From Octopus sinensis (Eukaryota), in NCBI RefSeq assembly GCF_006345805.1, contig NC_043010.1:36766001-36830000 (forward strand): 64,000 nucleotides of DNA, given 5' to 3'. The position numbers were made by a program, and so were the translations under genes. This document shows, one piece after another, positions 1 to 64,000 of this stretch. The notes below the pieces were generated by a model. The model saw nothing but the letters and a program-made list of their open reading frames with translations. It searched no databases and was not told the DNA's origin. The first letter of the stretch is position 1. Each line of letters opens with the position of its first letter.

Positions 1-859
1 CACCATCCTCTTCCCACTTCTCTAACATCCAGGGACTCCAATCTAACCTACACACTATACACACCGTCACATGTTAACATGCAAAACATTCATCTCGCTC
101 CTGTCCTATACACAAGCTGCTCAGGCCTAGTCTTTCACTGCCATCCAGGCTTCACACTTTACTAAAATTTCATACTGAAAGATGACGTCTGCACAGTTGT
201 GGCCAAAAGTTTGGAACATAGGAAATTACCACAGCTGACTTGGGAGTATGCAGCAAATTTTCCATAACAGTTTGGGCCTTCATACCTTTGACCCAGTAAA
301 ACATCCAGAATGTACTAGCAGAAGATACTCATTTCAGCTGAACAGAATAGAGCAACATCAAGTGTTTTTCTCAAGAAACACAATCTGACTGCCCAGTCTA
401 TAAATTGAACCTCAGACCTTATGGTCATAAATTGAATACCATAGCCACAGCTGCCAGGTATAACACCAAGTGCATGACAGTAAAAGTAAAAGCCTGATGG
501 TTCACGACAAGATTCAGTGTTCATTCTAAACCACTCTCTACCACAAAATACACATTCTGACTCTGACTGTGACAATCCATCCAGTGAAAGTTCACTCTAT
601 TGATTCTAATTTTGCTCTCAACCAAAGCACTGAATATGACTAACTCTTTCTTCAATTGCCATGCCTACAAGTGTCGGCAATCACAGACCACTATGCTAAA
701 GTATGAAGATTCATGATTTTTCTATGGAAACCCAAGTCAAAAAAATAATCACCCTTTGTTGTAGATCACATGGTCAAGGTGTTCAAAATTTTACTATACA
801 ATTACTACTACTATTGATCCTAGCTACTCATCATTATCATCCAGTATTTTAAATCCAGG

Positions 860-1130
860 GTTTGTCCTCATTAATGGGGGTGGTCGGATTTATATCAATG
901 CCATAGCAACCGCCCTCACACCATCTCACCCAGTTTTGGGTGTCCTCCCTTCTCAAACCAACCCTCCTAATCTTCTCCTCCACCTGTCCCCTCCATGTCT
1001 TCTCGCTTTTGCAGTCCATTTACCTCAAACTCAAGCACTCTCCTCAGAACATGCTCCTCATCCCTCCTCAACACATGCCCATACCACTGGACTCCATTCG
1101 CCCTTGCTAGCCATTCCAGGTACAATATTT
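860..1130 (-). mobile_element. RTE-clade LINE 3' fragment
   Basis: Reverse strand reads GVQWYGHVLRRDEEHVLRRVLEFEV..., matching the WYGHVLR C-terminal motif of RTE ORFs; frameshifted. Bases 1-170 look like a further decayed piece of a similar family. Confidence 0.75.
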
Positions 1131-1271
1131 TGTTGCACTGTTAGTCTGTCTGTCTGACAAGAGAAAGCCACTATGAGGTTCTGCTAGCAAGAAATATTGG
1201 CTAAATATCACACATAGTATAGTTCAAGGTACCTTTTAAAAAGTGGGATGGTAATATTTAGAAAACCCTTA

Positions 1272-1670
<399 letters not shown>

Positions 1671-2989
1671 TTAATAACCACAACATTCACAGACCCTTTT
1701 AAACTGGTAACATTGGTACATTTCATGCCCAGTTTCAACATATGCAGGTGACATGAGGGATGTAACATGATCTCTAGCTAAGTCATTTGACTTCACTTGT
1801 TCTATTAATAGGGAAAAGTATGCTAGCCTCCAACTAATCAAAATGAAATAGCAGTAACTTTTTTTCTTTTTAAGATAATAGCATCCTCAACCACAAAGAT
1901 AAATAGTTACCTGATGCCTCAGTTGGCTAAACTATCAGAAGTGATTTTTGTTAAGATCTAGTAATTAATAAATAACACACAGAGGATCTAGCAATAAAGA
2001 TATTTATTCCTACAATTAACCAGTTTGAGAAACTGAGTAACTAAGTAAAGAGACAATACTGGCTGGCATCTAATCAGTGAAGTTCTATTGTCATAACAAT
2101 GCTTCTCATTGGCTCAGTTTACCCAACAATCTAAGTTGGTAAAAATTTTATAGTCATATCAATGCCATATGGAGATATCAAAATAAAAAGAAAATGAACT
2201 AAAGACAGTTGTTAAAATATTAGGGGAGTAACATAATAAAAAATATGTGAACTGATGAGGAAAATAATTTTTTAAAACTTTCTATTTCACAAAAATAAAA
2301 TTTAAATAATATTTAAAAATGAATAAAGAAAAAAAAAACAATCATTATAGCAAACTATTCTAAAAATGAATATATTATAAGTGTGTGTCAAGAATATCTC
2401 CATTGTAACCACAGCAGTTTCATAAATATGGAAATGACAGGAAACAAATAGCTATAAACCAAACCATTGTGAAGTCTCCACTATGGTTTACAATGCAACA
2501 CCCACTCACATCAGACAGCAAAACTTGCTAAGCATAAGCATTCATCTTCAGAAAAAGACAGAGGTTCCTAGACTATAAGGCATAATGACATTGACACAGA
2601 TATACATAAATATGTATGTAGATGCCTATAAACAGATGTACAAGAATCTGTACATGTAAACATACAGATTCAGATGCTGGCAAAAAAACAAAAATACAAG
2701 GAAAATGATTTCCTTACATAAGAGTGGAATGGAAGTTATTGCTTTGTACTGATACTATAGTTACATGTTACATGAAACTTTATATGTTGCCCAGTGCAAG
2801 ATTTGCGCCCAGATTCATCAACATATATTAAAACTAAATCTGGTACATTAGCCTAGGTATCCTGCATTGCAATGATTTCCTTCAACAGGACACAAGTTTT
2901 GTGCATGTGTGTGTGTATATATAAACACACACAAGATCCCCTCTTTCAATGCCCCCCACCCCTTTCAAAATTACTTGTTTTGCAAGTTA

Positions 2990-3300
2990 CTTGGGGTGAC
3001 CCAGCTGTTGCTAGTGGCACGTAAAATGCATCCAGTCTACATTGTAAAGTGGTTGGCATTTGGAAGGGCATTCAGTTGTAAAAATCAAGCCAAAATTGAC
3101 CTTGCCTGTGCTAGTGCCACGTAAAAAGCACTGAATCCACTCTGCAGAGTTGTTGTTGGTGTTAGGGAGGGCATCCAGCTGTAAAACTCTACCATAACAG
3201 ACACAGTGGCCTGGGGTAGTCTTCTACCTGGCCAGCTCTTATCAGCTGCCCTACCCATGCATGCATGGAAGACGGATGTTAAACGAGGATTATGATGATA
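2990..3300 (+). repeat. RTE-related 3'-tail repeat (ggcacgtaaaaagca...gggcatccagctgtaaaa...ggacgttaaa-(gat)n)
   Basis: Same motif recurs at ~8830-9170 (+) and at ~10820-10960, ~21740-21920, ~36500-36700 and ~40650-40900 (-). Confidence 0.7.
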
Positions 3301-3516
3301 CAGTAACCCCTCAACTATCATGGGTTTTATGTTTCAAAACCCACTGTGATAGGGGAAAATCCACAAAGTAGAAACAACTGTGCTGTATTTTTTTTTTTTA
3401 TTATTTTCATAATTTGTATATATTTTATTATAAAAGCAAAACACCACGGAGGAATTGGTGTAAGCTTAAATAATAAACTGCGATAGGTGAACTACAATAT
3501 GGCATGGGATTATTTT
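3301..3516. mobile_element. Degenerate pogo/Tigger-like MITE
   Basis: Starts TA|CAGTAACCCCTCAACTATC and ends with an imperfect inverted copy (caatatggcatgggattattttg). Right TA is not intact. Confidence 0.5.
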
Positions 3517-3848
3517 GTGTGCGTGTGTGTGTGTGTGTGTGTGTATAAATATGAGGAGGCCACCTTCGGTCATGAATGACCATGGGATTGCACCTAGAAA
3601 GTTACCCTCCAAGGCAGTCTGGGCAAGGTTATTTCTTTACTGCCCACAAGGGGCTAAACACAGAAGGGGACAAACAAAGACAGAAAAACGTATTAAGTCG
3701 ATTATATCGACCCCAGTGCGTAATTGGTACTTAATTTATCGACCCTGAAAGGATGAAAATCACTCACAATCTCACGATTGCAAGCTCGACACTCTAACCA
3801 CTGACCCATGCGCCTTCACGCATGCATGCATGCATATATATATATATT

Positions 3849-3880
<32 letters not shown>

Positions 3881-4039
3881 CACACTCAAGGAAAAGAGAG
3901 CGGAGTACAGTTGAACTGACACTAATATATTACTGGTACAATTTTTGTCAAACAAGGAGAGAAGCAAGATTAATCCTGGCAGGGCTTCATATTAAAACAA
4001 ATGACAACATTAAATACTGTAATGGGATTTAGCATGAAA

Positions 4040-4270
4040 GCCTACCATTTCTATTTACAATTCTACTTAAACAACTGAGCCAAACAAAGAACTTCTAGTC
4101 ACTTCAACTACCAGAAATAGCCATCAAATCTTCCTCAAATCACACTCTACTATCTCAAAGAAAAAGAAGGCCCATTGGATATACAAAAAGGCAAGATGGT
4201 AACGGATACTGTGTCTGATCATGGATCTTCTTGATTAGAGCTGACCTGGATCTACAATAATGAGAGCAAC
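4040..4270 (+). repeat. Interspersed SINE/LINE 3'-end family (agaaatagcagccaaatctccctcaaatcacac...gctgacctgg)
   Basis: Related copies at ~22950-23200, ~32400-32620 and ~39880-40070 (+), and ~19300-19780 and ~45800-45870 (-). Confidence 0.55.
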
Positions 4271-5316
4271 AATTTCCTACATTGAAAACATTGGGACAAC
4301 TTTATAAAGTAGGGACATAATTGAAGGAAACAACCCTCCCACCATTGTCACAGACACTCCAACATCCATATTTCTCACAAAATGAAAGAGAGATGAAGCT
4401 AACACCAATTATAGCTGATGTAGGCATAACAGAAATGAAGACAACTAAAAACCTGGAAACAATTATTCTAAAACCTTACTGTAAAATATCAGTGGTGCTC
4501 CATCAATGATAAATGCAGAGGGAAGTTGGAATTCAAAAAATATTTTGGACTGAACTTTAAAAAAGAAGATCGCATGAAGGAAGACAAGAGAATAAAAACA
4601 ATGATTACAAAATGGGAAGTTTTTAGTAATCTTAATACAACAGAAAGGAAAGAAGAAAAATCAACAACAAAGGCAAGCACTTGTTCTAAGTAACATAGAC
4701 TCGAATAGGAATTACAAATCTATCTTCGTCAGGTTAATTAACCAATGAGTCAGCACCACCTTGACTTCTTTCTCATAAACAGAAAGACAAAATGTACCAA
4801 TGAGCTGTACAACCTCAGAACATGTCATTAAATTGTCATGCTCAACAGCAAGCCATTTAAATTAAATTTCTATTGTATATACCACCACCTCCCTCGTATC
4901 ATGGAGACAGCTTTTATTCTCAGCAGCCTTTGACTGACATTCTGAGCCTCACACCTAGACACTTCTCCTACCTACATTATAAATACATAAAGAGAGAAGA
5001 CTGCCCACCTGTAGTGAAGGCAACTAATTTATGTAACCGGGCACTTAAGAAACCCAGCTATATACATTAAAAGGTTTCTACTGCACAGACAGAGACATTG
5101 TACCCCACAAGCTACAGCAAAAGGCAACTCATTTAAGAAAGCAGTAGAGGAATTTGTGGTGGCTATATGGATAAGAACACTGGTACTCTTATTTGATAAG
5201 GCACATTCAAATATAATTGGTTAACAAAATCTTATAGAAGAGAGGTCTAGAGGAGAAAAACTAAGTTTGTGAATTTAAATCCTGTCATAAATACATAAAG
5301 TAGGTTATTCTTATAA

Positions 5317-5668
5317 TTATTACCTCTGCCTTAGCGAAGGTATTGTTTTCAGTTGCATTTGTTTGTTTGGCCATGGACAACATATCTCAAGAACCACTTG
5401 ATGGATTCAGATGAAACTTTATTCAGATGACTGGCGCAAACTGATTAGATTCTGGGATCAATCTGGTACCAGACACAAAGATACTGGATTATTTTCCTGC
5501 TTTTTATTTAATTTTTGAGAGTGGTCGGGTTCATTTTTAGTATTCTCGTTTGTGAGAGCAGTTGAGTTTATTTCAGATATTCCCATTTTAAAAATCATCT
5601 CTGGCTTATCCTTGAGAGGATGGTGGTGTTGCCTTGGTGGAGGTTTGCTCTCTCTGAGTGCCCTCGTT
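5317..5668 (+). mobile_element. Non-autonomous Helentron-type (HINE/DINE-1-like) rolling-circle element
   Basis: Begins TTATTACCTCTGCC; a subterminal inverted copy CCTTGGTGGAGGT lies near the 3' end, followed by a short hairpin (gctctctctgagtgc) and a T-rich end. Classification is by architecture. Confidence 0.6.
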
Positions 5669-6441
5669 TTTTCACTTGTTTCAGTCATTTGACTGGGGTC
5701 AAACTGGGAAAACCCAGCAGTTATTTCAGCTTGATACTGATTATGTAAACCACTATTTATTAACTGGCTAAATCAACCTTAACATAAAGGGCCACAACTT
5801 TGACAGTTTTCGTATACCAGTGCAGACACACACACACACACACATCATAGGCTTCTACACAACTTCCATCTCCCAAATTCCACTCACAAGGCATCAGTCA
5901 ACACATGGTGATAATAAAACACTTGCTCAAACTGCTATGGTGTGTGATCAAACCCAGAACCAGGTAGTTGCAAAGCAATTTCTTAACCATATGACTAGCT
6001 CTGCCTATGTCATAACAATGAAAGGATATATTAAACATTTCAAAATGTAATGTTTTTCACAAAACAGAAAAGTTGAGGAGGAGATTAGCAGCCCCCACCC
6101 AAATAAAAATTTATTTAATCATTGAGTAATGTGAGCTGACGATAATGAATTTTAGAATGATTACATAGATCCCTTGTGCACAAGCATTAGACTTCGGGGT
6201 AAATATGAAGAGATATTAAAACAAATAAGTCTTCCCAACACAGAACAAGTGGCATTTTACTTGCTTGTTGCTGTAACTGGATGTGGAGGGCAGCTAAAGA
6301 AGTCAACATGTTTTCCATGTATTGGCTATTTCACAATATCACTTGAGATTTTCAAAAATGGACACAAAAAAAAAATGGAAAAAAAAAACAAAAATAAATA
6401 TGAAAAACCACAAAAAATAGGGAAAATACAAAATAGAATCA

Positions 6442-6639
<198 letters not shown>

Positions 6640-6859
6640 TTAGTTTTAAAACAAATCAAGTAATAAAGGAATGCAGTTCTTAATGATTAATGGTTTGAAG
6701 AAGATGAGTTTTCATCAGAACATACACTTAATACACAAAAATACAGTACAATACAATACAAAACAATTCAATGAAGGAACCTGCATAAATTACTCCGATT
6801 GGTAAGAAATAGTAGCCAAATCGCTCTCATATCTTGAAAAAACTGGTGTTTCACTTATC

Positions 6860-7231
6860 TTTTTTCTGTCACTTGTTTTAGTCATTAGACTGTGGCCATG
6901 ATGGGGCACTGCCTTGAAGAATTTATATTTGAATGAACCGATTTCAGTACTTGTTTTTTTAAAGTCAGGTACTTATTCTAACAGTTGCCTTTGCAGAACC
7001 ACTGAAGTTACAGGAATGTAAACATACCAACACCCATTGCCAAGTGGTGGTGGGGACAAACACAGACACTATATATGACAGGCTTCTTCCAGTTTCCCTC
7101 TACCAAATACACTCACAAGACTTTGGTTGACCCAAGGCTATAGAAGACACCTTGCCCAAGGGGCCATTTAGTGGGACTGAACCCAAAACCATACAGTTGA
7201 GAAGCAAGCTTCTTACCACACATCCACACCT
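6860..7231 (-). mobile_element. tRNA-derived SINE family A, full length (CORE-like GGCACCTTGGGCAAG motif)
   Basis: A/B-box head, central microsatellite and 3' tail ...gactaaaacaagt. Partial minus copies at ~5850-6005, ~12258-12470 and ~55200-55430. Confidence 0.8.
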
Positions 7232-8043
7232 ATTTACCTGCATATAAGTTATAACCCTATATTACTGTTAAAACTCGGTACAAAATTCTTTTCCTTTATA
7301 GTCTTAACTTTGCTTTGTGCATAAGTCACACCCCAGTTTCTCCCAGTTAAATTCAAGTACAAGAGAGTGTAACTTATACACAAGTAAACATGGTATATTA
7401 ATAAAAAAAAAAAAAGAGATATATTGCATATGTAACCCTATAACACATTGTGTTTCAAGGTGTGGTCATGGCCAGAGAGACTACAGTCGTGGTGGCTAAT
7501 AGCATCTCAAGTTATACAAGCTGCCCAATGTAACATCTGCAATGCAAACTGAGCCCCCACCCCATAATGTATACTGACCAAAGCCACCCTCGTTTAGCTC
7601 TTTTGTTCTTATATAGCTTTGAAATCCTTGATCTTCTACTCTTTAGTACTAAGACAGAGGTGAAGCAACACCATTTTCATTCCAAGTTATTAGCACATAA
7701 ATTAAGTTGCATATTTTGTGAGATTTTTTCCATTGTTACTTCCATTCAAAAGCATTCTTTCAAGGGTGGATGCATCCATAATCTATCCAAAACACCTGGT
7801 GTGTCTGGTGCGAGTGTAACATCAAGTTAAAAACACTCACTGCAAATGCTCTTTGTTACGTAACCCAATACGGTGAAATAAAGCAGGCAGAGTTATTACT
7901 GCCTGACACTGAAGTTTTTATTTTCTTCTTACATTTTAATTAAAAGTATTAAGCTTCAAACCAAACTACACACTTCTAGATACAAATATAAAAACAACTG
8001 TCTTGTTTTGATCAACTTCAAAAAAAATTCACATTGCTATTCC

Positions 8044-8445
8044 AGGCATGGTTGTGTGATTATGAAGTTTGCTTCCCAAAATGATTTTGGGTTCAATACC
8101 ACTGCATGGCACTGTGGGTAAGTGTATTCTACTTATGCCATGGATTGACCAAAAACTTGTGATTTAATAGAATCTGGAAGAAGCCTCTGTGTGTGCATGT
8201 GTTTATGAATGGACACACATGACACCTTGTCTTGATATCACATGATCATTGTAAACAAGCATCACCATCGTATATACAGTGTTGTTTGTTTCCATTCTTC
8301 TGTAAAAACAAATCCGAACATGGGGGGAGTATTAGCTTGTTTGGAAACAGGTGATGGTTGGTGACAGGAAGAGCATTCAGCCATAGGCAATCTGGCTTAC
8401 TTCCATGTGACCAATACAAGCATGGAAAAATGGACATTAAAAAGA
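8044..8445 (+). mobile_element. SINE family A variant with RTE-like tail
   Basis: Head ggcatggttgtgtg...gggttcaatacc; body matches family A; 3' part matches the RTE-tail repeat. Confidence 0.7.
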
Positions 8446-8587
8446 AAAGGGTAACTACAATGATGACTTCTGCCCCACTCTTTTAACTCCATCTCCCCCT
8501 GTGTTACAACAGGAAAGGCTAACTTAAAACAACTGAAAACCCGAAAATAAATATCAGAGAATCTAAATTGTGAAACAATCACCCATA

Positions 8588-8673
8588 TAGACTATATAAC
8601 ATTTTAAAAATAGATGCTTTTTTCAACAACTAGACTATATAACATTTTAAAAATAGATGCTTTTTTCAATAAC
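8588..8673. repeat. 43-bp direct tandem duplication
   Basis: tagactatataacattttaaaaatagatgcttttttcaa(c/t)aac twice, with one mismatch. Confidence 0.95.
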
Positions 8674-9894
8674 TTAAATATACTAGAATTAGTGGAGGTA
8701 CCCAAGTGTAATATAAACATCACTGAAATTATTAAATGGGGTGGAAAAAAAAAAGAAACAAAATAGATATACCAATAAATATAAAAATATATCATATATA
8801 TATATCTGACTGCTTGCGAAGACCTGTTCAAGCAAGTGAAATCGAATCAAATCCAATGACTGTTAGAGCACGATGACACTTGAAAAACAACATTTGAGCT
8901 AGGTTGTTACCAGTGCTGCTGGACTGGCTCCTGTGCAGGTGGCATGTAAAAAACACCATTTGAGCTTGGCCGTTGCCAGTACTGCCTGACTGACCCTCAT
9001 GCCAGTGGCACATAAAAGCACCCACTACACTCTCAGAGTGGTTGGCATTAGGAAGGGCATCCAGCTTTAGAAAACTCTGCCAGATAAGATTGGAACCTGG
9101 TGGGCCATCTGGTTTGCCACTCCTCAGTCAAATCGTCCAACCCATGGAAAGCGGACATTAAATGATGATGATATATATATATATACATATGTATATCACC
9201 ACCACACCTAATGACAGATACAATCAATGACAATGTGACCTACTTCACCTAACAAATAGCTGCGATTGCACAAGAGCCAAGTATTATTTGTTTAAAATCT
9301 CAAACCAGACAGCACTGTTGCAGTTTATGGCAGTATAGGAAAATAGATAGTGAAATAGCTATGGCAGCTGTGGTAGTGGTGGTGATGGTGGTAAAAACTG
9401 GCTGTGATGGAGGTGGTGACAGTAGCGGTAGTGGTGGTGGTGGCGATGGTGGTATTCTTTACAAATGTGTCCTTTTGCTTTGTTTCTCTCAAATTGAAGA
9501 AAAACAAAAGCCAGACATGCGTGGGAGCCAGTCTTCCAGAATAGGACAGTTTACAGGACAAGGGTTTTGAAAGATAATGCTTGGACCCCCCGTCCCACCC
9601 CCACCCTGTGCAAAAATGAATGAATAAATAACCAATCTGCTAATCCTCCTGTACCCTGCCATCAGATCAGGTGATGTAAAATTTTGCACCTATCACTTAT
9701 AGCAAACAAAAGCAGTCAAAAGAAAGAGGGGAGAGGGGGAAATGAGAAACAGAGAAAAGGGGAGGAAGAAGAGAAAGAGGTGTTATGTAAGAAAATAGAA
9801 AATGAAAACGAGAGCAAACAAAAAAAGAAAGTCAAGGACCATCCTTGAGATTGTACCATGCTGAAGAAGACACTAAGCCATTAACAGAGTCACA

Positions 9895-9928
<34 letters not shown>

Positions 9929-10559
9929 AAAGTTTCCAATCCAGGGGGCAACAGGATAAGGCTTAAGTGAGTGTATGTGTAGATGTTCCTCCTGTGCAAA
10001 TAACCTTTATAACACATACAGATTATCAAAGTCAGTGCAAAAACCAAGGTGACAGAAAGACCAGAGAAGTGTGTGGTAGAGAGAGAGAGAGAGAGAGAGA
10101 GAGAGCATGAGACAGTCAACCTTAATGACAAATATTCTGGAAAACTAGAACACAATAAAATACATGCTCAGTGAAGCTAGAGTGCTCTACTTTCAACCAG
10201 ATACAGGAAGTAATGAATTCAATCAGGCGTGAACTTCTGCCAAAACTTGATATAGTTTCTATTGCATTGTACACATACACACAAGGAAGATTGTTAATGA
10301 ATAGAGGTTTTTTTTTTTTAATTCTTTTTCATTTTTGTTTTTCTTCAGTTTTTCCCCATTATACCTATCTCACCAACAGATAATAGCATAAACCAACAAA
10401 AGGAGTCACTAACTACACAGCTGCCAGACACAAATTTTCCACATGTAAGTGAGAAACTTGGGGCATGATAGAATGGTCTGGCCAGTTAATGCAAAAAGAA
10501 AAAATGGCTCTCTGGTACATATTGAGTACTTTTCCTGCAATTTGTACATCAAAACATTT

Positions 10560-11158
10560 CTTTTATTCCTTTACTTGTTTCAGTCATTTGACCATGGCCA
10601 TGCTGGAACACCACCATGAAGGGCTTTTAGTTGAGCCAATTAATCCCCCCAGGCTATATTTTTTAGACCTAGTACTTATTCTGTTGGTCTTTTTTGCTGA
10701 ACCACTAAGTTACAGGGACATAGGCACACCAGCATTGGTTATTAAGCAATGGTGGTGGAAAGGGCCAAACAGATGCAAAGATACAAATATACATACAAAT
10801 AAATATCACTTGCAGGTATGATGTGGGCGAACAGTAAAATTCTAAGACATCATCCACCTTCCTTGCATGAATCACAGTCATGGAATTTACTGTGGCAGAT
10901 TTTCTACAGCCAGATGCTCTTCCTGTTGCCAGCCCGCACATGTTTCCAAGCAGAGACTCATTTCCTATCATATGATAGGAACAAAAGGAAATACATACAC
11001 ACAAAGGATGGGTTTCTTTTATGTTTTTGTGCACCAAACTAACTCACAAGTCTTCAGCCAGTGTGGAGGCTTACAACAGAAGATAACTGCCCCCAAGATG
11101 CCATGCAGTGAGATTGAACCAGAAACCATGTGGTTAGAAAGCAAATTTGCAAACAGCC
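10560..11158 (-). mobile_element. SINE family A interrupted by an RTE-tail fragment
   Basis: SINE 3' half at ~10560-10800, insert at ~10820-10980, SINE head half at ~10990-11158. Confidence 0.7.
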
Positions 11159-11265
11159 AAGTGTCATTAAAAGTGCAAGGCCTATTGGACTTTTAGGGCA
11201 GTCATGATAAGACTGACACTCCAAGTACTTATTTTACTAACTGCAGGCTGAGAAATCATGTAGAT

Positions 11266-11627
11266 CAGTGGTTCCCAAACGTTTTTGTGCTGCTGCCCCC
11301 TTGACACCCAGGCCACATTCCTACCGCCCCCACCCCAACTAACCGTCACAAACATAGACCTCTTCCTGAAGCAAATTCAAAGCAACTGTATTTCACAAAT
11401 AAAACTTAACATAATGAACCCATTGTTTTTGTTGTTTTTACATGAATTGCAGCAAGATGTGGTAGGGGTAAAGCAGCATATGTTGTTGGGCATCACTACT
11501 GATATTGGGTATTGCATTCTACGCTTTGACATGAGCATAGAATGAGACTTGCCTCTTTGAGCTGGGAAATGAATGAAATTCCTGGTGTGTTTTGTTGTGG
11601 CTACCCACTCCTAAAAAAATTGAGCCT

Positions 11628-11711
<84 letters not shown>

Positions 11712-11956
11712 TAAAAGGATGTGTCATAATACTATTTCACAGTCATACCAACAATCCAACATACTTCCATCATCAGCTGCCCCACAGATATCATTATGGT
11801 TTTGACACCTGGGCAGTACCATTTAATCTGGCGGTATCAGTACATAATATTTGAATCGCTACCCAATTATTGCCCTGCTTTTCTTCAATGCTCCCTTGGA
11901 ATTTTCCACCACCCTCAGGGGCAGAGGCACAATACTGCCCACTTTGGGAACCACTG
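11266..11956. mobile_element. hAT (Charlie-like) non-autonomous element with internal (TA)n(TG)n
   Basis: Perfect 14-bp TIRs CAGTGGTTCCCAAA / TTTGGGAACCACTG. Left flank ATGTAGAT resembles the hAT NTCTAGAN target, but the right TSD does not match. A truncated paralog lies at ~41275-41430. Confidence 0.8.
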
Positions 11957-12491
11957 ATTACACCACGTATATTATTTGTTATGGAATCTTTCTGAACAAT
12001 ATTGGGGTTCACTGAGGTTTGATTAATTTGGTGAAACTTCAGATCCAGAGGTCTGCCAGTCATTTTGGTTGACCTAACTAGTGCTTGGATTCAAGCTCAT
12101 TTTCATTAAAACTGCATAAGATGGCTGATATTTGTGTGCATTAACCCCATCACACACACAGAGCATCCATCACCAAATGGACAATTTTATTGACTGCTTA
12201 AAATTCAAACACACAAACTGTACCTTAGCAGAAAGTATTGGAGATTGACTACAGTATATCTTTTATCTCTTACATGTTTCAGCTATTAGAGTGCAGCCAT
12301 GCTGCAGTACCACCTTGAAGAACTTTTAGTTGAATGAATCAATCCCCCTCCACAAACTTTCTTTAAAGACTGGGACTTATTCTGTCAGGCTCTTTTGTCA
12401 AACTGCTAGGTTATGGGGACATAAACACACCGACATCAGTTGTCAAGTAGTGATGGGTCAACTATATATATATATTTATATATATATATAT

Positions 12492-12540
<49 letters not shown>

Positions 12541-14247
12541 CTTTCAGGGTGAATACAATTAAATAACAGTCGAGCATTGGGGTATCGATGTAATCAACTG
12601 AGTCCCGGCCACTAAAATAATTGGCCTTGTGCCAAAATTTTAAAATAATTACTGTCATCATCATGATCATCATTATCATTGCAACTATTACTGTAGTATC
12701 ATTTAAATTTTCTTTTTTCTTTATTTTTCTTTATTTTTCTTTATTTTTTTTTCAATGAACAGACAGGTGAAGTGACACATAAACAGACATTATATACCAA
12801 AAACTGCTCAATTTGCAGAAGTATTAGAAAGTTGCCAAACAACACGGCTAACATAACATTGCTGATACAGCCTGTGATTGTGATGATACTACCACTAATA
12901 ATAATAATACTAATACTAATAATAATCACACACACACACACACACACCCTAGTCCAGTTTCCACCACACCACAGGCAAGCAGAACAAATATTTGTACAAT
13001 AGTCTCTGAGTGAGTCAGAAAGTTCCCACACAATGTTGTCCTAAAATTGTAAAGCCTCTCTCTTTCTCTCTCTGCCAGGCTGTTATTGACAAAACTGCAA
13101 TACTGTTTTATGGTATCTACCACACGATTTGTAGTGGTGTGTGTGTGTGTGTGTGGTTGAATGAGAGAGTGAGTGAATGTGTGTAAGACACACACGCAGA
13201 TAAAGTGGGGAGGGGGGAAAGAAGAAGATTTTTATGTGAACATACTTGTGTGCGAATGCTTTGTTTGAAAGGTTCAGCCTAAACAATAATATAATAGACA
13301 TTTACTGTATTGCTGCTATGAACCATGCCTTTGCTTTGGGTGAGAATTATATGTAAAACAGATAGCACAAACCCTCTCCATCCCCAGCTAGTAAACTTTA
13401 CCCTTTCATCAATAAAAATAAGTACCAGTTAAGTATTGGGGGACAATTCAAACAAATTTTTTTTTTCCTCTTTCAACGGTTGTGACCTTGTACCTATATT
13501 GGGAAACAATTATTACTCGAACACCAGGACCGATTTGGTTTAAATGACATTGCCTCTCGTTTCAAAAATGGCCTAACACATAAGCCAATATTAATACTAA
13601 TTAATAATCCTTTGACCTGGTGAAGTAAGGCCAGAAAATTGGGGGGGGTGATGGGGGGGGGGGGCTAGTTTATTACGTCGACCCCCAAAAGAATCAATCC
13701 TGGCAGAATGTAAAGACAGACAAAATGCCACTAAACATTTGGTCCAACTCAAGACAACAACTTTACCTCAACCGGTCCATCTCTCTTTAATATTATACCA
13801 AAATACATTAAAATGGAAACAGATACCATAAAATTCAAAAGTTCTCTGGACAAATTTCTCCAAAAAATCCCAGACCAACCTCCTGCACCCGGATATGTCT
13901 CCAACAACAATAACTCTTTGCTAGAGTGGGCCATGGTGTCCCATATATGACTGAGGTGTGAATCACAATCTGAAAGACTTCACCAGGTGGTGCTATTTAA
14001 GTTAGACATGACCTGAGCCTACACTGGCCGAAACCTATCAAAGTTAAGTCTAAGTTAAGCATGATAACAATTTTACCAGTTTGCCACCTTCTTAATAATA
14101 ATGATTCTTTCTGTTATTGGCGATAAGCTTAAACTCTCTTTGTGAACAAGAGCAAGTAACCAATCTCTGATGAGATATTAATAAACCCTATAAACTAGTC
14201 ACAATGCTCTCTTTATCTGGCAAGAGAGAAAACCAGTTGTGATTTAA

Positions 14248-14470
14248 CCAGTGTCTACTTTTCACAATGAAATTTAGGTGGGCCGCATGTAGCCCCATGT
14301 ATTCTACCTGTTTTATATTCAGATCTGACGTCTCACATCTACCCTTCAATAATATTCTAAAAACAAACAATCACATCACTGAAATCTCGAATCTAGGAGA
14401 CAATGAATAATTCAAAACAATGCAAATAAATAAGCATCACATTTGACAGAACAATCTGAATGCTAAAGGG
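14248..14470 (-). mobile_element. piggyBac-like TTAA MITE family 1, degenerate left end
   Basis: Right end tgctaaaggg|TTAA; internal sequence homologous to the copies at 24804 and 50167. Confidence 0.65.
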
Positions 14471-14538
14471 TTAAATGTGTTTTTACTAAAAGTACAGAAC
14501 TGTGTTATTTTTCCTTCCATTATATGTACCATTATCTA

Positions 14539-14763
<225 letters not shown>

Positions 14764-14989
14764 CTAAGATGTATTTATAGTATAACAAACAATGGGAGGA
14801 CAACAACAACAATTTCTTTTATTGATAACAACTGATAAGGAAATAATAATAGTGACGAGGCTGACAATAATGAGGCCTCAAATCAACTGTGATGTGTTTT
14901 AACAAATTAGGAAAGAAGAAAAGATGAAGCCAATTCTCAGTAGGATTTGAACTGGTAAAAAACCTGGTAAAAAAAAACATTAGAGTGTT

Positions 14990-16050
14990 TGAAAAAAAAA
15001 ATCTTGCAGAATTCTAGCTCTTTATGTTCAAATCCTGCTGAAGACAACTTTACCTTCCATTCTTTCAGAGCCAATGAAATAGGGTACCAGTCAAGTTGTG
15101 AGGTTGATGGTGTCGACTAAACCTCTCCCTCAAATTCCAGGTATTACACCCATGCTAAAAATTATTCTTATTATCATCTGATGGGATATTAATAAACACT
15201 GGCGGTGAGCTGGCAGAAAAGTTAGCATGCCAGGCGAAATGCTTAGCGGTATTTCATCTACCCTTACATTCGGAGTTCAAATTCCACTGAGATTGACTTT
15301 GCCTTTCATCCTTTCAGGATCAATGAATTAAGTACCAGTTGCATACTGGGGTCAATCTAATCAACTGGCCCCCTCCCCCAAAATTTCGGGCCTTGTGCCT
15401 AAAGTAGAAAAGAATTATTATTATTATTATTATTAAAGTAGTGAGCTGGCAGAGTTGTTAGCAGGCCAAGAAAAATGCTTAGCGGCATTTTGTCCATCTT
15501 CGCTATCTGAGTTCAAATTCCACAGAGATTGACTTCGCCATTCATCCTCTCATGGTCAATAAAATAAATACCAGTTGAGTACTGGAGTTGATGTACTGAC
15601 TTTTCCCCTCGCCTAAAACTGGTGCCATTGAGCCAAAATCTGAAACCATTACTATTATTAATAATAATAATAATATTAGCGCAGTGAGCTGGCACAATTG
15701 TTTGCACATTTGTTTTGGGTGGTGCTTTATATTTTGAGTTTAAATACCACTGAAGTTGACTTTGTCTTTCATCCTTTCAAAGTTGACAAAATAAGACACC
15801 AGTCAAGTACTGGGGCCAATGTAATCAACTAATCCCCTGATCATCAAATTACTACCCTTGTGCCAAAATTTGAGGCAAATCACCATCATCGTTATTGTTG
15901 CTGTAATCTTTATTTTTAAGGCAGTGGGCTGACAGAATTGTTAGTATGCTGGGTAAAAAGCTTAGTGGCATTTCGTCCATCTTTACATTCTGATTTTAAA
16001 TTCAGCCAGGATCAACTTTGCATTTCATCCTTTTGGGCTTGATGAAATTT
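14990..16050 (+). mobile_element. Head-to-tail array of ~5 tRNA-derived SINE family B copies separated by (ATT)n
   Basis: Each unit: ggtgagctggcagaa...gagttcaaattcc (B box)...gcctttcatcctttc...aagtaccag...ggccttgtgcc-(att)n. The central motif resembles the Meta SINE domain as recalled; unverified. Confidence 0.85.
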
Positions 16051-17087
16051 CCTTGACAATGGATTGAACTTGGAACGTTTATTTTTACCAACAGGCAGTG
16101 CTATTCAGAAGAACAATATTATTTAATTACCTACACATTTGTCACCCATGCCAATAACCCCTCCCTGACACATAACTGAGACAAGTTTATAGCAATATCC
16201 ACTTTGCACAAAGCAAACATTGTTAGTGACATACATTTTTTTTTTCTTGTGATGTGAGGCCAGCCAGGAGAGTGAGGAACTGACAGGCTTATCTAGACAT
16301 AGGGGTTTGGATCAATCTTAGTTTCTCCCCCCCACCACCACCTAACCACCCGCTGTTTAAGCGCGATTGTATCTTAGATGCCTTTTCCAGCAAAACTCAA
16401 CCACTTTATGTTGCACTGTTCAGCCACTTTGATTCATAAAGCTGGGGAGGTCATACACTAAGCGAATTTCAATTGTAAACTTGGGGATGAACAACAACTG
16501 GACATTATAAAATATAAAACCATTTTTTCCCCCCCTAAACTTTAAAAATCTCAAATGACAAACTGTGTCTATGAAAGTTAGACTCTAAAGAAGTTACATA
16601 TATAGAACTGTAATGTATTTAGTTAAAATACACAGAAATAAAACATTTCATATTTTATCAATGATTATTATACCATACTTATTTATATAAACTTTTTAAC
16701 ACTTCTACGACCATATTTCTAATGAGATCACACTGCCCATGTGTTTCAATTAATTTTGAAAATAATCAAGAATTTAGAAGGATTTAATAAAATTACTTTT
16801 CACATAATTAAACCAGTGGGAAAACAACTGAATATAATAATGACATGTTTGCACATAAAAATTAGGACAGAAAGTTTTAATTTTAAACATGAAGAGGTTA
16901 ATAAAATGGGTGGTTTTGCATCAAAGAACCAGAAGTGGTCTCTGGCGGGTAGTTATGAAAACAGATAAATAAGATTTCTCAGTTTTTCTTACTTTGTGAT
17001 TACTGGTTTTATTTGGTTTATATTTTAATTTTCGATATTTCTTTCTACTAAGGTAGCACGCTGGCAGAATCGTTAGTATACTAGACA

Positions 17088-17595
17088 AAATGCTTAGCAG
17101 TATTTCCTCTGTCTACACATCCTAAGTTCAAACTCTACCGAGGTTGACTTTGGCCGCTGTCCTTTCAGGGTCGATGTAATCAACTTAAACCCTCCTCAAA
17201 ATTGCTGGCCTTGTACTAAAACTTGAACCTAATATTTCTTTCCACTGTCAGCAATTTCTTAGCTTAAAAGTACAGAGTGCTCAGCTGGAATTTGAGACAT
17301 ACAGGGTTTGATTCTCTGTAGAGGCATGCTGGCCAATCTAAATGCTTAGCAGTATTTCCTCTGTCTACACATTCTAAGTTCAAACTCTACCGAGGTTGAC
17401 TTTGCCTTCTGTCCTTTCAGGGTCGATATAATCAACTTAAACCCTCCTCAAAATTGCTGGCCTTGTGCTAAAACTCGAATCTAATATTTCTTTCCACTGT
17501 CAGCAATCTCTTAGCTTAACAGTACAGAGCGCTCAGCTGGAATTTGAGACATACAGGGTTTGATACTATGTAGTGGCATGCCGGCCAATCTAAAT
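17088..17595 (+). repeat. 252-bp tandem duplication (SINE B body plus ~110 bp of flank), inside a SINE B cluster at ~17050-17830
   Basis: Units start at 17088 and 17340 and differ by scattered substitutions. Confidence 0.9.
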
Positions 17596-18961
17596 AAAGT
17601 GGTGAGCTAGCAGAATTGTTAGCACGTCGGACAAAAATGCTTGGCAGCATTTCATCCATTTTTCCATTTATGCCAAAATTCTGCTACGGTCAACTTATTA
17701 ACCTTTCATCCTTTCAGGGGTTGATAAAAAAGTACCATAGAGGACAAGGTTCAATGTAATCAACTTATCTCCTCTCTCAAACTTGCTGGCCTTGTGCCAA
17801 AATTTGAAACCAATATTTTGTTCAACTATTTTATCCACATATCTTTTCTGTTTTTAGCAATTTTCTTCACTTATACTACATTTCCCACTGTGCTGTTGCA
17901 TTCTCAGAATAATTACACAGATCATAGTGCAATCATTCAGAAAATTACTTTTAAAGCAAGAGGAACAATGAGACATTTTAATTATGATGAACGGGCACGA
18001 GGTTGAATATTCACTGGGTACTTGCTGTGACCATCTCAACCACAACAAACACCAGTTTCTGAATAGCCTTGAATTCAGAGCAAGCGTAGAGTTGATAATA
18101 TTGACTTCATTACTCAAATGGTACTTATTTTATCGATCCTGAAGGACTAAACTGCTATTCAGAAGGTTTAGAGATACATCAATGTACAGCATAGTGGCCC
18201 ATAGTTTCTAGACTGAAAGCCCTTCAGAATAAACAGTTCAGTCAATTTTTGTTGAAGTGTTAAATCTTTCCAAGAACAACAACACACTTGTCCACCACTA
18301 GAGTTCAATGGAATTCAATAATCCATAGATGGCCATGTATACTCTCTGTATATGCTAGACACCCCGATGTTATGTTTGTAATTGGCCAAAGTCCAAACAT
18401 TTTGGAGATCATGTCCAGCAGCTGACAGAAATTTGTTTTATCAATCCAGGAACAGTGAAAGGCAAAGTCAAGCCTGATGAAATTTTGACCCCAAAGAGAT
18501 TTTAACTGAAAGCCTCAGGTGATGTATTTGAATACAGCAAGATGCTTTCAGCAATGCTGTTACCTTTTTGTCCAATCTACCACCATATCTAACAATAATT
18601 ATAATGTCAATAGCACACAAGTATGGTGTCTCATAAAAGAGTAATAGAAAGACAAAGCAAAAGATGAAGGAAACTAGAGAAAGAGAGAGAGAGAGGAAGG
18701 GGGTATAATATTTACTCATTTCCACTGAGAGAATTATGTAAATTAGGTGAGAAACAGTTGAGCTGTTTTTGTTTTGGATATCTTTATACTGTTTTGAAGT
18801 TGGTTAGATCAAAGATTATGATAGTAACACATTGTTTACACAAGAGAGAAGAAAAATAAACAGTGTGTGTGTGTGTATTGGATAGGCAGTGTGGATCAGG
18901 GTAGGGTAAATACAGAACAAAATGGAAGAGATAGTGAGAAGAAGAGAGGCAAGATTGTAGT

Positions 18962-18962
<1 letters not shown>

Positions 18963-19011
<49 letters not shown>
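18963..19011. repeat. (AG)n microsatellite
   Basis: Direct inspection. Confidence 0.95.
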
Positions 19012-19014
<3 letters not shown>

Positions 19015-19039
19015 GGAATAGAAATATGCAAGAAAGTGA

Positions 19040-19260
19040 GAGACAAGAGTGATGAGGGTAAGGTAAATGCAACAAGAGAGTGTCCACAGACAAAGTGAGA
19101 TGAATGCAAGAGGAGTGCATGTGGAGAGAGAACAGGAGGAGCAAAGAGAGGTAGGCCAAGAAGAATGTGCAGCAATGATAAAGATAAAGCAGCAGCTGGC
19201 GTGTGAATAGTCATTGTGTCTGCATTGATGGAGTGCAACTTTCCAAAGAGACAACAGGGA
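19040..19260 (+). mobile_element. RTE LINE 3' fragment
   Basis: Reads GGAKRGRPRRMC, similar to the GxRxRGRPxxxW motif of RTE C-termini. Confidence 0.5.
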
Positions 19261-22200
19261 GAGTCATGTGAACAGAAGTAGGTGGTATGCAGGAGTTCAG
19301 GTTATTTATTGCTGTCAGCTCTAATCTAGCAGCCCTATGATCAAAGGTGTCCCAGCTGTGATCTTTCTATTTTATGTTATTTTCTTTTTCAGACAGTATA
19401 TCTAGGATTACATAATGAGATGTGTCCATTTCGTCAAAACAGGCGAAAAGGAGTGGTTGGGGATAAAATTTGACCATTATTTCTAATATGGTCAGACAAC
19501 TACAAGGAAGCTCTCTTATCATTAGCTCTGAGACTCCAGCATTATTTGTATTTTAGTTTATCCATCAAATCTATGACAATAAAATAAACTAAAAAAAAGC
19601 ATTATAGCTATTTGTTGTTCAGTCAGTTTACCAAGAACTACATTAAGTAAACTTTCCTTCTTTTGTTAAAACATCAGAGCATGATTTGAAAAGAGTTATG
19701 GCTGTGATTTCCAGCAGCTCAAAACAACCGTATGGAGGTACTCTTGCTGGTGCTGAGAAGCTCTAAATGCGAGATGATAAGATAACAGCAAATCAATGAC
19801 ACAGTGCAAGTTCAATTCTCAGTGAAACCATCTGACTTTAACATCTAGTTTTCATAGCTGCGATTAAAGCCATAATACAAACAGCTAGGAGATAAACTAG
19901 TTCAACCATCATGTCTCACCTGTGACAACCAGACATGAGCAAGAGGGGCAGTACACTTTCACAAAGGTATATTAGTAAGCTAAAGACGCTAAGATGAGAC
20001 ACAATGGCCTACTTGCCACCATGTACAGATCACACAAAGGCAGGTTGCATAGACAGACTTACTTTCCTTATTTTAATGCATTATATCCAGCCAGCTGTTG
20101 GCTTCTGCCAGAACAATTGCTCGGTTTTGGATTATGTGTGTGTACAGTGGGGCTTCCTTATTTATCATTAAATACTGAATAGAACAAAACCATTGGGAAA
20201 CTCTTTTCATAACTATATAAACACACATCTGTGTGGTGTGCAATGTCTATTGGTGTGGTGTGTGCATGCATGCACACAAACACACACACTAACTTAAAAC
20301 CAGCAGGATCAAGACATGCCTAATGCCCCATTTTCTTTTTGTTTTCATCTTCATAAATGGAGGCAGTGTTTTGTTACTGAAGTGTGTATATTAAACTGAC
20401 ATATGCACCAACAATAACAAAAAAACTCATCTCTGTATCATATTTAATGTATATATACACTGCTGACAGACATGATGCTGTGATTTTGTGAGAGAGAAAA
20501 TCTCTTCAGAGACATGCTGTGTTAAAAACACAATATATACCAGAGCTTAATGATCATCATCCCAGCAATGACCCATGAAAACCTCATGTTTTGGCTTCTT
20601 TGAACCTTGTGAATGGCATGCATTTGGTAGTCTACAGGTCTACTTGAAATCTGTCCCCTCCAATGTATCAGAAACTGAAGAATAAAACACTCTTGGTTCA
20701 CCTAAAACAAGCATTAGTAACTGGCTGCTGGTGTATTTGGTGACAGTCTTGGTGTCTACAGAGATGGTGTGTTTGGCTAATTCATCAGAAAGGAGAAGAC
20801 AGCCAGCTAACGATTCTGCCAGTGCATTGCCTTAAGGTATAATAGTAATAATAATCAACACATAACAAGCTGATACGATAAAATAACATTAAGCTATTGA
20901 AATGTTGAAAATCTTTAACCCAACAAGAACAACTTTCATCTGTAGTAGAACTTTTTTTCTATTTTACTTTCTCGTCATATATATATATATATATATATAT
21001 TGCTTTCTTTCATTTCTCTTATTTTTTAATGAGAAAGTAATTCTCTCCTCATGTTTACACATACAACCTCTTTTGTGCCTGAGCTAACAATGTCACATTC
21101 ACCTTACCAATCAACTGTATATAGTCGTTTTACCACAAGTTCCACCACCATCACCACTCAACCTGGCCTAACCCATATATCGATCCACTGTATCAGCACT
21201 CCTTCTCTCTTTCTCTCAATTGCTCACCCACAAGCTCCTTTCACCACATTGCAGGACAATTTCTCCCTGCCCTTTTATTATGCTTAACTGTAGAATACAC
21301 AACAGCTGTTACACAATGTGACATGATTCATAAGGTTAATTTATGTATTTTCAATTGGAAATGAAGAGAGTAAAAAGAAAAAAAAAATAGAAAAAAAGTA
21401 TTTTCCACTTCTTTTTTTTCCTTCAATATTAATACAAATGAGTTTGCATGCAAACTGAAGATTTTGTTTAAGAAAGTAGCAGAAAGAAAATAACAAGAAC
21501 ATAAAAACAATGAAATAATACAAAATGAGATTTTAAATTTAATATCTTCCACTCATGGAGACCTTATTACCAAGCACTCGTGCACTCTTTTCTTTAACCT
21601 GAAAGAAATACATGTGTTGACAAAAAAGACTCACCAAGGGGATAAGCAAACGTAGCAAATACCCAAACGAAATAATGCACAGGGAACTTAAAACAACAAA
21701 AACAAATAATTTTTGCTCATCATCGCCATAATTTTTAACGTCCAATTTTCCATGCTTCCAAGGGTCAGATGGAATTCAGTGGAGCAGGTTTTCTATAGAA
21801 GGATCCCTTTCCCATCACCAACATTCACTTGTTTCAAAACCAGTTGATATTTTCCTATCGCCAGACATATTTCCACAGATGACCAAAAGATGAACACTGC
21901 TTGCATGACAGTGACTCTTGTTTACAACCATTGTAGAATGTCAAAACAAGAAGAAACAACATCCTCACCACATACACACAACCCTCTCTACACATGGCAA
22001 GCTTCTTTCAGTTTCTTTCTTACAATTACATTTCGACAATGTACAGGTAGTATTATACTAAGGGTGTTTCACTAAAAACAGATGAAGCTTTGAGAATGAC
22101 AAAAAGCCTTGCAACAACTTAAACAGTGTACCACTAGTTATATCTTTACGTGTTGCCAGTCCCCACTTGTTTCTAAAAAAAAGTAATATATTCCCATAGC

Positions 22201-24803
22201 TTGACATGATTCTCACATGTGATTGGAACAAACAACCTTACGTGCATGACAATAATGCTCATTCACAACCATCACAAGATGTCCTGAAAAGGTACACACA
22301 CGAGCTTCTTTCAATTTCCATTTATCAGATCCATCGGCAAGGTGCAGTGCAGCAGGACTGAACTCAAGACCACATGGTTGGAAAGCAAGCATCTCAACCA
22401 CTTATACTATCTCTCTCTCTCTGATACACACAGTAATATTTATCATACCAAAGTTCTTCATATCATCAAGTTATTTTTAGGGAAATACTTCCCCACCTCT
22501 TTGTCAGATGCACATATTAGCTGTAACTTGTATGTTTACTTTATAATAGTTGATACACTCACATACACACACACATATATAGTGTAGGGCATTTTAAAAA
22601 ACTAATTCAGAGCAAACACCAATAAAATAGTTGCAATAATTATGCCAGGGAATGCTCATGACATAATAATAAAGCACAAACTAAGCTACAAGAAAGAAAT
22701 ATATAAAATAAAAATTCTGAAAATAGTAATACAATTGAAATTAAACACACACACACACATCTTACAAGAAGGAGAAACCACTTATGGTTTGTTGATGATA
22801 AAGTTGAAAACAATATCATTTATAACCAAGAAGACTACCGATGATCAGCAATGGTAAAAATCTAGTCAATAATAGAAAATGGGACATGATAGAGTGCTGC
22901 AAGAAAAGAGAATATCTTTCATTAGAGGCTAGTGGATGGCCTAGACCCATTTTGCAAATAGAGAGAGATACGTCTTTTCTTCAAGTCACATGAACAAACC
23001 ACATTTGTGAAAGATAAAGTAGCTAAATCCACTTCAAATCATAACTCACTGTCTTATAAAAGGGAAGATCACATTAAATAATGTGATGCACTATGTCTGA
23101 ACAAAAAAATGAGATGGTCATGGCTGGAATGCCTTCATTAATGTCTGCTCGTGTCATGACAAGAATGCTTACTACATCAGGATTGGCATGAGGCTAACCA
23201 ATAACTTTTGAACATATACAGAAGTGTGTCAGAGAATTAGTTTTCTTTAGAGATATTTTTATTCTTTATTCTACAACAACATAATTGAAGTGCTACACTA
23301 CAAATTACATACCTAATCATCAAAAATTCAGAACCTACTACCACAGCCATTGGGTTAAACCTCCAAGCCAGGCACCTTACACTGCCTCAGTTTGCCTGGC
23401 CGTCAAACTGGTTCCATCCCAAAATCATTGTGAAGAGTTTACACAAGACTTAGAGTGAATAGCACCTATTATTGCAGCCATAGGCAAAGCACATGATTCT
23501 GCTTCATAACCAGCTGACAAACAGGTCCTACCTAATCCTACTTCACAGACAGATGCATGACTCATAAGTGAACCATATTACAGCAACCATTCTGTTATGA
23601 AATTTATCAAGTTTCACAATTCTGACTAGGAAGAACACAAACATGTCTTGATTAATGTTATTATTATTATTATTTTTTAAGTATAGCCATCCAAATCACA
23701 TGCTATCTTGGAGACAGAAAGAAAAAAAGGGCATTTCCAAAGAAATTAACAAAGGCCTTCAAAACTTCAAACGAATTTCTGTTATACTGGAATGTAGTGG
23801 GTGTTGGGAAGGATTAATATTTTGTTAAAGTTGTTGTTGTTGTTATTATTAGCACAAAACATGCCACCAAAATCAACATGTCCACCTACACATACCACAT
23901 TTAAAAAAAAAACAATATTCATAAATTCTCTGCAAACTCTTACCATCTTGCTATCATTACAACTGATTTTACAAAGCAAATTTCAATTATGTCGACTTAT
24001 CACTGTTATGATAGAGAAGCCCATTTATAGCAATTCGCTTTATTAAAATTTCCTACATTATATTTAAAATGAAAAAAAAAAACAAAAACAAAAGATAAAA
24101 TGAACTGAGCTGATTTAAAGACTTTGGTATGTGCTTCATCCACAATAGAGCTGTTAGTGATATGAAGTACATCCAGCTGTAACAATAGTGAAAACTGAGA
24201 CATGAAGGCAGGAAAGTAGATGCAACACACATCAAGGCTATACATCAAGGATAGTAACTTTGAATGAAAATTGAAATAGAGGGTAGAGCGAAACTCTTTA
24301 GTCATGCTGTATGAAACCTCTCAAAAGTTGATGGCACAACATACTGTCCCACTGTATACTGTATAGTTGTTGGTGATAGGAAAAGCATCTAGTTACAGGA
24401 ACCATGTCAAAAATGGAACTATGAAAGAGGGAGAGACTCTGCAAGCCTCATTGAAGGCAGTAACTACAAACAACAACTAATTAATATAGAGGAGGTCACG
24501 TCAGTCCAGTTGCAGACAATCATTCTAGTGATCGTGGCACACAATATCATGCACCCAGTCCACACTGCAGGACATGCACAACAGATCTGGCTACTTGTTC
24601 TCTGTTGTTGTTCTGCATGCATAATTCTGTGTGCCAGGTAACGGTGACAAGAAGAAGAAAAATAAACCGTGGTGAATAGTAACAACTGCCAGCATCGAAA
24701 AATGGAGAATGATGCGTGCCAGTGTTCATGGGTGCATGCAGGTTTCAACTGCTTAACACTATGTGTATGCACAAATTTATATTCAAATGTTTGTTGTCTT
24801 TAA

Positions 24804-25013
24804 CCCTTTAGCATTTAAACAGGTCATATCCAGCCCCAAATAGTCTGTTTTATGTTTAAATCTGACCTCTCATACCTACCCTACAATAACATTCTAGAAA
24901 CAAAGCCATCTCATAACTGAAATCTTGAAGGTATGAGACTATGTATGATTAATTCAAAGCAGGACAAATCAATAAGCATTACATTTGACAGAGTGATTTG
25001 AATTGCTAAAGGG
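24804..25013 (-). mobile_element. piggyBac-like MITE family 1, complete (210 bp)
   Basis: TTAA|CCCTTTAGCA...TGCTAAAGGG|TTAA. Confidence 0.85.
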
Positions 25014-25366
25014 TTAAACGTTGTGGAAATACTATCAAACGAATTAATAATGGGAATCATCTGCACCACAAAAATTCGTCAACAAATATATTGCATTAAG
25101 TAACACATTTTCATCACTGAACCACAGCTAAAATGTAATAAATAAAATAAGGAAAGAAAGAGAAAAAACTGTTTCTTTTTGAAACAAGTCAGTCAGTTAA
25201 AGAAAAATAAAGAAAGAAGAAAAAAATCACCAAAACAGAGGAAGATGGAAAAGAAAAATTACAACGGCAACATAAAACTGAGAAATGCAGGGGAAAAAAA
25301 TTAAACAACAAAATGAAATGGTTAGCTTTGATGATTACTGAAGAGCTTATAACTGTTCCAACTTAC

Positions 25367-25375
25367 AAAATAAAT
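25367..25375 (-). CDS. CtBP: Candidate 9-nt CtBP microexon D (ATTTATTTT, phase 1-1; adds D-L-F)
   Basis: Context gtgctgattggtgcttgttgctcag|ATTTATTTT|GTAAGT, with three TGC motifs next to the 3' splice site and a long pyrimidine tract further upstream. In frame. No transcript evidence available. Confidence 0.5.
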
Positions 25376-25812
25376 CTGAGCAACAAGCACCAATCAGCAC
25401 AACAGTTTATTGTCCAAAGGTGGGACAAGAGGAGAGACAGAGAAAGAAAAATAAGGAGACAGAAATATATATATATATTTATATATAGACACAAACGGAA
25501 ATGGTTTATTGTTTTTTGTTTCGGATTTTTTTTTTTTTTATAAAAGAAGAAGAAAAAGAAAAGGAGAGAGAGAAGGGCATCAGAGACGTTAGAAAATGAG
25601 AGAAAGGAGACAGGAATAAGGTACTAATACATATATCGAAACAAAAAGAAATTAAAATAGAGTGTAAGAAATATAGAAACAGGGGTTATTAAACAGAATA
25701 TAAAAAGAGACAGGGTGGGGGCAAGAAAAAGATAGAATAAATAAAGAGCAGCACAATAGATAGAGCAAAGGCATTTTTTGATTTTAATAATGTAAACAAA
25801 TGACGAACATAC

Positions 25813-25863
25813 CCATATTATATGGCATTATGGACTTTCCGTTCAATGAGGCGTTCCAGTTAT
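25813..25863 (-). CDS. CtBP: CtBP cassette exon A (51 nt, phase 1-1): xNWNASLNGKSIMPYNM
   Basis: ttgcttttgcttgaactttttag|...ATGG|GTATGT. Open only in phase 1. Clear peptide paralogy with the exon at 34841-34879. Confidence 0.8.
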
Positions 25864-26379
25864 CTAAAAAGTTCAAGCAAAAGCAAATATGTACCCATTT
25901 CTCTTAAACCAATAATCAAATATATTTTTAAAACGGTTTCATTGTTTTTTTTCTGTCAGTTTGTATTATTATCATTTATTTATTTATGCAATACTTTGTG
26001 AAGAAACCACACCGGAGACTGACATAACACAACCAGGAAAAGAGGGGGAAAAGCGGGAAAAAAAAATTAAACCGGAAATAAGAGTGCAAACAAGTATGAA
26101 TTCAAAGATAATTTCTTACAACGGTATTCCAGTTAGGTTTGTTGTTGTTGCTGTTCTCTTGTTGCTTGCAATTTACACAATAAATGTAAATATTTTATAC
26201 AATAAATAAACTAAATATTTAGTTTATTTACACAAATGAAATATGTCTATGACAAGGCCCAAGTTGTTACATCTAGCCATATACGAATGCAATAAAATTT
26301 GAACACACACACACACACACACACTGTAGGCCACATTGTTTTCTTTTAAATTATTGTAGATTCCTATGAGAAATATCAC

Positions 26380-26690
26380 ATCAATGGATTAGCAAGTGTA
26401 TTTGGCTTCTGATTGCAAGGTCATGAGTTCAATTCCTGGTAGCGCATTGTATCCATGAGAACACTTTTATTTTGTGTTGCTCCAGTCCACTAAGCCAGTA
26501 AAAGCAAGTAGTACCAGTATTTCCAAAAGGCCAAACTGTCACATTCTATGTCACACTGAATCTCTCTGAGAACTACTCTAAGGGTTTGCGTGTCTGTGGA
26601 GGGCTTAGCCACTCGCACGTTAATTTCATGAGCAGACTGTTCCATTGATCGGATCAACTGGAACCCTCATCGTTGAAACCAAACAAGTGC
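26380..26690 (+). mobile_element. tRNA-derived SINE family C
   Basis: Head ...gagttcaattcc..., then gttgctccagtccact. Reverse remnants at ~340-440, ~33940-34110, ~57630-57750 and ~62480-62620. Confidence 0.6.
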
Positions 26691-27527
26691 ATCTGCACAG
26701 TTTCTGACAACCAAGTTTCACTGACACGGTTTTGACCAGCCTGAGGCTACGGAGAAAATGGTTAAAGTGTCACCATCCAGTGCAATGGAATCCAGAACAA
26801 AGTATTGCAAAGCACATGACCATACTTATACTCAAAAACTAAGTGACACCATCACTTCAGTCCAGCTATGAAGGCCAAAAAATAACAGAAACTTGCCACA
26901 AGGCAAGTGCATAGCAGGGGAGATCTTCAGAGGAAGAACTCCCATCTGACAAGTGTTTTGTCCCTTATACCTGACACTCTATAAGAACAAGGCCCACCCA
27001 GGTCATGACTCCTAAGTGTCCTCCTGCTGCTTTCTAAAATCCTGTCTCCAGCAGGATTTGAACCTGGATCATTTTTTTGTTCTTAGCTCTATGTTTCAGC
27101 CCACCAGACCACTCTGACTGACAAAGGAACCAGTATTCCCCCTTCCTTCTATTCTTGTAAATAACCAATGGAAATTCATAACTAAGTCTGTTGGTCATTC
27201 CTCTTCATCTATATCCACATTGAGGTCTTTTCAGCAACATCAGACAGAGAAAAAGGTGAGGGCAAAACAGATCACACACACACACACCTGTATAGAACTT
27301 TGTGTTTAGAATATCCCAATAAAAAAGGAAAAGTTTGGGAGAGAGAGACAGAGAGAGAGAGAGAGAGTATATATTTCAGACTGGATAGTATCAATAACTT
27401 TGAAATTGGTAAACAGAAATAAATTAAGGCACAGGTGTTATGATGTGTGTAGGAGAATTTTCATTAAAAATATTAGAGCATATGGATATTTTGCAATATA
27501 TTTTTTTATTACTAAGAGGCACAGAAG

Positions 27528-27565
<38 letters not shown>

Positions 27566-27991
27566 TATGAGATACATAATTGCACAAAGAATAGAGAGAG
27601 AGAGATAAGACAGAAATACAAAAAGATAGAGATGTGAAGGTGCATGTGTGGGTATAAATGTAGAGAGAGAGGGTGGCGGGGGAGAGAAACAGATAACTGG
27701 GAGGTACTTTCAGACCCCAATATTAGAGAGAGAGGGGGGGAGTAAACATCGAAGAAGCCTTAAGGAAACAAGACCAGGTGTTTTGGGAAAAAAAAATTTT
27801 AATTGTATAACCAGCCTTAAAAAACAGTGCAGCACATTGCTAAAATGCAGCAGAAGATGCACTAAACACTATCTGTTGCGATTAAAAGAACTATATTCCA
27901 ATTAAGCTGTTTTTCAAGATTATATCTTCAGCTCAAAACTGCAAAACTCAATTATTTTATAAAAAGATTAAAATATAAAAAGAAGCAACTG

Positions 27992-28005
27992 TAATAATAA
28001 TAATG

Positions 28006-28037
<32 letters not shown>
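27992..28037. repeat. (AAT)n microsatellite
   Basis: Direct inspection. Confidence 0.95.
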
Positions 28038-28487
28038 TGTAAAAAATTCATTATTTCTTAATTAATTTCCAATGATCTGGTTATCAATATGAGTTTATTA
28101 CAAAATAGAACACTCTGAGAGAACAGACAACAACTTTTTTTTATCAAATATTTGAAGCTTTTGAAATTTAATTATCTATTAACTATCTTTGGCTTTCATT
28201 AAAAAATTAAATAAATAAATGAACAACAGTAATAATAACATAAAAAGGTAATAATATTTTTGGCTGTCTCTGTTCAAAACAGCAACAACACCTGGTACAG
28301 AAGATGGTAAAACTTTAATTGGAAATTAATAGAAATTAAAAAATTTAAGTATTCGCTTGAGTGTGTTTGCGTGTACATAGATGTTTGTGTACAAACACAC
28401 ACGTATATATGTGTGAATGTATGTATGGCCTCAGCTGAAATTTTCATAACAGCCTGCAGAAAATTTCACAACTAGCAAAAATCTTAG

Positions 28488-28492
<5 letters not shown>

Positions 28493-28569
<77 letters not shown>
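28493..28569. repeat. (TA)n microsatellite. Other long simple repeats at ~3826-3872 (TA), ~9895-9926 (CA), ~11630-11710 (TA/TG), ~40358-40412 (TA), ~47044-47092 (CT/CA), ~50860-50917 (TA), ~54937-54973 (CA)
   Basis: Direct inspection. Confidence 0.95.
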
Positions 28570-28571
<2 letters not shown>

Positions 28572-30861
28572 GTAAATGAAATAATTTACGGACATAATTT
28601 CAATTTTGTTTTGAATGAAGATTATAACAGGAAGTAAAATTTATACTTGGAGATAATCTGGAGAAATATTTCTGGAAATTCTTAAAATTTCAGAATTACT
28701 CAGAAATTACATAACAAAACAAGAAGATTAGAAAGAAATTGAATAAAATGTTATTAGGAGGCGAGGATAGGTTACTATTTAATTTATTTCATTTCATTTC
28801 ATTCCAAAACCAAAGTTAAGTTTCTACAAAGTTTAGTTCCTTAAGTGAATTTAATTGATGGGCTCACATACACCTACGAGGACTCGTACATGTTTAAGGG
28901 GATTGGCAATGGGACTGCATGGCATTCATCCATTTGCTATATTAAAGAATTGTAGAAATTGGATGGCCAAGACCAGACGTAACCCTCTATTTTCCAGTAC
29001 ACATAGAACAATGTCTGAAGTAGGCATAACAGAGAAGGAAATACATTCTGGAAATGAAATAAAATAATTTATTTGATTTCACTAAGATTTGAACTCCCTA
29101 TTTTGAAACTGTAAGTGGTCAGCTGTCTTGGTATTTATATAAACACCTTTCATGATGAGGAGGGTGATGATGGTGCTCTTGAGAATTTCCTTTTTGACTG
29201 TTCAAAAGGGCCCTAATAACATTTTCATGGAAATGCTATTTATGTCTTTCCTCTCTAAAACATATGAGTACCATATTTGAAGGCATATAAGATACACCTT
29301 TCCTCTCCTAAAACGTCTCAAAATATAAGCCGCGCCCCACCACAACTCAATATGCAAAGCTGGGTTTCCCATAAGAGTTAATGCACAAAAGACATTCTTT
29401 TCTAGAATATGTGCTGGGGTGAGTCAAATATGCCTATGAATATTTTATACTGCCAAATACAGTTAAGTATATGAGCACACATTAGCATACATACTTTTGT
29501 GTTTACGGGTGCAGTTTTATAAAGGGAGATAGTGATATGAAACAGCGAGCTAACTCCTTTTCTCAGTGCATAACTCTTTTAAGACTGAAACACAAATTTA
29601 CCATGATCAATACTCTTGGCTGAACTTTTGACTTATACCACTCCCTGGAATTGCTGGCCTTGTGCCAAAATGTGAAACCAATATTTATATCATTCGTTAG
29701 TATGTTAACAGATTTATTTATTATAAGTAAACTGAGCCAATTACAGAGGCTCTAGTTAGCTGCTTCATCTGTTACAAATAGCAACCAAATACTGCTATTG
29801 ATCCAAAGCAACACACCACCAATATCATTATCAATGTGTTTGATCTCAATGCTGAGATGGGTTGAGCAGATTTAATGTCAACTTTCTGTGGCTGTCTCTT
29901 ATGATGCCTAGCAATACATGCATCCATCCTAAATGCCAGAATAGACATATGCAATATAAATATTCTAAGAATTGGAATAGGAAATGCTATACAATAAAAA
30001 AAAATTGTAGTTAAAAACACTGTACAGGAACAGTTTAATCTACAGCAATGAAGAACTGTACCAAAATCCTTGCCACCACCTCCGTTATGGACCATCTATC
30101 ATTAACTGAGAATTGGAATGAGGTAGGTAAAGAAATCTGCATGGAATTAGGAGAAAGGAAGGAGACTGACAATCAGAAGGTTCCTTTTTCATGTTGCTGA
30201 TGTTATTACAAGAATTTTCACACCAAAACTATTTACAAATTTCTGCTTGTATAAATATAAGCAAGCAGACACTCAGTTATGTTATCTGATTGTATGTCCT
30301 CCTTTATCATCACCATCATCATTCCTGCATCTTGTTGCAGCTAATTGTTCTCTTGTCCAAAGACTTTCATCATTCAATGGTGGCTGGGTAGTGTGGTATA
30401 GCAGTAAGTTCTTGGGGGAAAGAAAGAAAGAGACAGACAGAGAAAGGGACTGGTTCATGTAGTAGAGGAAAGAATCTAATTTCAAATGTCACAGCTTCCA
30501 AGTATATATAAAAATTGAAAGAAACTAAGAAAAATCAGTGAAGTGGCTAATGGTAGGAAGAAAAAGGAAGAAAATTGCCTGGGTGTGTTTCTGTGAAAGA
30601 GTGAGTGGGTGTATGGGAGAGCAGGTTTGTTAGTGTCTTGTCATCTGTCTGTATGCTCTACATGTGGAAGCTGAACCCCCACTGTGTTTTCATGAGTGTT
30701 TGTATCTGCAAGAGCAGATCTTTTGGTATGAGTATGTGATGTTCAAGTGTGTATGAGAACCTGTGTTTGAGTGTTGGCTTTAAAATGTGATGGTGGGCGA
30801 TGCATAGTAGTGAGACGCATGTGTAAGACATGATAAATTTAGATCAGTAAAAAGAACTTAC

Positions 30862-30870
30862 AGTGATTCA
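30862..30870 (-). CDS. CtBP: Candidate 9-nt CtBP microexon C (TGAATCACT, phase 1-1; adds V-N-H)
   Basis: Preceded by ~70 nt of AG-free, mostly pyrimidine sequence ending in tattag; followed by GTAAGT (30861-30856). In frame. No transcript evidence available. Confidence 0.5.
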
Positions 30871-33099
30871 CTAATACATTACATACAAAGTGGTTGAAAA
30901 TAAAAGGGGAGAAAAAAAAACGAGTGGTGAAGGTAAAAAGCAACTGAAAAGCAATTTTTGCAGCTTATTTTATATACAAAGGATTCAAAAGACGTCACTG
31001 ATCACTTTTTTTCTTTCTTTTTTTGGTTTCTAAAACTACTACAGAAATTGAGGTAGGAAAAACTTTGCTTGCAATTGACAAAAATGACGACCACACAAAT
31101 TGAAAATCATTTTTTTTTTTTTTCTAACCACATCAAGCATTGTCACAAAAGATACAATATCAATTACAAAAATTGCTAAAAACCAAAGGCTTGATGGCAG
31201 GGGATAGAAAAGATCAACCCCTCCTTATGAGAGGAACAGTTGAATAAAGAGGGTGGTAAGTCAGGTTTGTAATTCAAAAGGAGTATCTTTAATATTAAAG
31301 TTTGCATTTCAAAACTGACAGTTCAGTTTTGTTTTTAAATTTCTTTAATTAATGTTTTAATTAATTATGGAATTGTCCAAGTGGGTTGTTTTTTTTAAAC
31401 TTCAACACATTAAAAGAAGTAAAGAAATATTTCCCAATTAAATTTTCTCAACTAACTGACATATTTATATCATGCATTTGATGAACCATAATCTCACTGG
31501 TTAAAAACTTCCAACAGGATAATCACAGATTCACTGCATTTCCAGTGACAAGAGTGTGTCTTTGCAACGCGGGCAAAGTTAAACACCAAAAATGCACTAT
31601 TGCATCAGTTTCCTCACTGGTAATGTGTACATGTTTTACCAATAAATATCAGTAAAAGAACACATATATATACATACAAGAAGGAAGGTGACAGTCGCTT
31701 TGAAGTTTTGGCAAGCTAGCATTCGTTAGACAATCCAAAACTGTGAAGTCATGAAGTTAGCGACTCTTCTTGTAAAAGTCTAAAAGTATACTCTACAAAA
31801 AAAAAAAAAAAGTACTGAATAATTTTTCAGCTTAATGTTAAATTTTTATTATAACTTCATATCGAAACAAACAATACATATAAATGTGCATGAGCATGTA
31901 TATATTATATATGGGGAGCTTCCTCATAGTTTGCGCCTGGTATTGAGCATTATTTTCTGTGCATTCACTTGCTTTTATATGAAAAACCTGAACAGTATTA
32001 GATGTAATAGTTATGTTACAGTATCCTTGTTATCAAAGTCTATATTTGTCAGTTCAAAAATTACAGCAGATCTGTAAATGCTTTGGCAAAATTCAACAGA
32101 ATGATGATGTAAAATTTTAAAATTAACCTCCTCAACATTTTATTACACAAATAGAATCAACGCTTTTCAACTTTGCCTAATTAGATGCGTCTCTCATTAG
32201 TTAATTAATTAATGCCATTTGCTTCCGGATAGTACCACATTCTCTCTAAGCTATATACGAAGTGGCTGATTCAAGAGGGTAGTGATGCAAATGCAAATTA
32301 ATGCTAATTAGTTGTACAGTGATCCTGCTGCTTACAGAGATAAGCTGTAGCTTTGATGGCACTTGTGTTATAAAACAGAACTTGGTAGAGTGGATGAAAC
32401 ACGAGTTAAGATATCCTGGCCCATGATATCAATACCATATGGACTCAAGCCAACAAGGAATCCTCTACACAGCCACTCAACCAACATGAAATAAAAGCTA
32501 AGTCTTCCTCAAATTACACCAAACTCTCTTATATAGGAATGACACAACGGATAACATATTCCAACGCCTGAAAATCAAGACAGGAGGATGGTGGCCACAG
32601 CTTGAAAAGCTTTGATGAAGGCCTTCTAGATTTGTTTTGCAGGGTCTGTAAAAAAGGGCAGTACACAAGGCCTTCATAGGCTCTCAGAGATTAGCACAAG
32701 CCCCCTCTCCACCACATTCACCATATACAGTGACAGAATGGGTGATGAAATCAGGGAGAAAGGAGGCAAAAAGTGCCTCAGTTGCGGTGGCATGAGACTA
32801 GTTCCAAGGCACAGAAACCATTACTATAGGTAGAAAAAAAAATCAGAAAGATTGACAATACAGTGGGCTAAATGCTGGAACATGTCTGTGAGAGACTTTA
32901 TACTAGTCCGTTGAGTAGACATTCTTTGGATGAAGTTTACAATGTGCAGCAGCAGCAGCACTTTTACAAGCTTGAGGCCTAAACAATTATACAATGGACA
33001 AGGTCAAGTATGAGAGAGTTTAGTCTAGTGCAGTTATTACTGTTAGTGAGTCACTTCTCCCAATACAACCAATGATTTTAATTTCAAAATTAATTATTG

Positions 33100-33280
33100 G
33101 AGGCAAGGGACCTAATGGTAGACCACAAGCAAAATGGTTAAATTATATCCACAGACACAGTTGGTCACAATTAGGAATCCAGCAGCATGATGTAATGACA
33201 GTTGCTTTTGATAGAACCCCACTATGGAGGTGTCCTTTGAGGACTCTACACCCACAACCCTCCCAGGAATAGCAGGCAGT
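33100..33280 (+). mobile_element. RTE-clade LINE C-terminal fragment (second family)
   Basis: GKGPNGRPQAKWLNYIHRHSWSQLGIQQ...LHPQPSQE resembles RTE C-termini of the GKRPxGRPRxRW...WxRLG...LPPQPS type. Confidence 0.7.
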
Positions 33281-33369
33281 GAAAATGGAACAACAGATTA
33301 TTAACTGCTATTCATTATCATATATTTCTACTTAGTATTTTATCATTCTTCCTGCTATTATTATCAAAG

Positions 33370-33791
33370 CAGAATTGTTAGTACACTGAGTAAAATGCTT
33401 AGTGATATTTCTTCTGATTCTCTAGATTCTGAGTTCAAATCTCACCAAGGTCAACTTTGCCTTTCATCCTTTCAGGTTCAATAAAACGAGTACTAGTCAA
33501 GAGCTGGGGGTCAATGTAATTGATTTGTCTCCTCCTCTCAAAATTACTGGCACTGCACCAAAATTACAAAGAATTATTATCAATATTTTATTATTAAGAT
33601 GGCTAGCTGGCAGAATTGTTATTGTGTTGGGCAATATATTTTGCAGTATTATCTCCTGCTCTTTACATTCACTGTTCAAATCTCACCATGGTCAACTTTG
33701 CCTTTCAACCTTGCAGGGTTGATGAAATAAAGACCAATGTAATCGACCAGCTCCTACCCCTCAAAATTGCTGGTCTTGTGCAAAAATCTGA

Positions 33792-33830
<39 letters not shown>
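33370..33830 (+). mobile_element. Two tandem SINE family B copies with (AAT)n tail
   Basis: Same motifs as the 14990-16050 array. Confidence 0.8.
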
Positions 33831-33834
<4 letters not shown>

Positions 33835-34840
33835 GACTCTGCCACTGAAGATGACTTTTGCTGATCGACCTGCACAAAGGATTTGTTTATAGTGATCAAA
33901 TGTAAGTGCTGTACATTACCTCACTCCTTCCATCAAATCAATGTTACCTGAACAGGTGCATGGTGTGTCAGGTGTCAGAGTGATTGCAGAGCATTGTGAA
34001 ATGAAATGTCTTGCTCAAGAACATAATGCACCACCCAGTCTAGGAAATGAAACTATGATCTTGCGATCATAAGCACAACACCTTAACCACAAGGCTATGC
34101 ATCCTACTGGTTAGCATGTTATAATAATGATAATGGTGATGATAATTATTATTATTGTTATTATTACTATTATTACCAGTTTCACTGGACTGTAGCTGTG
34201 TTGAGGCACTACCTTTAGCAATACATTCGATTGCTTCAACCTCAAAATGAATCCAAACTGTACCTGAACAGAGAATGTAAAAGTATGCATCCAAACAGCA
34301 TGAAGTGTGTAGTGCAATGGCTCTACAAATTGTATTAGTCCTTTGGGGCTGTTGATTAGATTCCTTTACATGAATATGTCAATGCAGTTAACATTTGTCT
34401 TCACATCTCTTAATTCTCACTAGGTCTTGTACAGTTAGCATCAAACATCAGAGCCAAAATGGTGTCTGAAACTGGTTCAAACAACCACAAAGGACTTCTC
34501 TCTCTCTTTTTATTTTTTTAAAATTTATATTTAAACTGTTTAACAATCAAATTAAGAATAGTAATTTTTTATGTTTCAATTTAACAAGTATTTAAAGCTA
34601 AGCCTTCTAAATAAATAGAAAAAAAAAAGAGAAAAATAAAGGGAGACAAACTAAGAGGCTCTAATATCTAATATAAAAAGAAACACAGTGACTTACAAAG
34701 CCACAAATAATTTTATACAGGAAATAAAAATTCAAATAAATAAATAAATAAATAACACAGTACAGTTACAAATTAATATCAACACACGAAGAAAAGAGCA
34801 CTGACAGACGATGGAGAATTATAGATAACAAACAACATAC

Positions 34841-34879
34841 CCATCACTGACTTCCCATTTATTGACGATGTCCAGTTTT
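34841..34879 (-). CDS. CtBP: CtBP cassette exon B (39 nt, phase 1-1): xNWTSSINGKSVM
   Basis: tttcctccttttcaaccttttag|...ATGG|GTATGT. 8 of 12 residues identical to exon A, with synonymous third-position differences. Confidence 0.8.
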
Positions 34880-37800
34880 CTAAAAGGTTGAAAAGGAGGA
34901 AATGACAGTAACAGACTTGACAATATTTTTATAGTGATGATGATCTCAGACAGGGTTGTTATTTTTTATAGTTTTTATTTTTATCCCTTTTTTTAAAAAA
35001 AGTTAGTAAATGCTTTCCATCATCTTCCAACACCACCCCTTTTTTAAAATTTTTTTTTTTACAGCAGCAGTCACAAAGAAATAGAAAATAACACCACATA
35101 CATTTTTTTTTTTTTTAAATACACAGTAAAATAAGACGCAAAGTAATGAAAATAGAGATCAGATTTATATAAGAAATTTTTAAACCTTCATCTATCGCGC
35201 TAAACCTACAACAGGGAACAATCTCCTATCCAGTAATTTGCAATTCTGCTCCATCTCTTTAAAGAATGTTTACATGCATGTGTGTAAGAGACCAGAGAGA
35301 TAGATAAAAAGACAGGTGCATGCGACTTTCACTTATTTACGATGGAATGTGTGCATGTACACATGTGACAGGTATATTCCTACCTATACAGCTACCCACC
35401 AAAATAATTCTTGTGGTGTAAATCTCAGTTATATTTTTGTTGTGTCTTGGGAAGAGTCATTACGCCAACTTAATCTGCACATTAAAAAAACAATTGATTA
35501 ACCAATTTAAGAATAAAGAACTGAAACTGAACCTGTGCATGTGTTGTTATTATTACTGACATAATGAATCCCCCAAGACAACAAAATTTATTTCAACACA
35601 TGAATTCACATCAAGAATCTTGCAAACCAAATACAACAACGAGGTCTGAGTTATGTTTTTTTTTTTCTTATCTTTTGCCTTTAAAACATAAGTTTGAACT
35701 ATCAAAGAAACTCAAAACTGATAAGTTTTCTGAAAATCAATGCTTCTTTTTTTGTTTTCTTATATTTACAACAGTCTCCATCAAAAAATGACTTCAATGC
35801 AGATACTCCTCAATCTGCCAGCAATGGCAGCCAAAATCTCTCGCAAAGCACACACAAAGAAATGCGAGACAATGTAACTTCTAGATACACTGCTTGACAA
35901 AAACACGGGATCTTCAGAGGATTTAGTTGGAGCAAACCAATGACAACAAACAAGAATATTTGCAAATATAACCAACCCATAAGACTTTCATTGTTCTCTG
36001 GTCATTGTTCAATGAAAAAACATCCTAAAAAACTATCGATTGACTATCTCTAAGATGCTTCATATATATATATAAAAAAGAAAAAAAAACTATTGATTAA
36101 TTGATTATCTGTAAGGTGCATCATAAAGAAAAATAGAATTTTTCACCCAGTATTCTAGGTCTTTGTTTACTTAGTCAAAACATGATTGTTAATTTGACAA
36201 AACATGGCAGTATTGCCCACGTCAACCTGTAGTACTTGCTTCCATCAGGAGACAAAAAAAATAAAAAATGGTGGGAAAACAATATCTAAAAATCAATGAT
36301 TTTTCTATTCTCTACCCTCAAACTGAAATATATATTCAACCTTGACAAATATACATTTGAACATTTTATATTTCAATAGATGTTCTGTTCATTTCCCAAG
36401 AGACAAATTCACTGAGTTATTTGTCAGTGTATCTCGTAAGAAAGAGACAAACAAGATGTGCACGTGTATGTGTGCATGTGCATCGTCTCTGTCACCATCC
36501 TTTTAATGTCCACTTATCAACCATCCTCACATGGGTCAAGATAAGATATTTTCAGGCAGATTTCCTACAGCCAGAAGCCCTTCCTGTCACTAACCATCAC
36601 TTATTTCCAAGATAATATTTCCCTATGGCCAGACATATTTAGATAAAAGATTGGAAATGAAGGCCACTACTTACATGATAGTAACAATCATATAAAACTA
36701 CCACCCAGTGTCAAGGCGAAGAGACAGTAACACACACACACGACACATTTCTTTGAAGCCACACCTGCGCCTTACATAAAATACACATACACAAGTAAAG
36801 CAAAATTAAATATTTCTTTCTCAATGCTGAATGAAATACAAAAACATTTGCACAACTTTACAAATATATCTATATAAGCTTGTCCGACAGACTTTAAAAG
36901 ATTCGAAAACCACAATTGACACTCTCAAGAGATTAAAGTAATTATTAATGACTGTCTCTATATTTTAGGTATGAAAGAAAGATTAGGAGGCCATCATACT
37001 TTTTCACAAAGGCTATAAGGTAACAAGTTGTCAAACAAGTGAAACTGAGAGCAACTGTGGGTTGAAACCATATCAAAAATTTACCTCATCACAAATGCAG
37101 CTCTTGTATTATAAGCATTGATCAAATATGATATTGATTTCTTTTCATAAATTGAGAATTTTCTTTCAGAAAAGCCTTTTGTGCATGTATGCATGTGTGT
37201 GCTCACTGATCGTTACTTTATCAATTCCTCAAAGGTAAAAATGATCTCAGAAAGATTTTGACGTAACAGCAAGTAAAACATCCCTACCACTCCTATCAGT
37301 TTAATATTACACTAACAGGCAGCAATTACACATGAATACACATGTACACACAAACAGGTCATGTTAACCATTTTGTTACGTTTCTAACACACTTACACAC
37401 AGCCTGTGAGTTTCAATTTATTTGAAATGGAATATTTCGAGGATTTGTTAAAATAGCTGTCACGCTTGCTTCTATTTATTAATACACAAAGCTAGAGTTT
37501 AGAATACAGCTTATAAAAAAAATTCTTCCATGAAACTATAAAGAAACAGTTACTCACTAAAGTATTGAAGAGTCAAGTTATCTTCTGATAATGAGATTGT
37601 TAACAAGATTTTAATTTAAATATATAAATAGTTGACTGGCAAAATTTGTACAGCATCAGGCAGGCAAAATATCTCATGGTTACATTCTTTTTGTGTTCAG
37701 TTAAAATCCAACCCACCTCAGTGTTGCTTTTCATCCTTCTGATGTTGATAATATAAAAACCAGTTCACAAGAACTGGAGTTAAAACATAATTAACTACAC

Positions 37801-38610
37801 CCTTGAAAGTGGTGCCCAATTATGGTTATGGTCCACTGGTTGAAAGCAGTAAAAGCCAGTAATGAATTCTAGAATTGCCACTGAGATGTGCTGATTCAAA
37901 CAGAGCCCAACAAGGTGAACATAAAAAAAAACTGTTTTTATTTCATTTATATCACCTACTCCATTGGGGAAATGTTTGACCAAGTCTCTGAAATACCACC
38001 AGATACAGGCCTATCTTGAATATGAATAAACCCTAAGTTGTAGCACAAATGAATTATAGCAAAAGAGAAAGAATATTGCAAACAGCTTCAAAAGAAATCC
38101 TTTACAATTCATCAAAGCCATGCTTCTCCACAAGTTGAAAGAGAAGAGAATAGTCGAAGAGAGCTGCAGAGTGTTTGATTTATTCCACAAAGAACGCCGC
38201 AAGTTTTCTCAAACAGATCTATTTAGAGACAGGGCCAGCCTTAAGCAATCTAAACTATTATCAAAAGCCTTCCAACAACAACCATCCTATCTAATTTGCA
38301 GACACAATATTTCTACAACTTCCAGAGTGTGATGAAGGAAATTTGGTTTCTATTTCTAAGAGAGTGGGTGACCATGTAGATGCTCCCTTGTTGTTTTGCA
38401 TGTTAATTATTTGTACCTAAGGATATTGATTTTCTACTGAAATCATATGTATCGATTTATAATTCCATTCTTTCATGTCCGAGATTGAGATTACTTCAAA
38501 TGCTGTTCACTGGTATCGTCTACGACAGCCATGGGTTGACCAATGCCTTGTAACTCAAATTTGGTAAAGAGAAATGAGAAGAAACTTATCGAGAGAGAAA
38601 GAGAGAGAGA

Positions 38611-38644
<34 letters not shown>

Positions 38645-40121
38645 ATGGGCGGGTGTGTGTTTCTGTCTTGATGCATGCAAACTGATTGGGAACAAACCTT
38701 CACCAGCCATACAAACAGTAGCATTTGTTAGCAGGCTTCTGCAAAAACCTGCTTGGGTAGTTCATTGTTCATTAGAATGCAGGAGAATTATTACCCTGCA
38801 TGGTAACAGACAAGGGTTAATTACAGGTAGGACATTTGGCCAAAGAAAGTTCTGCCTCGATAAAATTATTTTAACTCTAACTTTCCCATGTATGAGAAAA
38901 TGATTGCAGAAGCAATGAGGATGCAATGACGACGACGATGATTCTTGTTTTTCGTTTTTTATGCCTCAACTGAGCTGAGCCAGTACTCCAGGCATGACCA
39001 TCCCGTCTTTTCCTCAGGTAAAATACACCTAAATATTAAATTATACAATGTCTTGCTTTCTTTTAGAAAACAGCAAGAGTGCAATTTCAAAGCTATTTTG
39101 CTGCTATTTCTAGTGATTCTGAAGATGCTCTATCATACATTAATTTCTACCATATGCACCAAGGTTATTGATTTTTATAGAAATCATTTCCTTTCTTTCC
39201 TACGTCATAGGAGACATTGAATATGACATTATGGAGGTGAGATACAAATTCAATTTAGAAATAGTACGTTTTAATAAATAGCCAATATGATTTTGGCATT
39301 TATTTAAAACACTGTTAAATTCAATTTAGATCCCACCAACACACATACAAATAGGTTGATAGTAACAAGTCCAGTTTTTATCTATTCAAAGAAGCAAATT
39401 AAAGAAATTAATAAATAAAAAGCAACTGTAAAGGTGCCTTGATCTGTGACTTGACCTCAACTGCCAAACCCCTTAAGCCTGTACAGTTAAGTAGTAGGCC
39501 AGTTAAAACTCTTATTGATTTGTGGATTCAGTGCCAGTGATGAGATACAAAGCATCTTCATTCCTTTGATAGACTGATTCCTTACTAACTCATCCAAGCA
39601 CAATTCTTTTATCTTTAGTGGAACAGAGAGAGTGAGGAGAAAGAAAGAAAGGAATGAAGGGATAAACAGAAAGGGGAGAGCCCATAGGAGTGAGAGTGCA
39701 CACACGTGTTTATGTGTGTGTGCATATACATGTGTGCACGTAAAATTAAATCCATACCATAAATCTCCCTAGTGTCCACTCTAACATACAGCTGAAACCA
39801 TAGTAAAGAATTTAATTATAGTCTCTCATCTATTCTCTCTCCCTCTTTCTCTACATTGCTCATCACAACAAGCCAAGCTTCACATGGTTGCTCATTCTGC
39901 TAGACAGAGCAGTCAAATTTCCTCTCAAATCATGCTATTCTTTAGAAAGAAAAACAAAACACCTTTGGATGATACAGTCATAAATCTATTGTACCCAAAT
40001 GAAAGAGGTTGATCACAGCTGGAACATCTTTCAGTCACAAATCCATTCAACCAGGGCTAATCTACAGCTACAACATACTTCATTACACATGAATGCAGTG
40101 AACACAACTGAGAGATATTCT

Positions 40122-40353
40122 TTTATTCTTATTTTAGTCATTTGACCGCAGTCATGCTGGAGCACCACCTCAGGGGTTTTAGTTGAACAAATCAACCCCA
40201 AGACATATTCTTTGTAAACCTAGTACTTATTCTATTGGTTTCTTTAGCCAAACTGGTATGGGGACATAAGCACACCAATTTCAGTTGTCAAACAATGGGG
40301 GGGGACAAACAGACACAAATACACAAATAAATAAATAAATATATTTTATTATT

Positions 40354-40419
<66 letters not shown>

Positions 40420-40557
40420 CATATATCAGTCTACCAAATCCACTCACAAGGTTTTGGTCAGCCCAGGGCCATAGTAGAAGACATTTATTTGCCTAAGATG
40501 CCATGCAGTGGGACTGAACCCAGAACCATGCAATTGAGAAGCAAGCTTAGATATTTT
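40122..40557 (-). mobile_element. SINE family A, full length, with central (TA)n
   Basis: Head, core and tail motifs are all present. Confidence 0.8.
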
Positions 40558-41557
40558 AAGATACTTTTATTTTGGGATTGGCTATTGTTTCCTTTTCCTT
40601 TTATGCAAACTATTAAATTTAACCCAGAAAGCCTTGTATATCATTGTATATTCTCATCTAACATCTGTTTTCCATGCTGGCATGGGCTGGACTAGAAGAT
40701 TCTTAAGGCCCAAAATTTTGTGGAATTTGGACAGATTGACAAGAAACTGACAAGCCAAAGAACTGCGCCAAGCTCTACTGCCAGCTTTGACATGGTTTCT
40801 ACAGCTGGATGTCCTTCCTAACGACAACCACTTTACAGAGAGTACTAGATACTTTTTACATGGCACCAGCACTGACAGACTCACTAAGTAATTTACAAGA
40901 CAAAGACCAATCAACTAAAATGGAGAGGTGGCTTCATGTCTGATGATGAGAGATTAAACTATCACATCCACACACACACACACACACACATGAAGTTGAA
41001 GTCTCACTACTCGATCCCACCACTACTCAATAACTGAACAGATCTCACTTGCATTGAGTACTTAAAATGATTACATATATACAGATATGCAAATATAACT
41101 TCTTACAATTCATTTCTCTGGAGCTTATTCTAATCATAAACATCAAATATGAATCTAATTTACTCAACTGGAGTGACATATTGGCTTGTAGTTAACTGAT
41201 CATCAAAATTATCTGTGATCCTTGCATAATAAAGGATTAACTAATGCTGTTAGTAGGAAGCAACAATTGTTTAAAGCAATGTTTCCCAAACACTCTCAGG
41301 CAGCTGTCCCCTTGACACCCAGGCCACATTCCTACTGCCCTCACCCCAACTAACCATCGCAAACATAGACCTCTTTCTGAAGCAAATTGTATTTCATAAA
41401 TTAAACTTAAACCTAATGAACCCAAGGTTTTTCTTCTAAATCTGGTTTGTGTTAGTAAAATGTCTTTTCTTCGAGGATGATATGAATTAACATTGCGTTT
41501 TTTTTTAGCAAGATAAGGATGCTATTTCTTTGCTTCCAATTATATAACAATAATAAT

Positions 41558-41777
41558 CGTTTCTACTCTAGGCACAAGGGCTGAAATTTTGAGGAAGGGG
41601 GCCAGCCGATTAGATCAACCTCAGTACGCATCTGGTACCTAATTTATCAACCCCGAAAGGATGAAAGGCAAAGTTGATCTCGGCGGAATTTGAACTCAGA
41701 ACATAAAGACAGACGAAATACCACTAAGCATTTTGCCCAGTGTGCTAACGTTTCTGCCAGCTTGCCGCCTTTATAAA

Positions 41778-41808
<31 letters not shown>

Positions 41809-44030
41809 TCTACTGAAGGCACAAGGCCTGAAATTTGGGGGGGGGGGGACTAGTCAATTAAATCAACCCAGTATTTCACTACATCTTTGCCAAAGTAAAA
41901 CGTCCAACTTGATGTTACATGAGGTCTCCAGGTTAGACAAATAAAGCAACAATGTAAATAATATAATAATAATAATAATGGTGGTGGTAAATAACTGTAT
42001 ATCACGTCAACAATGACCTTGGAAATATGCCAAATCAGTTAGTCTCAGCTCTAAATTTAGTACCTACCAGAAGATGGTTTCCTAATAAAACAAATTCACC
42101 TAATACAACTACATATACACACACAAACACACATTATTTAAAGTTTAAAATGAAAAACATTCGATGACCAGTCTTCAAATACATGGGTTGACATGACTTT
42201 TGTACAGCTGCAACTTTTGTTATGTAATTCAGACTACAAAATGGCTTGCTGTCTACCATGTTAAGTTAATCAGATACCTTCTTCTCTCAACCTGTCACAC
42301 ACCTGCCATCTCATTAACACAAATTGTTCAAGTAGAGCAACGTAATACTGTTTCGCCAATTGTAAGTATACTCTATTCCTAGTAATGTTCAGTTTTTATG
42401 GATTCTGGAAAGATCAAAAACAAGGTGCCAACCACTATCTCTATTGTGAATGATCTAGACACATCCCTTAAAGGATGAAAGGTAGAGTTAGCCTCTGCAA
42501 AATTTGGGGAGGGAGCAAGAGAGTTATTCAATTACTTTGACACCCCACCCAGTACTTGATCCCTCAGGGAAACATAAAACAAAGTTTGACCTCAGCAAGA
42601 TTTGAACCTAGGATGTAAAATTTGGGAACACTACAAGACATTTTATCCAATTTTAGTGGGTATAAGGTGTTAGTTGATTACATCACCCCCAGTAATCAAC
42701 TGGTATTTGTTTTACTGGCCCTGGAAGCCATGAAAGGTAAAGTTAAACTTGAGAGAATTTGTACTCAGAACATAAAACTGGAAGAAATGCTAAAAGGTAT
42801 TTTGTCTGTCATGCTAACAATTCTGCCAGCTCACTGCTTTTGGATTTTAATTTAGGCATAAAAGGCCAGCAATTTGGTGAAGGGTAGTTTGATTGCACAG
42901 GCCCCAATGAGGTAAAAGGCATTATTGGCTTCAGTCAGATTTGATATCAGAACAGAAATTCAGAAGTAGCAAAAGGCAATCCCCCCCACCCCCTAATGCT
43001 ATAACTATGCAGCTTTAATAATAAGAAAAGTGATTTCAAATTTTAGCAAAAAGCCAGCAATTTTAGGGGGCTGGTGTTAGTCAATTACACTGACCAGAGA
43101 GCTGAATTGGTACTTTATTTTAATGATCCCTGAAAAGATGAAAGGCAGAGTTAGCCTCAGCAAGATTTGAACTCAGAACACAAAGACCCAGGTCAAATAC
43201 TGTAAAGCATGTTTCTACAGCACTAATGATTCTGTCAATAATAACAATCCATTTTACTATAGGCACAAGGACTGAAATTTGGGGTAGGGGAATAGTCGAT
43301 TACATCAACTCCAGTACTCAACTGGCACTTGATTTATTGACTCCAAAAGGATGAAAGGCAAAGTCAACCCTGGCGAAATTTGAACTCAGAATGTAAAGAC
43401 AGATGAAATATCGATAAGCATTTTGCCCAGCATGCTAACAATTCTGCCAGCTCACTGCCTTGATAATAATAACAATAATGGTCTCAAATTTTGTGTGAGG
43501 GATTGAGTTGATTACATCGACCCAGAGCTTAGCTGGTACTTATTTTAGCGACTTCGAAAGGTAAAGTCGACCTCAGCAGAACTTGAACTCAAAGTTTAGC
43601 GGTGGACAAAATGCTGCAAAGCACTTCACCCGGCACACTAACGACTGCCAGTTTTGCCACCTTCGTAATAATAATAATTTCTTTCATTATAAAAATAACT
43701 TCTGTCAGAGGTCACAAATCTGGGAGTGGGAGTGTAGTCAAGCAATTAAATTAAACTGACCTACATTTTTTTTTTATTGTACTGATTTTGCCAACTTGGG
43801 AGGAACGAGAGGCCAAAACTGACCATGGTGGGACTTTTTAAACCCAGAACATAAAGGGGCATAACTAAATTAAATATCACGGTACTGTGTCCCGGAATTC
43901 AACTGATTTCACCACTTACCAAGCCATTTTTCTGATAAAGATAAAAATAATTATTTCTAACATTGGCACGGGGCCCACAAAAGTTTCAGGGAAAGTTATA
44001 GTCAATTAGAGCAACGCAAGCAGTACTTTA
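41558..44030 (-). mobile_element. Cluster of ~10 SINE family B copies in minus orientation, mostly head-to-tail (dense array ~42400-44030)
   Basis: Repeated gaaaggatgaaaggcaaagt...gaatttgaactcagaa...ctgccagctcac units separated by (AAT)n. Confidence 0.85.
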
Positions 44031-45009
44031 TTTTATAATGATAATACTAATGGCGGTGGTGGTGGTGGTGGTGGGGACGATAATAACTAGGAAAATGATA
44101 ACAGTTTTATTGCAATATCTCCTTCATTATCTCAGTTCAGTTTTGAAGATAACAGATATGAGAATACAGCTAAAGAGGAGTGCTGTTGAACAAGTTCTTC
44201 TAACCAACAAAAAAATCTCTGGAAACTTCTCCCACCTACAACTACCTAATTCTCTCTCACTTTCTCTCTCCAATATAAATATATCTCCCTCTACAAAAAG
44301 ATGCTGCTTCAGGATTTTTTTAAAAATTCAGCCCCTCCTCTTCACTAAAATTCTCATGTTTGGCATTAAATCAAACTATTTTCTTGCTAAGTATCTAAGT
44401 TGGTATTTATTCAAAGCACTAGGAATTCTTCTGGGAAAGGAGGGATGGTGGAGGGGAAGGGGCAGAAACACTCGTGGGAGAATTAAAAGACCAAGACAAT
44501 ATCTAACTATGCCTGAGTGCATATGCATATGAATATATTTGTGCGTGTGTATGTGTATGCACACGCGCATGTGTCTGTGTGTGTAGATCACACTCCATCC
44601 ATCCAAATCTAGCATTGGCTGCTTTATACTTTTGCCCAGTTATTATGCTATAGTTCCAATGTTATTATGTAGACAGCAGCACAATTCCAGACATTAATTA
44701 TTACCTTGAATAGCTGCCACAGCTAATAGTGGTGATGACGGATGATAAAGAGAAGTGGGAGGAGGAGAAAGACATCGTTTCTGCTCAAAAACAATTGCCT
44801 AATATGAATTGCCTTATCATTCTTTCCATTCCATTCCTCTTCCTACTTCTTCCTCGCTCCACTATAATGATCGCAAAGATTCTTTTTTTTCTTTTCTCCT
44901 TGTCAGTAAATCCACAATGCAACAATTTCATGAAGAAATCAGTATTTTAGAATTAATCAAAAATGTAGAAGAAGAAGAAGAGTATATATTCATTTAACAA
45001 GGAATGTAG

Positions 45010-45300
45010 CTCGGAGATCAGGGCGTTTCTCCAGGTCAAGTCGCTACTTCTCAGCATCGAGAGGCCACAGCTCTGGTACAACAGCCATGTGATTAGAATG
45101 TTGCAAGAAAGAATCGCAAGATTGATTCTTCAAGCTGAGACAACCAACAGAACTCTTAAGAAAGAGCAGACCAAAAATGAGATGCTTTGGTAATATCCAT
45201 GGTCTTGGTTGGTCGTGCTAAGGAATCCAGCAGGCAAGCGTAACAATGGTTGCTTCTGGTAAGATTATATGTAGAAGGTGGCTGAGGACTCTATCCCTCC
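45010..45300 (+). mobile_element. RTE-clade LINE 3' fragment, same family as 33100-33280
   Basis: LQVKSLLLSIERPQLWYNSHVIRMLQERIARLILQA, then after frameshifts a stretch ending ggaatccagcag, as in the 33.2 kb copy. Confidence 0.75.
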
Positions 45301-47039
45301 TAGAAATAGTACATGTCAAAAAAGGATGGACACAACACTTTTGTTACCATATTTCTGTGGAAATATATTTCAGTTAGTTTTGAAAATATGATTTCTATAT
45401 AAAAAATCTGTCGTTATAAAATGGTATTTAGAACATAAATTAACATGAAATTTTAGTGGAACATGTAAATTTACATCACTTTAAAATAGGCAGTCTGCGA
45501 CAGGTCAGTATAAAAAGGGTTAACGTACAAAACACTGACATTGCGCCATACACTCACTAGTTCTGTACTGACTTTACACAGTTCACTGAAATTTGGTGGC
45601 ACTGATGACACAGGTGGTGATGACACTACTGCTGATTCAGCAAGCTTATGATCAGTGCTGTCCAGACTACTCCACACAAGAGACATACACATATTGAGGG
45701 CTACATTATTCAATACATTTGTTTTTCCTTTTTTAAAATAAGAGTGTGATTTTGAAGCTCTGGCTTTTCTTGGAGGCTTTACCATTCATGAATAGTATTT
45801 ATACTATTTAGCTAAATGTTGGGGTGTGTGATTTGAGGGAGATCTATTCCAAGGTCAGGCAACTCCATTGGCTGACAATTAACCCTTTTGATTCCAATCC
45901 ATGCATGACTGCCTTTGGTCCTATGATACAAACATCTTGGCTTAAAATGATCTAAATTAAAACCTCCCATCAAAATTTCATGTTGATTTATGTTCCAAAT
46001 ATCAGATTAATTGATGGCAGTTTTTTTGTTTTTTGTTTTTTTTTTTCCAAAATTCTTTATAACTTTAAATATTTTATTGAAACACAGAAACAGTAAAATG
46101 TCTGACAAAAATATGGTGAGAAAAGGATTAAGATGACACCAAAGAGGGGGCGAGATGGGTATCAATCTTCTATGTGCAAGGTACCAGCAAGTCAATGGAC
46201 ATGATTAGGACAATGCATCCGCAAGAACAACAGAATCACTTGTCACATTTAAGAAACACTAACTGAATAAATTAATTAGCAATTAATACTTATTTCTGAC
46301 AATTCAAATGTATCCTTCCACCCCCATCCCCATCAAAAAAATAAAACAATGTTGGCAAATATTTTTAATTCATATCTTAATTATTACATCAATGGATATG
46401 TGTTTTCATTCTCAGCAGTTTGTTATTTTCTTTCACTTCAATCAACAATTAATGATTAGAAACACAATAACCAAAAAACATTGTGTGTCGCAGATATTAA
46501 ACTATCTTTGCTGTTTTCTTAACCTCTCTCTCTAATCCTAAGAATTCTCTATGCAACAAGTCAGTGACAGTGGTGTTCTTATTTTATACATTTACAAAAC
46601 CAACAAACATACTATCTTTCTTGGTTGGTTGGTTGGTAGTTATTACATGTTAATTGGCCAATACATGACGATTCAAATACAAAGTCATTGACACTGATAA
46701 ATTATTTTTAGTTCACAAAAAGTTGTTTGTTGTTTCACTTCCGTTGACTGCTGATGATGAGAAAGACAAGGACACGAAAATCTGAAGTCCAGCTGCAATA
46801 TTGACTGTTTTAGATACTTTTCTCAATATTTATTTCTAATTTTTTGACTATCTGCAAAAGGTTATTGCCTTCAACAAATATTTGTAGTTATTATTATGCT
46901 TATAAGATCAACTAATATGTGTCCACCCACCTACCAACCAGCGATATGGACCACCATTTTCTGAAAAGCTGACTGATATACACTACCTTTGCAGTTAAAC
47001 TATACAGCAGCATAGACACATTCTCAAACTGTCTCTATA

Positions 47040-47093
<54 letters not shown>

Positions 47094-48270
47094 AGGAGAC
47101 AATACTTTCCATGGATGTTTTGAGTGACAAGGCAATTTACTTCTAATTTCTCTCAATCTGCTCCTCTCAGCCACCTACAAACACTTTGAAACCTTTTCCC
47201 CTGCTATCTTTACTCTTGTAATGCAGAAAAAATTTATGCCAGGCTACTGCACATCCTCTCCATATTTCAGTCCTTTGGTAGGTAACTAAAGCCCTTCCCC
47301 CTTGTACACACAAAAGTGAATTTCACAAGACCCATCATAAGGCTACCTATCTTGGAGTGAAGTAATTCTGAATATTAGTTGATACACAGTAGAGAGAACA
47401 CTTTAGATCTCACATCAGACAACCTATCTAGTACTAATGGCACTCTATAAAGTAGTTAAGAGTGGTGAGAAAAACCAACCACACAAATGCTGGCAAAAAC
47501 ATATTAAACAGATATGTAAACTCCAGAAATCATGTAACAGTAAGAATTGCAGCAGAATAGAGTGGATTCCTTACATTGTGAAAGCTTTCCTAGTGCTTAT
47601 GGCAGTCAAAAGTGTCTGGCATACACAGACATGTACAGCTGCAATGTTGCCTGGTTTTTCATTATTGCTGTGAGTGCGAGATGACACAGACCATGATGAC
47701 CCAACCCAACCTATACCAACATGGGAAAATGGATATGAAACGAGGAGGAGGATTGACTACTTTATTGGCACAGACCCATGCAGAGTAAACAAGAGTAAAC
47801 TTATGCCAGCCCAAATACACACACACAGACTGTAAAACTTTAAAAAAATGAATGGTGCAGAATTCAGTGATGTTTTCTCCACCGATTCATATATATCTTA
47901 AAGCACTTTTTATACAAGGAAGACAGTAAGCAGTCTTCTCTCCAACAATATAAAGATAACTGTGCACATCAAGAAAACAGTACATTACCTATGAATAACA
48001 TGCAAATAGATTTGCTCATAGTTACCACAAATACCACGCTTTGTTCTCACTGAGCATCTCTCCTGGCAAACATACACCTTCAAGGTAACCCAAACTGCTT
48101 TACGATGACTAATTTGGATCCAGAAAATAGTTAAAACCCCAACAAAAACTAACTCTCTACAAAACTCAGGCAAAATTAACAATGGAGTATTACTCTCTTC
48201 TCTTGGATGGTGCTGCTGTTATCACAGCACAGACATCCTAGGCTGCATTTCACTGAATACCATGAGATTA

Positions 48271-48435
48271 CCATATTTTAACATGTATTGGGTGACCCTT
48301 TTTTGTCAAAAATTAGGTTAAAAAAATATGGGAGTATCATATACATGGATAGTATTATGATCCCTTACAAAACCTTTTTTTCAAATTTTAAGCCCCCCCC
48401 CCATTAGGGGGTTCCTTATACACGTTAAAATATGG
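48271..48435. mobile_element. Tc1/mariner-superfamily (pogo/Tigger-like) MITE, 165 bp
   Basis: TA|CCATATTTTAACATGTAT ... ATACACGTTAAAATATGG|TA; TIRs match at 17 of 18 positions; TA TSD intact. Confidence 0.85.
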
Positions 48436-48954
48436 TACTCACCAATACTACTCTTCCAGCATTACATATTGCTAAGTTGAAAAATAATACTCAAATATAT
48501 GTATATGGTTTTAAGGCTGTTTTCCTGGGAAATTCAAACCCAGATTCAATAAAACTAAATGAGATACAAGCCTTTCTTTGCCCCCTACAGTGTAGGTTCC
48601 TTCCACATAGATCAGATGATGTTTCTTCACCTGAGCAGATTCTTCTCACATCCAGTTTCTCTCTCTATTTGTGCTCTGCCATTCATGCACACTAACATTA
48701 CACATCCAGTGAAGCATGCACACTCAGGTCAACATTGCTTTACACCCTTCTGAGGCTGATAAAATATGTGCCAGACAAAGAATTATGATGGAGGAGGGAT
48801 TGGGAGGCAAGGGTGACTTCCAATTCCTAAAAGTTGGTGCCACAAAATGGTTGGAGTTCAACAATTGCAACCAGGGGAAGAATAAAACAATGAAATATAA
48901 AGTCCCCAAAAAGGATTTTGTCGACACTGGAAGTACTTGAGATTTTTCATATGT

Positions 48955-49011
<57 letters not shown>

Positions 49012-50166
49012 AATGAAGGTGTGCATAATTAATACAAAACTTGCAAGAATTTTTTTAAATATTACTAATTCTAATTCTCATTTACTGGAGTTTGTTAAAT
49101 TAATATTTACAAATTAACAGCATTTAAAAAATAAAAAATTAAACAAATTATGATAGAATACACGGAATGGAATTGCAGTTTTAGGTTTTGCAATGTGTGT
49201 ATGAGCAAAGGTATATATATATATATATTATTAGGATAAATGGAAAAAATTCCTCTACTAAATTAATTTATTGCTGGCATAGCAATATTATGATATTTCT
49301 TTCACTTTTTATTTTCATTTTCTCACTTCTTTCTTTCTTAAAGGGAGAAAATTTACCTGAAGGCGGCTGGCCATGTTCATTGATAAATCACATCTTTTTA
49401 AGGATTTAGAATAATTAATTTTTCTTTCTTGTTTAGTTTTCTTCTATAAACCCTTTCACGATCACATTTCTAATGAAATACATTTCCTGTGTGTTTCAAT
49501 TAATTTTGAAGGATTTAGTGAAATAATTAGCCATTTTCAATATTGCTAAGAACATAAAAATGATCTTGTATAAATATATAAAACAAGTCTAAACTTATAT
49601 ATAAAATAACAAGTTCTGTTATTAAAGCCAGAGAGAGGCATATCAGACATGCTGCTATCAAAAAGATGCAACAATATTTTTACTAACAATATGGTCTTAT
49701 TTATTTACTAACAATAAATCACAGAGCAGCAATGCAAAATGGCTCTGTCATTTTTTATATTCATCTACCTTTCTTTATATTTTGTGTTATATTTTGAATA
49801 ATGATGCAACATGTTTGCACTGTTGCCAATTAGTACACCCACCTCCATCAGTCTCATCTGACAGCCAATACTACTTCTCTCATAGACAACTACAATAAGA
49901 GCACCACTAGCTTGAACATAATGAAAAATAGTAGTAACCCTTCTGGAATAAAAGAAAACTAACTAACCAACTATCACCATCTCCTACAATCACAAAGGCA
50001 GCCCCAATTTCCAGTTAAGTACCTACAGACTACTTCCACTTGTACAGTAACCTATTCCCTATAGTCACACTGAACACATTGTTGCTCAAGACAGAAGTTG
50101 TTCTGTTGCTCTTGGATAAGTATTCTACGTGGTAAAATCCTCCACTCCCTTTCTCCACCCATTTAA

Positions 50167-50395
50167 CCCTTTAGCATTCAGATTATTCTATCAAACATAA
50201 TGCCTATTGATTCCCATTGATTTGTATTAATCATGCATTATCTCATATCTTCAAGATCTTGATGGTGTAATTACTTAATGTAGAATAACATTGTAGGGTA
50301 GGTGTGAGAGCCTGGATCTTGTCAGTTTGAACATAAAACAGATTAACTATTTTGGCTGGATTTGGCCGGATATGGCTGGTTTAAATACTAATGGG
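50167..50395 (+). mobile_element. piggyBac-like MITE family 1, complete
   Basis: TTAA|CCCTTTAGCATT...AATACTAATGGG|TTAA. Confidence 0.85.
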
Positions 50396-50696
50396 TTAAC
50401 CGTATCAGAAATGGATCCTAGAAGATACAGATGCATTGCAGTGCAAGTTGCTCAATCATCAGGGGATGGAGCAAGGTTCCTGTCACATGGTGAATCATAA
50501 TACTCTCAACAACAAAAAAGAAAAAAAACTGAAAGTAAAAGATGGAGGGGAGGGGCAAGGATAGTCTGAATGTAAGAATTTTACCAATGGTCTCTTATGA
50601 GAGAATCTGAAATACGAACTATTCTGCATTGCAAGGCAGTGCGTCAATGGAAATTGAGTACATTTGCCCTAAAAGAAGGACACCATGCTCTACATA

Positions 50697-50855
50697 CAGG
50701 TGCAGGAGTGGCTGTGTGGTAAGAAACTTCCTTCCCAACCATATGGTCCTTGGTTCAGTCCCACTGCATGGCACCTTGGGCAAGTGTCTACTTCTATAGC
50801 CTCAGGCTGACCAAAGCCTTGTGAGTGGAACTGGTACATGGAAACTGGAAGGAAC

Positions 50856-50921
<66 letters not shown>

Positions 50922-51110
50922 TGTGTGTGTGTGTATATATATGTATGTGTGTGTGTGTTAACCCCCACCACAACCGCTTGACAACCAGTGACAGTATGTT
51001 TACATCCCCATAACTTAGCGGTTCAGCAAAAGAGACCAATACAACAAGTACTAGGCTTACAAAGAATAAGTCCTGGAGTCGATTTGTTTGACTAAAACAA
51101 GTAAAAGAAT
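50697..51110 (+). mobile_element. SINE family A, near full length
   Basis: ggagtggctgtgtggtaag (A box), ggttcagtccc (B box), ggcaccttgggcaagtg, (TA)n, tail. Confidence 0.85.
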
Positions 51111-51179
51111 AGGAACACTGTACTGTGTATGAAATGTAAACTGGGGGGAATCAAGAGATGCCATTTGATCACAGGCTGG

Positions 51180-51620
51180 TTGACAGAAGTAAAGGAACTT
51201 ATGTGAGGCAGATGCACAAGAATAGTCAGCAGCAGAAGCATCTATGAAATAAACTCTTTCAAATACCAGGACTACTGTTTGGAAATAGTTACTAGCTTTT
51301 ATTACCTAGGTGATCTAAATTAGCAGTGGAAGAGGATAATCCACAATTGCAGTAGCTAATGTTTCAACTGAGAGACAAAGTTCAGAGAGCAATTACTTCA
51401 GTGGGCAAGAATAGAGTTCTCTCATCAGGCAAAAGCCAAATTCTGCGATACTTATGTGGAACACAGAATGTTGTGTGGTAGTGTGAATGCAGTGGATGTT
51501 GTGTAATGTTAATCATGGATAAACAACAGAAGAAAAGAGCAGAGAAAATGACCGCATAAAAAGGACTCGGATGTAGCTTGCAAAGAGAGAAGACTGCACT
51601 GATAATGTTCATAATACATA
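51180..51620 (+). mobile_element. Decayed RTE LINE fragment
   Basis: Traces of WMxCNV...GLGCSLQ-RRLxW motifs, with frameshifts and stops. Confidence 0.5.
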
Positions 51621-52803
51621 TGTAGTATGACAGTTGGTTAAAACAGTAACAATCAATCCAAGTAGAAGGAAGCCGCAGAAGAGAAAGAACAAAGAACGTC
51701 AGAGAAGAATCAATGAAAGATGCTTTTCAGAAACACTAAACCTCATGAAAGGGATGACAAAGGATTATAACAACTGCTAAGATGCTGTGCTAGAGAAATC
51801 ATATCCACCTCCTTGCAAGCATTGAAACACAGACTTAAGATAGTGCTGGTGGTGTGGTAATTCAGGAAAGATGAAAGGATAATTCCTGGAAGGACCTGAA
51901 TTCTCAATATCAACAGGCAATATCGAAACGGTTAGCAATAAATTAGATACAATAAAACATCAACTAGCCAGAAGTTCTATGGATTTTGGGGGAATCTTTA
52001 TAAAATTATTCCTTGCCTTTTGTGAACAATAATGTCATGGGTTATAAAGTTCCAACAGGCCAACTACTGGTTCACTACATTTATGTCACGTCAAAAATGC
52101 CTTATAACTCATATTTATTTATATATATTATATGTGTGTGTGGTTGCAGAAGATAAAAAACATTTAAAGATGTCTGTGTGGAAGTGTATACATACATGCT
52201 CTCAACTTATTTTCACACACACACAACACCATCCTAGGAGGGCTTGTGGTGGTCATAAGTACAGCCATTCTCCACCCACAAATAAGCCATTAAAAAATAT
52301 TTGCATTTAAAAAAAAAAAACAACTTGTTCTTGGTCTGTTTATGATGAGTTTCCCCAGTATGTATGTATAAAACACACACACACACACACATACATACAT
52401 AAACATGCATGCACGCACGTATCTATAGAGCATTTATAAAGATCCTAGAGTATGAATGAAAGAGTGTGCATCAAAATTAGAAGCATGCATCATTCTACCA
52501 CATCAATGCAGAATTTTTATGCTCTGGATTCAAAGACCAGATTAAAAACAAAAAAGAAAAACAAGAGAGAGTGAAAACAGACATATCAAACCCACTCAAC
52601 AATGGTAATAATAATAATAACTAGAATGATCTAAGCAAGCTGAATTAGTTGATAAATGATGAGAGCTAGAAGAGGGTGTAAGGAGAAAAACAAATTCAAT
52701 CAAGCTATCAACTACGTCCCCTAACCCATCTCTTCTTTCTACTAGTAAGCTACCATTGGTCAGTTTTAGAAAAATTCTGTTATTTGTAGGTAAACCTTCT
52801 TAC

Positions 52804-52843
52804 CTGGCTTGTCAAAACGAGCTCGTTTATTGCCGGGATCCAT
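52804..52843 (-). CDS. CtBP: CtBP first coding exon: MDPGNKRARFDKP + phase-1 G, containing a KRAR NLS-like motif
   Basis: ATG at 52843-52841 with an in-frame TGA six codons upstream; donor CAG|GTAAGA; phase 1 matches all downstream exons; locally GC/CpG-rich. KRAR parallels KRQR of vertebrate CtBP2 and KRSR of Drosophila CtBP. Confidence 0.85.
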
Positions 52844-52859
52844 GTGCAGCAGCTTTGTT

Positions 52860-53040
52860 CAGGTGTGGAGGGGGCCTTGTCGCTCGCTCCAGCACCACAC
52901 CACACCACCTCCAAAATATATAGTCCACCGCAGTTTTCACTTAAATCCACTCCAAGGATGCAAGACACCCTCAATCAATGATCTACCAGATTGGTTATGT
53001 GTTCAAAATTGATCAGGTGAATTCTTTTTCTCAGGTGATT
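52860..53040 (-). promoter_or_regulatory. Putative promoter/5' UTR of the NLS-containing CtBP transcript
   Basis: On the minus strand: CCAAT at 52994-52990 and a TATA-like TATATAT near 52923-52916, ~75 nt upstream of the ATG. No convincing splice acceptor upstream of the exon. Three CAGGTG E-boxes (52860, 53014, 53032). Confidence 0.45.
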
Positions 53041-53250
53041 AGTTCTTCTTTGGGTTTTAATTGTTATTTTCTTATTTTGAGTAAAAACAGATCTTTAAAA
53101 TTCTGTAATGACAAGAGAAAGAAAGGGAGAATAATATTAGCTTCAAAATTCTTTTTTTTTTTTTTTAAGAACAACATTTGATAAAAAGGGGAAAAAAAAC
53201 TTTTACAAGTATTAGCAACAAAAAATATATATACAAACATACACATAACA

Positions 53251-53610
53251 CAGGTGCAGGAGTGGCTGTGTGGTAAGTAGTTTGCTTACCAACTACATGG
53301 TTCCGGGTTCAGTCCCACTGCATGGCACCTTGGGCAACTGTCTTCTACTATAGCTTCGGGCTGACCAAAGCCTTGTGAGTGGATATGGTAGACGGAAACT
53401 GAAAGAAGCCCATCATATACATGTTTGTCCCCACTCCCATCATCACTTCACAACCGATCTTCATGTAGTTATGTCCCCATAACTTAGTGGTTTGACAAAA
53501 AGATACCGATAGAATAGGTACTAGGCTTACAAAGAATAAGTTTGACGAAAGGTGGTGCTCCAGCATGGCCACAGTCAAATGACTGAAACATATAAAAAGA
53601 GTAAAAGAGT
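53251..53610 (+). mobile_element. SINE family A, full length
   Basis: Close to the family consensus from head to tail. Confidence 0.9.
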
Positions 53611-53619
53611 ATATATATC

Positions 53620-53982
53620 TTAACTTTTACTCGTTTCAATCATTGGACTACAGGTATGCTAGGGTATGACCTTGGATGGCTTTAGTCAAATATATTTACC
53701 ACAGTACTTATTTTTAAAATCTGATATGTATTCTATCAGTTTAAAACCTTTAAGTTATAAGGGCTTAAACAAACCAACACTGATTGTCAAGGGGATAAAC
53801 ACATATATACGTGTGTGTCTGTGTGTGTACACACACACACACACAAACGCAGGGAGTTTCAGTTTCCAAGGCTCTTATTGACCAGGACTATAGTAGAAGA
53901 TACTTGCTCCAGATACCATGCAGTGGGACTAAACCCAGAGCCATGTGATTAGGAAGCAAACTTCTTGCTACACAGCCATGTC
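53620..53982 (-). mobile_element. SINE family A, full length, tail-to-tail with the previous copy
   Basis: Reverse-complement head ends ...cttgctacacagccatg; more diverged than its neighbour. Confidence 0.8.
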
Positions 53983-54932
53983 GGCGTGTGTGTGCATGAA
54001 AAAAAACAAAAAAACAGAATAACCATTTGCAATGTGTCACAGGTTAGGAAACATAAACGCTGTTATATCACTGATGCATCATCATCATTTAACATCCATT
54101 TCCCATACTGGGATGGGCTGGACCATGATTCTTGAAGAAAACATAAGCATGAATTCAATATTGTAATAATATATACACCCATCTGTCCTTATACTGATGA
54201 TCTTTCGTTATTTCTTACAAACTCGTGTACACCAAAACGGCAAGAGAATGTGCAGTGTAAGTTATTTAAGTAAAGCACATTTATAAATGAAAATGTTTTA
54301 TTATTATGCCAAGCAAAATGGCAAAACTGTTGGAGAAGTAGAACCCTTTGTAGCATTCAGTCGTATCCCTTCATGTTCTCATTTCAAATACCACCTCCAA
54401 GTCCGCTATACCATTACTCTATTCAGGGTCAATCAAGAAATATATCAAAGATTAATGTAATTGAAAGCAGGACCAGAGCATGAAAACACTCCAATGGAAG
54501 AAGCCGGTAATAGAATAAATGTACTAAAACTCAATGTATGCATCAAGTATTTTCTTCATTTTGAAGTGAAGTTGTCTGTTTTGTTTTAAGTACACAAACA
54601 CATGGATTCAGGTAGATCTAATTTTGTTCTTAACTGCCATTACTTTGGTTTGTGTAACATATTAAAAAAACTTATACTATCTGCAAACTTTTTTTTTACT
54701 GAATTATTAAAAAGAAAATCCAGTCGATAATTTTATTTGAATATATATTTATCTTATAAATCCAAGAAGGAGAAAGAAAACAAAAAAATCTATGGCCAAA
54801 TCAATTCAATAAAATAAACTGAATTCTATAATATAAATTAAGTTTTATAAAATAGCTTTATTGAAGAAAAGCAAACTGAAAAAACAAACTTCAATTGGTT
54901 GGACGCAAATATTTTTTAAATCTAAAAATTCA

Positions 54933-54975
<43 letters not shown>

Positions 54976-57360
54976 GCACAGACAAAATTGAAATTAAAAA
55001 CTGAGGGAATATAAACGGCAAAAATTGAAAAAAAGGACTTTAGAACTTTTCAAAAACTAGGATTGAAAAATGCCAGCATCAAAATCTTAATGTGTATACC
55101 CAATTTCAACTCACTAAAAGTTCATAAAATATTGGGTTGGTAGGCAGAGCTGAGCCTCAGCATTTAATTTTGGTCTTCTGAAATTTTAGTAAATAAATGC
55201 ACCAGCACCAATTGTCAAGTAATGCAGGGGATAAATGCAGATATGCATACAAGCGTGCACACACACATGATGGGCTTCTTTCAGTTTCTGTTTACCAAAT
55301 CCACTTACAAGGATTTGGTTGGTTGGTTGGCTTGGGGTTATAATAGAAGACAGATGCCTAAGGCGCCATAACCGAACTCAGAACTGTGTGGTTGGAGGCA
55401 AACTTCTTATCACACACTATCGACAGGTCACAATGAACTGCATATCACTAAACTTACACATTAGAGTTAAGAAAATTGATCAAGGTGGCCAGGAAATGTT
55501 CCAACAAAATGCCAACATTAAGAGAGAGAGAGAGAGACAGACAGACAGAAAAAAAATATTTGTTTCAAGGAATCTGAAATCTAAAATAAGTAAGGAGATA
55601 GGAGGATTTTTACAACTAAATCCTTATCTTAAATATATCTTTCAAAAGTTCTTTCTACTTTTAAGGGGGGGGGGGACAGGGTTACTATCTAGCATTTCTT
55701 CTGAAGTAAAAAAAATATCCAAATTATTTTTAATGGCACAAATTTTTCAATTTGGTGTTTGGAATTAAATATTTCACTAAAAATGTGTTACATCGTCTAC
55801 CATCAGACAGCTAAATAAGAAAACTGATAGCCAAACATCTTGCTTAAATTTTATAACTTTCTAAAATAATATGTACTAAAAATGTACATATTATTATAAA
55901 CTTAAATTTTATTTATTTATTTTCTACCCACCAAGTCTGATTTTTTTTTTTTTTTTTTTTTGTTAGCATGGAAGAAAAAAAGAGAAAATGCCAAGAAAAA
56001 TTAAACATAACGAATAAGTTACCTCCCCTGAATAATTTAAAAGCAGATCACTACTTGATTATCAGAAAAGGCTTCTCTAAGTATCTGAAAGATTACCTTT
56101 AATAAGCGTTGTGAAACTTTCAATGAAGATTCCTCGAAAAGCAAAGAAATATACAACCCACCCCAATACAAAAAATTATTATTATTATTATTATTATTAT
56201 TGATTGTTCCTAAGAATGATAATTATCAAAGAGAGAATTTTGGATGCTTTCAAATGATAAAAGTTACAGAATCAAAACTATAAAAAGACAAAGTTTAAAT
56301 CAAATTCATTACATCAAAGAATCAAAGAGGTAAAAGAAGAAAAAAAACCTAATTAAGCAACGGATGGAATGATCAAATTTCACACTGTATTCTAAATAAC
56401 AAACAATTTTTAAAACTTAGTTAATTAGAAAGCAATTTGCTGCCTTTGGTTTTGAAAAATGACGCAAAACATCAACAATTGCCAAATTTCTGAAGAATAG
56501 TAGCAATGTGGTATTTATTTTAATTTTGAGATGATTCCATAGTGGTTGTCATTAATCTTTGAAGATATTCACGGAAACGTAAGAAAATGTTTTCGCACAC
56601 ATTGAGTAATTAGCGAAACCAGCTTTCCTGTGCTAAACAAAACTTTGGGGGTGCATGGAAGGCAGAGGGGAAATCTGTGCACGCTTTTCTAATAGATTTT
56701 CAAAATATTCAAAGAACAGCTATTCTTTTAATATTTATTCTTATAAAACAACATACAATAATCTTCAACAAGAATTTGTTGCATTAATCTCTCTGAAATT
56801 AAAAATACAATGCAGGCAAAGTTTCGTAATATTTAACAATATCATGATTAAAATTTAACAAATTAAGCTTCAGTTTTCACGTATTTGTTTTTATTTATCT
56901 ATATATTCATTTATTTATTTTTTCCTCCAAATTCCATTTGCTTTAAATATTAACGAAACTAAAAAGGGGAAGAAGAGAGAAAGTGGACAAAAACAAAAAT
57001 ATTTCCACGTCGATTTAGACACTTTGAGGGAAATAGCAGAGAAGAAATAATCTTCCTTTAAATGAATGCATGAACGAGTCAGAACAAACAGAAGATAAAC
57101 AAAACACAACTCAAATAAATTAAAACCCAAAACAACCTATTAACTACACAAAATTCCTTTCTTTACAAATGTGTAAGTGCAACTATTTAAAACAGCATTG
57201 CTTCTTAACATCCAACTAATGTTTAAGTATTTAAATGCAATGTCTTCCAAAGTTGCACTGCAAAGGATGTCTAAATACATGGTAGGTGTTTAGAAATGAA
57301 ATGTTAAGGCTTTAAGAAAATTATACTAATGTTCAAGTGTCTTGAAAGACATGTTATTCA

Positions 57361-57620
57361 CAGGTAGGACTGTATGGTAGGAATTTTACATCCCAACTAA
57401 TTGGTTCCCAGTTCAAACTCACCATGTGGTACATTGGGAAAGTGTCTTCTACTACATAGGCTTGGGCTGTCCAAAGCCTAGTGAGTGGATTTGGTAGAAA
57501 AAAACTGAAAGAAGAACATTGTGGTGTGCATGAATGATGCCTTTGGGTCTGTGTTTGTCCTCCACCACTGCTTGACAACCAATGTTGGTGTGTTTATGTA
57601 CCCATAACTTACTAGTTGTG
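57361..57620 (+). mobile_element. SINE family A, 3'-truncated
   Basis: Head and core motifs present. Confidence 0.75.
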
Positions 57621-58329
57621 AGAGAGAGAGAATTGCACCAGTACTCATTTTCAGCTGGGTGCATTAAAGAAAAAGGAAATGAAGTGCCTTGCTCAAGGAT
57701 AGACTGCACCACCTGGTCCAGAAATTGGATCCACAACCACTAGGTCATGCACCCCCCACACACACACACACACATTATCAGCAGCAAAAAGAGTCTTCAT
57801 GGGTAATTAGATATTAAGATGAAATTTACAGAAAAACAAAAGATGAAGACAGGTGTATACACAACAAGCAGATGTATTAGTTTGACGCTCAGGAAAGTGA
57901 GAAAGTCTACATTTCAAGCCAATGCTCTTCAAGAGAAAGGAACATGAGGAAATAAACAGAGAGAGAATATAAAAACTTGTGGATTTAGCAATCAATCATG
58001 GCGACTGAACTCTTCTTTCCTCATTCTTTAGTGAGAAGCATAAAAGTATTCCTTAAAAACAGTTTAAACAGCAGAAATCTAATCCTGAAAGGTTCAACCA
58101 AAGAAAACTAGCATACACTACTCACTATTTAACAACCTACCTTGGACAGACATGCACATAATACATACACATGAATCCTCCAACAGATTGCAATACTAGT
58201 TCATTTGTTCTAATATTAACACTTAAACCTTAAAATTTTTACCCATAAATTAGTCCATTATACATAAAATACAGAAGTTGTGAGCTGTTTACCAGCAGAA
58301 TACCAGATTATCCTGTAGGTTTGATCCTC

Positions 58330-58740
58330 CAGAGATCTGCATAGTTTCATTTGTCTTTTGAACTTGTGATTTCCAGATAAAAATCTGGGAGATACATGGG
58401 CTCCCCCTTGAGCAGGCTTGATTTTTGATTTAGCAAAGAGAAAAAAAAAAGATCTCTTTGATGGTGACTCCAGAACCCTTTTTCATGCCATACAAAAACC
58501 TAGCAGTTTTTCTCCACTCCCTTTTTTTATAGCTTGTGAAGAACATAAAGTAAAGGAGTTAATAAGTAGGCCTTTAGAGTTATAGTCTTGCATTCTATGG
58601 GGTGCAGCAGGAACCCCCCCCCCCAGCTTTTTATGCTATTAGTGAGGTTGGGAAGATGGTAACTATGTCTTGATGAAGCTAAAGTTTCACTGTTTTTTTT
58701 TTAGTCTCCATCAACTCCTCATGGCCACATGGTTTGTACC
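58330..58740 (-). mobile_element. Decayed LINE reverse-transcriptase fragment
   Basis: Reverse strand gives QGGAHVSP and YADL (compare QGxxxSP and YADD) in the expected order; many disruptions. Confidence 0.45.
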
Positions 58741-58840
58741 AGTGCATATACTGCACTTGCTGTTGAAATGTTTATCAAGAATGTTGAGTCATAGTATTTT
58801 CTTTTCTTTTCTTGCCTTCAACCTTGTATAATACATTTAA

Positions 58841-59059
58841 CCCTTTCGTTACCAACCCAGCTGAAACCGGCTCTGGCTCTGTAGTATAAATGTCTTGTTT
58901 TCATGTTTTGAATTGAAATCTTCCACCAAACCTTAGTCACAATTTATGTTCCTAACACTAGCTTGATGATAACCAAGTTATTTTACTAAATTCTTTGTTA
59001 TATTTAAAATAAGTGAAAGAAATACAGTGCATCTTAAAATAGATATGGTAACAAAAGGG
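58841..59059 (+). mobile_element. piggyBac-like MITE family 2, complete (219 bp)
   Basis: TTAA|CCCTTTCGTTACCA...TGGTAACAAAAGGG|TTAA. Partial copies at ~16700-16810, ~45335-45472, ~45878-46010 and ~49447-49560. Confidence 0.85.
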
Positions 59060-59439
59060 TTAAACATTCAAGCTAAAACATAAAGCTGACAAACAATAAC
59101 TAAATACTACAGTAAGCCAAGAAATTTCCAATGACGTTTCCTTTTTCATTTTTATTTTTTAGACAAATGTTTTCAGCATAAAAAGGAACATTCCATTGTG
59201 TAAACAATCCCACTCAAATCTCAGTGTTCTAAAGTAAGAGAGAGAGAGAGAGAGAGAGAGCATATGCGTGCGTGCATGTGATAGATTTTCCATGTCCAAA
59301 CACAATGACCACTTAATTTTCACATCAGTTCAACAGAAATAAGGACAGCATTATATACTTAAAACTGAAGCAGCAACTCTAAATTTCAAATGAAATTACG
59401 TTCATTCAAGAAATATATACTAAAGCCACAAGGGCTACA

Positions 59440-59660
59440 TTAAGTTTTGAGGGTGGTAAGGGGCCAGCCGATTACATTGACCAAGTGTTCAACTAGTACA
59501 GACCAAAAAGGATGAAAGGCAAAGTTGACCTCTGTAGAATTTGAACTCAGAATGTAAAGATAGATGAATGGCACTAAGAATTTTGTCCTGTACGCTAACA
59601 ATTTTAATAAAATAATATGAGGTAAAGTACAAAAGCTACAACTTGGTTTGAACTCAAAAG
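59440..59660 (-). mobile_element. SINE family B
   Basis: aaaggatgaaaggcaaagttgacc...gaatttgaactcagaa. Confidence 0.8.
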
Positions 59661-60798
59661 CTCTGCTGCCAATAATCAATAAAGTATTTTAAATCTGTAG
59701 CCATGGTAACAAAATATATCTATACACAATGAAAATAACTGATGGAAGTGGAAAAAAAACTGCTACACAAAAAAAAAAAGAGCTTTGATTGTAACCTTCT
59801 TTAAACAAAGATAGTTTTGTTCTTATTGTTATTAATGTTCCTCTCTGTAAAAGGCTTGGTATATAATTGATTAACTATCAAACATTTTGATGTAGCAAGA
59901 AACCAAACTAGGTACAGTTAATGTGTAAGTGTCAAGGAAATGCCCTGCAATGATGAAATTTCAATGTGATGGGGGGGGGGAGAAAGAGGGAGAGGAGGAG
60001 GAGAGAGAGAGAGAGAGATGGATGAAGGCATTTTATACATATTTTATTCCTGTTAATGCTGAGCAACAACTTCTTTTAACCCTTTCAACAAACAGCCAAT
60101 AAGAGCAGCTACCTTCTTATACAAGAGAATGTATTTCCATTTTGTCTGTGTGTGTGTGTGGGGAGGTATTTTTAGTATTAAGCCTGAAACATGTCTTAGC
60201 AGATAAACATGGATATAAAATCTAAGTAGCTTTAACAGTTTCTTAAGAAGCCTAGAGAAAGGCATATCTAAAAAACAAAACAAAAAAAGAAAGAGAAAGA
60301 TGCCAGCTATTGTGCTACTAGGAGATGAATAAAATGGGCTTATGGAGGGAAAAAAACAAACAAAATTGTATAATGATTACAATATGTATCATAGCTGAAA
60401 CTTGGGGGTGGCTTTAGAAGTCATAGAAGCAGCAGCAGCAACAGAAATTTGTCACCATCTGATAAGGATAAGGTCATTATTCGTGTCAACCAAGTGTTGC
60501 TCAGTTTCAACTAATGATATCAAGCTGAAGGTCAATTAAATACTGCATAAATTACATAGCAGATTCAATGCTCAGAGAGTAGAACTTTAAAGTAGTTGAT
60601 TTCAAGAGAATGGCTTAAAATACAAGTGTTAAGTATTTTATATTGCAGTAAAAGAGGAATGTGAGAAATAGGCATTGCCATAATGTAAAATTTAAGAGCT
60701 CACACAAAAGAAAGAGAAAGTTAGGGTTATCATGTATGGCCATTCATACCAAGTCTACTCCAGCATGGTTGGTGGTCGTGAGAATGGCTGCTCTAGTC

Positions 60799-61111
60799 CA
60801 GGGATCAGAAACCTTTTTAACCAATTACCCCCAAAATATATTTATTTACACCAATGTAATCCCCTTGATTTGAAAGTAAGAAAATCATAGCTTCTTTGAA
60901 TTCAAAAGGTTTGTTGACTCTTTTTATATGAATCTATTTACATGTCTATTACAGTGGAAAGATGCAGTGCTGCCAGAAGAAAAATTCCTATCATAACAAG
61001 GAACATGTTTTTTTAATATAATTTCACCTATGCTGAATGAGTCCTAATTTACCTCCAACAATTTCATTTTTACCCCACTTTGGGTAATTTACCCCGGTTT
61101 GCCAACCTCTG
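60799..61111. mobile_element. hAT-like MITE (313 bp)
   Basis: Imperfect TIRs CAGGGATCAGAAACC / GGTTTGCCAACCTCTG; 8-bp flanks CTCTAGTC / CTTTAGCC match at 6 of 8. Confidence 0.7.
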
Positions 61112-61124
61112 CTTTAGCCTAATG

Positions 61125-61499
61125 CAGCGTATCTCAATGGAGGTTCCACAAGAAAGAGTGAGATAAGCTAATGCTAATTTCATGATCATAATATTACTAT
61201 ACATGCACAACATGTATTGGTTATTGTAATATTTGTAATATAGACATCATCCTATCTAACCTATTATGTTGTCAAAAATATATAACAACCATCTGTTTGT
61301 TTACACCACCTGTCTTCGTCTTTTGTTTTTTTGTGAATTCTCCCCGAGATACATTTAGAGATGCCTGTAATTTATGGACACATGATGAAAAAATATGAGA
61401 AAGATATGGTATATAACTTTTTTTGTGCAGGGGTTCCTTGAGACATGTAATTTATTTATTTTAAGGGTTACGCAAGGATAAAAAGGTTGAGAAACACTG
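61125..61499. mobile_element. hAT-like MITE (375 bp)
   Basis: TIRs CAGCGTATCTCAA / TTGAGAAACACTG; perfect 8-bp TSD GCCTAATG at 61117-61124 and 61500-61507. Confidence 0.9.
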
Positions 61500-61761
61500 G
61501 CCTAATGATATGTGGATTGAGGAGACTTAGCCAACACACACCACTTCTTTTGCTGCTAAATGCAGCAAGTTAATGAGAGGTGTCTGGGTCATAGGTACAC
61601 TTCTGCAGAAGAGATGCAAACTACTGACATTTTAGCCTGTGACCGTATACACTGATGACCTGCTTGCTATTTAAAGTATTTCCCAGTAAATATAAAAATA
61701 TATAAACTCACATCAAGAATTTGGCTCAACATGAAATATATACATCTATATATATTTCATG

Positions 61762-62162
61762 CAAGAGTGGTGTGTGGTAAGAAGCTTGCTTCCCAACCAC
61801 ATGATTCCAGGTTCAGTCAGTCCCACTGCAGGGCACTTCGGCAAATGTCTTCTATAGCCTCAGGCCAATCAAAGCCTTGTGAGTGGATTTGGTAGATGGA
61901 AACTGAAAGAAGCCCATCATATACATATGTGTGTGTGTGTATAAATGTGTGTATCTATGTCAGTGTTTGTTTCCCACCATCGCCTGACAACTGATGTTGA
62001 TATGTTTACATCCCTGTAAATTAGTGGTTCGGCAAAAGAGACTGATAGAATAAGTACTAGGCTTATAAAATTAAGTCCTGGGGTAAGTTTCTTTGACTAA
62101 AAAATTCCTTTAAGATGGTGCGCCAGCATTTCTGCAGTCAAAAGACTGAAATAGGTATAAAA
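61762..62162 (+). mobile_element. SINE family A, full length
   Basis: Head, core, (TG)n and tail ending ...aaagactgaaa. Confidence 0.85.
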
Positions 62163-64000
62163 GTAATGTGTGTGTGTGTATATATATATTATGCAATCCA
62201 AAATCCTGTTATTTTGCAGACTTTTTTCGACGTCTTTTTAGTTATACAACTGTCCATTTACCACTCATTTTAACACTGAGCCACTAATGTGGTTGTAAGT
62301 TCTTGTATAAGGATTGCATTTAGGTGACTGAATATATTCAAACTTCAAACAGCTGCTTTGTTTTTGTTTTTTAAACTCTTCATTCCCTTTTTTTAATGGA
62401 AATGCCACCAAAGCTTCGAGTAGCATCTAAAGGATGGTGCTTAGCCCTAGAGTTTGGTTTAGATATAACAAGGCTGAAATTCTACCTACTCACAGCATAC
62501 CAGTTGATCAAAAAGTAAACACCCTCAGATAATCTGGTACTTTATTTCTGACAGCTGTGTGAGTGAACTGAAACAAATGTAAAATGAAGCGGTTTGTCCA
62601 AAAACAATGAAATACTTATAGCAAATTGTTACCTAAGAGTACAAAATCTAATCTTGTCTTAGTCCACAAGACCAGCCTTCAAGTGGCCAAGTGTTAAAAA
62701 TAAATACTTTACTGATGATAAACTAACACATCAAGTACAATGTGTAAAATAAAAGGTTGATTCTGCCAATTTAATGGTTTTATTTGCGTGTGACTTGTAT
62801 TCAGCTGAGAGAAAATGACATTGCTGTTATTGTTGGGTAGTTTCATATCAACCTGGAGTAAAACCCTATGACCACCCAGGTTTTCCTTCTTTTTTTCCCA
62901 GACAGTGTTACACTATCCAAACAATATTTCCTTTTCTTCTTTAAGATGTTACAATGTGATCTGAAGGAGATTTGACTGATATTTCTAGCAGGTTGCATGT
63001 GACCACACAGAGGCTTCTCTTCACTACAAGATGGCAACAGAACAAATAAATGATTATCAAATATCCAAGCCGAAAGCTTCAAGACCAGTCATGCTGGTGA
63101 CTAAAATCTCTCAGAAATTCCACTAACCAAATTCATTTCTCCCACTTTATCCCAATTTTTGCTATTCATGTTCTTCTCTACTGCTAGTGAAATATCTTTA
63201 ATGGAAATAGCCGATGCTAATGCAGAATTCCTAACTGGAGAATAAGGTGGGACAGTTTATTTAATATTACTTCAATGCTTTTATCAAACAACACTTAATT
63301 TCAAACAGAACTAAAAATAAAAGCATATATTTTTTATAGACATCATATTTTAGTGAAGAGAGAGAGAGAAGAGAGAGAGAGATGATTGCAGAATAAGTTG
63401 GTTTATAGAGGAATTAACCTAAAAGATCACAAATTTAAATACTACCTAAGGCAGTGAAATTATACCACCAGACAAAGCTCATTACATACTCCAATTTGCT
63501 TAGCTAAACACAAGTATCACATCTCTTGAAGAGAGGAGACTTGGATAAAATCACACATATTGCCACAAGGTAGGATTACAAAACAACACATGTTTACGAC
63601 CTTATTAATATTCTTAAAACATCATATTTTGGTCTTGCTATAAAATAACATTGGGGTTATAACCCCAAATGTTTTTGGCAAATCATCAGACAAGAATTCC
63701 TTGATAGTCTTGCCAAGCTTAAGTGTAGATGTCACAAGATTTATTGAGAATAGTGTAGTTTTAGAAATAAACAAATTAGATTGCATGGTTGCAAACACAA
63801 GCCATAAATTATACAGATTATTACGCAGCATGATTAACAAACAAAAAAAAAATCAGTACATGAAAGCCTAATTAACATTTGCAACATTGTATTGTGGTTA
63901 ATATCTGATTGGTCATACAAACAAATAAGCAGAAGTAGACTGGACAGGAGGTCAACAGCAGTGGCTGGCCACCAAGTACAAGAAGAGACATACAAATTTA

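What the first reader, a model, noticed from the sequence alone, without database searches (positions are those of the whole stretch)
25813..34879. Duplicated N-terminal cassette exons in CtBP (N-W-x-x-S-x-N-G-K-S-x-M module, twice)
Seen: two short exons 9 kb apart, B (39 nt, NWTSSINGKSVM) and A (51 nt, NWNASLNGKSIMPYNM). Both have a pyrimidine tract ending in TAG, an ATGG|GTATGT donor and phase 1-1. Eight of 12 residues are identical; three identical residues use different third positions (AAC/AAT, GGA/GGG, TCC/TCA) and three of the four substitutions are conservative (L/I, I/V, A/S). This is a coding-selection signature in otherwise repeat-filled intron. Known: vertebrate and fly CtBPs have a short N-terminal leader before the VR-P/G-x-x-NGP block; I recall no such repeated module, but cannot exclude an existing annotation. 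Inference: exon duplication produced a combinatorial or mutually exclusive linker between the NLS exon and the dehydrogenase core. With the two 9-nt candidates, all 16 inclusion patterns are in frame and stop-free, adding 0-36 aa.
Basis: partly seen in the sequence, partly recalled or inferred. Interest (0 to 1): 0.85.

Follow-up and report, generated by a model that had tools for sequence, protein, structure and literature searches.

The report
Duplicated mini-exons in octopus CtBP
Two short, related coding exons in the first large intron of an octopus CtBP co-repressor gene are real, date from before octopuses and cuttlefish diverged, and are already in public gene models; one is optionally spliced in, so the finding is correct but fairly ordinary.

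Summary
On the minus strand, exon B (34879..34841, 39 nt) and exon A (25863..25813, 51 nt) have the stated splice sites, phase 1-1 and peptides. They are each other's only relatives in the window.

They are genuine CtBP exons. Splicing exon1+B+A+exons 2-4 gives 213 aa identical to the start of Octopus vulgaris/sinensis CtBP models CAI9732932.1 and CAI9732931.1. The cuttlefish Sepia pharaonis has the same two exons in the same order. RNA-seq contigs there carry either A alone or B+A on an otherwise identical coding sequence.

Orthologues are closer than paralogues, so the duplication predates the octopus-cuttlefish split. Both exons are under purifying selection (dN/dS about 0.09). Exon B sits in a 151-nt block that is identical between two Octopus species.

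B and A are not mutually exclusive. No B-only transcript or 3-aa microexon variant was seen. The only models lacking both exons (O. bimaculoides) coincide with an assembly gap over exon A.

Best reading: A is probably constitutive and B is a regulated cassette. B adds a second copy of a 13-17-aa module to the N-terminal tail, ahead of everything that aligns to solved CtBP structures. The module's function is unknown. The exons are annotated in gene models but I found no published description. Interest is modest.

The parts
52804..52843 (-). Coding part of CtBP exon 1 (MDPGNKRARFDKP plus the first base of the next codon). It carries the basic KRARFD patch that aligns with the CtBP2-L KVKRQR nuclear localisation region. 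The donor is CCAG|gtaaga.
   Evidence: sequence. (spliced translation equals the start of P0123). (conserved with Sepia, including about 60 nt of 5'UTR up to 52903). PMC2995425 for the CtBP2-L motif.
34880..34931 (-). Conserved intron flank upstream of exon B, containing the polypyrimidine tract and acceptor and probably splicing-regulatory sequence.
   Evidence: These 52 nt are identical between this Octopus and O. bimaculoides. 34 of the last 36 nt are identical to Sepia, and the standalone BLAST hit is 45 nt at 89%. The same region of constitutive exon 2 is not conserved.
34841..34879 (-). Exon B, 39 nt, phase 1-1, encoding (E)NWTSSINGKSVM. It is an alternatively included cassette.
   Evidence: The orthologous exon is at L014 18776-18814. 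It is present in Sepia transcripts L001/L002 and absent from L004-L013, which are otherwise identical in CDS. pS is 0.47 and pN is 0.066 against Sepia.
34781..34840 (-). Conserved intron flank downstream of exon B: the GTATGT donor plus the conserved blocks GTTAT..ATAATTCTC and TGTCAGTGCTCTT.
   Evidence: These 60 nt are identical between the two Octopus species. The gapped alignment with Sepia keeps the blocks. The whole conserved block spans 34924..34794.
25813..25863 (-). Exon A, 51 nt, phase 1-1, encoding (D)NWNASLNGKSIMPYNM. It equals a B-like 39 nt plus a 12-nt extension (PYNM). It is probably constitutive.
   Evidence: The orthologous exon is at L014 25048-25098. It is present in every cephalopod transcript seen. 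It is 94% identical in DNA to decapodiform orthologues, against 83-86% for exons 2-4. pS is 0.23 and pN is 0.024.
25788..25903 (-). Conserved block around exon A (about 40 nt upstream and 25 nt downstream of the exon) shared with Sepia.
   Evidence: 116-nt alignment, 85%. (alignment detail).
14581..14738 (-). CtBP exon 2: (A)[25 protein letters not shown]...QEIHEK. This is where the conserved CtBP core begins.
   Evidence: Homology to solved CtBP1/2 chains starts here.
6465..6609 (-). CtBP exon 3 ([12 protein letters not shown]...AAGELG).
1409..1615 (-). CtBP exon 4 ([10 protein letters not shown]...GIVGL). The gene continues beyond the low end of the window.

Best explanation
The window holds the 5' half of the single CtBP (C-terminal-binding protein) gene of an Octopus species. 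It is about 90% identical to O. bimaculoides in introns, and its protein is identical to the O. vulgaris/sinensis models. In the 38-kb interval between coding exon 1 and exon 2 lie two genuine mini-exons, B (39 nt) and A (51 nt). They arose by tandem exon duplication before octopuses and cuttlefish/squid diverged. Each adds one copy of a module, [DE]-N-W-x-x-S-[IL]-N-G-K-S-[ILV]-[ML], to the N-terminal tail. The insertion point lies between the basic NLS-like patch (KRARFDKP) and the first conserved core residues (VRGPIPNGP). Exon A is present in every transcript seen and is probably constitutive. Exon B is a regulated cassette that is mostly skipped in Sepia transcript contigs. Splicing therefore sets the module copy number at one or two per subunit. 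Shown: the exons, their junctions, the homology, the age, purifying selection, alternative use of B, and conserved flanking intron. Inferred: that the conserved flanks and the low synonymous rate reflect splicing control of tiny exons in huge introns. Also inferred: that the module acts as a short linear motif or spacer that modulates nuclear import or partner binding.
For: Identity and structure. Spliced e1+B+A+e2+e3+e4 gives 213 aa, an exact prefix of P0123. Pfam 2-Hacid_dh and 2-Hacid_dh_C domains are present and solved CtBP1/2 structures match at E about 1e-187. Annotation. O. vulgaris/sinensis models P0123 and P0124 contain B+A. Sepia pharaonis model P0122 has B+A, and P0121, P0125, P0126 and P0127 have A only. 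Transcripts. Two RNA-seq contigs carry B+A. Ten listed contigs, of 14 on record for P0121, carry A only, and so does one contig from another decapodiform. The B+A and A-only coding sequences have 0 differences outside the 39 nt. All exons map at 98.5-100% identity (exons 1, B, A and 2 at 100%) onto the Sepia genomic locus in the order e1-B-A-e2. Age. A is 48/51 identical between octopus and Sepia and B is 33/39. My own count from the sequences gives 27/39 for A against B within octopus. Selection. pN/pS is 0.024/0.23 for A and 0.066/0.47 for B, with lengths and frames preserved. Exons 2-4 have pS of 0.64-0.70. The synonymous deficit in A is significant (Fisher p = 0.005-0.01). Regulation. Only six blocks are conserved between the octopus window and the Sepia locus, namely the six exons. 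The B and A blocks extend about 100 and 65 nt into the introns, whereas those of exons 2-3 extend 6-8 nt and that of exon 4 about 28 nt. A 151-nt block around B is identical between two Octopus species. Position in the protein. The cassettes (residues 14-43) lie N-terminal to almost everything that aligns to solved CtBP chains (alignments start at 41-58) and to the Pfam domains.
Against: No octopus transcript was examined directly. Inclusion in Octopus rests on gene models, some of which may be transferred annotation. Contig counts from assemblies are not quantitative, and the tissues are unknown. O. bimaculoides models omit both exons. I attribute this to the 209-N gap over exon A, but genuine skipping of both cannot be excluded, in which case A would also be alternative. 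The AlphaFold model was poor throughout (mean pLDDT 54), so disorder of the tail is not independently shown. Nothing here tests what the peptide does. No related motif was found in any other protein cluster.
Confidence: 0.8

Rival explanations
1. Fully combinatorial linker: A, B and further 9-nt microexons are each independently included or skipped, giving up to 16 N-terminal variants.
For: All of these exons would be symmetrical and in frame. O. bimaculoides models skip both A and B. Both A-only and B+A forms exist.
Against: No B-only form and no form with 3 extra residues occurs among the 10 protein isoforms or the 13 transcript contigs. Ten hypothetical isoforms, including B-only, skip-both in Sepia and A-only in octopus, are absent from the 15-billion-protein collection; this is a low-power exact-match test. 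No conserved island other than A and B exists in the three introns. The skip-both models coincide with an assembly gap over exon A.
Confidence: 0.1
2. Mutually exclusive exon pair: duplicated exons of which exactly one is used per transcript.
For: Tandem duplicates of the same phase are the usual substrate for mutually exclusive splicing (general knowledge; PMC5740500 appeared but was not read).
Against: Both exons occur together in two independent RNA-seq contigs and three gene models. B alone was never seen. Joint inclusion keeps the frame.
Confidence: 0.01
3. Chance similarity, pseudo-exons or fragments of a dispersed repeat inside an intron.
For: About a third of 500-nt intron chunks have other copies in the window.
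Against: The two exons are each other's only relatives in the window. They are spliced into transcripts. They are conserved with open frames across coleoids.
Confidence: 0.01
4. Both A and B are genuinely alternative in octopus: skip-both is a real isoform, as annotated in O. bimaculoides, giving a three-state switch of 0, 1 or 2 modules.
For: Four O. bimaculoides RefSeq proteins join exon 1 directly to exon 2. That join is in frame. Exon B is intact in that genome yet is also omitted from the models.
Against: Exon A lies exactly in a 209-N gap of that assembly: L015 30204-30412 corresponds to window 25944-25725. No A-less transcript is on record for any other cephalopod. With A included, the ancestral ...P-x-x-M-(A/S)-x-RGP context seen in other molluscs is restored.
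Confidence: 0.2

Closest known systems
Vertebrate CtBP N-terminal isoforms (CtBP1-L/S, CtBP2-L/S, RIBEYE)
   Same: It is the same gene family. Variation is created at the 5' end of the mRNA, in the N-terminal tail ahead of the conserved core. CtBP2-L carries a basic KVKRQR nuclear localisation/retention motif that aligns with the octopus KRARFD patch (PMC2995425; PMC9907507).
   Different: The vertebrate variants arise from alternative first exons, promoters or start codons, and they remove or replace the extreme N-terminus. Here, internal symmetrical cassette exons insert a repeated module downstream of the NLS-like patch. No sequence similarity to the vertebrate leaders was detected.
Tandemly duplicated alternative exons (exon duplication as a source of splice variants)
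   Same: The two exons are adjacent, on the same strand and in the same phase. They are homologous, including their splice-site flanks, and at least one is alternatively used.
   Different: Many such pairs are mutually exclusive substitutions. This pair is additive: the repeat number is 1 or 2. The two copies are of unequal length (39 nt against 51 nt).
Conserved regulated cassette exons / microexons with conserved flanking introns
   Same: Exon B is short and symmetrical. It has strongly conserved flanking intron, lies in a region with no homology to solved CtBP chains, and is skipped in most transcript contigs.
   Different: At 39 and 51 nt the exons are longer than the usual microexon limit of 27-30 nt. 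No tissue specificity or regulator is known. No stable local RNA structure is predicted.
Mytilus CtBP isoform X2 13-residue insertion
   Same: M. galloprovincialis X2 (P0014) differs from the Mytilus X1-type N-termini (P0011, P0013) by 13 extra residues (SMYNRDGNFNQKP). The position is essentially the same, between the NLS-like patch and ...[10 protein letters not shown]. The length equals that of exon B.
   Different: There is no convincing sequence similarity to the cephalopod module. The intron phase appears to differ (my inference from the protein sequences). Homology was not tested at the genome level.

Membership tests
CtBP (C-terminal-binding protein) gene | D-2-hydroxyacid dehydrogenase catalytic and NAD-binding domains, with high identity to characterised CtBP1/2 | tested here: met
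   Pfam PF00389 (1.8e-27) and PF02826 (1.5e-53) on the Sepia orthologue. Solved CtBP1/CtBP2 chains match at E from 1e-187 to 1e-174. The window exons translate to the exact N-terminal 213 aa of Octopus CtBP models.
CtBP (C-terminal-binding protein) gene | PXDLS-binding cleft and co-repressor activity | not testable with these tools
   This can only be inferred from about 80% identity to human CtBP across the core.
Tandem exon duplication | Neighbouring exons in one gene, on the same strand and in the same phase, with sequence similarity beyond chance | tested here: met
   Both are phase 1-1 on the minus strand with no coding exon between them. They are reciprocal best six-frame hits with score 53 against a shuffle maximum of 37. 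The similarity includes the acceptor (AAC[CT]TTTTAGA[AT]AACTGGA) and the donor (GGTATGTT).
Tandem exon duplication | Orthologous copies in other species are closer than paralogous copies, which dates the duplication | tested here: met
   A is 48/51 identical and B is 33/39 identical between octopus and Sepia. A against B is about 27/39 within octopus (counted). The order e1-B-A-e2 is the same in L014.
Mutually exclusive exons | Exactly one member of the pair is present in every transcript | tested here: not met
   L001, L002, P0122, P0123 and P0124 contain both exons in tandem.
Regulated cassette exon (exon B) | Transcripts with and without the exon come from the same gene; the exon is symmetrical; the flanking intron is conserved | tested here: met
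   L001/L002 and L004 differ only by the 39 nt. 39 is 3 x 13. 34 of 36 nt upstream are shared with Sepia, and a 151-nt block is identical between Octopus species.
Regulated cassette exon (exon A) | Transcripts lacking the exon exist | tested here: inconclusive
   The only A-less products are O. bimaculoides models, whose assembly has a gap over exon A. No A-less sequence was found for Sepia or other cephalopods.
Neural microexon programme | Length of 27-30 nt or less, and neural-specific inclusion | tested here: not met
   The lengths are 39 and 51 nt. Tissue specificity could not be tested because the tissues of the sequencing runs are unknown (one search found nothing).

The most novel reading that the evidence does not exclude
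The [DE]NWxxS[IL]NGKS module is a coleoid-specific short linear motif grafted onto an otherwise ultra-conserved co-repressor. Regulated inclusion of exon B doubles its copy number per subunit, from four to eight per CtBP tetramer. This would tune nuclear import or recruitment of a lineage-specific partner in particular tissues such as the nervous system.
Probability: 0.2. Interest if true: 0.45.

Novelty: new member of a known kind. Interest (0 to 1): 0.3.

Why it matters
CtBP is a deeply conserved bilaterian co-repressor. The main evolutionary survey concentrates on its C-terminal tail and discusses N-terminal diversity only for vertebrates (PMC9907507). This locus shows that coleoid cephalopods hold a repeated N-terminal module that is under purifying selection and is tuned by splicing. 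It is a tidy example of additive, not mutually exclusive, use of duplicated exons, and a candidate lineage-specific interaction motif. In practical terms, it also flags that the O. bimaculoides CtBP models are probably truncated by an assembly gap. It does not open a new kind of biology, and the exons are already in public gene models.

Tried and rejected
1. A third copy or dispersed-repeat origin. The DNA pattern search, the six-frame scan and the self-BLAST all found only A and B.

2. Relatives of the module in other proteins. A word search restricted to the cassette region returned only the cephalopod CtBP cluster.

3. Other isoforms. Ten constructed sequences (B-only, skip-both, A-only octopus, and others) are not in the collection. 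This is an exact-match test with low power.

4. Extra conserved microexons. Octopus-Sepia intron comparisons gave only two marginal hits of 26-28 nt in AT-rich sequence (E = 0.01-0.05). I treat these as chance.

5. Structure prediction of the Sepia B+A protein. The model was poor overall (mean pLDDT 54, and below 50 for residues 1-110), so it says nothing specific about the cassettes.

6. Local RNA structure around each exon. The z-scores were +1.0 and +1.6, meaning no stable structure, so structure does not explain the nucleotide conservation.

7. Literature. No paper in the library links CtBP to cephalopods beyond passing mentions. A search on the SRR accession prefix of several of the Sepia runs did not identify their tissues.

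8. Resemblance of xxS[LI]NGK to the PXDLS-type CtBP ligand motif. From memory it fails at several required positions, so I dropped it as a claim.

9. Genomic look-ups for P0123, P0124 and P0002 found no record.
Full report
**What is in the sequence**

I read both sites on the minus strand.

- Exon B is 34879..34841 (39 nt). It is preceded by a pyrimidine tract ending in TAG and followed by GTATGT. It encodes (E)NWTSSINGKSVM.
- Exon A is 25863..25813 (51 nt). It has the same kind of acceptor and the same ATGG|GTATGT donor. It encodes (D)NWNASLNGKSIMPYNM.
- Both are phase 1-1.
- A equals a B-like 39 nt plus a 12-nt extension (CCATATAATATG, giving PYNM) placed just before the shared donor.

The similarity is not chance and not a repeat family.

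- A degenerate DNA pattern finds only these two sites, against none in 100 shuffles.
- In a six-frame BLOSUM62 scan the two peptides are reciprocal best hits with score 53. The next hit scores 28 and the best of 100 shuffles scores 37.
- Sequence 300 nt either side of each exon has no other significant match in the window. About a third of the surrounding intron does.
- Between the two paralogues, similarity covers the exon, about 12-15 nt at the acceptor and the first bases of the donor, and not the wider flanks.

**The gene**

The window carries the 5' half of a CtBP gene on the minus strand.

| Exon | Coordinates | Note |
|---|---|---|
| Exon 1 (coding part) | 52843..52804 | MDPGNKRARFDKP |
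| Exon B | 34879..34841 | cassette |
| Exon A | 25863..25813 | |
| Exon 2 | 14738..14581 | [15 protein letters not shown]... |
| Exon 3 | 6609..6465 | |
| Exon 4 | 1615..1409 | |

Joined together, these exons give 213 residues that are an exact prefix of protein P0123. The Sepia orthologue has the two 2-hydroxyacid dehydrogenase Pfam domains. It matches solved CtBP1/CtBP2 chains at E down to 1e-187, with alignments starting at residues 41-58, so essentially all of the cassette region (residues 14-43) lies ahead of them.

**Public sequences**

A search weighted on the N-terminus, followed by expansion of the two cephalopod clusters, gave ten proteins.

- Octopus vulgaris CAI9732932.1 and CAI9732931.1 begin MDPGNKRARFDKP-ENWTSSINGKSVM-DNWNASLNGKSIMPYNM-AAVRGP. 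This is exactly the window's e1+B+A+e2. UniRef lists each of these entries as n=2 within the genus Octopus; that the second species is O. sinensis is my inference.
- Sepia (Acanthosepion) pharaonis has one model with B+A (P0122) and four with A only.
- One further transcript, from another decapodiform that is 95% identical to Sepia in DNA, has A only (P0001).
- Octopus bimaculoides XP_014778065-68 have neither exon.
- A search restricted to the cassette residues found no other protein cluster carrying the module.

**Transcript evidence**

- Two RNA-seq assembly contigs (L001, L002) encode the B+A form.
- Fourteen contigs encode the A-only form P0121, of which ten were fetched.
- Outside the 39 nt of exon B, the B+A and A-only coding sequences have no differences over 1356 nt. 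They are therefore splice variants of one gene.
- The B+A transcript maps at 98.5-100% identity (exons 1, B, A and 2 at 100%) onto the Sepia pharaonis genomic locus L014. Exon 1 ends at 10040, B is 18776-18814, A is 25048-25098 and exon 2 starts at 30286.
- The same transcript maps onto the octopus window at exactly the predicted exon boundaries.
- This gives orthologous support for junctions e1>B, B>A, e1>A and A>e2. B>e2 was never seen.

**Age and selection**

Orthologues are closer than paralogues. A is 48/51 identical and B is 33/39 identical between octopus and Sepia. A against B is about 27/39 within octopus (my count). The exon order is the same in both genomes. The duplication and the 12-nt extension of A therefore predate the split between octopuses and cuttlefish/squid. 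From general knowledge that split is roughly 250-300 million years old.

Nei-Gojobori counts:

| Exon(s) | pS | pN |
|---|---|---|
| 2-4 | 0.64-0.70 | about 0 |
| B | 0.47 | 0.066 |
| A | 0.23 | 0.024 |

Both cassettes have dN/dS of about 0.09, with lengths and frames preserved. Exon A is also short of synonymous change compared with the constitutive exons (Fisher p = 0.01 and 0.005 for the two decapodiform sequences). Its DNA identity is 94%, against 83-86% for exons 2-4.

**Flanking introns**

Only six blocks are conserved between the whole Sepia locus and the octopus window, and they are the six exons.

- The blocks for exons 2 and 3 extend 6-8 nt beyond the exon in total, and that for exon 4 about 28 nt.
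- The block for B is 139 nt around a 39-nt exon.
- The block for A is 116 nt around a 51-nt exon.
- 34 of the 36 nt upstream of B are identical between octopus and Sepia. The same region of exon 2 shows no conservation.
- Against O. bimaculoides, where introns are about 90% identical, exon B sits in a 151-nt block of perfect identity. Exon 2 has only 16-17 identical nt on each side.
- No stable local RNA fold is predicted around either exon.

I take the conservation to reflect linear splicing-control sequence needed to define tiny exons in introns of 9-18 kb. This is an inference.

**The models that skip both exons**

The O. bimaculoides locus L015 has a 209-N gap at 30204-30412. The alignment to the window breaks there, between window 25945 and 25724, which is precisely over exon A. 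Exon B is intact in that genome. The only evidence that both exons can be skipped therefore comes from an assembly in which exon A cannot be annotated.

In addition, with A included the protein reads ...PYNM-AAVRGP. This restores the ...P-x-x-M-(S/A)-x-RGP context seen in most other molluscs and protostomes. That fits A being the constitutive exon.

**Verdict on the interpretation**

Correct:
- The exons are real and duplicated.
- They show coding selection.
- They form a linker between the NLS-like exon and the core.

Not supported:
- Mutual exclusivity is refuted.
- The 16-pattern combinatorial scheme and the 9-nt candidates have no support. No isoform has a 3-residue addition, no further conserved island was found, and constructed alternative isoforms are not in the collection.

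What is shown is a two-state choice, A or B+A.

**How it probably works**

Splicing sets one or two copies of a 13-17-residue module carrying an invariant Trp, Asn-Gly-Lys-Ser and a leading acidic residue. The module sits in the N-terminal tail, downstream of a basic patch that aligns with the CtBP2-L KVKRQR nuclear localisation/retention motif (PMC2995425).

I consider a short linear interaction motif, or a spacer that affects the NLS context, the most likely role. This is inference only. The AlphaFold model was too poor to help, and I found no published description. The main CtBP evolution paper treats N-terminal diversity only in vertebrates (PMC9907507).

**Novelty and score**

The exons are already in public gene models. 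Their relationship as an ancient duplicated pair with additive, regulated use is not described in the library I could search. The kind of event (tandem exon duplication giving an alternative cassette, and N-terminal CtBP isoforms) is well known. I rate it a new member of a known kind, with interest 0.3.

Noticed in passing
L015 30204-30412 (O. bimaculoides CM046614.1), corresponding to window 25725-25944: A 209-N assembly gap removes exon A from the O. bimaculoides assembly. Its RefSeq CtBP proteins (XP_014778065-68) lack both mini-exons, probably for that reason.
   Followed up: yes
Outside the window; P0124 and P0128 residues after ...IKQMRP: Octopus isoforms differ by a 17-residue insertion (VKVNSQNPGEFGNGASK) inside the NAD-binding domain, just before GAFLINTARGG. 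This is either another alternative exon or an intron-retention artefact, at a structurally sensitive place.
   Followed up: no
Outside the window; C-termini of P0002, P0123, P0126 (…SSKQISFL), P0127, and P0001, P0121 (long tail): Cephalopod CtBP has short and long C-terminal variants. This parallels the CtBP-S/CtBP-L forms described in Drosophila (PMC9907507).
   Followed up: no
P0014 versus P0011 and P0013 (Mytilus): A Mytilus isoform carries 13 extra residues (SMYNRDGNFNQKP) at about the same position as the cephalopod cassettes. The length equals that of exon B, but there is no clear sequence similarity.
   Followed up: partly
window 52844-52903 (minus strand): About 60 nt of 5'UTR just upstream of the start codon are 85% conserved with Sepia. 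The 91 nt upstream of the ATG are identical in O. bimaculoides. This could be a translational or promoter-proximal control element.
   Followed up: partly
window 10453-10818, 40390-40692, 50797-51150, 53351-53626, 57455-57739, among others: A dispersed repeat family recurs on both strands of the introns; its copies give similar pseudo-peptides such as ...HSQGFGQP... and ...FAEPLSYGD.... 26 of 76 intron chunks of 500 nt have other copies in the window.
   Followed up: partly
window 1389-1408 and 1616-1623: The conserved block around exon 4 extends about 28 nt beyond the exon in the comparison with Sepia. This is more than for exons 2 and 3.
   Followed up: no
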